IMG/VR virus record: IMGVR_UViG_3300031908_000001 | Coordinates: 32,001-96,000 of that record | From: a virus | Taxonomy: Duplodnaviria > Caudoviricetes | Direction: 5' to 3' (one strand) | Length of the DNA: 64,000 nucleotides | Part shown: one piece after another, positions 1 through 64,000 of the stretch | How positions within the stretch are numbered: the first letter of the stretch is position 1 | How the letters are laid out: every line of letters begins with the position of its first letter | The notes under the pieces: generated by a model | The model's database searches: none | Told to the model about the DNA's origin: nothing | What the model saw: the letters and a program-made list of their open reading frames with translations, nothing else | Translations under genes and position numbers: made by a program

Positions 1-320
1 AATTTAAAACTTTTTCCAAAATTGCCGGTGAAATTTATATCAACCGGAACAAAAGTTGTTGAACTTAATGCTGTAATTCCTCCGGCGCTCTTTTTAATGT
101 TTGTAATTTCAGTCTCCATGTATCTCATACTAGATGGCATTATTGGAAAAGAAAAGTAATCAACCACATCTCCCCTTGAATTAGTTAATTCTAAAGCGCA
201 CCAATAATATTCAAAATCATTTGGAAACAATGCATTTACTGTTGCTTTACCGACTTGGTTTAATAAATCTGTATACCTTCTAAGTGGACCTGATTGAACT
301 ACGTCTGAAAATAATGCCAT
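1..320 (-). CDS. virion/baseplate-region protein (partial, runs off window start)
   Basis: ATG at 320 opens MALFSDVVQSGPLRRYTDLLNQVGK...YFSFPIMPSSM; frame open to base 1; follows the baseplate genes. Confidence 0.6.
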   Translation of the reverse strand, partial: MALFSDVVQSGPLRRYTDLLNQVGKATVNALFPNDFEYYWCALELTNSRGDVVDYFSFPIMPSSMRYMETEITNIKKSAGGITALSSTTFVPVDINFTGNFGKSFK

Positions 321-332
321 ATTACTTATTAA

Positions 333-569
333 TTAACTTATTTGTCCTGTTCCCGACGCTGTTGTTATACCGGTTTGAGCTACAGCACTTCCTGTTGTTG
401 CCACAGGTATTCCTGGAAGAACTGTCACTGTTGCGCTTGTTATAGCTGAAACTATCACCGATGTTAGCTTGGTAGCAAAATCTTCTTTGGCTAATTTTGG
501 ATCTAGTTGTGCAGAACTATCTAGCAGATTCAAAATTTCTTGCTTTATTTGTGCTGGATTAATTGCCAT
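333..569 (-). CDS. small baseplate/spike-associated protein
   Basis: 78 aa, Thr/Gly-rich C-terminus; directly after the spike-like gene. Confidence 0.45.
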   Translation of the reverse strand: MAINPAQIKQEILNLLDSSAQLDPKLAKEDFATKLTSVIVSAITSATVTVLPGIPVATTGSAVAQTGITTASGTGQIS

Positions 570-570
570 T

Positions 571-1455
571 TTATTCTAAGAAAGATTTAGTCGATTTTAA
601 TTTATCTAATTTTTGTTTCAGTATAGTATATTGAGCTTGACCCAGAAGTGGATAAGGGCCGGCACTTTCTTTTGCCAACTGATCTAATAAATCACTTATA
701 AGTTGAATAGTGGTATTGCCCAATAACATTGGCTCATTGCCGGAATTATGAATTATCTTTTTAGATGTTATATTAATCTCTCCGTCTTTTGCAATTATAC
801 TATTTTGATATTCATCTTTGTATTTAAAACCCTCCCCCTTAACATAAGTCAAAGTTGTTATTTTATCATCTTTACTTATGTCGGAAATTTCAAAATTTAA
901 TTTTTTAGTTGTTTTAATATTTAAAGAATCTGTACAATAAATTTCCCCACTTCCATTTATGAAAATTTTTAATTGACCCGTCTTGTTTTTATTATTTATG
1001 GTAATATTTAATAATCCGCCCTCTTCTTTGTCTGAATTAAGAGATATTAATAAATTACCTGACCCACCATCGCCGGTTATATCAACACTATTGCTTCCAA
1101 ATGTTTTATTTAACTTAAATTTCTTTTCATTTAAAAAAAATGTTTCATCATTTTTTGATAAAACTGCAACAATTACAACCTGATTATAGGGCTCTATATT
1201 AACCCAAATAACAGGACTACCTATGCCGCCACCAGATTCAGGAAATTCTATATTTTGAATTGCAGATTTATCAATAGGTACATCTTTAAAAAACTCATTA
1301 TTTTCAGTCAATAAACACACCCTATTCATTCTATAACATTGTTGAATGAACTGTTCTCTATCCACTTCCGTCGGAATAGTAATATAAGCTGACCCAGAAG
1401 TATATCTTGGAGATGATGGTGATTGTTTTCCAGCCGATGCTTTTTCTATTATCAT
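571..1455 (-). CDS. baseplate central spike (gpV/gp5-like) protein
   Basis: N-terminal OB-like segment (FPESGGGIGSPVIWV), then repetitive beta-strand region and EPMLLGN tail; follows the hub gene. Confidence 0.6.
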   Translation of the reverse strand: MIIEKASAGKQSPSSPRYTSGSAYITIPTEVDREQFIQQCYRMNRVCLLTENNEFFKDVPIDKSAIQNIEFPESGGGIGSPVIWVNIEPYNQVVIVAVLSKNDETFFLNEKKFKLNKTFGSNSVDITGDGGSGNLLISLNSDKEEGGLLNITINNKNKTGQLKIFINGSGEIYCTDSLNIKTTKKLNFEISDISKDDKITTLTYVKGEGFKYKDEYQNSIIAKDGEINITSKKIIHNSGNEPMLLGNTTIQLISDLLDQLAKESAGPYPLLGQAQYTILKQKLDKLKSTKSFLE

Positions 1456-1474
1456 TAAGTAAATATAGTCATTT

Positions 1475-3778
1475 TTAACGAAATTGTTTTCTGGCTAGGA
1501 AGAAATTAAGAACTTTTTGATTTATGCCCCAATCCTTTAGCACATTAGTATTTACTGTAGTATTCCCTTCACTTCTAACTATGAAAAATTCTTCCAACAA
1601 ATTGGTTCTCATAATATCAAAATAACTTACAAAAACCTGCTCTCCTTCAATTAAAATATTTCTGCCCTTAACATATTCTTCCACCATTCCCCTGCTTACT
1701 TGAAGCGTGGTTACTCTATCAATTACTTGATCTGATATTGCATATGAATTACTTACAGCATCAACATAATATATCTCTCCAGTTCCCTTGTGCCTTATTG
1801 TTGTGCCCCTTTTTATTCTTCTATCCCCATTAATAGTAATAGATCCCTTTCTTGTAAATGGAAGATAAATTTTTGAATCAATGACAAACTTTAAATCATA
1901 AAATACTTGCTTCTCTAAATAATTTAATGAATCTTTTTGTTGAGCCCCAACTATAGGAGAATATGGTACATAATTTGAAACAATGTCATAAGGCTTTGCG
2001 CCATATATATCAACCAACTCAGGTATATAGATTGCTGGGAGGAAAGCAAGTGTCATTTCGGAACCAGCGCCAAAAAAAACAGATTGTGGAGTTAATCTAT
2101 ACCAGGTATAAACCTCTTCATCGTTAAACATCAACTGCTCTTGAAGTATGTCTAATTCCTCAATGTCAATGCATGTTGAATTTGTTCCAATTTCATCAAT
2201 CTTGATCTCTTTTCTGCTATCATTTATTGCAAATCCCCTACTATCAAAATTATTGCCCTGGTAATTTATATTTGCCTCTTCATTCTTTACATCTCCATAA
2301 ATTAATGCCCTAAATAGTTTAGCATTGAATGGCGGTTGCCTTACTTGAAAATAAAATTGATCTCCTATAGTATCTGTATAAAATTCTGCAAAAGGTTCTT
2401 GAACCAATTTTTTAATCGAATTAAGAATACTGCCCTGCTCCTGAGCTATGGAGCTATCTACTATTCTTCTACTTGCTACACTATCATCAATTATTAACTT
2501 AATAATTTGCCAAATTCCCCTCATTAATTGCTCTTTAAATGGGGCCTGGGTTTGATTTAAATTATCTCCAGAATTATCCAATCTAAATTGAGTACTTCTA
2601 TTTGTATAAGCTGAAAACAATTCATCTGGGATTATGGAAATATTGGCCAACTGATTTACTATAAATTGCAAAGAAAAACTTATAGATCTCTCAATGTATG
2701 CATTCAATGTCAATAAATTCCCCGACGCTATACTTCTTTGCACCAGATCAGTTCTATTTTTATTATCTCCTGTATTGTAAAAAACCCCCTGTGCAAATTC
2801 TAATGGAAAGAAATAACTACCATCTTCTATCAATACTTTTATTAGATCTCTTCCACTAACACTTATTCCCACATCATTTGACTCTGGACTGAAAGATATA
2901 CTATTAAGATCCACTAATCCAATCATATCGTAAATTTGATTGGGAAGGTCTTGCGGAGATATGATAAAATTATTATTTTTCTTTATTCTTTTTTCTGCCT
3001 CTATTTCAAGAGTTTCAAATCTGATAAAAATCAGATCATTTGCATTTATTACATTATGAAAGAAAAATTGATTTCTTTTTAACTTTCCATTTTTAGTCTT
3101 ATGTATTCCTGCCTCGGACACATAACTGTCTCTTAAATTTCCAGCATTATATTGCTTAATGGATGCCGGCGTTATTATCCAACTTCCATCATCACCTATT
3201 TCACATACAAGTGGTGATAACGACAAATCCCAATTGCCCCCATTTTCAGCAACATTTGTATTTATATTCTGAATGAATGGAGACAAATCTATTATTGTAC
3301 CATTTAAATTGTTTTCATTTGTTAAGGCTCTGCACCACATCCATACAGTAACATTGGGATACATGTCCTTTGAATCCCCCAATGTTGCATCATTTGACTT
3401 ATTTATCTGCACATATTTTTGATCCTTTAATAGTCTATCTAGCTCCCTGGCCATAAAAGCTCTTACAGAATCATTTTTTACCAAAAAATTACCCTGGGTA
3501 AACAATACATCTCTATTTAAATTATCTTTTGGAACTGCAACCATTGTTCCATATTTTATCAATAAATCTCCCGCCGGCTTATTTTTATTATCTTTCTCCT
3601 CTTCTAAAGTATATCTTTCAAATATTCTATCTTTATTTGTTACCCCATTATCATCTTTATAATTTAAAAGTTGAGATGGAGTAAAGTTTTTAATTAATGC
3701 AAAATCAGTCTGAATAATAAAATTTGCTAAATCTTTTATCTCTGGCTTATCATGTGTGACATAAATATAGTTTGCCAT
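1475..3778 (-). CDS. baseplate hub protein (gpD/gp27-like)
   Basis: 767 aa after the tape measure; SVSGRDL, EPFAEFY...RQPPF and GSITINGDRRIKRG...YYVDAVS...TTLQVSRG segments typical of myovirus hubs. Confidence 0.7.
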   Translation of the reverse strand: MANYIYVTHDKPEIKDLANFIIQTDFALIKNFTPSQLLNYKDDNGVTNKDRIFERYTLEEEKDNKNKPAGDLLIKYGTMVAVPKDNLNRDVLFTQGNFLVKNDSVRAFMARELDRLLKDQKYVQINKSNDATLGDSKDMYPNVTVWMWCRALTNENNLNGTIIDLSPFIQNINTNVAENGGNWDLSLSPLVCEIGDDGSWIITPASIKQYNAGNLRDSYVSEAGIHKTKNGKLKRNQFFFHNVINANDLIFIRFETLEIEAEKRIKKNNNFIISPQDLPNQIYDMIGLVDLNSISFSPESNDVGISVSGRDLIKVLIEDGSYFFPLEFAQGVFYNTGDNKNRTDLVQRSIASGNLLTLNAYIERSISFSLQFIVNQLANISIIPDELFSAYTNRSTQFRLDNSGDNLNQTQAPFKEQLMRGIWQIIKLIIDDSVASRRIVDSSIAQEQGSILNSIKKLVQEPFAEFYTDTIGDQFYFQVRQPPFNAKLFRALIYGDVKNEEANINYQGNNFDSRGFAINDSRKEIKIDEIGTNSTCIDIEELDILQEQLMFNDEEVYTWYRLTPQSVFFGAGSEMTLAFLPAIYIPELVDIYGAKPYDIVSNYVPYSPIVGAQQKDSLNYLEKQVFYDLKFVIDSKIYLPFTRKGSITINGDRRIKRGTTIRHKGTGEIYYVDAVSNSYAISDQVIDRVTTLQVSRGMVEEYVKGRNILIEGEQVFVSYFDIMRTNLLEEFFIVRSEGNTTVNTNVLKDWGINQKVLNFFLARKQFR

Positions 3779-5770
3779 TTATTTTGTTTTTTTAGGTACA
3801 TAAGTTGGATTTACAGATGGTGCGCTTGAGGAATTAAACCAGCTTCCAATTCTAGCCAATCCTGCCTGTAATGTTTGTAAATCACCCTCTATTGACTTAT
3901 TAAATTTTTCAATTGGACCATCTACAAAGAAGCCCTTAAAATCTATTTTATTAAAAGTTTCTTTTATAGCATCTCCCGTAGCTTTCGCAATATCTTTCCC
4001 CATGCTGGTAGCGCCTGAAAGAAGGCCATCATCCTCTATTTTATTAATATATTTCTCACCCTTGTTTACTAAGCCTTCTCCAAGTGGAGCAACTCTATTT
4101 GTCATCTTAGCCGTCAATCTATCAATACTTCCTGTCATTCTAGTTCCGCCTTCAACAAATTGAGAGTCTTGCGTTAATCCATATTTTTTAAATAGTTCAT
4201 TTCTTGATGCTATGTCTGCAAAAGGGTCTTTGCCCTCATTCATTCCTTTTTGATATGAATCGAACAATGCCCCCGATTGATTGGCCGACAATCCAAACAT
4301 TTCTTTTAACATTATTTTTTTATTGCCGGAACTGCCTCCTCTATTGGTTAAATCTTTCATAACCTGAGATAGCGTTCCTTCACCAAAAATTCCCTCTTCT
4401 TGCTTCTTCTGTAGGTCGAAAAGATCGGCATCAGGGTTAAGTTTTCTTAAAGCAGAATAAACCATTGCTTGCTTAAAATCGTTTCCAGGATTAACTATTG
4501 CATTATTCATTGTGCTAATTCTTTCACCTGCGGTTACTGGATTTGCGAAAGTTCCACCTAGTCTCTGGAAGGAGGCTATGACGGATGCATTTGAATTGGT
4601 ATTTACGCTTTCAAGCCTCTTAGACTGATCCTGCATTATGGTAGTCTGAATATGCATAAATTCTTCTAATGAGGCCATATCTTTCCCAGATGCACCAAAT
4701 GCCCCCTCTTGTTTTAAGTATTTAATTAAATTTTGTATATCGCCGGCCGTATCTCTTCTGTTGCTATCTAATCTTTGTAATTTATCAAATCCAAGCAAAG
4801 ACCCATCACTTACTCCATACATTTGCTTAGTCCCCTGCAATCTTAATGCAGCACCCTGAACACTATCTGAAAATCTACCCATTCCGAGGGCATACGCTTC
4901 TGTAGAATATCCACGATTCTTTGCCATCTGAGCGGAAAAATTCATAAATTCTGCTTGATCGACTCCCATTCCTGCTGCCGGTTTTCCAATATCAATGTTT
5001 GGATTACCAGATATTCTTCCTAATGTAAGTCTACTTTCCTGAAGTCTTGATCCCTCCTGAATTAATTTATTTGCTATAGTAGATATGCCCTGACCAATCA
5101 TTGGTATTATAGCAAATGCTGCTGCTGCCATTGCCAATTCATTGCCTTGTGTCGCTATCTGAGCACCATTGTTGAATGCACCAGATGCACTGCCTCCACT
5201 TTTTCTTTTTTCATTTGATTCTGATTCCTTTTTCTCTGCCTTATCTCCTCTCTTATTTGAATTTTTAAATTCTTCTTCTGGATCTATTTCCTTCTTTTTG
5301 CCGCCGAATATTCTTGAAAAAAATGATTGCGTCTTATTTTCTTGGATGTTCTCATCTTTTATCTCCTCTTTTGCAGAAGTTTTAATAGCTTCTACAATCT
5401 CTTTAAGATATTTAACCTGAAGATTGTCTTCTGAAGATTCTTGATTTATATTAGAAAGATCAGATTTATATTTTTTAGCAATCTCATCTCTTTCTATTTT
5501 TGTCTTTGCTGCACTAGATTGAGATTGATAAGCTTTAGATGCTTCAATTTTTCTACCTTCTGTTTCTAGTCTATTTCTTTTATCTATTAAGGCAATCTGT
5601 TCTGACAGGTATTTATTCTGCTCCTTGGCGGAACTAGAATATTTGATTGCATCTGCAATTAAATCTTTGGAAAGATCTTTAGCAGATCTCCTTAATTTAT
5701 CCATTAAGGAAACTACACCATTATCCTGTGCTTCAAATTGTACTCTTTTTGTAGATGAACCTGAACCCAT
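3779..5770 (-). CDS. tail tape measure protein
   Basis: 663 aa helical Ala/Gly/Ser/Lys-rich protein between tail chaperones and hub. Confidence 0.75.
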   Translation of the reverse strand: MGSGSSTKRVQFEAQDNGVVSLMDKLRRSAKDLSKDLIADAIKYSSSAKEQNKYLSEQIALIDKRNRLETEGRKIEASKAYQSQSSAAKTKIERDEIAKKYKSDLSNINQESSEDNLQVKYLKEIVEAIKTSAKEEIKDENIQENKTQSFFSRIFGGKKKEIDPEEEFKNSNKRGDKAEKKESESNEKRKSGGSASGAFNNGAQIATQGNELAMAAAAFAIIPMIGQGISTIANKLIQEGSRLQESRLTLGRISGNPNIDIGKPAAGMGVDQAEFMNFSAQMAKNRGYSTEAYALGMGRFSDSVQGAALRLQGTKQMYGVSDGSLLGFDKLQRLDSNRRDTAGDIQNLIKYLKQEGAFGASGKDMASLEEFMHIQTTIMQDQSKRLESVNTNSNASVIASFQRLGGTFANPVTAGERISTMNNAIVNPGNDFKQAMVYSALRKLNPDADLFDLQKKQEEGIFGEGTLSQVMKDLTNRGGSSGNKKIMLKEMFGLSANQSGALFDSYQKGMNEGKDPFADIASRNELFKKYGLTQDSQFVEGGTRMTGSIDRLTAKMTNRVAPLGEGLVNKGEKYINKIEDDGLLSGATSMGKDIAKATGDAIKETFNKIDFKGFFVDGPIEKFNKSIEGDLQTLQAGLARIGSWFNSSSAPSVNPTYVPKKTK

Positions 5771-5783
5771 TTATTAAGTTGTT

Positions 5784-6140
5784 TTAATCAAATTTTATGT
5801 TATCATCAAAAGCATTCAGATCAATATTATCAAACCGCTCCATTTTTTCTTCTTCCTTAATTTCACTCATCTTTAGCCATTCGCCCGTTTTTTCATATTC
5901 TTTTTTACCACTTTCAAAATCTTCTATATCCTGAAAATATTTTTTAAACATGTTCTCCTCCTCAATCTCAATTTTCATATCAATCAAACACATTTCTCTA
6001 TGTTCACTTGAACCAAAAGAAATATTTCTCTTAAGTCTCCAAATTCTATCAACTGGATATTTATTATTCCAGGAAATGATAAAAGATTTAAGTGACTTAA
6101 GAGAATTATCTTTGTAATTTTTTAATTTTAATTGAGGCAT
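5784..6140 (-). CDS. tail assembly chaperone-like protein
   Basis: Between chaperone and TMP; TAATG overlap with upstream gene. Confidence 0.5.
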   Translation of the reverse strand: MPQLKLKNYKDNSLKSLKSFIISWNNKYPVDRIWRLKRNISFGSSEHREMCLIDMKIEIEEENMFKKYFQDIEDFESGKKEYEKTGEWLKMSEIKEEEKMERFDNIDLNAFDDNIKFD

Positions 6141-6517
6141 TAGTTGCTCTCCTTAATCTCCTCCTCTTCCTCTCTTGAATTTATAACTTTGTCCCATTCT
6201 TCAAACCAAGGAAGAAATTCTTCCTTATAAGCCTTAAGAAGCGGCTTTGCTTCTATCGGAGACAATTCTAAAATGGAATTATATCCCTGAAGATTATCCT
6301 TTAATTTGGGTATAAGAGTAATAAAATATGCAAGCATATCTATTAAATCCAATGCATATACTGAGTTATGATTATTCATTAAAGATAATGACCCATACAT
6401 ATTATTTGCCAGGGCCGCTTTCTTTGTTTCAATATCTAACAATTCTCCTATGTTCGGATATTTAACCTCATAAGACTGTTCTCCTATGTTAACTTTTACT
6501 GTTTTGCTTAATGCCAT
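6140..6517 (-). CDS. tail assembly chaperone
   Basis: 125 aa after the tail tube; VKYPNIGELLDIE motif, acidic C-terminus. Confidence 0.6.
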   Translation of the reverse strand: MALSKTVKVNIGEQSYEVKYPNIGELLDIETKKAALANNMYGSLSLMNNHNSVYALDLIDMLAYFITLIPKLKDNLQGYNSILELSPIEAKPLLKAYKEEFLPWFEEWDKVINSREEEEEIKESN

Positions 6518-6589
6518 TAATTTAAATTTTAAGTTACTTAATAAGTAAATATAGTCATTTTTAAAATGATTTAATAACTTATGTATAAA

Positions 6590-6617
6590 GAAAAAGGGCC
6601 TCAGAAAGACCCTTTTT
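6590..6617 (-). terminator. intrinsic terminator after tail tube gene
   Basis: Minus strand AAAAAGGGTC-TTTCTGA-GGCCCTTTT hairpin with T tract. Confidence 0.7.
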
Positions 6618-6657
6618 AAAATTTATCAACTTAAACCTAAAATTTATGCAAAATTTC

Positions 6658-7137
6658 TTATTTTGGAAAGATTACTGGTTCTGTAAAAACAAAACTTTGA
6701 TTGTGAGTAGCTACTTGCCCCTCTGAAATGCTCAAACTTTCATTGTTAGAGTATACACCCTTTATTATAGCTATCGGCTTTAATTTTGGCCTTGGTATAC
6801 CTCTTTCATCTATAACATCTGTTATCTTTCGGAAGATGTCCAACTGTATACCCTCTTCTTGTAAGGTAAGATAGTCTTCATATTCATTTGCTGTCTGAAC
6901 ATCTCTTCTGACTGAGCCTTTTGCTCTGGCCGTTTCCCAATCAATAAAATAATATGTGCATGACACAGATCCTGAGTGAGCAACAACTGGCTTTTCTTGA
7001 GAAAAAATTGTTCCAAGCCCCCTTACATCTGCTCTTTGTAGATCTTCTGTAACGGAGATGTCTCTCATTTTACCTATCACTTGACCCTTTACTCGAACCA
7101 GGGCGATTGCACCTGTGACCACTTCATTTTTTGACAT
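6658..7137 (-). CDS. tail tube protein
   Basis: 159 aa beta-rich protein immediately after sheath (VTGAIALVRVKGQVIG...VRGLG). Confidence 0.8.
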   Translation of the reverse strand: MSKNEVVTGAIALVRVKGQVIGKMRDISVTEDLQRADVRGLGTIFSQEKPVVAHSGSVSCTYYFIDWETARAKGSVRRDVQTANEYEDYLTLQEEGIQLDIFRKITDVIDERGIPRPKLKPIAIIKGVYSNNESLSISEGQVATHNQSFVFTEPVIFPK

Positions 7138-7172
7138 TATATTTTAATTATTTAATTCGTTATTAATTTATT

Positions 7173-8807
7173 TTAATTTTCTAAAACGAAGCCAGTAAAG
7201 AATAATTTATTGATAGCAAAATTTGGAACTATGCCATAACTAACTTCATATGAATCTTGAACAGTTTTAACAGTTATATTTTCAAATCTTAAAATAAGAT
7301 TATCTGCCTGATTTGTGGCTACTCTTAATGAAAGGAATCCTTGAAGCCATGCTATAACATCTTGCTCAGTTAATGTATTCCTATTAACTCCGTTTTCCTG
7401 ACCCAACAATTGCTTCTTAGCATTTATAACTATTTCAGCATTTATCTGGGCAATGATACGATTTAAAGAAACAGAATAAGATGTTCCATTATCATTTACA
7501 ATATTGTCATTAGTTTGTAATGAATTAATATCCTGATTAATAATAAAGGCTCCAAAATCTGCATCAAAAGTTGTATGAAGTACACCAGAATCCAATGCCG
7601 CTTCTCTTTCTTTTTGAGTCATTATATGCCTATCACCATCCATTTGTATGGCCTTAAATGTACCAGGAACCTGAGGAGCTAATCCAGCTATTCTTCCAAG
7701 AACCTGAGCTGCTTTATATATTGATGGCCTGTCCTTAAATCCAGATCCAGTTCTTATTGCTTGCTTTATACCAGCATGAACAACTACAACCTTTTCAGAA
7801 TTATAATAAGCGGCGGTGTCTGTAGAACTATTTGTTCCGGTAAATGCATCCTTATCATCTCCACCACCAACTACCATAAATTTTGTAAATTTAGCTTCAT
7901 TAACCAAATGAGCTAAAATTTTAGTATTAGCAGCAGATTGAGCATTAGCCGCCCACTGATCAGCTAAAATGAATGTATAATATTCTTCCTTTATTGCATC
8001 AAGAACAAGATCAAGATCACTTGAATTGTATGTCTCTGTTCCACCTGTCGCTAAAACCTGAGATACATTTGCAGCTAAGTCTGCTGAATTAACCGCGCCC
8101 GTTCCTGCAACAGATGAGGAATCTAATTTAAAATAACTATTGAATGTGGAATCATTAGTCATCCAAGTAATCAATGTACTGATGTTATTGAATTCAACAC
8201 TTCTAGCAATCAATGTTGGAAGGGAATCTGCTTGTGTGGCTTCATAAGGATCATTTTCAGGGTCTAAACCTCTATAGGTTCCAACGTAGAAATCAATTTT
8301 AAATTTAGCAGTATCTTTTATGCCAGCAGTCATTTTTGCAGCATATCCTTTTCTTAATATAGAAGAAGTTGCCGACCCATTTCCTATTAACCCCTCATCT
8401 TTTACTTTGATAACAAATTCTCCACCATTTGCACCACCACCAGTAAATGTATAGCTTATTTCAGCACATGCGGTTGTTGCAGCACGAACATAAGTTATTT
8501 TAGAAACACCTGGGGAGGCCAGACCATTTGGCTTAAATAGTGGTTCTGCCAGGAGCCAGTGCAATCCACCCTTAACAAAAGATCTAAAATCATCAATATT
8601 GTCAAAATTATAAATCGACTCCTTCATTGTTGCAAGCTCTCCAGATATTCCAGCCCCTCCTCCAAATGCAGCATTTGAACCAGTATCTATAATACATATA
8701 TTTCCATAAGGAAGATTTAATGGTGGATTCTTAATCCCACTTTTTATTTGTGAATAGGCTCCAGGTTCTTTTATTATCTTGCCGCCAAAGAATGTCGATT
8801 TGCTCAT
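7173..8807 (-). CDS. contractile tail sheath protein
   Basis: 544 aa; N-terminal FFGGKIIKEPGAYS, AAQVLGRIAG...TFK, C-terminal PNFAINKLFFT. Confidence 0.9.
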   Translation of the reverse strand: MSKSTFFGGKIIKEPGAYSQIKSGIKNPPLNLPYGNICIIDTGSNAAFGGGAGISGELATMKESIYNFDNIDDFRSFVKGGLHWLLAEPLFKPNGLASPGVSKITYVRAATTACAEISYTFTGGGANGGEFVIKVKDEGLIGNGSATSSILRKGYAAKMTAGIKDTAKFKIDFYVGTYRGLDPENDPYEATQADSLPTLIARSVEFNNISTLITWMTNDSTFNSYFKLDSSSVAGTGAVNSADLAANVSQVLATGGTETYNSSDLDLVLDAIKEEYYTFILADQWAANAQSAANTKILAHLVNEAKFTKFMVVGGGDDKDAFTGTNSSTDTAAYYNSEKVVVVHAGIKQAIRTGSGFKDRPSIYKAAQVLGRIAGLAPQVPGTFKAIQMDGDRHIMTQKEREAALDSGVLHTTFDADFGAFIINQDINSLQTNDNIVNDNGTSYSVSLNRIIAQINAEIVINAKKQLLGQENGVNRNTLTEQDVIAWLQGFLSLRVATNQADNLILRFENITVKTVQDSYEVSYGIVPNFAINKLFFTGFVLEN

Positions 8808-8848
8808 TAATTATATAATTAATATTTATTGATAAAAATAATGAAAAT

Positions 8849-9106
8849 TTATGACAAATTAAAAATGTTTTTTAAATTATTTGAAATTTTGACATCTAAT
8901 TTTTGCAATTTTAATAATTCCACCCATTCTTTAAATGTATGAGTTTCATTTGCAAATCTTTTTTCTACAAAAAAAAGATCTCTGCTATTCAAATCTGTTA
9001 ATTCACAAAATTCACTTCCAGTAAATTCTTTAATTTCTTGTTGATTTATTACAATTTCTTCCTCATCTATAGGGAGATCTTTTTTGACTTTTTTAATTGA
9101 TTCCAT
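8849..9106 (-). CDS. small virion-module protein
   Basis: 85 aa between tail terminator and sheath, a conserved slot in SPO1/K-like modules. Confidence 0.5.
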   Translation of the reverse strand: MESIKKVKKDLPIDEEEIVINQQEIKEFTGSEFCELTDLNSRDLFFVEKRFANETHTFKEWVELLKLQKLDVKISNNLKNIFNLS

Positions 9107-9803
9107 TGTCTAAAATTATTTTTTCTTTAAAAACTATATCTCTTATTATTGTAGCTGGAATAAGCTGTGGAACTTTTACTTCATAAGAAATTCCAACGCC
9201 CAACATTCTTAAAAATATATGTGCTGGCACCTGCTCTTGATTTATTGTAAGATCCTGGCCAGATAATTTCATTTCGCTAAGTCCCCACGATACTTGAATT
9301 GACTGTTGCATAGAAATTAAGCCAGCTCTCAACACTTCATAAATTAAAAGTGCCTCCAATGGGTTTTGAGAGGTAATTATCAAATTATATTGGGTATCAT
9401 ATCTTCTTGTCATTATTGGAACATATTCGCCTCTTGCATCATTATAATCTGAATCTTGATATCCTTCATCGACCCCAATGCCATCGGCCCCTGGATTTTC
9501 TGATGGGAGAGTAACATGAATAGTGGGTATTGCGGACCTCTTTGCATCAAAAAATAATTTTACATCTATTCCCTCAAGCTCATTTACATCCTGAGTAAAT
9601 ATATGCTTACCCTGATGATAATAGTCATAGTTTCCAATTGTTGTACCTACACCAAATAATTTAAATAAATAAGTATCCTCTTCTTCATTTATTCTAAAAT
9701 CCTCTCTTATCCATTCTAAGAATGTTTTAATAATTTTTTGAAGTCTTATCTGTGGTAAAATTAATGTATCCATTTTTATAAGTTTAAGTATTGTGCCATC
9801 CAA
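9093..9803 (-). CDS. tail terminator/neck protein
   Basis: Synteny; PTIHVTLPSE motif; true start probably ATG 9773 (MDTLIL). Confidence 0.6.
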   Translation of the reverse strand: MDGTILKLIKMDTLILPQIRLQKIIKTFLEWIREDFRINEEEDTYLFKLFGVGTTIGNYDYYHQGKHIFTQDVNELEGIDVKLFFDAKRSAIPTIHVTLPSENPGADGIGVDEGYQDSDYNDARGEYVPIMTRRYDTQYNLIITSQNPLEALLIYEVLRAGLISMQQSIQVSWGLSEMKLSGQDLTINQEQVPAHIFLRMLGVGISYEVKVPQLIPATIIRDIVFKEKIILDNGIN

Positions 9804-10579
9804 ATATTTTGAGCTATTTCAACCTCTCTATCTACGTCAAATTTTGATAAAGCTGAATCTGATATATTTTTTGCAGTTAATCCTGGATATATCCAGCTAT
9901 TTGGATCAGAATTTAAACTAACTCTCCTAAAACTCTTATAAGTATTCTGTCCAGTTACAGAATCTTGAAATTTACTTATGCCCTGATAAATAGAATGCTT
10001 ATTTTCATAAGCTTCAAATTTTTTATCGGCTAATGCTATTTCCGGCCTAACTTTTGGTCTTGACAAGAAGTCTGGAACGTTTTTTAAGTCACTTAAACTT
10101 ATACCGGAAGATCTCTTTCCTTCTCCATTTTGAATATTTGCCGGCTTATCTTTTACAATATCGTATATTTCTACAGGCATTTTTGCTGAAAACATTTCGC
10201 TTTCGCCTACTGCTCCAGGAGTAGCAAATCTAAGTGGAATTGTTATATAAGCTTTTCCATCCTTATCAAATTTTACCTTTGAACTGGCAAGAAATCCGGC
10301 CTTCATATCAAAAGCAGAACAGCCCGATTCAATCATATTTGGAAATTTATTTACCAACATTACTGCACCGGAGAATTTTCCTTCATCTACTACAACCAAA
10401 GATTTTTGATAAATAGATCTAGTTGAATTAAGCTTTCTTCCAGCTTCAGCCATCCACCTTTCATAAAAATTTGAAGTAAGTCTTCTTACGACAAATGTTT
10501 TTAATTTATTTACATCTGCTTGTGTTATGTTTGGATACAATGCAGAAATCTTAGAGCTATCTATTAATATATTTATCAT
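9776..10579 (-). CDS. neck/tail completion protein
   Basis: YITIPLR...TFRRVS-like YKSFRRVSLNSDPNSWIYPG motif of SPO1/K-like neck proteins. Confidence 0.65.
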   Translation of the reverse strand: MINILIDSSKISALYPNITQADVNKLKTFVVRRLTSNFYERWMAEAGRKLNSTRSIYQKSLVVVDEGKFSGAVMLVNKFPNMIESGCSAFDMKAGFLASSKVKFDKDGKAYITIPLRFATPGAVGESEMFSAKMPVEIYDIVKDKPANIQNGEGKRSSGISLSDLKNVPDFLSRPKVRPEIALADKKFEAYENKHSIYQGISKFQDSVTGQNTYKSFRRVSLNSDPNSWIYPGLTAKNISDSALSKFDVDREVEIAQNIWMAQYLNL

Positions 10580-11352
10580 TTACAATCCCCCGAATCACTT
10601 ATATAGTCTGAATTGTCAAATAAATCTGCTGTCATGGTTGGTAATACATATTGAGATCTTCTGCCCCTATAATTTGTTATTAATTGACTCACGGGACCTT
10701 CTTGTGTCTTATTAACCATTGTTTCCCTAATAATATCAATTACATTAAAAGTAGGAGAATGAATATATCTTATAGATAATTGTATATTTTCTTTATAAAG
10801 GTATGAATCACTTAAAATAATTTTATTTTTATCGAAAGTGTAGTCAATATTTTCAATTAGTAATTTTAAAGGCTTATCACTTCCTGCAAACAAATAAATA
10901 CAAAGTATTTTTTTTATATTATATGTGCAATAAGAGGTCATCTTATTGTTTCTATTCTTTGGATAAAGAAGCTGAGAATATTCTACCTCTCCCTCAATTA
11001 CCTCTATTCTATCCATGTAAGATAATTTGTCAACTTCTCTTACAGTAATTGACACAGTTCCCAGCTTTTCCTCTGTCCAATCCTTATATATTGTATCAAG
11101 ATTCATCGAATGTAGCACTGCCTTAGTCTGAACCTTGTTTAAAAAGGTCCATCCGGTTCCTCCACAATTTCTGCAATCAGATAACTGAGCTTTGCCAGAT
11201 TCATCTGATCTACATGGACAAGATATTGCTTTTTCATAATAAATATCATATCCATTTTGCTGAATTACATTGTCAAAATTACTCTTGTAAAAGTAAACGC
11301 CTGGAACATTTTCCACATTTGGAGCTGGCGAAATTTTTACTTTTTTATTCAT
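10576..11352 (-). CDS. head closure/neck protein with CxC...CxxCxG motif
   Basis: EKAISCPC...CRNCGGTG; position after the adaptor. Confidence 0.65.
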   Translation of the reverse strand: MNKKVKISPAPNVENVPGVYFYKSNFDNVIQQNGYDIYYEKAISCPCRSDESGKAQLSDCRNCGGTGWTFLNKVQTKAVLHSMNLDTIYKDWTEEKLGTVSITVREVDKLSYMDRIEVIEGEVEYSQLLYPKNRNNKMTSYCTYNIKKILCIYLFAGSDKPLKLLIENIDYTFDKNKIILSDSYLYKENIQLSIRYIHSPTFNVIDIIRETMVNKTQEGPVSQLITNYRGRRSQYVLPTMTADLFDNSDYISDSGDCK

Positions 11353-12140
11353 TACAATGATGTGAATGGAATAGATCTATAATAATTCATTAACCTCTCT
11401 TTTTCCTCAGCCAACTCTTTTAAGTAATTTATTACCCTTGCTCCATATCCGGCGTTGGTTGCTGAAGCTGTACTGGCTATGCTTTGAGATAAGCCATCCA
11501 ATGATATGCTTTGAGAAGCTATGCCGGCTCCTAAAATAATATCACCCATAATATTGAATACTTGAATAGATGCATATTTCCCAATGAAATCAACCAAATC
11601 TTCTGGTATTTTATTGAAGCCAGTCTCATATTTTACTCTCCAGTAATTTGGAACATGGCCAACATTTGTAATTCCATAAAATGGAGCATATCCAGAATAT
11701 AGAACGCCGGTGGATGTAACTGTTCCAGACGTTGGAATTATATTTATAAGCCTTTGATAAGTTTTATTGTCAGATGTTTTTCTACAAGAAAGCCACTCGG
11801 ACGGATATTTTACTTGTTTGTAATTTGAGTAATACCCCTCTAAAGATAGAGGCTTTACAACCGGATATGTTGTCCTTATAAGTCCCCAATGTTTATGTTC
11901 ATCAAGAACAAAATCTTTTGAGTCTACTTCTATTACTTGTTTTCTTAACTTTAATTCTAAATACTCTTCTGTCTTATGCATAGCCATTCTCAAATAAAAT
12001 TCTAATGATGAATCTTTCATTTGATTGCCATTTGTTTCTTTTAAGGGTACTCCAAAAAAATACAAATCCTTAAAATCTTGAATAGACATTATAAGATCCC
12101 CCTTTATATTATAAGGGAGATCAATAGTAGTTTTAGCCAT
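11352..12140 (-). CDS. head-tail adaptor protein
   Basis: YETGF..IPEDL and GAGIASQSISLDGLSQS motifs; second gene after MCP. Confidence 0.7.
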   Translation of the reverse strand: MAKTTIDLPYNIKGDLIMSIQDFKDLYFFGVPLKETNGNQMKDSSLEFYLRMAMHKTEEYLELKLRKQVIEVDSKDFVLDEHKHWGLIRTTYPVVKPLSLEGYYSNYKQVKYPSEWLSCRKTSDNKTYQRLINIIPTSGTVTSTGVLYSGYAPFYGITNVGHVPNYWRVKYETGFNKIPEDLVDFIGKYASIQVFNIMGDIILGAGIASQSISLDGLSQSIASTASATNAGYGARVINYLKELAEEKERLMNYYRSIPFTSL

Positions 12141-12561
12141 TTAGTTTTGGAGACAAATAATCAACCATTTCTTTTTTTGTTGCAATAGATATATATTCTT
12201 CTTCGGGTAATTTGGCTTCTTTAGCCGCTTCTTTTAGCTGCTTAAGGGTCAAATGTTTTAAATCAAATTCCGGCTCTTCTTCTTTTTCTTCAACTGAATC
12301 TATCTCTGGCTCGGCGGATTTTTCCTCATTTACTTTGGGGGCCTGTTCTTCTTCGGGTAATTTGGCTTCTTCTATATTCTCAAATACTTGAGAAGGATGA
12401 GCCAATTGCTCGAATTGAGTATGATATTTACTATTCAATATCTGCTCTCCTAGTTCATCACTTACTTCCGATTCACCAGCAATGTTAAATGCTATTTTGC
12501 CGAATTCTCCATAAGAAACGATCTGAGGTGCTTTCGGCCTTTCTATTAATTTAATAACCAT
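12133..12561 (-). CDS. acidic head-associated protein with C-terminal HeH/Rho-N-like domain
   Basis: LKHLTLKQLKEAAKE...TKKEMVDYL; directly after MCP. Confidence 0.55.
   Translation of the reverse strand: MVIKLIERPKAPQIVSYGEFGKIAFNIAGESEVSDELGEQILNSKYHTQFEQLAHPSQVFENIEEAKLPEEEQAPKVNEEKSAEPEIDSVEEKEEEPEFDLKHLTLKQLKEAAKEAKLPEEEYISIATKKEMVDYLSPKLNG
12196..12371. repeat. 26-bp exact direct repeat (12196-12221 and 12346-12371)
   Basis: ttcttcttcgggtaatttggcttctt twice, encoding EAKLPEEE. Confidence 0.9.
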
Positions 12562-12610
12562 TTTAGATTTTTGTTTAAATATTTGTAATAAAGATACTCT
12601 TTTTTTTCGT

Positions 12611-12646
12611 AAAATAAAAATAGGTAAGATTTCTCCTACCTATTTT
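12611..12646 (-). terminator. intrinsic terminator after major capsid gene
   Basis: Minus strand AAAATAGGTAGGA-GAAA-TCTTACCTATTTTTATTTT. Confidence 0.8.
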
Positions 12647-12669
12647 AGTTACTTAATGTTTACTAGTAA

Positions 12670-14145
12670 TTATCGTGCAATATTCTTGATAACGGTAATT
12701 TTTCTTAGCGCAAAGCAAGTCAAATTAAGATAAGCAAGAACCATAAATCTATCAGATTGGGCAAGACGTGGCAAATCTAATTTGAACATTGGGGCAAGTT
12801 GCTTAATTGTCCATACATCCATATCATTTTGGATCATAAACGCCTTTCTTGTTCCGGCAATGGTTCTGTTTTTATCAATTATGTGATTTGCTGCTCCCCC
12901 ATCATAACCAGCAACCTTTGCAGCCTTGCTGATAGAGATGATAGGATAAAGTGGTACAGCAGTTCCAAAAGTTGCTCCTTTTTCACTTCTATAGATCTTG
13001 TAACCTGTAGTTGTAGCATCTCCATCTGTAAATGTAATATCTGTTCCATCTCCGGCGGCTACAGCTATTACTGCACCACCTCCAAGATCAAGTAAAGCAG
13101 ATTCTCCATTTGGACCAACGGCGGCTACTGCGTAGATATAATTTCCAGCATCTCCAGCACCAAATAATGATCCAGTTGTTGCTGGAGTTGTTACAGTTGG
13201 TGCAGATGGTGTTGCAGGGCCAGTTCCTATTTGAGCTGAAGCAAGTGTTCTTGCCGCTCTCGAAGTATCCAAGAATACATCTTGAATCATTTTAACTGAT
13301 CCACCGGAAGTGTTAACTTCTGAAGGTACGGTTCCTACGGTTCCGGCAAACCCGCCTTGACCATTGGTCATTGGAAATCTTTGATTTGCAAAATGCGTAA
13401 TACCAAAGTCGGCCTTAGTTTTTGGATCTAAGAAGATTGTGTCTCCAAAACCAAAGTTGTTTATAATTCCTTGAGAAGCTGTCTCAAAATGAGCTTGCGT
13501 TAAAACTGCACCTCTTAAATCAAGAACGCTATCTGAAGCCGCCTCTATATCAAGAGAACCAAATTGTCTCTGATGTTGGGCATATATACCGTTAAATTCT
13601 TTTGTTGCAACTTCTGAATCTGCAAAAGCAAGAGCTCTATTTACCTTATGTAATAGGTAAATCATCTTGTTTCTTATTTCAGTCTGATAAAGATTACCAA
13701 CGTTGTTCTTAACCATTTGAGCAGCTAGAGAAACTTCTCCTTGAACCCCCATGAATTTGATCAACTCCATTCCTCTTGTATACACAGAGTCGGCAACGGC
13801 TGGCAATTCTGTTTCGCTTATGAAACCTCCACCATCTGCACCATATGAAAGCAATTGATTGTACTCTTCAACCGTGTTATAAGCAGCCATTTTAGGCACC
13901 CATTTGTACAGCTCAAGTTGACCTTCTTTAAAAGTTAAAGTCTTAAGGTTTGCATCCAAACTCTCAAGTTTTAACGATTGAGAACCAACATTTGTTAGTC
14001 CAGTTGTCTCTCTACCAGTTATAGTTCCGGCGGTTAGAGCTTTATTAAGATTATCTAATTGGTCGGCAGAGGATGAGCCCTCTAATAGACCATCTGCTCC
14101 AGCGCCCTGATAATCTGACATTGAAATTCCTAGATTTGGAGTCAT
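12670..14145 (-). CDS. major capsid protein (Herelleviridae-like)
   Basis: 491 aa; LNKALTAG, SLKLESLD, NTVEEYN, EFNG, LAPMFKLDL; Fn3-like insertion (YIYAVAAVGPNGES); strong terminator follows. Confidence 0.92.
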   Translation of the reverse strand: MTPNLGISMSDYQGAGADGLLEGSSSADQLDNLNKALTAGTITGRETTGLTNVGSQSLKLESLDANLKTLTFKEGQLELYKWVPKMAAYNTVEEYNQLLSYGADGGGFISETELPAVADSVYTRGMELIKFMGVQGEVSLAAQMVKNNVGNLYQTEIRNKMIYLLHKVNRALAFADSEVATKEFNGIYAQHQRQFGSLDIEAASDSVLDLRGAVLTQAHFETASQGIINNFGFGDTIFLDPKTKADFGITHFANQRFPMTNGQGGFAGTVGTVPSEVNTSGGSVKMIQDVFLDTSRAARTLASAQIGTGPATPSAPTVTTPATTGSLFGAGDAGNYIYAVAAVGPNGESALLDLGGGAVIAVAAGDGTDITFTDGDATTTGYKIYRSEKGATFGTAVPLYPIISISKAAKVAGYDGGAANHIIDKNRTIAGTRKAFMIQNDMDVWTIKQLAPMFKLDLPRLAQSDRFMVLAYLNLTCFALRKITVIKNIAR

Positions 14146-14174
14146 TTGTTATAATTATTATTTTAGTTATTTAC

Positions 14175-15863
14175 TTATTTAGTTATTAAAATATTTTCTT
14201 GTTTCAATTTTAAAATTGCTTCTGGAGATAAACCAAGTGTTCCTGGTGTTACTTCATAAGTTGCAGCCTCTTTTGCCCAAAAATCATTTTCTGAATTTGA
14301 ATGACCCTTTTGAATTGCATCATAATTAACTTTGCCTGTAATTATGTTCATCAACTCTCTTTTGTTGCCAACAATTGACAAAGTTCTTACATTAGAAGGT
14401 GTTTCATTGTTAAATGATTTCTCAATGTAATTTGCTCCAGTAATTGCTTTTCTAACTGGCTCTTTTTCATATTCTTCCATTCTACCTGAAACTTCAGAAA
14501 GCTGTTTTGTCACCTCTGAAAGAGATTTTGACAAATCATTATTTACACCTTCAAATTTTTCAATAATGGTTTTAGTAATTATTCCAAATGATTTAATAAG
14601 ATCATCGGTTTTTTTATTGCTTTCTTCTGTAAGACTTTTAAATAAATCAGCTGCCTCAGATTTAGAAATCACTTCTACTGCTGGAGGGGCGGGTGTGGCT
14701 GGTTCAGTGGCGCCATCTTCTGATTTTTTTACATCGTCAGTTTTAGGAGCATCATCTTTATCCTCATCTTCCTCACCATCTTTTTTCTTCTTTTTATCTT
14801 TATCCTTCTTGTCCGAATCCTTGTCTCCTTCTTCTGCATTCTCTGATTTTACTACATCCTCATCTTTTTTAGGATCTGCATCAGATGCAGGCTTTTCACC
14901 TTTTGAAAAAACTTCTTCATAGTTTAATCCAATCATATCAAAAGCTTTGATAATTGATTCATTGGAAACTATGTCAGTATTATTATTATCCATCTTATCT
15001 TCTTTTTGTTTTTCGATTGCCTCAATCAAGACAACAATTTTTTCAGATTTATTTATATCGTAAATATAATTAAAAATTTTATCAAAAATAAAACTTTTAC
15101 TAAACTTTTTTGAAAAGTTTTTATTTTTATCCTTCTTTTTTTTCAAATGTTGTAATTTGCTGGCTCCCTCTAATGATTCTTTCATTACTGGATTTGTTTC
15201 AATTGCTACACCGGAAGTATCTGAAGTGGTTGTAATTGCCTTAATTATATTAAGCTCTTTATCTACAACAATCCTCTCTCCACTTACCTCTAAATCCAAT
15301 ATTGCTTCTACATCTCCGCCATTAATAAATGACTTAATAATATCTGGAGAGGTGGATTTGAGCAAAGTCATTTTTGTTCCTGGATTCTTTCCAATTAGAC
15401 ATATTGCGCAATGATGAATATCTGCTTCCTCTATGTGCTTATAACCAGAATCTTTTTTATCAGTTGATTTTCTCTTCGTTGCTTTTCCCTCAATTGAAAA
15501 ATGAAGAGATCTTCCAGAATTAGATTTTTCTAAAATTTCCTGTAATTGATACACCTTATCTGCTAAAGGGGAGTCATACAATTCCCCCTCTACATAAAGT
15601 ATATTGTCCTTTACTTCTGCTTTTGTTGGATATCCTATTGCAGCTAATAGTGGGTCTCCAGACATATGGGCCCAATTGAAGAAACCTTCTTGTAAAAAAA
15701 TTGATAAATCAAATCCATTTGGTTCAAGTATCTCATCATCGGCATCTTTCGTGTCTGTCGATGCTACTCCTCCAAACTTACGAACCTTCTTGCCGGAACT
15801 ATCCTGTTTCGCCTTTGAGAAAGTTACAGGAACAAACAAATTAAAATTATCTTCTGTATTCAA
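14175..15863 (-). CDS. prohead protease fused to scaffold domain
   Basis: GVAST..KDADDEIL, FNWAH, SIEG protease motifs; charged low-complexity C-terminal half; TTG start. Confidence 0.85.
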   Translation of the reverse strand: MNTEDNFNLFVPVTFSKAKQDSSGKKVRKFGGVASTDTKDADDEILEPNGFDLSIFLQEGFFNWAHMSGDPLLAAIGYPTKAEVKDNILYVEGELYDSPLADKVYQLQEILEKSNSGRSLHFSIEGKATKRKSTDKKDSGYKHIEEADIHHCAICLIGKNPGTKMTLLKSTSPDIIKSFINGGDVEAILDLEVSGERIVVDKELNIIKAITTTSDTSGVAIETNPVMKESLEGASKLQHLKKKKDKNKNFSKKFSKSFIFDKIFNYIYDINKSEKIVVLIEAIEKQKEDKMDNNNTDIVSNESIIKAFDMIGLNYEEVFSKGEKPASDADPKKDEDVVKSENAEEGDKDSDKKDKDKKKKKDGEEDEDKDDAPKTDDVKKSEDGATEPATPAPPAVEVISKSEAADLFKSLTEESNKKTDDLIKSFGIITKTIIEKFEGVNNDLSKSLSEVTKQLSEVSGRMEEYEKEPVRKAITGANYIEKSFNNETPSNVRTLSIVGNKRELMNIITGKVNYDAIQKGHSNSENDFWAKEAATYEVTPGTLGLSPEAILKLKQENILITK

Positions 15864-15963
15864 TTAAATCATAAACCTACTTTATTTACGATCTTTTTAT
15901 TTATTAAGCTCATAAATTATAAACTTTTGATAAAAATAATGATTTAATTTCAAAAATAAAAAT

Positions 15964-16884
15964 TTATTCATCTTTTGTTATTGTAACTTTTGGTTTTGGC
16001 AATCCTTCAACCTTCATTTTATATTTTTCATCATACAAATCAAATAATTGAGTTTCAGGATTCCACTTCATTCCCACTATAGCCCTGTGCCAAGTGCAAC
16101 GACAATAAGGATGAGTAGATCCCATTACTGGCAACCATTCTGAAGATTTTCTGCCTATATTATCTCCATTGGCTTCAATTTCTTCTGTAGTAAATAAAAT
16201 GGGCTCACTTCCGGCACCAGATGTTAAATATAATTTAATACAGTGCTTACATGCCTGGGCATATACCTGTCTATAAATTTTTGCTTCAGGGTCTTCTCTC
16301 TTGATTGCTGCAACTCTCCCCTCTTGGAATGCTGAATTACTTCTAAATTCCACTATCCTATCAAAATCACGTGAATAATCGCCTGTTCTATCCTGAATAT
16401 CTGAAACTACTTGCCTTAATGATTTTCTTTCCTGAATTCCTCTTTGCTCTTCTTCAGTAATCGCCTCAATCATTCTCTGCTTTCTTTCTTCAGATAAAAT
16501 TCTATCCCCTATTTGATTCCCGATTTTATCAGATAAACCCTTAATATCATTTACAGTTTGTTTTTTAATTGCTTCCAGAATATCATTTTCTTGTTTATTT
16601 AAAGGAATAAACCGGCCCGACTTCAGATATTTTTTAAAATCTTCATAAGTAATTTTATTTCCCTGAGTCTGATTTAATGCTTCTGAAAGAATTCCGAATT
16701 TAAATGATACGCCAAGTGTATCAATATTCTCAATTTTAGAAAGGTCTATTCCGAATTTCTCTAATAACTTTTTATCATCCTTTGTTAAAAAAGATTCGCC
16801 GACATGATTTACAATAAAAGTAAGATGATAATGTCTAATTATATCCAGTATCTCTTGTAACTGAGATGGGGATAATTTTAACAT
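15964..16884 (-). CDS. MuF/SPP1 gp7-like minor head protein
   Basis: RDFDRIV...ACKHC...HPYCRC signature. Confidence 0.85.
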   Translation of the reverse strand: MLKLSPSQLQEILDIIRHYHLTFIVNHVGESFLTKDDKKLLEKFGIDLSKIENIDTLGVSFKFGILSEALNQTQGNKITYEDFKKYLKSGRFIPLNKQENDILEAIKKQTVNDIKGLSDKIGNQIGDRILSEERKQRMIEAITEEEQRGIQERKSLRQVVSDIQDRTGDYSRDFDRIVEFRSNSAFQEGRVAAIKREDPEAKIYRQVYAQACKHCIKLYLTSGAGSEPILFTTEEIEANGDNIGRKSSEWLPVMGSTHPYCRCTWHRAIVGMKWNPETQLFDLYDEKYKMKVEGLPKPKVTITKDE

Positions 16885-17066
16885 TGTGCAGTATGGTTAA
16901 AATGAATTATTTGTCTGACAAATGTATGATTACATGCCCCATGTGTATGATATCTATTATTATTTAATTTGGCTTCAAGATCCAATATATGTTCTGTTTG
17001 AACATCAATAAGCTCTAATAAATCATCTATATATTTGTTTAATTGCGCTTTTTTAGGTTTTTTCAT
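16878..17066 (-). CDS. hypothetical protein
   Basis: 62 aa, overlaps both neighbours. Confidence 0.4.
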   Translation of the reverse strand: MKKPKKAQLNKYIDDLLELIDVQTEHILDLEAKLNNNRYHTHGACNHTFVRQIIHFNHTAQC

Positions 17067-17650
17067 AGTTCTAATGGTAAAATGTCCTCATTATTAATTA
17101 ACATAATTTTGTGAAGATTCTCATTTAAATCTAGCAAAAGATTCATATCCATCCAGGTATGCTTTCCGGCCCACATATAATTCTGATGTTCAGTATAATT
17201 TAAAATTATAGTTTCTGGATCTGAAATCGTTGCCCAAAAATATTTTATGTTTGCTTTATTTGAATCCTTCTCTGCTACAAACAAAGCATCATTTATCACT
17301 AACCCCGTTTCTTCTTGTAATTCCCTTATTGCAGCATCTTTTGCTTCTTCTCCTTTGTCAACATGGCCCCCTGGAAGTCCCCATGCATTTGGAGCAAAAC
17401 CATTCATTAAACTTCTTTTCAATAAAAGAACCTGATTGCTAGAATTGCAAAGTATGATATCTGCATAAAATTCTTTTTTCTTTGATTTTGGAGCCTGTTT
17501 TGCAAATGATTGATTTATCATTTTATCAAGTGGCTGTGGATTTTTGGCCATCTTCATCTGATCAGTGTCAGTGACGACATCAAGTATTGAAATCTCTATA
17601 TGAGATCTATTTGCAATAATTGCTTTTTTTATGTATCCACCTATATCCAT
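17063..17650 (-). CDS. NUDIX hydrolase
   Basis: Complete Nudix box GGHVDKGEEAKDAAIRELQEETGL. Confidence 0.92.
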   Translation of the reverse strand: MDIGGYIKKAIIANRSHIEISILDVVTDTDQMKMAKNPQPLDKMINQSFAKQAPKSKKKEFYADIILCNSSNQVLLLKRSLMNGFAPNAWGLPGGHVDKGEEAKDAAIRELQEETGLVINDALFVAEKDSNKANIKYFWATISDPETIILNYTEHQNYMWAGKHTWMDMNLLLDLNENLHKIMLINNEDILPLEL

Positions 17651-17877
17651 TACTTTGAAAATTCTATTATTTTAGATAAGATATCTTTTGTCATATTTGC
17701 CACTGATTTTTGATAATTCTTCTTCATCTCATTCTCATACTGAATTATCATTTTAAATCTAGGGGGGTCCTTATACTCTGAAACTTTTTTTTTAAGTTTC
17801 ATTGGCTTTGCCTTAATAATCCAGCCCTTCTTTGGATCAATTTCGGCGCTATAAAAATCATTATCTATTATACACAT
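17650..17877 (-). CDS. hypothetical protein in head module
   Basis: 75 aa, 1-bp overlaps on both sides. Confidence 0.55.
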   Translation of the reverse strand: MCIIDNDFYSAEIDPKKGWIIKAKPMKLKKKVSEYKDPPRFKMIIQYENEMKKNYQKSVANMTKDILSKIIEFSK

Positions 17878-18839
17878 TACACTTCTTTCTTCTTTTTAGA
17901 TTTAGTAGCTTTCTTTTTCTCTGGTGTAGGGTCTTTGGTTACAAATTTACTCAAATCCAGATCCCTTGGCAATAATAACTCTTTTTCTCCGCCTCCAAGA
18001 TATGCATAATTTGTTCCAGCCGGTATTGTTAATTTATATATTTTTCCACCATCTGATTTAAACTGATAAGAAGCGTATGGATCTATAGATGTAGACTGAA
18101 AGGCTTTATCTTCCTTTAAACCCTCAGTACCAGATAAGCTTCTATAAACTACAAGATCTTCTTTTAATTTATGCTTCTTAATAGCTGAATCAATCTGATC
18201 AATTGTTTCTTGATCTTTCTTGCTTATTTTTACATTTTCTGGATCCCGCAGGAATCCATTTATTTTTTTATAATTTATAGAAACATAATCATCTAAAGCA
18301 TCTATCTCTTCATCAGTAAAATTTTGCTCTAAATTAGACTCTATGTCCCTAGTATCAGATTGAGCGGCATCTATTAATTTACCCTGCTTTACTCTATCCA
18401 TTTTCTTGAATTTTCCTGACTGAAGTGCATCAAATAATTTGCCATGCGCTATTGCATGAGTGTCATTTCCCTCTCCCCTCTTATCCAATTCAGCCTGGGC
18501 AATATTTTTAAGTTCTTTATCTTCTCCATTTTTCACATAATGTTCAAGATCATTTGTTGATGCATCTTTTGCATGCTCTTCGGACTCCTTTGCTTTAGAA
18601 TCTTTTTTTTCTTCTTCCGGCTCTTGACTATTGGTAGAAGCTTCTTTCTTTTCATCTTCGCCAATTTTTACATAGACTGTCCTTTTTTGTCCATTCTTGT
18701 CTGTAATTTCCTTTTTTTGTAATTCCGATATATTTTTTTTAGCCTTCTCCAAAGCATCAATGTCAATAGCCCCACTATCATAAGCCTTAGCTATATTGGT
18801 TATAGATTCTATAAGATTTTCTTCTGTTATTTCAATCAT
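17877..18839 (-). CDS. VIP2/C3-like ADP-ribosyltransferase with charged N-terminal leader
   Basis: YKKINGFLR, LVVYRS, FQSTS, EKELLLPR form the R-S-ExE triad. Confidence 0.88.
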   Translation of the reverse strand: MIEITEENLIESITNIAKAYDSGAIDIDALEKAKKNISELQKKEITDKNGQKRTVYVKIGEDEKKEASTNSQEPEEEKKDSKAKESEEHAKDASTNDLEHYVKNGEDKELKNIAQAELDKRGEGNDTHAIAHGKLFDALQSGKFKKMDRVKQGKLIDAAQSDTRDIESNLEQNFTDEEIDALDDYVSINYKKINGFLRDPENVKISKKDQETIDQIDSAIKKHKLKEDLVVYRSLSGTEGLKEDKAFQSTSIDPYASYQFKSDGGKIYKLTIPAGTNYAYLGGGEKELLLPRDLDLSKFVTKDPTPEKKKATKSKKKKEV

Positions 18840-19096
18840 TGCTTTATTGTTAGTGACTCTAAAAAATACGCCAATTCAGTCTCTCCCTCTATATCTATTA
18901 CTCTCTCGCCACCGATTAAATAATTTAATTGCAGATATATGTTTTTTGATTCATATTCTTCTTCAATTATTTTATAAAGTGCATATTGCATATCAAGAAG
19001 CTCATCTATAAAAAATAGATAATCTTCATCATGCAAACAAGACTTAATAAACAGTGTCTCATTTTTAATAATGCACTTTATAAAATAATATTCCAT
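18836..19096 (-). CDS. small acidic protein coupled to the ART gene
   Basis: 86 aa, ATGA overlap with ART start. Confidence 0.5.
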   Translation of the reverse strand: MEYYFIKCIIKNETLFIKSCLHDEDYLFFIDELLDMQYALYKIIEEEYESKNIYLQLNYLIGGERVIDIEGETELAYFLESLTIKQ

Positions 19097-19101
19097 TTTA
19101 G

Positions 19102-19392
19102 TTACTTAATAATATTGTCATTTTCTCCTAAATTCACTTTATTTGAGGTAGTCATCTGAGCACCAACAATTCCAAGAGCTCCACCAATTACTCCTATTCC
19201 AGAGCACCATTGACCAATTTGAATTAATATTTCTGGCAGAAATCCAGGAGCATTTGTTTCTGCCGTATAAATTCCCAATCCCAAAACTATTGAAATTGCC
19301 ACAACTTTCTTTAAAGCTTTTTGAATAGCTTTAGCTATTTTGGGGGTTTCGCTTTTCCATCTTTGAATTACTAGCTGTATTACTTTTTTCAT
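19102..19392 (-). CDS. holin-like membrane protein
   Basis: 96 aa, basic N-terminus (RWKSETPK) and two hydrophobic segments. Confidence 0.5.
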   Translation of the reverse strand: MKKVIQLVIQRWKSETPKIAKAIQKALKKVVAISIVLGLGIYTAETNAPGFLPEILIQIGQWCSGIGVIGGALGIVGAQMTTSNKVNLGENDNIIK

Positions 19393-19401
19393 TGTTTATT
19401 A

Positions 19402-19950
19402 TTAATTAAAATTTAACGCTATTAACTGGTTTACTGATAAAGTATATTTTTTACTGTCAACCAAATTTTGCATAATAATATTTGAGGCTGTAATATCTTC
19501 CATAAGGCTTCTATAAGTGTAAGCCAATTCATTATACTTTTGGCAACAGATGTTTAATTCAGTTGCTTCATTATATTTTTCTGACATATTATCCCAGGCG
19601 GGATTTGAAATCTCGTAACCATATCTTGCAATCTTTATTGCTGGATAACGGGAATATAATTCTTCCGAAGGATCTGATCCTATCTGAGATTTAAATACAC
19701 CCATCTGTGCTTCAATAATTGTTTTTTGAGCTTCAAGAGCGGAAATAATAGCCGGCATTTTTTCTTTAATTTCTTTTCCACTCTTATCAAAAGTTATCGG
19801 TGTACCTCCATGATAACTAGTCAATAATATATCTGACATTTCTCCCTTCTGAATCATATCAGATGAATGAGATGGTGCAATGTATTTTGGCTGCACTTTA
19901 AAGTTACTTAATATCTTGCTTTGTTGCGCTTTTTCAAAATTTGGTATCAT
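19402..19950 (-). CDS. hypothetical head-module protein
   Basis: 182 aa coupled to portal stop; FEKA and IQKG motifs. Confidence 0.6.
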   Translation of the reverse strand: MIPNFEKAQQSKILSNFKVQPKYIAPSHSSDMIQKGEMSDILLTSYHGGTPITFDKSGKEIKEKMPAIISALEAQKTIIEAQMGVFKSQIGSDPSEELYSRYPAIKIARYGYEISNPAWDNMSEKYNEATELNICCQKYNELAYTYRSLMEDITASNIIMQNLVDSKKYTLSVNQLIALNFN

Positions 19951-21536
19951 TATTTACTTTTGTTTAAATCGGTTATAAAACTATTAAAATCATCCATTAA
20001 TGGATTTTTACTTTTTGTAAAAGGATTTTTATCTTGATCCATCTGATCTACTGCATCATTACTTTCTTCTCCTCCCATTGCTTGCATTGATTTGCCCTGC
20101 ATAAATACTGGATTGCCTATTATATCTCCACCCTCTATAGATGGAAGATCTCTTCTTGCTCTTACTTCATTAAAGGTCTCATAATTCTGGATGGCTTTAA
20201 TGTCCATGTCCTGTTCTTTTTCTGGAGAGTCGATATCCATGCCCACAAACACCAATTCAAATTCTGGATTTAATTCTGAAACAACGTATTTATTTAATTT
20301 ATTCTGGATAAATTTTAATAATGGCTTTAATCCTTTGTCTTTAGAATACTTTAATTTTTCTGAATTTCCCGTGCTTCCACCAAATGCAGAAGTCTCACTA
20401 GCTCCGGCCATAGGGAAACCAATTTCACTTGGATCAATTTTAAATATAGCGCAAGCCAGCTTTATCAGATATTCCTGATACTTAGCATACTCCATTTCTC
20501 TATTTGTCTTCTGAAGATCTACATACTCCATGCCCTCTCCATTTAACACAGGGGTCTTGTGAGCATTTTCTGCACCCATCATGCTTGCTATCCATTGCGT
20601 TCTAAAAGCCTCTATTTGAGATTGTGGAATACTTCCGGCCCCACCCTTTAACATTATAATACCCTTTGGTATGCTGGAATGAGTGAAGATATTTCTATTA
20701 TATTGATCGGCGTACAGCATTGATGTAACAACCTGAATTAGATCTTCTAATTCAGAGTTTCCATAGCCATTGCTATAAATATTTGTGGATGGGTTGCGTA
20801 ATCCAAAGCACAGTTCCCAGGGATAAAATTCTTGTATTACCCTTGACTGATATAATTGAACATATGCTGTCAGGTGGCCATTCTTCTTTATCTTTGTTAA
20901 ATTCTCATCCCTGTGATCAGCAAATCTAAATGTGGCTCCATCCGTTGCGTTTATTTGAACTAATTCACCTCTCCTGGTTCTTACGTTTTCAAACGTCATT
21001 TGATCCAGAATCAAAGAATCATCCGTAATCTTTCTGAGGAAAGATGAAAAATCATCACCTGTCCACTTATTATCAAGATTTCCACAATTAAGCATGAAAT
21101 CTGTAATTCTTGTTATTTCTCTTTTATCTGCTCTTGATGGTTTATAGCCTTTTTCAGTTCCCTTCTTACGTATCAAAAATCCAGTAGAGTATTTATCTGC
21201 TGGAACATCGGAGAATGCTCCTACCTGTTCTATTCTAGTCTCTATGATTGATTTAATAATTGGAGCTTTGGCCATTCTTCTTAGTGTAGTATAACCTAAG
21301 TCTATTGGCTTATCCTTATATCCCATGTGAGTATAAAACATGGGATCAAAAAAGTATGATTTAGGATCCTGTCCTTGTGTCGGTGCAACTTTTATTTCTC
21401 CCATAGTCTGAACAGCTTTTACAAGCTCTTCTGGATCTTTGGATGATAGTCCCTCATTAATTAAAATAAACTTAGCTGCTTGCGCTTCTTTCTCCTGCTT
21501 TGTTAATTCACTTAATTTTTGATCAAAGTTTGACAC
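19950..21536 (-). CDS. portal protein
   Basis: 528 aa; IIETRIEQV, YGNSELE, PKGII, IFKIDPSEIGF, GLKPLL, TFNEVR. Confidence 0.93.
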   Translation of the reverse strand: MSNFDQKLSELTKQEKEAQAAKFILINEGLSSKDPEELVKAVQTMGEIKVAPTQGQDPKSYFFDPMFYTHMGYKDKPIDLGYTTLRRMAKAPIIKSIIETRIEQVGAFSDVPADKYSTGFLIRKKGTEKGYKPSRADKREITRITDFMLNCGNLDNKWTGDDFSSFLRKITDDSLILDQMTFENVRTRRGELVQINATDGATFRFADHRDENLTKIKKNGHLTAYVQLYQSRVIQEFYPWELCFGLRNPSTNIYSNGYGNSELEDLIQVVTSMLYADQYNRNIFTHSSIPKGIIMLKGGAGSIPQSQIEAFRTQWIASMMGAENAHKTPVLNGEGMEYVDLQKTNREMEYAKYQEYLIKLACAIFKIDPSEIGFPMAGASETSAFGGSTGNSEKLKYSKDKGLKPLLKFIQNKLNKYVVSELNPEFELVFVGMDIDSPEKEQDMDIKAIQNYETFNEVRARRDLPSIEGGDIIGNPVFMQGKSMQAMGGEESNDAVDQMDQDKNPFTKSKNPLMDDFNSFITDLNKSK

Positions 21537-21649
21537 TTATACATAATAATCCTATTTACGATCTTTAAAAGATAAAAATAACCAAAATTTTGCAATTATA
21601 AAACCTTTTATAGATTTATAAATTATGAATCATTAAGTAACTTAATAAT

Positions 21650-21835
21650 CTATTGACACATAAGTAAATTAAATTTAAACTTGCTTAAATCATTTCTGAG
21701 ATCAATTCTTAACTTAAGAAATGGACAAAATTTACTGGTACTATTAAATTCGGTTAAGCAATTTAAAGCCTTTTCAGTGTATTTAATCTTTACTTCTAAT
21801 ACCTCTTTTCTGACTTGAGTTTCTAAATTTTTCAT
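21650..21835 (-). CDS. small hypothetical protein with own promoter between terminase and portal
   Basis: Likely start ATG 21835 (MKNLETQ); -7-like element and palindrome at 21860-21883. Confidence 0.55.
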   Translation of the reverse strand: MKNLETQVRKEVLEVKIKYTEKALNCLTEFNSTSKFCPFLKLRIDLRNDLSKFKFNLLMCQ

Positions 21836-21907
21836 AACTTTTAGTTGTTTTGTTATATACAAATATGATAAAAGTTTTTATCACTTAAAAATGAATGTAA
21901 TAAACAA

Positions 21908-22768
21908 CTACTTCTTCTTTCTTTTTAAAGCTTCTTCAATCTGCTTTTGAATTGCATCTTTTAACGTCTTACCAACCTCTGTAATGGTTTTATTGTGTTC
22001 TGCTGCTCCTCCGGTCAAGTCTATAATATTTGATTCTATTACTTCTGCCTCTGTAATTTCCGGCTGAATTTTGCCAACTACATCTATTATCTCATAATTC
22101 CCCTTGGTTTTAGGGACCTGAGATACTACTACTATTTCAGTTGTTTTGCTTATAGTTTCCTGATATCCTTCCTTAGATTTCTCTAATAATGATCTAAGCT
22201 CTATCTTTTCTTGAAGAGTTAATTTAGAAAAATCATATTTATCAGATGGGGGCTTTTTTTCAATAGTTTTATTATTGTTTACCTGGATATTGAATTTCTT
22301 TTTATGAAATCCTAAAACCTTCTCTTTTCTCCATAGAGCCTCAATAATCTTAATATTGCATCCATTTATAATATATTTTCGTGGCCCCTTCTTTTTTGGC
22401 TTTGTGTCCTCATTATCTTCCAGATCTTCAAAATCATCCTCATCATCTTCTAATTCCGCTTTTCTTAACTCTTCCTCAATTCTTTGTCTGTTTTGCTGGT
22501 AAATATCCTCATATCTCTCACAATGGAGTCTTATTAATGTTTCTACATTTTTATCAGCTCTTTTGTCAAGTAGCTCATATGCCTTCTGTATATGTTTTCT
22601 AACAGTTATTTCAGAGATCTTGAGCCTGTTTACTAAATCTTTGATAATGGAGGATGTTGACTCATTCTTCTCAAGTCTTCCGTATATCTCTTCTACTATC
22701 TCAAGAGTCTTATCATATGTTTTAATATTCATAGCCATAAGTTTATATAAAGCTCCATGAAAAACCAT
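21908..22768 (-). CDS. terminase small subunit-like protein (paralog 2, extended)
   Basis: N-terminal HTH-like region; clear similarity to 24179-24622. Confidence 0.55.
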   Translation of the reverse strand: MVFHGALYKLMAMNIKTYDKTLEIVEEIYGRLEKNESTSSIIKDLVNRLKISEITVRKHIQKAYELLDKRADKNVETLIRLHCERYEDIYQQNRQRIEEELRKAELEDDEDDFEDLEDNEDTKPKKKGPRKYIINGCNIKIIEALWRKEKVLGFHKKKFNIQVNNNKTIEKKPPSDKYDFSKLTLQEKIELRSLLEKSKEGYQETISKTTEIVVVSQVPKTKGNYEIIDVVGKIQPEITEAEVIESNIIDLTGGAAEHNKTITEVGKTLKDAIQKQIEEALKRKKK

Positions 22769-24182
22769 TATTCACTAAAAGCTCATTAATTGCCATAACT
22801 GTTAAATCTACAAATTCATCATGCTTTGCATTTGGGAATGTGGTTACCTGATCTAAATATGCTTTATTCCATGCCCCCTTAACCAATTTTACACGTCTTC
22901 CCTCAATAATTGGAGAAACTGCATTTAATCTGGTTGTCTTATCGTCTGTGGGAGGTGCAGTTTCTATTATATTTAATTTTGATGCCGCCCTTAGTGATTG
23001 CACAACAGATATACCAGTGGCCTTTGGCTCTACTTTTATTCTACTGTTATTCGTATAAGCATTTCCATGAGCATATTTTCCTATAAACTCACATAATTGA
23101 GGAAACTCCAGCCAAACTTCAGTAACATTTAAAATATAGATAAAATTATTTTTAACGAAACAGGCCATTAAACCCGATGGATCATTCTCTGTTTTAGCAG
23201 TATAAGCCCCATCAACAAAAAATTCAATCGGCTCTGTTAATGGATTTCTAGTAAGAGTATTTGCTTCTACTATATCAAACCAATCTCTCTTAATAATTCC
23301 ACCCTCTTCTGGCGAAGGTATTTGTTGCAATTGTCCTGCGTATTGATTTGATCCAAGACTTACTTTATAATCTTGCAGAGCCCCCCTGTTAAAACGATCT
23401 GACCAGAATAAACCATCAATATAATTGACTTCCAGTTCCTTGGGGGATAATTGAGGACCTATTTCAGCAGGGATACAAATATGCTTATGTCGTTCAGGCC
23501 TTGTATCCATCAAATAACCAGACAAATCTTCCTGATGAAGGCGCTGCATAACAATTATGCGAATTCCCACGTCTGGATTATTTAATCGAGAGAAGAGAGT
23601 GTGAGAATAAAAGTCTAATGCATTCTTTCTTTCAACTGCTGATGAGGCTAATTTAGGGGAAATTGGGTCATCAACTATAATCACATCTGCCCCGCTCCCA
23701 GTTATTTGGCCATTATTTCCCACAGCTTTTCTCATGCCCCCCTTATTATTTCTGTAATCTGACTTTGAATTGGCATCAGATTTTAATTCAAAGTCTCCAA
23801 GATATAGCTCCTGAAACCAGTTTGATAAAATCAAATCTCTTGACCTTGTTGCATGTTCTAAAGCCAAGGAGGCACTATAGGAAACAGATATAAATTTCAT
23901 TTCTGGGTGAAATGTCCATGCCCACACTGGAAATATTACAGTGCATATCATAGACTTGGAAGATCTGAAAGGAATATTTATTATTATATCCTTGTCTCTT
24001 TTTTCTTTTCTTGATATTCTTTCTGCCTCCACTTGAAGCTGATCACAAATATATTTAGCATGCCAGTTGTCGCTGTAGTCTTCACCTGGGTGAAGTATTT
24101 TAAAAGCAGCTACATAAAATTCATAATATGAATCTCTATATATACTTTTTAATAAATCTTTTTCAAATTCTGCATCAATCAC
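22743..24182 (-). CDS. terL: terminase large subunit
   Basis: Walker A-like PFRSSKS, Walker B IIVDDP, VMQRLH, nuclease FVDGAY...HDEFVD. Confidence 0.95.
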   Translation of the reverse strand: MIDAEFEKDLLKSIYRDSYYEFYVAAFKILHPGEDYSDNWHAKYICDQLQVEAERISRKEKRDKDIIINIPFRSSKSMICTVIFPVWAWTFHPEMKFISVSYSASLALEHATRSRDLILSNWFQELYLGDFELKSDANSKSDYRNNKGGMRKAVGNNGQITGSGADVIIVDDPISPKLASSAVERKNALDFYSHTLFSRLNNPDVGIRIIVMQRLHQEDLSGYLMDTRPERHKHICIPAEIGPQLSPKELEVNYIDGLFWSDRFNRGALQDYKVSLGSNQYAGQLQQIPSPEEGGIIKRDWFDIVEANTLTRNPLTEPIEFFVDGAYTAKTENDPSGLMACFVKNNFIYILNVTEVWLEFPQLCEFIGKYAHGNAYTNNSRIKVEPKATGISVVQSLRAASKLNIIETAPPTDDKTTRLNAVSPIIEGRRVKLVKGAWNKAYLDQVTTFPNAKHDEFVDLTVMAINELLVNNGFSWSFI

Positions 24183-24622
24183 TTCTTACATTTGCTTAAC
24201 AGAATTTCCAATCTTTGTTGCTCTTGTGGAGCTAATTTACCAACATTATAATCTTGATGCTCAATCACTTTCTCATTGTTGTTAACCTGCATATTCATTT
24301 CCGGCTTATGTAGGCCCATTAAACTCTCTTTTGCATTTAGAGCTTGCATTGCCATTGATTGATCTGGCATCTCATTTGTATAAAAAAGATAAATTTCTTC
24401 ATACCTTATTAGGTGAAGATTTAATATATTTAGAAGTTCAGAATCTCTGAATTTGCCTATTTGATTTTCAATTGCCTCAAGATCTTTGCTTACTTGGTGA
24501 ACAGTTATATCAGCCGATTCTGAAACTTCTTGTAAAATATTTTTCTTTGATTTCCCCTCAAGAAGATCACTTAATATTTTTTGTCTCCTCTCCTGTACTT
24601 CCTTCTTGGTTGATTTTGGCAT
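24179..24622 (-). CDS. terminase small subunit-like protein (paralog 1)
   Basis: 147 aa directly upstream of TerL; HTH-like N-terminus. Confidence 0.6.
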   Translation of the reverse strand: MPKSTKKEVQERRQKILSDLLEGKSKKNILQEVSESADITVHQVSKDLEAIENQIGKFRDSELLNILNLHLIRYEEIYLFYTNEMPDQSMAMQALNAKESLMGLHKPEMNMQVNNNEKVIEHQDYNVGKLAPQEQQRLEILLSKCKK

Positions 24623-24986
24623 CTTCTGCTATTTTATCATTTATTTTAATTAGCTGCTTAATTAAGCCTGATTTCTGCAACTCTAATTGACTTAATTGAT
24701 GTTCTAAATAAGTCTTCTGATCTTCCAGGGTTATTATGATTCTATACTTTACTTTATATGGACCCCCAACATTGCTGCCGGAAACAGCACAAAATCCAAA
24801 ATGAACAAGAGTATCTAATTTGTTCTTTATTTCAGCCTTTGTCTCATTAAATATACCTATTTTTTTAGATAAATTGTCTAAAGTAAACCAATCATTATTT
24901 GTATGAATAGCAAATTGAGCTGCAAGCAATGATGCTTTTGCAATATTTTCTGGATTTTGTAGCGCTTCTTGAACTTCTTTTGTCAT
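24567..24986 (-). CDS. winged-helix-like protein with coiled coil
   Basis: WFTLDNLSKKIG...KNKLDTLVHFGF pattern, then heptad repeats. Confidence 0.4.
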   Translation of the reverse strand: MTKEVQEALQNPENIAKASLLAAQFAIHTNNDWFTLDNLSKKIGIFNETKAEIKNKLDTLVHFGFCAVSGSNVGGPYKVKYRIIITLEDQKTYLEHQLSQLELQKSGLIKQLIKINDKIAEDAKINQEGSTGEETKNIK

Positions 24987-24992
24987 AATATT

Positions 24993-25631
24993 TTAGTATT
25001 CAAATTTAAAACTTTCTCTAAATCTTTTTTCTTTTACTAACTCTGATCCGCCGGACTCGCTTCTCATTGAGAAAATCAAGTTTTTTAATACCTGGGCATT
25101 GGCGATAACATCGTTTAATGCACCGTGACCATCAATAAGCTCTATCCCCATTCTTTCGCAGCATGCCTCCAAACTAAATTTTACCCCTTCTTCAGTTGCC
25201 CATTTTGATCGGCACATCTTGAGAGTATCATAAATATATGTATCGACATATTTATAAAGATCTTTTTTGCAATAAGAAAAAACATATTCTAAAAATACTC
25301 TATCGAAATCATTAAAACTGTGACCGCACAAATAAGGCTTGGCATTTTTCCCTCTGCCCCCCGATGCTTTTTGGAATTCTTCTATCATAGCATTTACTGC
25401 TTCTTTAATAGAAATTCCAGAATTAATTTGGCTCATTTTTATGCCATTATAATTCAGAGCCTCCTGCTCTATAGTAAGATTGTTGTAATTCTTTACGTAT
25501 GTCTGATATCTGGATATTTCTTCAAAATTCTCGGCTCTAAAAGAGCAAAGGCCAACTTCTATAATTGGATTTTTATCAGCAATTTTTCCACCGGTTTCAA
25601 AATCTAACACTATATAATTTCCACAATTCAT
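24993..25631 (-). CDS. DEDDh 3'-5' exonuclease (DnaQ-like)
   Basis: VLDFETGG, GHSFNDFD, HGALND motifs. Confidence 0.9.
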   Translation of the reverse strand: MNCGNYIVLDFETGGKIADKNPIIEVGLCSFRAENFEEISRYQTYVKNYNNLTIEQEALNYNGIKMSQINSGISIKEAVNAMIEEFQKASGGRGKNAKPYLCGHSFNDFDRVFLEYVFSYCKKDLYKYVDTYIYDTLKMCRSKWATEEGVKFSLEACCERMGIELIDGHGALNDVIANAQVLKNLIFSMRSESGGSELVKEKRFRESFKFEY

Positions 25632-25636
25632 AAGAT

Positions 25637-25909
25637 TTAATTAAGTAATTTAAATTCTCCCACCCTAAATTTTGTAGACAAATATGAAAGAGTATAGTTT
25701 AAATTATATGGATCTATAAGATCTTTTTCTTTTATTATTTTTTGATCTATTACCCCCTTAAAATGAAGTAACAAATCATAGCTGGTATCCTGAAGTTCTC
25801 TCTTGCTAAGATTTTTCATGATACATTTAAAATTAAGACCGAAGATTACCGTATACCGTTTATTGCTCTTGTTCCTTTGGCGCGCGGGTTTAAATATTCG
25901 CCATTTCAT
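25637..25909 (-). CDS. hypothetical protein
   Basis: ORF in gene run; true start possibly MKNLSK. Confidence 0.45.
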   Translation of the reverse strand: MKWRIFKPARQRNKSNKRYTVIFGLNFKCIMKNLSKRELQDTSYDLLLHFKGVIDQKIIKEKDLIDPYNLNYTLSYLSTKFRVGEFKLLN

Positions 25910-25916
25910 CTCCGGT

Positions 25917-26204
25917 CTATGAGATTAATTTACTATTTAATAATTCCTTCACTTGCTGTCTTAACTTAGGATCACCAAGAAGTTTTGCTATCTCTATTCT
26001 TTCAATAACATCTTCAAGCAATCTCAAAATATCATGGTCAAATGAAGCATAGTATTTGAAATTATATATCTTCCTGAATTCTTGTGGCGTTGTTTCTGGA
26101 TAAAACGCCTGGATGAATGGCTTAATGTACTTTACATCATAAGCCAGAACCTTTTTCTTTCTGTCTGCAAAATCTAAATCTACATCGCTTCTTTTAAGTT
26201 TCAT
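25917..26204 (-). CDS. hypothetical helical protein, possible regulator
   Basis: 95 aa; upstream -7-like element and two tandem palindromes (26231-26273). Confidence 0.5.
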   Translation of the reverse strand: MKLKRSDVDLDFADRKKKVLAYDVKYIKPFIQAFYPETTPQEFRKIYNFKYYASFDHDILRLLEDVIERIEIAKLLGDPKLRQQVKELLNSKLIS

Positions 26205-26486
26205 AAAATCTCTTCTTTCCCTTTATTTTATGTAAATGTAATAAAAAGTTTTATCATATAAAAACTTTTATAATTATTTTGTTTTCATTTTTGCAACAAA
26301 AATCAAAATTATTACCAATATTAACATTATACATCCTGTCATTTAATTAAAATGATTTTGTAGTACCAATCACCTGTTTTATTATTTCTTTTTCAGACTT
26401 GCCCCTATCAAGAATTTTTCTAATTACTTGCAGTTTTCTCCATTGAAATATGCAAATTATCTTTGCCTCTTTTTTACTCATAATTA

Positions 26487-26759
26487 CTAATTCCAAATAC
26501 TATTGGATAGGCAGCAATAATCATAATTATTATCAAACCACATACAAAATGCTTGAGCTGGAAGTGCGTAACAATAAATTAAAATGAATGGAATAACAAT
26601 TTCCCAACAAAGTTCAATATCAAAGAAAACAAAACCAATCAAATTAAAGAATCCAAATATTCCAGCAAAGTATGGAACTAATAGAGGTATTGCCAACAAT
26701 AACAAAATTACAATGAATGTATCAAACAAAATCTGAACAAGTATTTTCTTTAGTTTCAT
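26487..26759 (-). CDS. small membrane protein
   Basis: Highly hydrophobic, 2-3 TM segments. Confidence 0.55.
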   Translation of the reverse strand: MKLKKILVQILFDTFIVILLLLAIPLLVPYFAGIFGFFNLIGFVFFDIELCWEIVIPFILIYCYALPAQAFCMWFDNNYDYCCLSNSIWN

Positions 26760-26778
26760 AATATTAGTTTTAAAATTT

Positions 26779-26886
26779 AAAAGAGGGCGTATTTTGAGTA
26801 CGCACGACCAAGATTACACCTTTAGGCTAGTTCTTTTGTTGGCCAGGGATTTTGTTCCCCATGTCTACCAATTCCATCACCTCTTT
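26779..26886 (-). ncRNA. tRNA-Leu-derived tRNA-like RNA with long variable arm
   Basis: Acceptor AAAGAGG/CCTCTTT; D arm ATG-GAATTGGTAGA-CAT; GGGA-ACAAAA-TCCC arm; about 40-nt variable arm; T arm GCGTA-CTCAAAA-TACGC. Confidence 0.6.
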
Positions 26887-27042
26887 ACCATTGCGCAACG
26901 GTCTATTATCTAATTAACCGCAGACTTTTTAAGGTCCAACTTTATCACGTTGGATTTTGCTTCTTTAATGCTTGCCGGATATTTTACAACCTCCGACTAG
27001 TTGGCATTGGCTTGACTTAAATTTGACGGTTTACTCAAGTTG

Positions 27043-27117
27043 TGAAAGAGAAGGGAATCGAACCCCTGTTACCCCTGCGCATTACTGCAAATTGTTCTAC
27101 CACTAAACTACTCTCTC
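27043..27117 (-). ncRNA. tRNA-like RNA with non-canonical anticodon arm
   Basis: Acceptor GAGAGAG/CTCTTTC, D arm GTTT-AGTGGTA-GAAC, T arm AGGGG-TTCGATT-CCCTT; no 7-nt U33 anticodon loop. Confidence 0.7.
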
Positions 27118-27189
27118 AATTTTAAATAAGGCAAAGTCATAAACGATGCCTTATTTGTTATAAAATAATTGTATGTCTCACTATAAATT

Positions 27190-27314
27190 TGGCGGTGGAG
27201 CAGGAATCGAACCTGCATTTTGCTGCTGGAATTAACCAAGAACAGCACACACTACTTCACTTCATGTGTTTTTCGCGATTAATCGCCTAGTGTCTACCAT
27301 TTCACCATCCCCCG
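27190..27314 (-). ncRNA. 125-nt tRNA-like RNA with expanded multi-hairpin core
   Basis: Acceptor CGGGGGA/TCCACCG followed by CCA; Leu-type D arm GTG-AAATGGTAGA-CAC; T arm GCAGG-TTCGATT-CCTGC; about 73 nt between D and T arms. Confidence 0.7.
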
Positions 27315-27334
27315 TTTCTTATACAATAATAAAG

Positions 27335-27364
27335 CAAATATATTTATTATCAAAACTTTTATAA
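27335..27364 (-). promoter_or_regulatory. Bacteroidota-type promoter (-7 TATATTTG) plus 18-bp palindrome upstream of the RNA cluster
   Basis: caaatata at 27335-27342; ttatcaaaacttttataa at 27347-27364. Confidence 0.7.
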
Positions 27365-27368
27365 GACT

Positions 27369-27539
27369 TTATTTTACTTTTTCTATCTGATTGGCTGTAC
27401 GAATTATAATCCTTCCATGAAATCTTCCATGCTGATCTCGCTCTGAAAGAGTATAGGTGTCATTTCTGTTGAATTTCTTCACGTGCCAGATAATGATTGA
27501 TCCACCTATCTCTTTTACTCTATCTTCTATCTTGAACAT
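27369..27539 (-). CDS. small KOW/SH3-like protein (not in ORF track)
   Basis: Manual translation MFKIEDRVKEIGGSIIIWHVKK..., 56 aa. Confidence 0.5.
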   Translation of the reverse strand: MFKIEDRVKEIGGSIIIWHVKKFNRNDTYTLSERDQHGRFHGRIIIRTANQIEKVK

Positions 27540-27550
27540 TTTTAAGTTAC

Positions 27551-28084
27551 TTAAGATTTTTTGAATTGTTCTGCTATCATTTTTATTTGCTGGATGAGGA
27601 TATTGTACATATTGACATCATTATCTTTTATAGTTTTGAGGTCTGGATTGTGTAGAACTCCATTTACATAAAATTCTTGGATTCCACTCCCCAAATTTGT
27701 AATTGATAAACTGGCAAGTTTAGTTTCTATTCCAGGCTTAGACATTATTCTTTTGATTACCTCTTCTTCGTTATAGCCAAGATTATAATTTCGGATATCC
27801 AGAATATGGACCCATTGAAGTTTTCCATCTTTATAAACTTGTACTTGATTATGGGGAATTTCATCTATTGCCGGTACTTGATATTTTTCTACCAATTCAA
27901 GCTCATAATCTGCAAATTCACATGAATCACTGCTTCCCAATGAATCATTAAATCGAACAAGAAAAGGAAATTCTCTATATTGAAAGAATTCACCTATTAC
28001 TCCTGTTCTACCTATATCGTCCTTATCCCCGTGCTTATTCGAGATGACTTTTACTTCGTCTCCTGCTTTAAATTTTCTTTTCAT
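27551..28084 (-). CDS. protein with N-terminal KOW/SH3-like domain
   Basis: KFKAGDEVKVI...IGRTGVI...FADYELELV. Confidence 0.6.
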   Translation of the reverse strand: MKRKFKAGDEVKVISNKHGDKDDIGRTGVIGEFFQYREFPFLVRFNDSLGSSDSCEFADYELELVEKYQVPAIDEIPHNQVQVYKDGKLQWVHILDIRNYNLGYNEEEVIKRIMSKPGIETKLASLSITNLGSGIQEFYVNGVLHNPDLKTIKDNDVNMYNILIQQIKMIAEQFKKS

Positions 28085-28300
28085 TTTAACTTGAAAGTTT
28101 AGATTTTATACCATTTTTATTCCAATAGAACTTTGGCACCAGATCTCCCCATTTTCCATCTTCGTATATTTCTCTTACTACACCTTTTGTTCCGTTGTTC
28201 TGAATTACCATGAATTTTTTATCGCACCACTCTATTACTGACCCTGGTTCAAATTCTAGCATCCATTGATTTTCTTTTGTGATTGTCATAGCTGTATTAT

Positions 28301-28747
28301 TTATTTTTTATCTGTACTGCCGTATCCACCGACTCCTCTTTCTGTTGATGATAATTCCTCTACTTCTATCCATTCAGCTTTCTCTGCTCTTGCAATTACT
28401 CCCTGAGCTATTGCTTGCCCTTTTTTAATTTCAATTGTGGAATAATAAAAATCACCATCACATTTATGATCAATAATCACTCCAATTTCTCCCCTATAAT
28501 CTGCATCAATTGTTCCTGGGGAATTGGCAATACGAATATAAGTTTTAAGTGATAATCCTGATCTTGGTCTTATCTGCATCTCAAATCCTTCTGGAATCTC
28601 TAAGGCAAAGCCAAGTTTAACAAGCACTGTTTCTCCTGGATATATTATTGCATCCTCACACGCTATCAAATCAAATCCGGCTGATAGTGCTGTTGCATAT
28701 TTTGGCAATACTGCGTCTGAATGAAATCTTTTTATCTTTATTTGCAT
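28301..28747 (-). CDS. dut: trimeric dUTPase
   Basis: AGFDL, RPRSG, GTIDADYRGE, AQ, RGVGGYGST motifs. Confidence 0.97.
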   Translation of the reverse strand: MQIKIKRFHSDAVLPKYATALSAGFDLIACEDAIIYPGETVLVKLGFALEIPEGFEMQIRPRSGLSLKTYIRIANSPGTIDADYRGEIGVIIDHKCDGDFYYSTIEIKKGQAIAQGVIARAEKAEWIEVEELSSTERGVGGYGSTDKK

Positions 28748-28756
28748 AATTTTGGT

Positions 28757-31700
28757 TTATTTATAATCTCCGCAACATTGACAAGTAACTTCGTATATAG
28801 ATGGAGGACCTGGTCTAACTTCTTCTCTCACCTCAATCTCGTCGCCTTGCTTTATCCAATGTGCTTGTTCTGATATTTTCCCAAGTACCCTATATATTGA
28901 CTCTCCATTGTCTTTGACAACTGTATATCTTCTTTCAAGGTATGAATCTTCTTCAGCAAATTTCAAGCAATGCATAGGAAACTTATTATCATTGACTACT
29001 GTAATCAAGTTGTCATATATGCCTGCAGTCTCTACCAAAAAGTCTTTGTGGTCAAACGTAACCTTCAATATTTCTCCACCATTCTCCTTAAGATTGCTTA
29101 CAATTGCAAATAAGCCAACTTTCTTTGATTTACTTTTTTTACTTATAAGATATGTTTCTCCACACGGATCAAGATCTCTTTCGCTTGTTAAAAGATCACC
29201 ATTTTCTAATATCTTTGTCACCTGAGTTACAATATGCAAGTCATTTATAATAGAGTCTCCAACTTTAATTTCTTCTTCTACTGGGATGTATTTTGCTATT
29301 GCCTTCATGATTATCCTACTTTAAAAATCTTTTCTATTTGATATAATCCTGGATCAAGTGTTTTTATCACTTCCATTGCTTGTGAATATGAGACAAATTC
29401 TGTACATGATTTAAATTCGCCAATACCATATGTAATTTCTCCACTTCCATGCAAAGAATGGTGAACTTTTTTTAAATAAAAAGAACTAGTGGGGAAATAT
29501 GTATTACAATCCTTTATTACAAATATTTCTTTCATGATTTTACTTCTCTATAATTTTTATGGAATTGATATACTACCCACTCCCTTTCCGATCTGGATAG
29601 TTTTGACTTCTTATTCTGAATAAGTCCAAATTCATCAATAATATTGACGTCTGGAGTTGGCTTCTTATGATCGCGGCCACCCATTAAGTAAGAACTCATC
29701 ATAGCACTTGCCATAAGCATTTTCACCATTTTAGATGAATGATCGGAAGTCTTCTTTGGTACCGGTTCGTACAAAACCCCATTTACCTCAATAGTATTCA
29801 TATTAAATTCTGTTTAATTATTGCGCCTATGATGATCATAAGCAACATTAGTGTTCCTATTATAAATTCTTTCTTGGTCATGGCTTCTGATTTGCTAATA
29901 CAATTATTTCTGATTTCAAATGTTGTATTTTATTAATTAGACCTTCAATTATCTGGTCTCTCTCCTCGGCATACTTTCTAATTGACTTTACAGCATCAAC
30001 CACTGTTATTACTCCTAAAGGATTTGTCTCTACTATATAAGATTCCTTGTTTAGGACCTCCGCAATGATGTCATGAGGAGTTTTATTTAATTTAAGCTCT
30101 GACATATCATTTTAAGTTATTAATGATCTCAGGTGCCTTAATATCATTCTGTCCGGCTATTGCTACACTCATTCTCCTAAGAACATCTTCTGTTTTATCT
30201 TCCAGTTCGCTTCTTTTATATCTATCACAATTCTTTGTGATAAAGTCTATTAGCTGCTCCCTGTATCTTTCTTCAGGTGTCATATGATTTATGTTTACAA
30301 ATGTAATACAAAGTTTTTGAATAATAAAAACTTTTATAAGTTATTTTTTTGGCAATGCTATAATCATTCCAACAAATATTGGAAAAAATATTGGTGCTGT
30401 AACGATTGACAAAATCCATCTTGCAAAATTAGATTTATCACCATTAATATGTGAGCCCAATAAATTACCAAACATTACCAAACATGAAAATGCGATATAG
30501 GTCCACAATGCTATCATAATTGTTTTTGTTTAAATTGTTCCGCGTACTCTTCCATTACTTCCAGCATAAATTGTTTTAAATCTGGAAGGTGTGATAAATC
30601 CAAATGAGTCTTGTTGTAACTATCCAGGATTTCTTCAGCCGTCTTTATTCGCGGCTCCAAATCTTCTTCCTGGACATCGTAAAATTCCCCCTCTCCATTG
30701 TCAGACACCAATGATACTGAATACCATTTCTTACCAACCATTAATCCATCTCTATCAGCTATTATTACAGCATCACCCTTATTTAATTCAGACCCCGATG
30801 GGAAATCTTTATTGATGATTGCCTTGTCTTCTAATCTAAATTTATATGCACTCATAATATTATTTTTTTACAAAATAAACTACGTCCAAAATATTTGTTG
30901 TTACAAAAACTTTATGATGATGAATCTCAATTGTTCCACCATTTACTCTATAAAGAGAGTAGCCATTTAAATGAACCGGATCTCCTATTATAACATAATG
31001 CCTATAATATGTGCCGGCAAGAAATATGTTGCCAGTCTCTTCATTGATACTTATTGAATTATCTTGCTTTCTTTCAAATACATTGAATCTTGAGATAGAA
31101 TAATTTAATGAATCAATTATATAATCTGGATCTTCTTTACTGATTTTTGTAAAATCCCATTTCTGATAAATAAGAATTTTTTCTGATTCTATCTTTGTTG
31201 TTTGGGCCACTGCTACATTAAGCATTCCCGTTATTAGTATTGCAAACAACAGAGATACAATAATTGTTTTTAAGTTACTTTTCATATACTTTTAAATTTT
31301 ATTAACAAACTACAAATACTTTTACTCCCCATCCAAGGGGCCAAAGCCAGCTTCTTTCTACTTGAATATAAGACTGTCTTTCACTTGTTCTGGTTGATTG
31401 ATTATTTTCTTTATTCAAAATTAAAAATTGTTTCTCCTGAATCTATCTTTGGAGGTAAAAGCTGAGTGTGAGTCTTTGATATGATCTCTTTCCCTGGGTT
31501 GCTTTACTCCTCTGTTTTGCTCATTTTCCTTGATCTGATAATTGAGCTCATGATTTGTGCTGAATTTTAACATGATCTTTTCGGTTTAAGTTGATAAATT
31601 TCATTAAGTTACTTAACGGTTGAAAGCTTATTAAATACAGTAGTCCACTCATATCCGCATTTTGTTATCACTCTGCAAAATGGACCGTGTTGCTCTAACA

Positions 31701-32257
31701 AAGTGACCTCTATTAACTCTTCATTCTCTTCAAACTCTATAAGATAAATTTGTCCTATAAGGAGAATATCAGTTTTCTTATATCCATGTTTTTTATGAAA
31801 ATAAGATTTAATTGACCACTGAATGGCTACTCCTGCTGCTATTATATAAAATAATTCTATAGGTACAAACATAATCTTTATCGTTTAATTAAAGGTAAAT
31901 AAATTATTTTAATTATCAAAACTTTTATTATATTTTATTTAATTATTTAATAAAAAAGTAGGATTTAAATTATTTAATAAGCCTGAGATCGTTAAGTTAC
32001 TTAATAGATTTTACATTCATCAGTTTCTTTAATCTCTTCTTCATTTTCCTTGGCATTTTTAATTTAAATGACGTAAGAGGATTTAAAAGATTATCTGGAA
32101 TCTGACAATAATTTTTAAAATCAAGAACATCTATTGCTTCTTTTTTGTCAAAAACAACTATTTCTTGATCAAAAGTTAATAAATGGTGAGTCATGTACAT
32201 TGCATTAATATGACCTGGATGTCCTAATAATACAATTCTCTTATCTTTTTCTTCCAT
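28757..32257 (-). other. run of small hypothetical genes (28757-29308, 29311-29535, 29532-29801, 29878-30105, 30514-30855, 30860-31285 with signal peptide, 31609-31872, 31997-32257)
   Basis: Tightly packed minus-strand ORFs; promoter elements at 30298-30339 and 31888-31930. Confidence 0.6.
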
Positions 32258-32259
32258 GT

Positions 32260-32535
32260 TTATTTAAGAATTAACCAGTTGCTTTTTCTTTTTACCGATT
32301 CCGGCATTATTTCTTCTAATTGCTTAGAATACAAATCTTCTAATTTTCCAATGATCTCGAAGATCTCTACACCAGTATTTATTCTCTTTACCTCATAAGC
32401 GCCTCTTTCATTAAAAACAAGATACTGTATGAATCCTTTTCCGGCGATCATATTCTTTGCATTCCTGGGTACCTTCATGAAATAAATAACATTGTCCACT
32501 GTCTTTCTACTTAACCTTACTTTGATTGCTGTCAT
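32260..32535 (-). CDS. hypothetical protein, paralog family with 32532, 32882 and 42289
   Basis: Shared IGKLEDL...EEI / WLIL pattern. Confidence 0.55.
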   Translation of the reverse strand: MTAIKVRLSRKTVDNVIYFMKVPRNAKNMIAGKGFIQYLVFNERGAYEVKRINTGVEIFEIIGKLEDLYSKQLEEIMPESVKRKSNWLILK

Positions 32536-32885
32536 AAAAAATCTTCATATTCTGTTCTGATTACCATATATTCATTAAATTCTCTGTCTCTTATCCCTAA
32601 CGCATGTGCTATAAATTTCAATGCTTCTACATGAGATTTTACATCTTTAATTAATCTCATCTCAGTTCCGCTATTAAAACATAATGTTGGAAATGGTGCT
32701 ATAATAAACCATAAATCACTTCCATCCAACTTTACCAGTTCTACGGCCTCTGCTTCGGATATGCTATTTAATTTTGGACCTTCGGTGTACGGTATTACTT
32801 CAGCATATACTGACAAGAAATGAATTATACACTTACCGGTATCTATGCCCTGAATTTTTCTAATATCTTCTTTTAGATGATTCAT
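32532..32885 (-). CDS. hypothetical protein (same family)
   Basis: KLNSISEAEA...LGIRDREFNEYMVI. Confidence 0.6.
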   Translation of the reverse strand: MNHLKEDIRKIQGIDTGKCIIHFLSVYAEVIPYTEGPKLNSISEAEAVELVKLDGSDLWFIIAPFPTLCFNSGTEMRLIKDVKSHVEALKFIAHALGIRDREFNEYMVIRTEYEDFL

Positions 32886-33236
32886 AGTTTTATTACTATA
32901 TATTTATCAAAGTCCTTTCTTGCAATTCCTCTACCCACTGCTTTCGAATATAAAAGATGTTCACACAAATCCTCTATTTTACAAGTTATATTTGCAGAAT
33001 ATAAATTCAACATTTGCCCCTCTGTTATTTTATCAATAAAACCAAGATATTCTGGACAATGGGTTTTAAAATAATGATCTGAGGTATCGTATAAGACTTT
33101 ATCATTTTTTAAAATCTGATATGTGTCACCCTCATGGATCGTTGTTAATTGACCAATTCCCCCAATAATCTTTCTATTGATCTTTAGCGAGAATATATCC
33201 GGCTATTTTGATAACTGCTTTTGGATGGTATTCCAT
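32882..33236 (-). pseudogene. frameshifted gene (one extra base), paralog of 32532-32885
   Basis: ATG 33236 gives MEYHPKAVIKIAGYILAK then an early TAG; the +1 frame continues INRKIIGG...GRGIARKDFDKYIVIKL to TGA 32882; length 355 = 3n+1; both ends overlap neighbours (TAATG, ATGA). Confidence 0.7.
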
Positions 33237-33544
33237 TAGTTCAATGAATTTAAATTTGGTTTTATCTTCTCCCACAATTCAAGTTGTACTTCAAGTACTT
33301 CTTCCTTGGTGACTATCTTTAGATTTTCTTTTTTTAAAAATTCAACCCTATTATCTAAACTTAGCTTTCTAAATTCCCAACCATTGGTATCAACAGCATC
33401 TTCAAACTTTCTTTTATTTGGTTTACAGATTGCTACATCAAAACTCCAATCTCCCTTTTCACGATTATAAAAATCAAAATTAAGTCTTACTACTATCATA
33501 ACTTTTGAGCCATCCGGTCTCTTAAATATTTTTTCGTGTCTCAT
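33236..33544 (-). CDS. hypothetical protein
   Basis: 102 aa in coupled gene run. Confidence 0.6.
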   Translation of the reverse strand: MRHEKIFKRPDGSKVMIVVRLNFDFYNREKGDWSFDVAICKPNKRKFEDAVDTNGWEFRKLSLDNRVEFLKKENLKIVTKEEVLEVQLELWEKIKPNLNSLN

Positions 33545-33696
33545 TGCTTTGTCGTTTTATCCTCTGTTGTGATTATCCAGACGCTGCCAACTTTCCTGGC
33601 CTTGATCTTTTCATTTACTATTTGCTTCTGTACGCCGGCACGTGTGAGGCCCTTTAATTCTGCGTACTGTGTTACTGTATATTCTTTGCTCTCCAT
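33541..33696 (-). CDS. excisionase/HTH_17-like DNA-binding protein (not in ORF track)
   Basis: MESKEYTVTQYAELKGLTRAGVQKQIVNEKIKARKVGSVWII, 51 aa. Confidence 0.75.
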   Translation of the reverse strand: MESKEYTVTQYAELKGLTRAGVQKQIVNEKIKARKVGSVWIITTEDKTTKQ

Positions 33697-34153
33697 CTTT
33701 AGTTGCTTAAATGTTTAAATCTCTTCAGTTAACCTTTGAATATTCCATAATAAAGATTTTCAATAAATCCATAATGGTATATTTGACTATTATAAAATGC
33801 CACCTTATCGTTAATTCTTTCATTTGGGTTTGTTATTTTTAACCAAAACTTTATGCTTTCTTTGTTGCTTATCATTGTAGTATGGGTTAATTATTTATTA
33901 CTTTTCTTTATCAACTTTACAACTAGAGATTCAAGTTGTTCCACCACACTTACTGGAATATTGCTTTCATTTTTAGCAGTCCATTGTAATGGTGATGAAA
34001 TTCCATTAATAATCGCAACCCTTTGATTTTTATAATACACATCTATTTGATCAACTGATTCACTTTTAAAGGGTTTAAATTTAAAAGTATTGCTGTCACT
34101 TATTAGACTTGGATTGATTATTTGTGTCATTGAAGTATCGTTTAATTGTTAAG

Positions 34154-34207
34154 TAAAGGTAATGAGTTTCTAATTAGAAACCAAATTTATTATAAAAGTT
34201 TTTATTA
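34154..34207 (-). promoter_or_regulatory. early promoter cassette (TTTG-N20-TACCTTTA) with internal 16-bp palindrome
   Basis: About 41 bp identical to 45607-45647; contains GTTTCTAATTAGAAAC and the 18-bp palindrome. Confidence 0.75.
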
Positions 34208-34224
34208 CATTATTCTTACATAAC

Positions 34225-34250
34225 AAAAATGGGAGACAAAATCTCCCACC
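34225..34250 (-). terminator. intrinsic terminator
   Basis: Minus strand TGGGAGA-TTTTG-TCTCCCA-TTTTTGTT. Confidence 0.75.
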
Positions 34251-34651
34251 TTTATTGATTTATTAACCCTTATTTACTGTTTTACCTTTTATCAATTCTT
34301 TTCCCATTCCAATAATTGCCCCTTATTGTGAGATATACATGGCCTCTTTTAGTCTGATCAGAAATCCATCTCTCTGCTTGCCCCACCGTTTTAAAACCAT
34401 CTATATATTTTTCATGTTTCCAACCAAGGCCAAATAATAATCTTAACCATGACATCTTGTACTCAGTCACGTAAAACTTTTGCATTCTGCCGGAGATCTT
34501 ATATGCTCTCATAATTAATCAAAGTCATCGTGTTCGTGAGTATGATAATGCTTTGTTCCTATGTTTCCAATGCCCCAGAAAATTACTGCTATCATTGCTA
34601 GGGTTCCAAAGTAGGTATAACCATTAGTAAATATAAATTTTAATACCTCTA

Positions 34652-35098
34652 TCATATATTCTTTTCTTTAAGTTCTGCAATTAATTTTTCTACTTTTGGC
34701 AACTGTGATTCCCAATCATTTGTATTAAGGTAAAATCTACCATCGTAACTTGGTTTATGAAGAGTATTTTTCTTCATAAAAGCAAATAAATTTTCTAAGT
34801 TACCAATTCTGGCATCATCTATAAAGCTCTCAAATCGATCTAATTGTTTTAGATCAAATTTAAGATCTTGAGCTCTGCTTTCAGTTTCATCTAGTGACAA
34901 TTCGTTTAAATCTTTTTTAGCTATTTCCTGAATGGTGCATGTTGCAGCACAACCATAACACGTTCCCTCAGAATAATGCCCAAAAGTATCCATTGCAACC
35001 TTAAAATCTTTTCTCTCAGACTGCCTCTTTAAGCCATCCACCATAAATTGCAAAGCCTTCCAGACCATGCCTTCACACTCTTTTCTTATACTTATCAT
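34652..35098 (-). CDS. hypothetical protein with CxxCxxxC motif
   Basis: CYGCAATC. Confidence 0.55.
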   Translation of the reverse strand: MISIRKECEGMVWKALQFMVDGLKRQSERKDFKVAMDTFGHYSEGTCYGCAATCTIQEIAKKDLNELSLDETESRAQDLKFDLKQLDRFESFIDDARIGNLENLFAFMKKNTLHKPSYDGRFYLNTNDWESQLPKVEKLIAELKEKNI

Positions 35099-35109
35099 AA
35101 ATCCTTAAG

Positions 35110-35619
35110 TTACTTATTTTCTTTACTCATTAATAAATTATAATACTCTTCATCTGTTTCACGAATATAATTCATTCTATCCTGAAAATCAAACAATTGA
35201 CTCATTATTTTTAAATCTCCACTGGCCCATTTATCGTGGCACCCTATCCTTCCTCCTATTGTTAAGCAATGATATCCTATATTGTTTTTATCTGTTTCCA
35301 GGTCCTTTCTTCTGCTCCTGGGTATTGAATGAGAATTGCTTAATGGAACTACTCCATCTGGCTCATGACATCCGGCACAAATATGCTCTCTCTCCTCTGC
35401 AATTTCCTTATAAACTTTTATCAGATCCTTATGAGCCTGTTTTTGCTTATTAGAAATCATTTTTGGCCTACTCCTTGCCATTATTTTACTCCTCTTGATA
35501 ATTTGTATGTGTTTTGTCTTGCCCTCTCCTAAACGCTTATTATTGCATTTAGAGCATAATTTAAAATGAGCGTTTGATAATACCCCTACAAAATTACATT
35601 CTGAGCAGTTTCCTATCAT
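35110..35619 (-). CDS. HNH/NinG-like nuclease with N-terminal Zn finger
   Basis: CSEC...CSKC; CAGC...SHSIPRS...NIGYHC...GCHDKW. Confidence 0.65.
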   Translation of the reverse strand: MIGNCSECNFVGVLSNAHFKLCSKCNNKRLGEGKTKHIQIIKRSKIMARSRPKMISNKQKQAHKDLIKVYKEIAEEREHICAGCHEPDGVVPLSNSHSIPRSRRKDLETDKNNIGYHCLTIGGRIGCHDKWASGDLKIMSQLFDFQDRMNYIRETDEEYYNLLMSKENK

Positions 35620-35882
35620 GACTTATCCATTAATTTCTTTAATACTGGATAACGCTGTCTTATTATTTCCCTGTCATCCACTTCTACTGCACCTAATTTT
35701 ATTGCCAATTGTTTCTTTTCCTTACAAACATCATAATGTGGGTGCGTTGGATGATCTTGAAACCATTTTCTCTTATGCCCTATCGCTTCGGCCATCTTGT
35801 GAAGCTCCTCAATATCCGGTGAGCTCATGTGACTCATTATCATTCTGCCAAACTTATACTCGCGTGTACCTACATAAACCAT
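35616..35882 (-). CDS. DUF4031-family protein
   Basis: MVYV...SHM...EELHKMAEAIG..RKWFQ...PHYDV...AIKLGAV. Confidence 0.85.
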   Translation of the reverse strand: MVYVGTREYKFGRMIMSHMSSPDIEELHKMAEAIGHKRKWFQDHPTHPHYDVCKEKKQLAIKLGAVEVDDREIIRQRYPVLKKLMDKS

Positions 35883-35883
35883 A

Positions 35884-36039
35884 TTATTCTACTTTAGTGG
35901 GGCTTACAGACTGCCATCTTTTTCCGGCTGCGGTTTTTCCGATATACAAAGTTGTCCCCCTTGGCGATGTGATTATATTTTCTACAGTGCCAACTATTCC
36001 ATTCTGACACATGGCCAGATCTCCTATTTTTACATTCAT
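35884..36039 (-). CDS. small KOW/SH3-like protein (not in ORF track)
   Basis: MNVKIGDLAMCQNGIVGTVENI..., 51 aa. Confidence 0.55.
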   Translation of the reverse strand: MNVKIGDLAMCQNGIVGTVENIITSPRGTTLYIGKTAAGKRWQSVSPTKVE

Positions 36040-36635
36040 ATAATTGATATCATTTGTAATAAATCTCTTATCTCCTCCATACTTTGAAATTTCTGATAAA
36101 GTCCGGTTGCATCAAAATTTGCCAGATCATTATTTGACCAGCAATATGGAACATAATTCGGATCCTCCATGCCTTCATACACAAACCATGCCGCAAGCTC
36201 TCCCTTATTTACTTTTACTGTATGAATGGTAGATGCATTCATTCCTATTACATCGCCTTGCTGTAGAATTTTTGATGAATTTTGAATTAATGATCTGTCT
36301 ATAAGATCAATTAAAGTAAATCCCATCTTTCCTGTTGTTATTTGAGACTGATAAAGCCACTTGGCCCTTGTTTCGACACTCTTTCCTGTCCTATATGTGA
36401 TGTTATTTATCTTTCCCCTCACTACTTCCAGAGTTAAATTACAATGGTGTGGATGAAGTGCCAAATTATCTCCCGCCATGTCATGATCTCTTTCAGCAAT
36501 ATAAAGCCTTACCGTCTGACCTGGAGAATCTATAAGCATGATTGAATGAAGTCCTTTCACATGACAGTTTTTAAGAGACTTATTTAATATAGTCTCCCAA
36601 TTCTGTCTTAATAAATGATTTAACAATCCTTTCAT
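36036..36635 (-). CDS. cupin-like protein
   Basis: HPHH...LEVVRG...IHTVKV metal-site pattern. Confidence 0.55.
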   Translation of the reverse strand: MKGLLNHLLRQNWETILNKSLKNCHVKGLHSIMLIDSPGQTVRLYIAERDHDMAGDNLALHPHHCNLTLEVVRGKINNITYRTGKSVETRAKWLYQSQITTGKMGFTLIDLIDRSLIQNSSKILQQGDVIGMNASTIHTVKVNKGELAAWFVYEGMEDPNYVPYCWSNNDLANFDATGLYQKFQSMEEIRDLLQMISII

Positions 36636-36833
36636 CTTCTTCTTAGTTCTTTAATTTGTTTCTTAAAATCAGAGCTTCCTCTATTCATTCTCCTCATCTC
36701 TCTTTCCATTTCTAGTGTGAATGGTGTGTTGCTGATATATTTGCCACATGAAGAATGATAGATCAAACCTGTACCTTGAAGCAGTTCTTCCCCTTGTCCA
36801 TCAGAGCCTGTATAGAATGTTCCCATGCTCATA

Positions 36834-37889
36834 TTATCCTTTGTTTTCTCCATTTATTGTCTTTCTGTATTGGACAAATCCCCTGAAATTGCCTGACCAA
36901 TGATTATTTTCATGTAATGCATCATATTTACTCATTGCCATTGCACAATGTTCAAATGGAGAAAAATGGCCCGATTGCATTAGTCTATCATGAAGCTTTA
37001 TGTCTGCTTCATAATTTGCAGGCTTTCCTTCTTCTCCTACTACTGTATAACTTACACGTGCGCATCTTGCAGTTGCGATCTTAACTTTACCTTCAGTCAT
37101 ATATTGATCAAACTTCTCCTTGGTTCGATAACCTTCTACTTCACCTTCTGCAGGTCTAGTATTATTTAAATCTAATGCTCCAAATAATTTATTTTGATCT
37201 ATCTGATCTCCGAAAGGAATATGCCACTCTCCTGCTTTCAATAGTTTTGGCTCACTTTCATTATAAGCATCCCACATTTTCTCGGCAAGATCCATCATAT
37301 GAATTTCTGCCTGAGCTTTGTTAAGTTGTAGCCATTCAAGATCTGATAATTTATCAACAGATCTTGGTTCAAAGATTTCAGTATTGTCAACTATATCTTT
37401 CACCAAATCCTTTTTACTTCTAAATGCTTGAAGATTTCTTCCAATATATTGTGGACATCTTAATGCAAAGAAATTTTCCCACTCTGTCGCTGTAATCAAT
37501 ACAGTATGATAGGCAAAGGGTTCTAATAAGCGGTTGCAGAGTTGTTTACTTACTCCAGATTCTGATAAATGTTTTGCTCCAGCTATAGCATATTTTCTAT
37601 TGTCTTCCCACATCAGCTCTCTTACAGCTATATCATGATCACTTGTAAAATATTCAGTTCCTTGCATTCCTGGATGATCTTTTTGCCATGCTATGGGAAT
37701 AAATGGATTCTCTTCTACTGATTTCACCATCTTAACAAATGGGATTGCTCTGGATGATGCAGAATTCTTACTTAGCATTCTGTGAGTATTGAGTTCTGCC
37801 AATATAAATCTTGGGAAGGTAGCCATCATTGTTGTTAGTCGATTGCTGAACTCGTTTTTGCTATCTGCTATTATTTTTGCACTTATCAT
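36834..37889 (-). CDS. thyX: FAD-dependent thymidylate synthase (Thy1)
   Basis: ELNTHRMLSKNSASSRAIP, KQLCNRLLEP, ARCARVSY, HFSPFEH. Confidence 0.9.
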   Translation of the reverse strand: MISAKIIADSKNEFSNRLTTMMATFPRFILAELNTHRMLSKNSASSRAIPFVKMVKSVEENPFIPIAWQKDHPGMQGTEYFTSDHDIAVRELMWEDNRKYAIAGAKHLSESGVSKQLCNRLLEPFAYHTVLITATEWENFFALRCPQYIGRNLQAFRSKKDLVKDIVDNTEIFEPRSVDKLSDLEWLQLNKAQAEIHMMDLAEKMWDAYNESEPKLLKAGEWHIPFGDQIDQNKLFGALDLNNTRPAEGEVEGYRTKEKFDQYMTEGKVKIATARCARVSYTVVGEEGKPANYEADIKLHDRLMQSGHFSPFEHCAMAMSKYDALHENNHWSGNFRGFVQYRKTINGENKG

Positions 37890-38356
37890 AATTTTTCGTC
37901 AAGTTGATTTTGATCGTAATCTTCTTCAAGTCCTTCAAACTTGTTATTATAAAATGGTTGAGAAGATTCTGTTTTCTCTCTTTCTAGATCATAAAAATAT
38001 TTATATTTACCAGACAATAGGTCATCTATAAATAAATTCATGCCTTTAATTCCCTTGTATTTTTCTTGAGTTTGAAAATCTTGAAAACAAAGATTAGAAA
38101 AACTATACATTATCCTCCTTACATCTTTTCTGGTAAACTCTTTCTCCTCTGGTATTATCTCTTCTATCCACTCTTTGTCTGTCAGATATACGCAATTCCT
38201 ATAAATGCCTGAATGAAATACTGCTGTCAGACCATATATAGTGTCTTCTACCTGATCTGTAGTTTCTCCAGCCTTAGTACCTGGAAGATCTTTTAGTAAC
38301 TTATATTTTTTTGCTTTTTCCATGATTAATCTTCTGCTTCTTGTTTCTTTGGACAT
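37886..38356 (-). CDS. modular hypothetical protein (LLKDLPG domain + FTRxD module)
   Basis: KYKLLKDLPG...EKEFTRKDV; tandem paralog of 38326. Confidence 0.6.
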   Translation of the reverse strand: MSKETRSRRLIMEKAKKYKLLKDLPGTKAGETTDQVEDTIYGLTAVFHSGIYRNCVYLTDKEWIEEIIPEEKEFTRKDVRRIMYSFSNLCFQDFQTQEKYKGIKGMNLFIDDLLSGKYKYFYDLEREKTESSQPFYNNKFEGLEEDYDQNQLDEKL

Positions 38357-38856
38357 GGTTTAACTGTATCTTGAGTTACACAAGCAGTACAATTTAATAG
38401 ATTCTTAAATACTCCATTAGACCAATCTCCTTTTAATTTTAATCTTCCATGTTGATCAATTCCCACTACTTCAAATGGAGTTGAGGCTGCTTGGTGTAGT
38501 ACAAAGTCCCCTATTTTGTATTGGATAGGCTCTTTGACTTTGTTTTCTTTTTCTTCTATAAAGGCATTCAATGTTGGTTGTAAGTGCTCATATTTGCCAA
38601 CATACGTCAACACTCTTCTTCCAAATTCTATCATATCCTGTCTTGTGAACTCTGGCTCTTCTATTTCTCTTACCCAGTCTGGACATTTTCTTCTATCCAG
38701 CGTTATGGTGTTTCCATCTCCACAATCTATAAAGGTAATATGAAAAGCCTCAACTCTTCCTTCATGTGTGATTGTAACATATTCTTCTGTTCTGGTTCCT
38801 TTTGGTATCCCTGGCAGATCTTTTAATAATTCAAATCTTCTTTTGCGTTGTTGCAT
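38326..38856 (-). CDS. modular hypothetical protein (LLKDLPG + FTRQD + KOW-like)
   Basis: RFELLKDLPG...EPEFTRQDM...YKIGDFV. Confidence 0.6.
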   Translation of the reverse strand: MQQRKRRFELLKDLPGIPKGTRTEEYVTITHEGRVEAFHITFIDCGDGNTITLDRRKCPDWVREIEEPEFTRQDMIEFGRRVLTYVGKYEHLQPTLNAFIEEKENKVKEPIQYKIGDFVLHQAASTPFEVVGIDQHGRLKLKGDWSNGVFKNLLNCTACVTQDTVKPCPKKQEAED

Positions 38857-39541
38857 AATTAAAATTGTTGTAATGTTTCCAAATCATAATAAACTATTCC
38901 TCCTAGTCCATTGGTACAGGAGAAGTAAGAATCTTGACATAAACTGTTTTCTGGGATCTGTTTAATCACTACTGCCACCCTTACGTCTGATTCATTTTCT
39001 AATTCCGGCAGTTCTGCATTTTGCGAATTACGAAAATTTGAAATAAAAGTATCATAGTCTTCTTTATTTAAATGAACTGAATGCACATTTATTCCAGTTG
39101 TGGATAATTGATATGCTGCATCACCTATATTTCTCATAATTATTTTAATAATGATTCTCGTTCATGATCCTTCAACATCTTTTTGAACTTTCTTTTAACC
39201 AATAGATACACTATTTGTCTCTTGATCCATATTTTTATATCAAAAATAATTGCACAAATAAAAAATATGGCCGCAATAGAATTAAAAATTGGAATAAATG
39301 ATAATACATAAAGTCCAGTTTCTTTTGCTCCTATATCTTTTCTCCATTTATTAGATGCAAAAACTACTACCGCTAACATGATTAGCGTTGAAATAATATA
39401 TATTAATTTAATCGTTGTCATGTCTTTAGTTTAAAAATCTACACTGCAATAACGCCAGGAGCCTTGTTTCTCTGATTGAGCAGCATTTAAGAAGATGCTT
39501 ATATCTCTCCGGCATCATTTCTATTTCCTGTACAATGTCTT

Positions 39542-39901
39542 TCATTGATTTAAAAGTTTTGCAAGCTCATTAGTTATATATCTGAATCCTTGAAATCCTT
39601 TCATTGGAATTGGATTCTTGAGCTCATGAAATTTACCACTTCTCTCAATAAATTTTCCTTTCCATTCATTCAGGGTTGTATAACAAACAAAATCTTTTTC
39701 TGAGAAGCCTACGATCTCCATCCATCCTTTTATAAATCCATTGTGAATAAGATAGCAGCGAGCACCAATATTTACTTTTGGAAATCCATTCACCTTAAAA
39801 TTCATTACATAAGATCTATCTGCAACTGTATCGATCTCCTTCTGATAATCTTCCCACTTTACACTCTTTGGAATTGTAATGATAATGTTTGATTCTGGCA
39901 T
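39542..39901 (-). CDS. ASCH/PUA-like protein
   Basis: GARCYLIHNGFIKGWMEI...PIPMKGFQGFRY; own promoter at 39922-39945. Confidence 0.55.
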   Translation of the reverse strand: MPESNIIITIPKSVKWEDYQKEIDTVADRSYVMNFKVNGFPKVNIGARCYLIHNGFIKGWMEIVGFSEKDFVCYTTLNEWKGKFIERSGKFHELKNPIPMKGFQGFRYITNELAKLLNQ

Positions 39902-40131
39902 AAATTTTAAGTTACTTAATGCAAATATAATAAAAACTTTGATAAGTCAAAACATTTATTATTTATTTCCATCGTCCATCTCTATTGCCTCCTTCAGTCT
40001 ATATATTTCTATAGGAGATACTTTAAGCTCATGCTCAGTCCCCTTTCTGCTTTTTACATTTTTAACTAAAAAAATTGCTGCATTTAATAGTGCTGCATAT
40101 TTTTCTTCTATGTTACTCATCATCGTATGGA

Positions 40132-43100
40132 TTAAAAATTTCTTTTGATTGTTTCTATCAGTGGCCCAATTAAAGTGGAAAATACAAATAACTGAAACAA
40201 TAATACTGGAAGACCAATTATTCTAGAAATAGATTTTGGCAATCCAAATGCACATATCAGTAATATTATCGATAAAGACAATACCATCAGAAATATAGAT
40301 TGCTTCCTGCAATAGTTTACAACTTGTTCAAATTTCTTTTTCATTTTGGATATTTTTTTCGTTTGCTTTTCTTTCCCTGGATGTAGTAATATCTTAAACC
40401 TAAGATAGGGCAGTAGTCGAATACCATGATGTTCATCTTAGTAAGTGGCCGCGTTTAGTAAAAACTTCTTGTCTGATTCTATCAACCATTTTGTAAAACT
40501 AGATCCATCTATTTTAAAATTGGTATCGTATATGGATTTCAAATGATATAATTCTTCATAATCATATGCATCATATATCTCATCAAATTCAAGTAAAAAT
40601 GTTAAGCTCATATTATTTTAGTTTTAATCCTAAATATCTAATTCCTGAAGATTGATAATCCATATTCTGTCCACAAGTAGGACATTTAGGAATTTCATCA
40701 TCAAACATATTCCTGTCCTTAACCTCAACTGCAATATGACAAGCTTCAGGATTTGTCACACAATCAAATAAATGACAGGCAAAGATATATGTTTTTATAA
40801 ATTCTCCAGCTCCAGTCTCCTTCGGTGGTTTGAGTATCGAAAATCTATTTTTCATATTATTTTACGTTTTTATCAAACCATTCATTGAATTTTGAATTTG
40901 TAAATGTTTCATCATTATATGCTTCCTGAAACAAGTCAAAACATATCTCTCTCACTTCTTCCCTGGTATAAGTTTTCTCTTCTTCTACTGGAGAATTTTC
41001 TGTAAGCAATTCTGCTGCTGTCTTGTTACATTTTTGAACTAGATCTGCTTCTGTCTTCTCTCTTATATCCTTCTCGTTTACAAAATACCATTGATTATTT
41101 CCATTCTTATCAATTCCTTCTGCAGTTATTGAATAGCCGCTATACTTCTTTGTGATATTATTAATAACTACCTCTGCCCCTATTGCAAACAAATGACCAG
41201 AAGTTGTATCTATAATGATTACAGATTCCCCATTTCCAAATTTTGATTTATTTCTCATGGCCTTAGTCCTATTTTCTTTTTCTCTGAAGCTATATGATCG
41301 AGACTGAAGGTAATGGACATTTTATAAACATCCAAGTTAAACCTCATTTTGTCGATTAATTCACCTCTTTTTTCGAGTAATTTTCTTTCTTTTTGCATTT
41401 TTCTAGTTGTTTTGTTTGAAATTATACCTTCTCTATGGTATTTACATTTGATAGCTTCACCTGGATTTTTGTCCATCTTTTGCAGATATTTCTCCTTGTT
41501 TCCAATACGAACTTGTTATCTGGATATTTCTCGCTATCAAATGTCATCATAACTACTTGTAAAGTCTAATTTATGATATTAGCATCCTAAATGGCAAATG
41601 GCCCTGTAATTACAAGTTGTAGTCTTTGAAACTACTAGAGATGAGGATCTGTCATCTTAATATAAATGTTAAGATGAATACTGTAAGGCTCAAGCCGAAT
41701 GTAATTTCTAAAATTATCATCTGCTTTGCCATTTGAATAAATTCTTTCATAATTCTTAATGTTTAGTCAAAATAATTATAAGCCGCTACTACAAACTTCC
41801 AACCCAATACTATTATGAATATGTTGATTAGGTGACCTATTGAAAATATTCCTCCGATAGATGCTAATATGATTGTGGTTGTAGAAGTCTTCATAATCGG
41901 TTTCTTTTATATCTTAATTAAAGGTAAGAATAAAAATTGACTTATCAAAACTTTTATAAGACTTTTTTATAAGTTATTTTAAATTCTTTATCTCCTCTTG
42001 GATACATATGATATGATGTATAATATTTAATCCAGATAAACAAAGAGAATTGGGCTCCAGTCCTATTTAGGACCCGATAATATATTTTATAACTGTGGAT
42101 GTCATTGAAGTACCTGGCGCGGTCTAGATATTGCTCCAGGTATGCATTTATTTCTCTCACTCCCCGCTCTGGAAATATAAATTTATGCATGTAATCATTT
42201 ACAATCTTTGTTACGTTTCCTTCAATATCATTGGATGCTGCCATCGATCTACGTAATTGCGATGGGTTTAAATGTTCAAATACTCTTATCATATCTCTGT
42301 CTCAGTTATTATCAAATATTTGTATTCGCCTATTGCGCTCATGAGGGAGTCTAATGGACTCCTTAACCATTGCCTAGGTTTATTATAGGAATAGTAATAT
42401 TTAACCCATTTTAAATTAAAAGATCCTACCACCCTCTCTGCTATCTCTTCTTTGTTGGGTAATTGAAGAAAGTCTTCTATTGAACCAGAAAATATAACTG
42501 TTGGGAAACCTGTCCATCTATAGATGTGTTCTTGCTCCTCAAATTCTGTATTATCCTCGAAAAGGTTTATCTCATGCCTCTTGCCTTCAAATTCTTTGAG
42601 TAGGATTGTTTTAGTTTCCATTGTTAATCGTTTGGATCATTTATGTAACACCAATGTGTGACTGTATAATTTTTAGCAGATCCGACTGACCAAGTAGCCT
42701 TTGAGTGTTTATCAAAATACCTCTGTTTTACGTCGGGGCATCGCCATGACAGATGATAAAATAAAGTGCCATCTTCGTGAATCCCTTTAATAAAAACATC
42801 CTCAACATTTTTAGGCAATCTTTCCTTTGTATCTATCCATATTCCCACAATTTTATTTTTATCCAATAAATCACCAACGATCTTATCGGCATCAATAAAT
42901 TGCATCTTATCTACTGTTTCATTTACAGTATCGATAAAGCTTTGTATTATTTTCTTATCCATTCTCTTTCTTTTTATTAAACTCAATTGCAAAGTCTGAT
43001 ACTGTTAGCCAGATAGCGGTTCTAAGGTCTTCGTCTCTGTTTCCGGTTCCCACTTCTACCCCTAAAGCGTTAGTAAAATACACTCGATGGTCCCCGAATG

Positions 43101-45427
43101 CGAGCTTTTCAATTACACCAAAATAACCTAATGATTGTATGTGTTCGTAGGCTGGCATTAATAGGCTCCAATCATTGTGATAATTTTTTCTCTGATACTT
43201 TATAATTCTTACTATCGCCCCACATTCCATTATCGCTATAGCCTCATTTCTCTTTATTGTCTCCTCGGTTGTCATGATTAAAACCCTCCTGAATCTAAGT
43301 AATTAATGTTTTTAACTTCGTATTTTTCAATTCCATTCAAGAATTCAGCAGGAGCTTTTTTGTCCTCACCTGATGCCTCATTATAAATATCTCTATCAAC
43401 TGCAAACAAATAATTATCAATCCCACAAAACACCAATTTGGCATTCTTACATATCTTCATTGCTTTTTCAAGCTCCTTTAAAGCTTCTTCCTGTTTCTTT
43501 GTCATTCCTTTGGCTTTACTTATTCTTATTTATACACTTTTCGCAAGTTGGTGGCATAGAAGTATCAGACCATCCATATCCTCTAACTCCTGGTTTAGCT
43601 CCGCATAGTGCTTTGTCACCCCAAAATCCATTAGTTGTATAAGGTAGGGGTGGAACAAGATGTATTATAATACCAGAATCTCTGTGAGCACCATTAAAAC
43701 TACGCCCAGCCTTATATGCTGAAACTACATTTGAGTTAATTATATTTTCTTTGCTCATATCCTTAACATTTAATTGCTTTCCGGTCCTTGATTATCTCTT
43801 CCAGCTTCTCATAGAATGTATCTGGATAGTGCTGGTATATTCTGGCTACTTCCAGATAGTCCATATTATAGTCTTTTGCTGTGCTTGCTATAAATGGATT
43901 TTGTTCTTGTACTTTGTTCATCTTATTTATTAGTTTATTGTTTTTACAAATGTAAGAATTGATTTGAATCCAGTTGATACATTTGAATACTGGCAAAGGT
44001 ATAGTTCTCCACTAATTCCATAATTTTCTGCATCCTCAATACTTTTAATAAAATTCTTAATTGGTTCTGCATGAAAGAAGCCCCTATAATTATTACATTT
44101 GCCACAATCGCAACTAAAGTTCAAGTCTTCTTTTTTATATATTTTGTAATGTGCCTGCATAATTTTTAGATTATTTAATTCCCAACCTATCTTAGTAGAA
44201 GAGCTGGGAAATCTGATACATTGAATTGTCTTAAGCAAATTATTTTTCCACCACCATTTTCTTTGCCATGAACCAAATTTAAAGATTCAAGAATCTCCAA
44301 TGCTTCTTGTTCAAATTCTCTTGAAACAGTCACATACAACATATTTGCAAGTATTGCACATCTTAATATGTTGATGTTTTTAGATTTCAAAGCTGCTCTT
44401 ACTTCTTTTGTATTTGGAGTTCTCATAATCTTTATCGTTTAATTGTTAAGTAAAGATAAGCATAATAAAAATATGATCAAAACTTTTATCACACTTTTTA
44501 TTACATATTTCTTACTTCTTTATGATTAGTTCTTGTTCCAATACTTCTATAACTCTTTCTAAAGCAAGATCTGCACTAAAGTCTGTATATTCTGTAGTAT
44601 TATTGTTTTCATCTACTGCCCACTCTATATGAAATCCTGATTTAATAGCTATGAGGAGCTTATCTCTTAGAGATTGTTTTTGCTTCTCTTCTTTCTCTTT
44701 CTCCTCCCCAGTTATATTGATCCAAGTGCCATCATGCAAAAGTTCGTTAACATGCTTCTTATTATACAAACTTTGATCACGTCTATAATCTACAATCCAA
44801 TAAATATATACGCAATCGTCGTCGTACTTGCATACTCCTACATTATAAATGACTCCATCTCTATCTTTGTGAGTGAGCCGGTCTCCTATTTTAAATAAAT
44901 CTTTCATGATTATTTAGCTTAAATTGTTTTCAATATATTGTCTTATCTCCTTAGAGAGTTTTGCCAGCTTAAAATCCTGGCAGATTGCATCGAGCATGAT
45001 TAATTTATGATAGGCTTGAATCTTATTGAATCCTCCATTATTAATTTTCACCACGATATTAAAATGTGTCCGAAGTGATTGTTCTAGGTTTTCATTAGAT
45101 GCGTCCATTGTCTTATTTGGTTTATTTTATGTTTGCTTTTGGTGCTCATAGTACCAGAAAGAGTTAATATTAAAAACTAGATCCGGCTTGTATCATTATG
45201 CCCATATTATTATCTGGCCATATTAAAGTGTACAGGTCAACCCCTATCGCAAATTCAAATTCATTTGTCCACATTTGCATGTTTCTGAATTTCTCTCCTG
45301 TATACATTCCACTGTCTCTTATAAATTCAGCAGTGGCCTGAGTGATCTTTGTTTTCTGTCCTGGCGATAGGAATTCAATCATTTTAGATAATGATTCTTT
45401 CGATGTTGCATTAATTACCTTATTCAT
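40132..45427 (-). other. run of small hypothetical early genes
   Basis: Packed minus-strand ORFs of 60-135 aa; promoter cassettes at 41918-41959 and 44427-44491. Confidence 0.6.
42624..42992 (-). CDS. DUF551-like protein
   Basis: WIDTKERLP...VTHW. Confidence 0.65.
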   Translation of the reverse strand: MQLSLIKRKRMDKKIIQSFIDTVNETVDKMQFIDADKIVGDLLDKNKIVGIWIDTKERLPKNVEDVFIKGIHEDGTLFYHLSWRCPDVKQRYFDKHSKATWSVGSAKNYTVTHWCYINDPND

Positions 45428-45596
45428 AATCTTAATTTTAAGTTTTAATTATCTGTAAGAAACTTGAGCTGTCTCAAAACTCTTAGCTGTTTCAACCGAC
45501 ATCTTCTCAGCTACTATTACTAAAGCTACGATGTTTATTGTTAAGGCGATAAGAGCGATTATTACAGTTTTCATTTCTTTGTTGTTTTGTTATATT

Positions 45597-45649
45597 AAAG
45601 GTACGAAGTTTCTAATTAGAAACCAAATTTATTATAAAAGTTTTTATCA
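45597..45649 (-). promoter_or_regulatory. second copy of the early promoter cassette
   Basis: taaaggta -7 element; agtttctaattagaaaccaaatttattataaaagtttttat shared with the 34.17-kb copy. Confidence 0.75.
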
Positions 45650-45753
45650 TATTTTCTTACGTAAGATTTGATAAATTGTACTTTTTCCTTCTAAAAGTCG
45701 ATTTAAGTAAAAAATTTTCGGCAAAACACTTTTTTTGATTGGACTTTTCTAAT

Positions 45754-45792
45754 AAAACAAAATAGCGACAAGAAATATATCCTGGCGCTATT
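45754..45792 (-). terminator. intrinsic terminator
   Basis: Minus strand AATAGCGCCAGGA-TATATT-TCTTGTCGCTATT-TTGTTTT. Confidence 0.7.
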
Positions 45793-45822
45793 CATTAAAA
45801 CTTATTTATATATGAAGATTAT

Positions 45823-46615
45823 TTACCTAATTTTTCGACTTTTTAAGTAATCTTTGGCGCTATAGCTGCCAATATGTGGTAACTGTTTTTGCAGAGCATA
45901 CCCATTCATCATAGATATCACCTCTTCCTCTGTGTACATCTTATCCGGCTCCTTAAGATCTAATACGGCTTCCTTGGCCTTGTTCCAGTCTTGTGGCAAC
46001 AAAAGAACTTCTTCAGTCGTGCTATTTGGAGCTAAAGAGGAAATATAATCAATAGATAATTGATCACAGGTTTTTGATATTTCCATTATTTGATCAATCA
46101 CCAATACTCTTACCATTCCCGCTGTTTCCTTATTTCCTCTCCAATATATATTCTCATGCATTAGCCATCTTTGGAATGCGTGACACAAATCTTCATCAAC
46201 TGTACTAATTAATACTCGCTTGTTGCTCATCTCTTTTTATTTTGTCTTTGATAAAATCTTTGAATAGCTCATTACAATAAGCTTCAGTTATTATAGCACC
46301 ATTATCATCTTGTATTGCGAATGTTATGGCGTCTTTCATATCCTGGTCGGTCCAGTTCTTAGCTGGTGGGGATATCATCTCAAGTATTAATTTTGTTACC
46401 TCATTCCAGTCTTTTGGAAGACTGTGGGTTATTTGCAATCCATCACCTGGAGCTACTAGAACTACCTTATCTGCAGTATCAAAAATAAACATTATCTCAT
46501 CTACCTCAAACGCCATTCTTCCGCCACCAATCCAAAATATTCCTTGTTCAAAACACCACTCTTGTAGTGCCTTGCTTAAATGCTTATTTTCTGCCCTTAC
46601 TACTATTTGCTTCAT
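45823..46615 (-). other. tandem paralogous genes 45823-46230 and 46205-46615
   Basis: AFQRWLMHENIYWRG...LPQDWN vs ALQEWCFEQGIFWIG...LPKDWN; both end in a YTEEEV/WTDQDM module. Confidence 0.7.
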
Positions 46616-46617
46616 CG

Positions 46618-49600
46618 TTATTTTGAATCAAGTGTCAAATCTATTGATATATGTTTTGGGCGATGAGGTGGAATAAATGAAACCTTGGTTGAAAACGCGT
46701 TCCCTATCTGCTTACCCCTTTGCTCTATCCATACAAGATTCTTTTCCGGCTGATTGATGTACTTAATGCCTCTCCATTTTAACTTTCCTTTGGTGATATC
46801 TCCCTTTATCTTTGGCTCTGCGTGCTGAAGGATTGTCTCTTTAAAAGATTTGTTGAACTGCTTTACTATGTCAGCTTGCATCTGTTCATATAATTCTTCT
46901 GTCTTACTCTTAAGATGAAGCATATCTTCTTTCCATTTGCCAGCGTTAGTTATGCGCAGCGATACTTTACTTTCACTCATAACTTTTTCCTTTTGGATTA
47001 ATATAATTCTGAAGTGTTTCAAATTCTTCTGGGGTTAATAACTCTTTGGCTGTCTTTCTCCAAAATTCCATTTCTGCATGTAATGCGCGGGTCCTGTGCT
47101 TAACTTTTCTAAGTTGCTTTTCTACACATTCCAATAATGAAACTTGGATATCTTTAAAATGTCTTGTATTTATTATTTTTTGCCCGGCTTCATAGTCACT
47201 TATTTCACCATTACTAAGCTTCTCTTCAATCTCATAAATCCTAGTCTTGGACTCTCTTACAAGAGTTGAAAAATGAAGTTTCCATTCCGCCAATTTAACT
47301 TCATTCATGCATGTATTTATATCATCTATCCCTATATTAAGCTCTTTACTATAGGGCTTATTTCTTTGTTGTTCACTCATATTATTATCTTATTTAATAC
47401 TGTTTCTGGCAATCTATCTATCTTGTATTGATTGCTGCTTCTGATGTTGTTTATATCCTCCGCGTAATTCAGCAACGATACTCTGGGTGCTACTTTCCAT
47501 TCTATGAAATCTCCATAGAGCTCCAGCGCCAATATCTTCTGGATGATGTTAGATGCTGCATCGCATTCGGCGGCCCATACAAACTCTCCGTCTACTTCTC
47601 TGAACTCTTTTATTCCTGGCACTGATCCTATCTTCTCCGCTTGATTACATATCCAATTGTAATACATCTTGCTTGCTCCTATCACCACTTCTTCATCTGG
47701 GTAAGTGTAAGTATCGAACCTCAATAATATGTTTCTCTTCTCATCAAACAATATATAGAATCTCTCGGTTGCATTGTCTCCCTGGAAGCTCTCATCATAT
47801 ATTATTTTAAATCCCAATTGCTTCAGTATTTTAAAGTACTTCGGGATGTGCATTAATGGTGTAGAATCAATGCTCTCACCTATCTCTAATAGTCTCTCTT
47901 CTGCTATGCTTATATAGGGTTTCATTATACGATCTTTTAAAACGTTGGTAAAATTATTACTTTTAGTTTAGCTTGGAAAAGACGTGTAATTTCTTTTCTT
48001 AAATTTAATAAAAACTTTTATCATTCGCTAATTTATTATAAAAGTTTTTATAATATTTTTTCCTATTAAACTTATTAATATAAAAACTCTTATCGTTGAA
48101 TTTTTGTAATATCTATATGAACTGTCCATCCCACCTTATTCATTATTACTTCATACTCTTTTATCTCTGGATCATAATCAAAATCAATGGCCGCTATTCT
48201 TTTATTGTTATCCAAATAATTTATAAGTCTTCGATCTAAATGTATTATTGTTTTCTTCTTTATTGCTCCTAATGGTTCTATTCTGAATATGAATTTTCTT
48301 TTTCCATCTGGATATCCCGCTAATGATATTGGTATCTCTTCTCCTTCTTTTAGTTTATAGATTGCCAAAGGCATTTGCTCTTCTTCTTTCCATGGCAATA
48401 TATATGCTGGATAGATTGTTTGCTCTCCTAGATTTAGTATTGCCCTATTATTATTTTCTATTAATATTATTTCATATACTGCTGTATCTGGCAGAAGAAG
48501 ATTTGTTATTTGGACTCCATCATGCAAACAATCCATGTCAGTAAAATATACCTCCAAATCTGGCTTGGTTGTTTTTATCTTATATTTTATCACTCCATGT
48601 TCTTTTAGGTCATATAATGATATTTGAAGATATCCATCTATTGTAAATTCTCTTCTTATTATATTTGATGCTTTTATCTCATGTCTTCTTGGATCATGCA
48701 TGACTTCATTATAATATTCTTCAGATGGAAGATGATCTGTTTTTCTCTTTCCGATATTTATTAATGGGTCAAAATCATTTTTACCCCTTCTCACTATCTC
48801 TTCTGTCTTTCTCATTAGTACTCTCATTCCCTGGATGAATTGGATTACTCTTGCAAGAAACCATAAGCCAATTATTGCGCCTATTGATATTATTAATAAT
48901 ATTATTGTTTGCTTTTCCATGTTGTTTTGTTTTTATAAATCTCTTTTTCTTATTTCTTGATACCATCTCTTCAAAAAAGAGTTTGGATACATTTTCTTTT
49001 CTAAAGATTCGTAAGCCTGATCTCTTTTATGCTCTGTATCTTTTCTGTCTATTATTTGCCACTCTCTTTCGTCTCCCTGAAATGATTTTAGTGCGAAAGC
49101 TTCAATAACAAATTTCTTATCCTTGCTCTTTATTGATGCCTTTGTTTTATTTGGTGTAGGCTTTTCTCTTTCTTCTCTCATCTGTTTCTATTGATTATTT
49201 TCTCCTTTTCTTCTTATTATGAATCCTCTGTCTGGATCTCCCTCTTTTCTGTCTCTAAATTCACAGATTTGAGCAATAGAAGTTGTGCGGATGGATCCCT
49301 TAATATTTTCTAAAAAAGACCATTTTACCATTTCACTTGGTATTGTTATTCCTTTCCAAGTCTCTGTATTTCTTCCCATTCTCTTAATCGCCTTCTTAAT
49401 CTTCCTGGGGAGCCTGAATTTCTTTGCTCTGTATATCATCTCTCTTTAGTCTTGATCTGATACATATAATATATCAAATGGAGATATTATTTTTATCTGT
49501 CCTTTTTTGCACTCACACAAATATCTGGTAAAGGATGATGACAATATCTTATCAAGAACTTTAAGCTCTATTTGCTCTTCCTTAATTTCAGTCTTGGCTA

Positions 49601-52600
49601 CTATTGTTTTTCCTATTATACTCATTTCTATTTTTGTTTAAAATATGAAGCCGCAATAACTACATGATTTCCTTAATGAGCTTTTGCATTGACAATATTT
49701 ACACTTAATTGTCATTGATCCTGCATTGCTTTCTTCTTTGTTGCCAGACATTAAATTTGTATCAAGATCAAATCCAAATCTTTCAGGTGATTTGGTAACT
49801 TCTCTCTTCCTGATCTCCAATATCTTCTCATATGTATGAATAATTATTTCATCTGGTATGGAAGTTTTAAATGGTGATAAGCTATTGCCGCCTGTGCTTA
49901 GTTGAAATCTCCATTCCTCTGTACCAAGCAAGTTTAATTGAAAATATACAATTGTTTCTCCACCATATTCCATATTTATTTGATTCCACCATCCGTCTAT
50001 AAACTTAAAGCTAATACCCTCTATTGAGGAAAACAACTCAAACAATTCAGGATTATCTTTTTTAAATCCATCGAATAGTTTATTTTGTGCTTCTGTTGCT
50101 CTCTTTATTTTTGCCTCTTTGATCTTATTGTATGCTTCTGTTAGCTTGTCCATTATTTCTTTCTTTTAAAATACTGCACTAATCCCACTATACTTGTAGA
50201 TACGCCTAGCATTACTCCAAATATTACTGCTGCAATTAAACATCCAATTAATTGTTGTCCTGTTATCATATTAATGGAATATTTATTCCAGTTACGCCCG
50301 ACATATATTTTATCTCTCTGTTTAACATTTTTGCAGCATCTTCTTTTGACATCATGTTGTGGGGAAGAGCTATTACCTTCTTTAATTGCCCCGCTTTTAT
50401 TGTGATAGCTTCAACGTCTTGATCAAATGATAAAAAGCTATTGTTCTTAATCATTTCTTTTACTTCTTGAGTTTTCATTTGGCTTTTGATTTAAGTTGCT
50501 GTGATACACTAATGGTATTCCAAATGAAAAGTACATAAGAGCTTCAAAACTATCCGGCAAATGATTTTTCATTTCAAGTACCGGTGGATCTATTGTTAGT
50601 GGCATGTGCCACTTCTTATAACCTTCAAAGTTTGGAAATACTTTTTTCTCATAATCATATCCCAAAAGTATGCCAGCATGATAATATGCATTGCGAGTAG
50701 ACATTCTTTCCCTCTCTGTTCTGCATAGAAAATCTATATAACTCTTCATCCACTGCTGCAATAGATCTAATTCTTTATCTGAATCCATTTTAATTTTAGG
50801 TTTTGTCTTAATTATGGAATTTTAGCTAAAAAGTCCATTTTTGGGAAATAATTCTTTATTTAAGAATTATTAAGTTGTTTTAGTAATCTGGAAATGTAAA
50901 TTGTCACAATAAAATATCAGACTCTTGTAGCTCTTTCTTCCGAAGAACTGATTTTGTTCATATGGTGACTCATATCTCTCTATTCCTATTCTTCTTTGAC
51001 TAAAAGATTTTACTGAATCACATGACAGATTATTAGAATTCCAAAAATATAATCTATATGAAGTATTTTTGATTTGAATTAATAATATCTGTCTTCTCAT
51101 TTTTATTATAGTTGTGATACAGTAGATAAAATAACAATAATCAATATATGTGCAATGGTTCTTTTGAATCTCTCAAATTTTCTCTCCTCTTTCTCCTTCT
51201 TTGCCTGATCCACTCTTAACATAATATCATTTATTGTGGCCGCTGAATCTTTATGAATTGGCTTAATTTCTGTTACTATTGCTCTATATTGAACCTGTTG
51301 TGAGCTTGCTTCGGTACTCAATAGGAATAAAAATCCAATAAGAATTATCTTTAAAATTTTACCCATGATGGACTATTTGTGAGAGTTATTTCTTTTAAGA
51401 GATCTCTTACACCACGAAGCTCAAGTTGATCTTCGGAAGCTTGTTTTTTCAAATAATCCTTTATTACTTCTTCCACTGGCCTTGCTTCACTCTTCTTGGT
51501 TGCCCAGGGATTATTTATATACGTTGGACGATGTGGTTTAATAATAAATTTCATTTTCTTTCTGTTTTTGTTTTGCTATAAAATTATTTAATGCACCATC
51601 TGGTGAGCTATTTGAATTGATATTCTGGAAACAATATTGGGCAAAGTCTTTCATATCTTGTCTTGTGAAAGACTCATTGCCGGCGTTTCTCTTCTTGCTA
51701 TCCTTCTTTAGATAATCTCTAAGCCATATTGATGCTGCAATCAATCCACATATAAGTGCCGCTGATCCAATTCTTACAAATATTTCTAGCATTGTGTTTT
51801 TCGTTTAATAAGATTCCGGTAATATTTTCCAAATAAAAATTTTCTACTGTGGCCAGCCTCTCTTTCTAATATTTGAAGTATTAATTCATAATACTCATTA
51901 TTCATTTTAATTTTCTTAATTTCATGCTTCCAGACCATTCTTGCCAGTTCATGCAATTGGAATGTCAAAGTTCTTTTTCTAACATTCCATTCCCAAAATT
52001 TTAAAAGTAAAATAACTAAGGCTACTGCCAATATTGCCCAGAATACTGAAAGGCCTATGTATTTATACATTATTTCCATTATACTATTCTTAAATAATCT
52101 TCCGGTGCTCCAATTGGCCTTATAATTTCCAGGCCATCATATGATGATATTGAATTTCCTTCAAATCCAAATGTTGTGCTGGCATAATTCATTAGATCAC
52201 AATATTTCTGTGGGCCTATCATTAATACGGATGGCCTATGTTGATTGCTTTCTATAAATTGATTTTTCAATTCTTCTATTTTTAGATTTATGTCCATTGC
52301 TATTATTTTAGTTTTGTGAAAATGGGAAAAGTTTAAATCTTGTCCCCAGATAAACTTTGTAAGGTGTATCTGGGGTGATTTCATGTAATGAAAATGATAT
52401 TTTGCCGCTTATTGTGTCTCTAAATAAGGATTTTGGTGTATATATTCTTCCCTCCTTTACCCAGTTTTTAGGCTGAATTGCTTCAGGCTTATCTTTCTCA
52501 TCAACACATATAAGATAAAATCCGGCGATCATTGACATTATTTTACAAATACTTTCTTTACAAGTTGCTTTTGTTTCTCATCCACTTCATGAATATCGCA

Positions 52601-53153
52601 TAAAGCATCTACAGCGGCCATAAGTCCATTGAAGATATACTTGTCTTCATTCTTGTCAAACTTTGCACTCATGAAGGCTTTTTCGATCTCACAAAGATCT
52701 TCTGGAGAGTATCCGGTGGCATCAATTTGCCTTTTTGATTCTCCTTCATAGAATTCCATTCTTACATTTCCAAAGAAACACACATCAAACCATGCTGCTG
52801 CTCTGCCTTGCCAGAATACTCTATCTAACTTTCTAACTACCTTGACTCTATTAAATCCGGCAACAATATTTCCAACTCCACAGGCGGAAGTAGATTCGGC
52901 CTTTAAAGTATCATTCATATACGCAGCAACTAGAAAACTAATCGACTGCTGGAATTGTTTTTTGTTTTTCATTATTCTTCTCTTCTGATTCATGTTTTAA
53001 ACTAATTTTTTCAAATTCTAATCGCTGGTTAGCCTCTTTTAATTCTTTTATAGTTAAGTCTTTTTCTTGCAGCGCGGCCACAAGACTTAAAAATACATCG
53101 TTTAAATCTTCCGGCTTGGTTTTTGGTTTTCTCTTAAAAATATTCCTTATCAT
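46618..53153 (-). other. run of hypothetical genes incl. 47377-47925, 48090-48920 (N-terminal TM), 49638-50153, 52538-52993
   Basis: Packed minus-strand ORFs, no recognisable catalytic motifs. Confidence 0.55.
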
Positions 53154-53611
53154 AAATTATTACTATTTTCTCTTAATCTCTTTGTAAGCTCCTCCTTGGT
53201 TATTTTTTCTTTTTGAACCTGGGAATCTTGAATATTAATTAACTTAATCTGACGTGTGTAAGTTACTAATGTGTATGGGAGCATGAATGAAAATCCGAGT
53301 GCCGGAAGAATTGACCATCCCGTTAAGCTACTTACAATTAAGTAATAATATATACTCACTCCAAATTCAAATATTCCAAATACAAATGACTCAATAATTA
53401 ACTTACGAATCACGCAAAATAGAAGAGCAAAACATAATAGCATTGAAATAAATGCTGCTTGCGCCTCCTTATATGGGCTCTCAATGCTTGAAAAAGAAAA
53501 GAAAACAAAATACAAATTTGGTGCATTTGCTACAATTGTAGCCATTGCCAGCCAAAGCGAAAAATGATTTGACTGTTGAATTGGTGATATTAAATCTATT
53601 TTCTTTTTCAT
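53150..53611 (-). CDS. multi-pass membrane protein
   Basis: About 4 TM segments; likely start ATG 53611, just downstream of the -7 element at 53618-53625. Confidence 0.6.
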   Translation of the reverse strand: MKKKIDLISPIQQSNHFSLWLAMATIVANAPNLYFVFFSFSSIESPYKEAQAAFISMLLCFALLFCVIRKLIIESFVFGIFEFGVSIYYYLIVSSLTGWSILPALGFSFMLPYTLVTYTRQIKLINIQDSQVQKEKITKEELTKRLRENSNNL

Positions 53612-53664
53612 CCTATACAAATATAATCAAAACTTTGATAATTAGAAATTTTTAAGTTACTTAA

Positions 53665-55257
53665 TTAAATCTTATCTCTCCACTCAATTATTTCTTCTAT
53701 TTCCTCCATAGTTGGATCAATATCTTGTGCATCCATTGCTAGACTTGCAATATCCTCATGCTCCTCATCATCAGAGGACTCTTTCTTATTCTTCTCATCT
53801 GTCCAGTCATTCACATATATTAGAGATTTTTTTGCCCTGGAATATGCTACAAATAATAAATTTCTCTCTTGAGTCATGCTCCATTCTTGAGTAGCATATT
53901 TGCTTGGAATTAGATCTCTTCTGATTAAGAAAATCCTATCTGCCTCAAGCCCCTTGGCCTTATGGATAGTTGACAACATAATACCCAGGCCATCATCTTT
54001 AAATATTTTGTCCAGCTGCTCATATGCCTTGGCTGGAGAGCCGGTGTTATTTATAATTATCGTAAGAATTTCTACTTTTTCTTTAAATCCACGATAATTT
54101 GGATGAAGCTTTGGCTTATCAATCCCCTTCTCTCTTAATTTTTCCTCCATGTATTTCAAATGCTCATCAAGCGCTTCAAACACTTCTATCCTATCCTTTG
54201 TCTTTATACTTTCCAGCATTTTCAAAAGCCCAGATCCATAATCTTTACCCTTAATGTAGCTTTTAATGCCTTTAGATAATAGATCAAAGTATAGCGAAAG
54301 CAGCGGCTTATTATTCCGACACAATACAAAATCTCCTGGCTTTATTTCCTTAATGCTTCCATATCTCTCCTCTCCTTCTGGGGAATTCTCCCACGCTTGT
54401 ATTTCCTCATTTATCTCCTGACATTTCTTTACAATGCTTTTTGCACACCGGTAAGAAATTGACAAAGGCAATTCTACTGTATTAGGCTGGGATAAGAAGT
54501 TATTAAATGAATTAACATCTGCCCCCAAGAAAGAATAAATACTTTGATACGTATCACCAACCACAATAAATCTTCCCTTCTCCTTTACAAGCCCAAGAAT
54601 TAATTTTTGCTGAAGTAAGGAATTATCCTGGCACTCATCCACCATTACTACGTCATATTCTCTCTTAATTAAATTGAGCTTATATGGTAGTTCCAGCATA
54701 TCTGTAAAGTCTACAAGAAATACTGAGTGAGTGTATGGATTTGCATTATATTTGTCCAACTCTGCAAGCACTTCAAGAGCATGTGTTGCTTGCTTATCAA
54801 ACGCCTCTATATCAAATCTATTTGCCACCTCTTTCACTGCATCCAAATCTCTGTCTGCCATCAAAAGCCGGCACATATTAACCAGATTATAAATATTAAA
54901 CTGATAATAGTTTCTTTTATCTGGCGCTATCTTCCATTTGTCAAGATTTTTTGAAATATGATTTAATGTCTTCCACTGATTTACCTTTATCCGGTGTCCA
55001 TAGCTCTTGGTTAAGATCTTTAATCCAAGACTATGAAGTGTAGAACACTCTATGTTTATAGGCAATTTATTTTTCAGCTCATCAGATATACTCTTATTGA
55101 ATGCCAAAAAAAGAGACCTCTTGTATTTTGGAATAATTTTAGAGCATTGAACAAGTACAGTTGATTTTGATGAGCCGGCGGTGGCCTTTATTACAATATT
55201 TCTATTTGTAGTTTTTGTTTCATTAAAGACAGCTAATTGCAATTTACTCCACTCCAT
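53665..55257 (-). CDS. UvrD/Rep-like SF1 DNA helicase
   Basis: ATAGSSKST, LAFNK, STLHS, VDECQD, VGDTYQSIY, SYRC, STIHKAKGLE, VAYSRAK. Confidence 0.93.
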   Translation of the reverse strand: MEWSKLQLAVFNETKTTNRNIVIKATAGSSKSTVLVQCSKIIPKYKRSLFLAFNKSISDELKNKLPINIECSTLHSLGLKILTKSYGHRIKVNQWKTLNHISKNLDKWKIAPDKRNYYQFNIYNLVNMCRLLMADRDLDAVKEVANRFDIEAFDKQATHALEVLAELDKYNANPYTHSVFLVDFTDMLELPYKLNLIKREYDVVMVDECQDNSLLQQKLILGLVKEKGRFIVVGDTYQSIYSFLGADVNSFNNFLSQPNTVELPLSISYRCAKSIVKKCQEINEEIQAWENSPEGEERYGSIKEIKPGDFVLCRNNKPLLSLYFDLLSKGIKSYIKGKDYGSGLLKMLESIKTKDRIEVFEALDEHLKYMEEKLREKGIDKPKLHPNYRGFKEKVEILTIIINNTGSPAKAYEQLDKIFKDDGLGIMLSTIHKAKGLEADRIFLIRRDLIPSKYATQEWSMTQERNLLFVAYSRAKKSLIYVNDWTDEKNKKESSDDEEHEDIASLAMDAQDIDPTMEEIEEIIEWRDKI

Positions 55258-55368
55258 CTATATGCTTGTTTAGTAATCTAATAATATCTTCAACCATCAA
55301 TGTTTTATCTCCCCTAAGAGATTTTAATTCCTCTCTAAATTTTTTTAGAGAGGAAGTTTTTCTGCGTT

Positions 55369-55647
55369 TCATAACCAATCAAGTGTTGTTGGCACATCGC
55401 CTTCTGGTATAACTGTTTCATCAATTGAAATTTCTGCCAACCTTCTTTTAGCATCTCTAATATAGAGAATTTTATCTGGATTGTCGTATATCCAGTCTAC
55501 CAATGCTGTTGAGCATGATGATCCCGATACAATGCTCATTAGCCTATCTAAAACTCGCAGATTTGCTTCAATTGCCTCTTTCTCTGTCTCCCATATGTCT
55601 CCCTCATCATCTCTGTACATTGGTTGTGATACTTTTTCTACGCGCAT
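55369..55647 (-). CDS. hypothetical protein
   Basis: 92 aa, YRDDEGDIWETEKEA. Confidence 0.55.
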   Translation of the reverse strand: MRVEKVSQPMYRDDEGDIWETEKEAIEANLRVLDRLMSIVSGSSCSTALVDWIYDNPDKILYIRDAKRRLAEISIDETVIPEGDVPTTLDWL

Positions 55648-55657
55648 ATTAAGTAAT

Positions 55658-56173
55658 TTAAGATTGTAAATATATTCTTTCTGGTGTTATGTATTTGTAA
55701 TCCTTTCTTATGATCTTGCCCTCCTTATTAGTAACCATTTTAAACTGATGGAGGGGCTTAAGAAAATCTACTTTATTTTTCCATCTTTTATTCATTGTAT
55801 CCTTTACAATGAATTTGCCTGAGAATCTCCACTTATTGCATACGATTGTTATTGTATCTCCGGCCTTATATGGAGCTCCTGGAGTAAATTCTTGCAATAG
55901 GTCCCTGGACAGAGCAACCCATCTTAATTCTCCGCTATTTAGCTTTGCAGGACTAATTATTGATTGATCAAAAGTTTCATATGGTCTTGAATCTGTTTCA
56001 TTGGCAGATGCCGTATAAACAGATCCTTGAGCCTCTTTTAAATTGAAACATTTTTCTTTTATTCTTACCGGCTCTGCATCCACCCTTCTTTCAATGCACT
56101 CATTGTCATTCGGTCTTGCTATTGATATTACTGAAATTAATAATACAATAATTGTTGTTACGATCTTTTTCAT
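55658..56173 (-). CDS. secreted 3D/double-psi beta-barrel (lytic transglycosylase-like) protein
   Basis: Signal peptide; VYTA...ETD, WVALSRDL, VKDTMNKRW...VDFL. Confidence 0.7.
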   Translation of the reverse strand: MKKIVTTIIVLLISVISIARPNDNECIERRVDAEPVRIKEKCFNLKEAQGSVYTASANETDSRPYETFDQSIISPAKLNSGELRWVALSRDLLQEFTPGAPYKAGDTITIVCNKWRFSGKFIVKDTMNKRWKNKVDFLKPLHQFKMVTNKEGKIIRKDYKYITPERIYLQS

Positions 56174-56242
56174 TTTGATAAAATTTAAGTTTAAGTTGAT
56201 TAACTCGCCTCTTTCCTACTTTTATCATAGCTGCTGTACTTT

Positions 56243-57100
56243 TTATTTTACAAACTTTTTAGTTATTAATTTTCCATTTACAATCTCTCTGCTTATTACT
56301 ATTTGTCCAGGCAATTGATCCTGGGCCGATTCATCACCATTAATATCATAAAATCTAATAGATGAATTAATAGCTCCCGAACTTACTATTATGTTTGAAT
56401 ACCATGTAGCACCATTAAAGTCTACTTGCTTTAGTCTAAAATATTTAATTAAGTTACTTAACGACACATCGTGATCATACTTGTATTCAGAATTTGTATT
56501 TGTTCCATATACTCTGAATATTTCTCTAAATAGTAATCCATCTAAACTTTCCTCCAAAACTATATAATCATTATTGAATTCATTATAAGTTATCCACTCA
56601 ATAATATTTCCTTTGATCTGGAATGATTTTAAGACCACTGGAAGAACTTTATTTATGTAGGCATACAAATTATAGTCACAATTAATTAAATCGCTCTCAC
56701 TCCCGTATGTGCCTATAATGGCATTGTTTTTATATGTCGGAGAATAAATAAATCCTCTGCATGGACCCGAAGAAAATGACACGTTATTTTTAACTTTCAA
56801 ATTTCCAGTTATAACTGCCTTTCCTTTGTTAACAATATGCACATCATTTTTGCCCTCAATGCTTCCGTTTATAATTAAAATTCCCTTAATGCCTATGGTT
56901 ATGTTGGCAGTATTTTTAAATTCAACATCCCCTCTAATAACAAGGGTGTCATTAATTACAATATTCACATTTTTTGTAAAAGCAAGATTTCCTTCCTGCA
57001 GCGTGAATGAATTTATGGTTATATTTGATTGGTTCCAGTCTACAGCTTTTGCAGATATGCTTACAAATACGGCCAATAACAAAATTAATATATTCTTCAT
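56243..57100 (-). CDS. secreted beta-solenoid protein with T9SS-cargo-like C-terminus
   Basis: Sec signal (SAKA); LPVVLKSF...IEWIT..EFNND...EESLDG...YFRLKQVDFNG..YS; ends FYDING...TKKFVK. Confidence 0.75.
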   Translation of the reverse strand: MKNILILLLAVFVSISAKAVDWNQSNITINSFTLQEGNLAFTKNVNIVINDTLVIRGDVEFKNTANITIGIKGILIINGSIEGKNDVHIVNKGKAVITGNLKVKNNVSFSSGPCRGFIYSPTYKNNAIIGTYGSESDLINCDYNLYAYINKVLPVVLKSFQIKGNIIEWITYNEFNNDYIVLEESLDGLLFREIFRVYGTNTNSEYKYDHDVSLSNLIKYFRLKQVDFNGATWYSNIIVSSGAINSSIRFYDINGDESAQDQLPGQIVISREIVNGKLITKKFVK

Positions 57101-57826
57101 ATTTTTATTTACTTAATAAAGTTAAGAATTAATTTTTATAATAAAAGTTTTTATTATACTTTTTCCTTACACCATTTTTTGAATGCTTGGACTATTGGAT
57201 TATTATCATCGGCCTTCACGCCTTCAATAAATATATCTCCGGTGCTGGAGAGTTCCAGGAGTGGATTGCCGTCCGCACCCTTGAACATATAAGAATATGA
57301 CTCAAGATATTGCTTTACTCCTATTGTTGGTTTATTTGCCATTATCGATTTGAAAATTTAAATACAAATGTCCAGAATAATACATTTCCAATTTGCAACA
57401 AACAAAATGGTACTGCATCTTCTATGGTAGCGCCTGGGAAATAATTTCCTATCATGGATGCTGCGATTAGGTCCAGCATCAAACACGATATAAATGTAAA
57501 AATAGCTCTTAGCATAATTTTAGGTTTTAAGTTAATTAAAATATTTCTTCTAATGTTGCCTTGAACTTTAGTTCCCTGGCAAATTTTGCTGCCATTCTTG
57601 AGTGATGGTTTATTTCTTCCTGGTAAGATTTTTTGATTTCTCTTGCCATTCCCCCGACTATAATTTGAATTTGATCTTTAGATAAATTCTTAATCTTTGA
57701 TAGCCTTTCTACACATTCATTAATTAATTGTTCTTCGCTTTTCATATATTTAGGTTTTATTAAAATTAAGTTATTTAATATGATAATCCTAATGTTTGTT
57801 AAGTTATTTAATAAAAACTTTTATAA

Positions 57827-59434
57827 TCAACTTAACATTTTAATTATTAATTCATTTAAAATAGATTGATCCTCAATGAATTCCTTTCCAGAATTTACCG
57901 CATCTGTCACATTTGTTTTTAAAGCTAATAATATAAACATATCCTCATCTATAGTATTGCTAGCAAGCATAAATGTTGCAGTTACACTATTTTTCTGACC
58001 CATTCTATGACATCTTGCTATACATTGAGCCAATGTTGCTGGTGACCAGTCTTGCTCTATAAATAATTCATTTGATGCTGCGGTTAGAGTTATTCCAGCG
58101 TTGCCGGCCTGAATGCCTATGATAATCATCTTGACCCTTGGATCTTCTTGAAATTTGGCAACTACTTGTGCCCTTATTTTTGCATCCACAGTTCCATCTA
58201 TCTTATCGCACTTAAAATGTGCAGATAATTCTGAGATAACCTGTTTTGAGCTGGCAAATACTACCAGCTTCTCTCCAGACTCAAGAAAATTTTCAATCCA
58301 TTCCTTTGCTGCATTTATTTTACCTATTGCAGCAATTCTCCTTAAATTCGATATTCTGACTAGGTTTTCTGCCATTTGAGCACTATTTGCGGCTCTGGCT
58401 CCGGCATTCTGTCTTAAATATTTTATCAGATCTTTCTTTGCTGCATTATATTCGGATCTGTTTGTTATATCTACCTCTATATTGCAGATTTGCTTATCTG
58501 GAAGCTCTTTTAACACATCCTCTTTTAATCGACGAATAAAGCAGGTTTCTTTTAATCTATTGTGCAACTCCTGGACATTTGAAGCTCCCTTAATATCTAG
58601 GCCAAAACCTTTGTCTACAGCTCCACAATATCTTCTTACAAAGTAATAAAATCCTCCCATGTCATTTAACCTGTCCATTATATCAAGCTGAGATATTAAT
58701 TCTGATGGCCTATTTACTATCGGTGTACCGGATAGTAAGAATCTATATTCCATCTTACGCTTTTTTATAATCTCCTTTATTGTCTTTACTCGCTGTGTCT
58801 TGCTTCCCTTTAACATATGGCTCTCATCACATACAAGCACTTGCCAGTTTCGCTTTATTAAATCTGTCTTTAGTTTCTTAACCTGATCATAATTTATAAT
58901 AACTATGTCTGCCTCACTTCCGCCCTCCGGCATTACTGATATAGTTGGCCCCTCTATGGTTGCCATTATTTCATTCTTCCAATTATACTTTACTGATGCT
59001 GGACAAAGGATGAGTACAGGAAATTTTTGAAGGTGATGTATCGTTGCTATTGTTTGAATAGTTTTTCCTAACCCCATATCATCGCTATTGAAGCAACGCT
59101 TAGTATTTATCATGTAAGCACACCCCTCTTTCTGAAAGTCTCTTAAAGTTCGTTTTAGGCCGGTAATTTCAATGGCCGATTCTTGTTCATCTATTTCCTC
59201 CTCACTAAATAGCAATTCCCGAAACTCTTCGGGCATCTCTGTAATTATATTGCGGTACTTATTGATAAAGAAAATAAACCTATCTGCCACCCTATCGTGC
59301 AATTCAATATACCAGGAAGATGATGGAGAATCATATTTTCTATGTCTCCAATCAATCTTCTTGATATCAGCTACAATTTGCTTATCAAAACGAAATTTTA
59401 TTACAGCGTTATTGTCCTGTAGACTTATTTCCAT
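57827..59434 (-). CDS. SNF2-family helicase with HARP-like N-terminus (SMARCAL1-like)
   Basis: LRDFQ, DDMGLGKT, DESH, LSGTP, RRLK, GITLT, QCIARCHRMGQ; N-terminal RKYDSPSSSWYI. Confidence 0.93.
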   Translation of the reverse strand: MEISLQDNNAVIKFRFDKQIVADIKKIDWRHRKYDSPSSSWYIELHDRVADRFIFFINKYRNIITEMPEEFRELLFSEEEIDEQESAIEITGLKRTLRDFQKEGCAYMINTKRCFNSDDMGLGKTIQTIATIHHLQKFPVLILCPASVKYNWKNEIMATIEGPTISVMPEGGSEADIVIINYDQVKKLKTDLIKRNWQVLVCDESHMLKGSKTQRVKTIKEIIKKRKMEYRFLLSGTPIVNRPSELISQLDIMDRLNDMGGFYYFVRRYCGAVDKGFGLDIKGASNVQELHNRLKETCFIRRLKEDVLKELPDKQICNIEVDITNRSEYNAAKKDLIKYLRQNAGARAANSAQMAENLVRISNLRRIAAIGKINAAKEWIENFLESGEKLVVFASSKQVISELSAHFKCDKIDGTVDAKIRAQVVAKFQEDPRVKMIIIGIQAGNAGITLTAASNELFIEQDWSPATLAQCIARCHRMGQKNSVTATFMLASNTIDEDMFILLALKTNVTDAVNSGKEFIEDQSILNELIIKMLS

Positions 59435-60080
59435 TGTTTTTTCTTCTGTAATAACATTCCAAACTTTGTTTACTGCATCTTTTACTATTTTCCGTATAAT
59501 ATGCCCTTTTATAAAGTTTTCGCTTCATTTTCATCAAATCATCATTGTTGATTAAATCTGATAATTCTTCCTGGAAGACCTTGTTGTCAAACTCTTTCTT
59601 AGTATTTAATTGCTCAAGCCTTTTTTTTGCATAAACGGCTCTACGTGCCATATACTTTTTCTTTTCCTTAGCCTTTTCTTTCTTCAGCTTGGCATCAGCA
59701 ATAACTTTTTCAAGCCTCTCCTCAAGCTTGGCTTCCATATCTTTAGGCTTGGCCATCTTTTACAGGTATAATATCATTAAAACCTTCTTTCTTAAGCTTT
59801 TTTATTGCATTTACAACATTTAAAGACTGGAAGTATTTGCAATTATCATTCACAATTACTGTTGAACGAAATACTATTTCCTCAGCATTCTTTGAAAGAT
59901 AATCTAATTCCACTCTTTGTTTCTGAAACCTTGCTTTAGTCAGAGTTCTTGTAACTGTATTGAACTCATACAAAGTATGCCCCTTAATTTTTCTTTGGCG
60001 GCCAAGCAATTTGATCTCTTTTTTCTTTTCCTGGTCTGCTACTAATACGACCTCATCTTTAACTTGTTTTTCTAACTCTT

Positions 60081-60707
60081 TCATATTTCTATAATTATCG
60101 GTTTATTTATCGGACTATATCTTTGTGTGCAAATGGATGCATTAACAAATGTTATATCATTAATTTTTTCTACCCCATACCCCTCATGAATGTGACCAAA
60201 TATATGAAGCTTAAGATTTTTTAATTTATTTATTCGGTTCATTAAATCCTTACATCCGGCCCACTCATAACTTGAAGTCATATCCAGTATGCCGGCCGGT
60301 GGGCCGTGGGTAATTAAAATATCCACATCATCTGGAATAAGGGCCCAATGCTTTGCAATCTCCTCTCCTCTATCTACATTAAAGGCCCAATTAAAAAATC
60401 TTGGTGTATAGGGACTTCCATATATTTTTAATCCATCAATAACTACACAGGAATTTTGCAAATAAATTGCATTTTTAATTAACTCTTTTGCATTTTCCAA
60501 TTCCTCAAATGCAAAATCATGATTCCCTGCTATTATAATTATTTCTTTATAATGTGGCTTAACTAAGCCAAGCCATTCATCAAAATATTTAATCTGATGA
60601 ACTAAACCAACCTTGCTCATATCTCCTGCAAAAATTAATATATCTCCTTCAGGAAGGAGAACTTTATTGTGAAATCCATGTGTATCACTTATACAGACTA
60701 TTTTCAT
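60081..60707 (-). CDS. metallophosphoesterase (calcineurin-like, MPPED type)
   Basis: SDTH, AGD, AGNHD, THGPP, FGHIHE. Confidence 0.93.
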   Translation of the reverse strand: MKIVCISDTHGFHNKVLLPEGDILIFAGDMSKVGLVHQIKYFDEWLGLVKPHYKEIIIIAGNHDFAFEELENAKELIKNAIYLQNSCVVIDGLKIYGSPYTPRFFNWAFNVDRGEEIAKHWALIPDDVDILITHGPPAGILDMTSSYEWAGCKDLMNRINKLKNLKLHIFGHIHEGYGVEKINDITFVNASICTQRYSPINKPIIIEI

Positions 60708-61143
60708 ATTTCTATTTTGTCTAATTCGTTATCGTAAAATGTGTACACTCCCATATTTATTATCAAATCATTTGCAACCTCAACATGAATCTTGCCTTTA
60801 TATTCAGAGATCTTTTGTATTTTAAATACTTGAGCTCCAAGACTATCATATAAATAAGTCATATCCGATCCCAACATAAATGGACTATTCATTGTTACCT
60901 CATCTCCAATGGAGAGATTAAAATTGCCAGTCATTTTCTTAAGTTGTTTTGTTATCATTCAAAATTAACATTTTTATTTGAATTATAAAAACTTTTATTA
61001 TACTTTATTTTTCTCTTCTCCATTTCTCCAGTATATCTTTTTTCAAAATGTTGTGCCCGTAAGGGCTTTTATATTGTATCAATTTGTAAAATGGTTTTTC
61101 ATTTTAAACTAAATTTCATCCAATAGGATAGAAAGTTTAGTGT

Positions 61144-61923
61144 CTATTGATACATATTCGGGAAGAAAAAAGAATTGCACTGGTATTCCATTACCCGACC
61201 TTTAAACCAAAACTGTTTCCCATTGCCAGAAAAGTTTCTTTTCTTAACTCCTGTAGCAACAGTAACAGATTTATTTCTGATCACATTTAATAAACCAACG
61301 CTCTCCATTTTTATTATTCTTCTTCTTGCCGCCTGACGTGTTTTAAACCCCCATAGTTCAGCCAAATATTGATGAGATAGTTGTGTTTCAAATAGAGATT
61401 GGACAATATAGGATGGCCCCTTTCTGCGTCTTTCTATTTTATTGGCCTTATGATTCATACGACCGGAAACTATTTCTGCATCAATTCTGGAAATAACCAG
61501 TGGAAGATTTTTACAGATCTCCTGGCTTGCTTTTATTTTTACTACTTTAACAAATTTTTTATCTCTTGTAACGCCCTTGGTTCTGACACGTTTTTTGGTC
61601 TGGTATCCAAATCTTTTTAAGATCTTGTCATAACTAACCAGGGCGTGGCCATAGTTTTTTAACTCTATTATGAAACCATACTTGATAAGGTCTTTAGCGT
61701 ACCTGGAATTGATTGCGTTTGATTTGCCATTTATAGAGCATGCTTGCATCAATTCCCCCCTTCTTATCAGCCCCTCAGTATTCCAACTTTTTAGTGTTAA
61801 ATATAAAGCATATTGATTATTGAATTTCTTGTAGACCGGATCTCCGAATTTATTTTCTCTCATCTCAAATGATGAATTGAGAATTTCTATAAGTCCCTCG
61901 AAGTGTTTTATATGTTTGGTCAA
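61144..61923 (-). CDS. basic double winged-helix DNA-binding protein (replication/regulatory candidate)
   Basis: LSHQYLAELWGFKTRQAARRRIIKMESVGLL wHTH; TTG start; upstream hairpin gccgc...gcggc. Confidence 0.5.
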   Translation of the reverse strand: MTKHIKHFEGLIEILNSSFEMRENKFGDPVYKKFNNQYALYLTLKSWNTEGLIRRGELMQACSINGKSNAINSRYAKDLIKYGFIIELKNYGHALVSYDKILKRFGYQTKKRVRTKGVTRDKKFVKVVKIKASQEICKNLPLVISRIDAEIVSGRMNHKANKIERRRKGPSYIVQSLFETQLSHQYLAELWGFKTRQAARRRIIKMESVGLLNVIRNKSVTVATGVKKRNFSGNGKQFWFKGRVMEYQCNSFFFPNMYQ

Positions 61924-62085
61924 GTTGAAAAATAAAAAAAGCCGCTATCTGTGGAAGAGTCAAGCGGCTAATTTAAAACAAAACAAACACAAAGATTGAT
62001 TATCATTAACTTCCACAATAAAAATAACCAATAATTAAAATTAAGCAATTTTAATTTATAAACAAAAATTAAGTCACTAAATTTT

Positions 62086-62598
62086 TTAACTTTTTTTATT
62101 TAATTCACTAAATAAGTTGCGATCATCCTCAGTTATTACATCATGATTAGCGCCCTGATTCGCTAATCTATCGCATCTCTCATTCTCTTCCAATCCTGCG
62201 TGTCCTTTCACCCATTTAAACTTCAGATATCCTTTTGGAAATTGTTTGTATAATTCATACATCTTTCTCCATAGGTCTGAATTTTTACAATGCTGGAAAT
62301 TGTCTTGCTGCCAGGAAAATAACCAACCCTTGTTTATCGCATTAACAACATATTCTGAGTCTGAGTGGAGAAGTGCCCTGTATGTTGGCTTAATCATTTC
62401 TATTGCCTTGATAGCCCCTAGAATTTCCATTCTGGCTGATGTGGTATTATCAAACCTGCCGCCAAAGTATTCTCTTACTTCTCCTTTCCACTTAAGTACT
62501 ATTCCATATCCTCCTTTCTGATGAGTCTTATTATTACACGACCCATCAGAGTATAACATTACTATGTCTTGATCCATTCCCTTTGTTTGTTGCTCCAT
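62086..62598 (-). CDS. rnhA: ribonuclease HI
   Basis: YSDGS, TTSARMEI, SDSEY, KNSDLW, WVKGHAG..ENERCD. Confidence 0.95.
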   Translation of the reverse strand: MEQQTKGMDQDIVMLYSDGSCNNKTHQKGGYGIVLKWKGEVREYFGGRFDNTTSARMEILGAIKAIEMIKPTYRALLHSDSEYVVNAINKGWLFSWQQDNFQHCKNSDLWRKMYELYKQFPKGYLKFKWVKGHAGLEENERCDRLANQGANHDVITEDDRNLFSELNKKS

Positions 62599-63856
62599 GT
62601 TTTACAATACAATTCAATCATTGTCAACTGTAACCAGAATTGCTCAAATGATTTAGATATGAACAAAGCATGCTCTATAGTATAAGTTTCATCATTATGA
62701 TATTTTATATCAATCATGATTCTATCTTTTAATGATTTGCTATATGGGCCTACTTTTTTAATGTACATTTCTTGCAACTGATCTTGTCTAGGGAGCCATA
62801 CCGTTACTCCTCCTTTTTCAAAGGTATCTTCCTCAGAAAAAAATGATTGCTCATCTCTTTTAATATCTAATTCTTGAATCTCTGTAGCCTTGCTACACAT
62901 TTCTATATATTTTGCCGAAGTGTCCATTTTGTTTTAGTTATAATAATTAGAATTTAAAATTTTCTTCATCCTCATCTTCCTCCTCTGCATTTAGAGCATC
63001 GGTTATTTGCTCATTGATGCTGCATAATCTTACTATCTCCTCCCAATCTTTCTTGTCCACTATGACATGATCATCTGGTACATTTAGACGGCTCTCCATT
63101 CCAGGATGCCTGTTAAGGAAATTTACGCCTATAATTTTTTTACTTTGCTTGCTCATTTATAATTTTTTGTAATTCGCCTATATGATCTAAAAGATTCTCA
63201 ATTATTCGATATTGATCTGCTCCCCTTAAAAGGGTTTCATAAGTAGTCTTATAAAGGGGATTATAATAAAGCTCTTTATGAAACTTTTTTGAAAATTTTT
63301 CCAGCAATAATTGCTTTTTTATCTGAAATAATCTCTCTTCAGACATTTTTGACTCTTGATATTTTTCTGAAGCTTCTCCCATTACCATCTTGATTTTAAC
63401 AGTTTAGTTGCAAATGGTCTTATATCCTTTCTGAAGATTACGATGTTGGCCTTTTGATAAATATCTCTTCCTCGCGTTGTCAAATCTTTTGCTGTAATAT
63501 CTTCAATGTTTTTCTTTCTTGCGGAAAGATTTAAAAACATCTCATTGATATATACCACCTCAGTATTGGCTACCATTAATCCATCTTCTTTCTGAATAAT
63601 AAAAGACCCTGCCCCCATATACTCTTTTAATACTTCACTTGTTTCCATTGTTTTCTTTATTTTTAGTTTGATGTTCTGCATATTTTATCATTGTATTTTT
63701 TAATAACTCTGTACTATGCATTAGTGCTTCGGTTGCAGCTATTTCCGCATCTTTCTTTTTGCTTTCCCATCTATTCATTATTATAAACATTATGAGAGCT
63801 CCAAATGCAGCTCCTACTATAAATACCGATATTATTGCAATTATTAAGCTTTCCAT
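62562..63856 (-). other. run of small hypothetical genes
   Basis: 62562-62927, 62947-63156, 63140-63388, 63382-63681, 63635-63856 (TM). Confidence 0.55.
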
Positions 63857-63919
63857 TTTTGTTAGTGTTTGGTTTTATAAATTTAAAAATAAAAATTGAA
63901 TTATAAAAACTTTTATAAT

Positions 63920-63954
63920 AAAAAAAAGACCTGAGATTTTTCCCAGGCCCTTTT
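63920..63954 (-). terminator. intrinsic terminator
   Basis: Minus strand AAAAGGGCCTGGGA-AAAA-TCTCAGGTCTTTTTTTT. Confidence 0.7.
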
Positions 63955-64000
63955 ACTCTATAATCTAAATTCATTTTTAATCAAATTGCTTCTTTAAACA

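Follow-up and report, generated by a model that had tools for sequence, protein, structure and literature searches.

A gene in the window (the whole stretch of 64,000 nucleotides of phage DNA analysed here) encodes a protein of 285 amino acids with the layout of a Bacteroidota type IX secretion system (T9SS) cargo protein and a C-terminal tail far shorter than the type A sorting domain of such cargo. Short tails of this kind are usual in phage contigs and hardly ever seen in bacterial genomes, which argues that the shortening is a phage-associated, maintained feature rather than decay. The explanation preferred here is tentative, its probability as a whole being placed just short of even. The gene would be a genuine, long-resident phage gene with a three-part product predicted to be exported by Sec. 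The protein would descend from the Bacteroidota type A T9SS cargo family, and its tail would be a cut-down derivative of the type A sorting domain, having lost the strands with the YPNP motif and part of the middle. After Sec, the Fn3-like domain and the short tail (mini-tail) would still engage the carrier step of the T9SS and bring a binding-type passenger to the surface. The T9SS reading is supported by an intact single-copy gene with a signal peptide, by homology to T9SS cargo and by the maintained, phage-associated shortening of the tag.

Gene, product and genomic setting

The open reading frame is intact, with an ATG start, 285 codons and a stop. The preliminary description had divided its product into a Sec signal, a beta-solenoid, a domain running from LPV to DFNG and a short tail. 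This division is confirmed by the intact frame, by AF2 and by VIA-align, and the four parts are a Sec signal peptide, a beta-helix, an Fn3-like domain and a tail of about 43 amino acids:

56243..57100, minus strand: whole gene, 285 codons and stop; stop codon at 56243-56245
57044..57100, minus strand: predicted Sec (SPase I) signal peptide, residues 1-19, predicted cut after A-K-A (sequence inspection; low-pLDDT helix 2-10; viral relatives alike)
56702..57034, minus strand: beta-helix (solenoid) passenger, residues 23-133 (AF2 pLDDT about 95; VIA Z 8-9.4; P0005-type homology, E 2e-23)
56654..56698, minus strand: interdomain linker of two short helices with Cys, residues 135-149 (AF2; C141 invariant in alignment A2)
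56375..56644, minus strand: Fn3-like 'pre-CTD' domain, residues 153-242, LPV.L..F ... YFRLKQVDFNG (AF2, VIA-align and phmmer)
56246..56374, minus strand: short C-terminal tail, residues 243-285, with strand 247-251 (motif D) and hairpin 267-274/277-284 ending KKFVK

By inspection, the N-terminus consists of MK, a hydrophobic run and A-K-A before V20; there is no lipobox Cys, as in signal peptides of the SPase I type, and AF2 places a low-confidence helix at residues 2-10. The full-protein AF2 model (92-row alignment, mean pLDDT 83.8) shows the beta-helix as short strands that recur at intervals of 6-7 residues from 26 to 118 at a pLDDT of about 95, followed by a seven-strand sandwich at 156-240 and a tail of low confidence. 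In VIA-align, residues 20-140 match beta-helix folds (adhesin-like, LbH and bactofilin; Z 8-9.4) and residues 153-242 match Fn3-like domains (Z 9-10), both as generic fold matches; the structure-search lists are taken up by matches to the Fn3-like domain, not to the tail. A Foldseek search with the whole model led to insulin-receptor ectodomains at a TM of about 0.2, a candidate likeness rejected as generic to a beta-helix plus Fn3. The 285-aa protein has no significant match in Pfam, NCBIfam or PHROGs, and a PDB sequence search with the module profile gave spurious matches only (E~0.05).

The parent virus record of the window comprises 108,492 bp and is 98% complete; the gene is single-copy there. 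Its neighbours all lie on the same strand and include genes for UvrD-like and SNF2-like helicases, the latter having its best annotated matches in Bacteroides, Cellulophaga and Tenacibaculum phages. The GC content of the gene is 30.2% against 32.8% for the window, and its GC skew is also like that of its neighbours. No tyrosine integrase was found in the phage genome, which is consistent with a lytic lifestyle without proving it, and the genome holds no PorP/SprF-like gene that might supply a phage-encoded carrier. Close relatives of the phage were found neither by megablast nor in the protein cluster of the 285-aa protein, which is a singleton in protein clustering; a helicase-based search of IMG/VR gave one match only, at 36%, and none close. 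ARAGORN reports one tRNA-like gene at 27042-27117 of the window (minus strand), its anticodon undetermined.

The product of the next gene downstream (55658-56173, minus strand) has 171 aa and an evident signal peptide. Searches with it against Pfam and PDB sequences were empty, and its sole match is a PHROG of unknown function. A reading of it as a 3D-domain protein finds no backing, since PF06725 has no match in the whole phage genome. The gene was considered as a partner gene and rejected: none of the fetched loci of the relatives contains a homologue of its product or of the remaining small neighbours, and there is therefore no conserved gene pair.

Upstream of the gene lies a palindrome, reported at first as 18 bp at 57139. 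It exists, is longer than reported, and recurs in the window:

57137..57158, no strand: 22-bp A/T palindrome, its centre 48 nt upstream of the start codon of the 285-aa ORF; one of seven copies
26240, 30323, 34191, 48007, 57140, 57810 and 60984: window positions of the seven copies of the palindrome core

The two arms of 10 nt (57137-57146 and 57149-57158) contain A and T only, are separated by 2 nt, and overlap the stop of an upstream 62-aa ORF. The core, AATAAAA-NN-TTTTATT, is present seven times against 0.44 expected. Every one of the seven copies falls between genes, 34-90 nt upstream of the start codon that follows on the minus strand. The palindrome is a dispersed phage intergenic signal, not a gene-specific operator, and is perhaps a promoter-associated or regulatory site. 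The alternative of an RNA hairpin or terminator was rejected, the fold being weak (z -0.77).

Bacterial relatives and the shortened tail

An exhaustive phmmer search returned 15,485 representative clusters at E<=1e-3, of which 241 reach E<=1e-10; among the matches listed, most were made through the Fn3-like domain. Many of the best full-length relatives are proteins of 350-420 aa with the same beta-helix and Fn3-like domain, and each of those scanned has a type A sorting domain at its end. P0005, the nearest full-length relative, is a chromosomal protein of Cytophagales bacterium Alg240-R148 that matches PF18962; its gene adjoins Suf, GH92 and SusC/D genes. Bacterial loci with relatives belong to Bacteroidota in 78 of 79 cases, the exception being titled Henriciella pelagia. 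The closest bacterial relatives share 33-39% identity with the phage protein (E down to 2e-23). This distance and the phage-like GC content point to an old rather than a recent acquisition. The proposal that a host gene was captured therefore stands in part: the protein is phage-borne and homologous to Bacteroidota type A T9SS cargo, but the capture is not recent, nor is it a one-off, given that 45 of 54 viral tails are short.

The bacterial proteins establish what normally follows the Fn3-like domain. Tails extending 75-105 residues past the DG motif are present in 87 of 89 bacterial ORFs with this domain, and PF18962 matches 57 of the 60 bacterial tails scanned. The preliminary description was right, on these counts, that the domain commonly precedes the type A sorting domain in Bacteroidota. 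The domain itself, about 85 aa long (LPVEL..F ... YYRLKQVD.DG), has no Pfam or NCBIfam model, whether for residues 153-242 of the phage protein or in general, despite more than 15,000 clusters for its carrier.

The type A sorting domain is a seven-stranded beta-sandwich of roughly 70-100 residues (PMC10994853, PMC12618676). Its conserved motifs specify the seven-strand fold, not contacts (Lauber et al. 2024, PMC10994853). Consistent contact with PorV is made by the near-terminal Lys alone, and the translocon is reported to recognize the seven-strand sandwich by its shape (PMC10994853).

The phage protein extends 55 residues past DFNG, about 43 of them past the Fn3-like domain, against 75-105 in bacterial relatives. 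In an alignment with these relatives it lacks YPNP and the first strand pair, and its middle is shortened; the short length and the absence of YPNP had been noted at first sight. The strand ending YD.NG, the L-P-G turn and the final K-rich strand with its near-terminal Lys are kept. The frame stops directly after the K-rich strand, so that the tail lies at the extreme C-terminus. Neither PF18962 nor TIGR04183, the models proposed for checking the tail, matches the 285-aa protein even at E<=1, nor do they match anywhere in the phage genome. Structure prediction, also proposed as a check, is confident for the beta-helix and the Fn3-like fold. For the tail it gives three strands rather than seven (247-251, 267-274 and 277-284) at a pLDDT of only 65-77, in a model of residues 151-285 built from an alignment of 44 modules with short tails, almost all found on viral contigs. 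On this model the tail cannot form the complete seven-strand fold, though the near-terminal Lys is kept. With four strands lost, normal recognition by the T9SS becomes less likely.

Sequence comparison relates the tail to the sorting domain through one segment in particular. By hhalign, the tail aligns with a 60-sequence profile of the C-terminal sorting domain (CTD) at 85% probability over 19 columns, which correspond to the motif-D strand. By BLASTP, it shares 42% identity with the CTD of P0003 over 38 gapped columns (E 0.012). The sorting-domain hallmarks first claimed for the tail hold for the motif-D strand (hhalign 85-94%, including the profile comparison given below) and the near-terminal Lys; they do not extend to a match with any T9SS model or to the full set of strands.

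Short tails among phages

Tails were counted with a single query alignment (A2) run against both IMG/VR and GTDB genomes, with duplicates removed. Of the tails from viral contigs, 45 were short and 9 long; of those from bacterial genomes, 2 were short and 87 long (Fisher p = 1.4e-25), the 2 short ones coming from a single 5.2-kb MAG contig. Relatives are encoded in no fewer than 168 IMG/VR stretches, with the short tail as the dominant viral form, and the architecture cannot be called unusual for a phage, as it had been. Nearly all complete viral ORFs begin with a typical Bacteroidota Sec signal peptide. Their passengers vary, including fn3, CUB and galactose-binding-like domains, and most are unknown. 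None of 44 short-tailed proteins matches PF18962 at E<=0.01, and TIGR04183 matches none of the four viral short-tailed proteins scanned.

The phage mini-tail class is uncatalogued and is defined in the present analysis by alignment A5. Across an alignment of mini-tails, the window tail among them, a single Gly never varies, and conservation reaches at least 90% for another Gly and for a Lys. The mini-tail profile aligns with the CTD profile at the motif-D strand (hhalign, 94% probability, E 1.4e-7). A profile of the tail only recovered 117 proteins at E<=1e-5 among 5.8 billion sequences. All are unnamed or 'hypothetical', none has PF18962 on record, and some lie on contigs of up to 629 kb. Some carry PF23759, PF20009, CUB or PKD passengers, which are families typical of T9SS cargo. 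BFVD and the ESM Atlas repeat this division: viral clusters there have no Pfam family and Bacteroidota clusters have PF18962, and the two alternate among ESM Atlas neighbours. Several of the short-tailed phmmer matches lie on phage-like contigs: the gene for P0152 adjoins a terminase, an HNH endonuclease and a methylase, and that for P0049 adjoins a T4-type RNA ligase, a NUDIX protein and an HD protein. None of the cultured phages in the GenBank collection has the module; the only matches there are uncultured huge phages (LR7452xx/LR7565xx).

Members such as UFOVP1307_140 (P0234, from an uncultured Caudovirales phage) share with the window protein the layout, the viral setting and the Gly/Gly/Lys pattern. 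G255, G276 and K281 of the window tail sit in the invariant or at least 90%-conserved columns. The class extends 46-62 residues past DG, a range that includes the 55 of the window protein. The window tail contains small insertions and non-consensus residues relative to the class and is slightly more CTD-like in sequence (YD.NG, L-P-G and KK near the end). It scores 5.9 bits with a viral mini-tail HMM built without it and 9.4 bits with a CTD HMM; the same mini-tail HMM gives four out-of-sample members 16-48 bits and bacterial CTDs about 0 to 12.5. Judged by sequence, the window tail is a divergent outlier of the phage mini-tail class and is not securely placed within it.

Trees built for the Fn3-like domain and for the beta-helix family have too little resolution to distinguish one origin of the short tail from several. 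Supported branches force at least two changes in the Fn3-like domain tree and at least five in the beta-helix tree, a pattern consistent with C-terminal modules having been shuffled among passengers. Pairs of adjacent mini-tail genes whose passengers differ occur in L027, L028 and L029 (3286-4239 and about 4435-6423) and in L140 (53-1630 and 1844-4411), which suggests small arrays of exported paralogues.

Export, alternatives and known systems

Because the tail is shortened as a rule in phages and seldom in bacteria, phages may use the T9SS, or interfere with it, in a way not described before. The preferred explanation would proceed in four steps. (i) The 285-aa protein would be produced in the infected cell. 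(ii) Sec would carry it across the inner membrane. (iii) The Fn3-like domain and the mini-tail would engage the carrier and translocon of the host T9SS (PorV/SprA), and the passenger would be taken to the surface or the medium. (iv) The beta-helix would then bind a surface or polysaccharide ligand. A broader proposal, possible and distinctly more doubtful than the explanation for the window protein, is that phages of Bacteroidota evolved from the seven-strand type A domain their own minimal tag of about 45 residues and three strands behind the Fn3-like domain, a tag that drives T9SS export or hijacks the PorV/SprA step.

The alternative that survives best, though it is on the unlikely side, holds that the predicted exported protein acts in the periplasm or outer membrane independently of the T9SS. 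The mini-tail would have taken a new role (docking, oligomerization or capping of the Fn3-like domain) inside the envelope of the infected cell. A translocon that recognizes the shape of the CTD (PMC10994853) and a tail that lacks four of seven strands and matches no T9SS model are what this alternative leads one to expect, as is the conservation of the phage class as a distinct family, recovered by a tail-only profile. Set against it is what the tail retains: the motif-D strand, the last hairpin and, at the extreme C-terminus, the Lys that contacts PorV. The passengers moreover include T9SS-cargo families, and cellular relatives are from Bacteroidota at all but one of the 79 loci.

An improbable alternative, raised in the preliminary description, is that the putative cut-down tag binds PorV or the translocon without release and, by jamming the T9SS or masking receptors, blocks export of host receptors, with superinfection exclusion as the result. 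Two studies describe phage-resistant Flavobacterium mutants altered in gliding-motility and T9SS genes (10.1101/2020.10.02.323337; PMC9804748), and a tail that retains the PorV-contacting Lys after losing much of the fold could suit such a role. A plug would not, however, require the diverse and maintained passengers of the viral family, and this diversity argues against a pure plug.

Slightly less probable again is decay, in which only a remnant of a captured host gene would be left, with a tail reduced to a stump without function and a protein without a role. It draws on the position of the window tail as an outlier to both profiles and of the protein as a singleton cluster. The 285-codon frame is nevertheless intact with its signal peptide, the domains fold confidently and the GC content is phage-like; the hallmark Gly, Gly and Lys are kept, and the frame ends in the expected K-rich final strand, not randomly. 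Misassembly of a host fragment into the viral contig, which the preliminary description had named as a possible refutation, has next to no probability, since the gene shares strand, GC content and GC skew with its neighbours, is bordered by helicase genes of the phage and by its dispersed intergenic motif, and has a tail of a form almost restricted to viral contigs.

Two known groups come closest to the protein. Bacteroidota type A T9SS cargo of the P0005 type shares with it the signal peptide, the beta-helix and the Fn3-like domain, as well as the motif-D strand and near-terminal Lys at the C-terminus. The window protein differs in being phage-encoded and in its tail, which has about 43 aa against 75-100, lacks the YPNP strand pair, is predicted to have three strands instead of seven and matches no HMM. 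Phage-encoded cargo with full T9SS tags has been described for Cryophage (Bellas et al. 2020, PMC7468147) and for crAss-like contigs (de Jonge et al. 2019, PMC6949934). These too are phages of Bacteroidota whose secreted proteins, with variable passengers, come from host T9SS cargo. Their sorting domains are recognizable, whereas the window protein and most of its viral relatives have the mini-tail that the models miss. The short-tag form of phage T9SS cargo was not found described in the literature searched.

A conserved tag of half the usual size on many exported passengers would suggest either that a smaller signal suffices for export or that the phage tag engages the machinery differently. 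If the proposal is correct, the phage mini-tag would define the minimal determinants of T9SS recognition and a class of exported effectors specific to phages, with many passengers. The matter is relevant to the ways in which phages reshape or exploit the surface of Bacteroidota that are abundant in water and soil. Current Pfam and NCBIfam models miss both the phage mini-tail proteins and the common bacterial Fn3-like domain before the sorting domain. A second short tail, unrelated in appearance, is also found behind the same Fn3-like domain. It has about 41-49 residues, ends in ...GELRYI.K, and occurs at L006:10001-11278, L005:879-1937 and L010:4318-6462, in bacterial chromosomal contexts and on one 183-kb viral contig.
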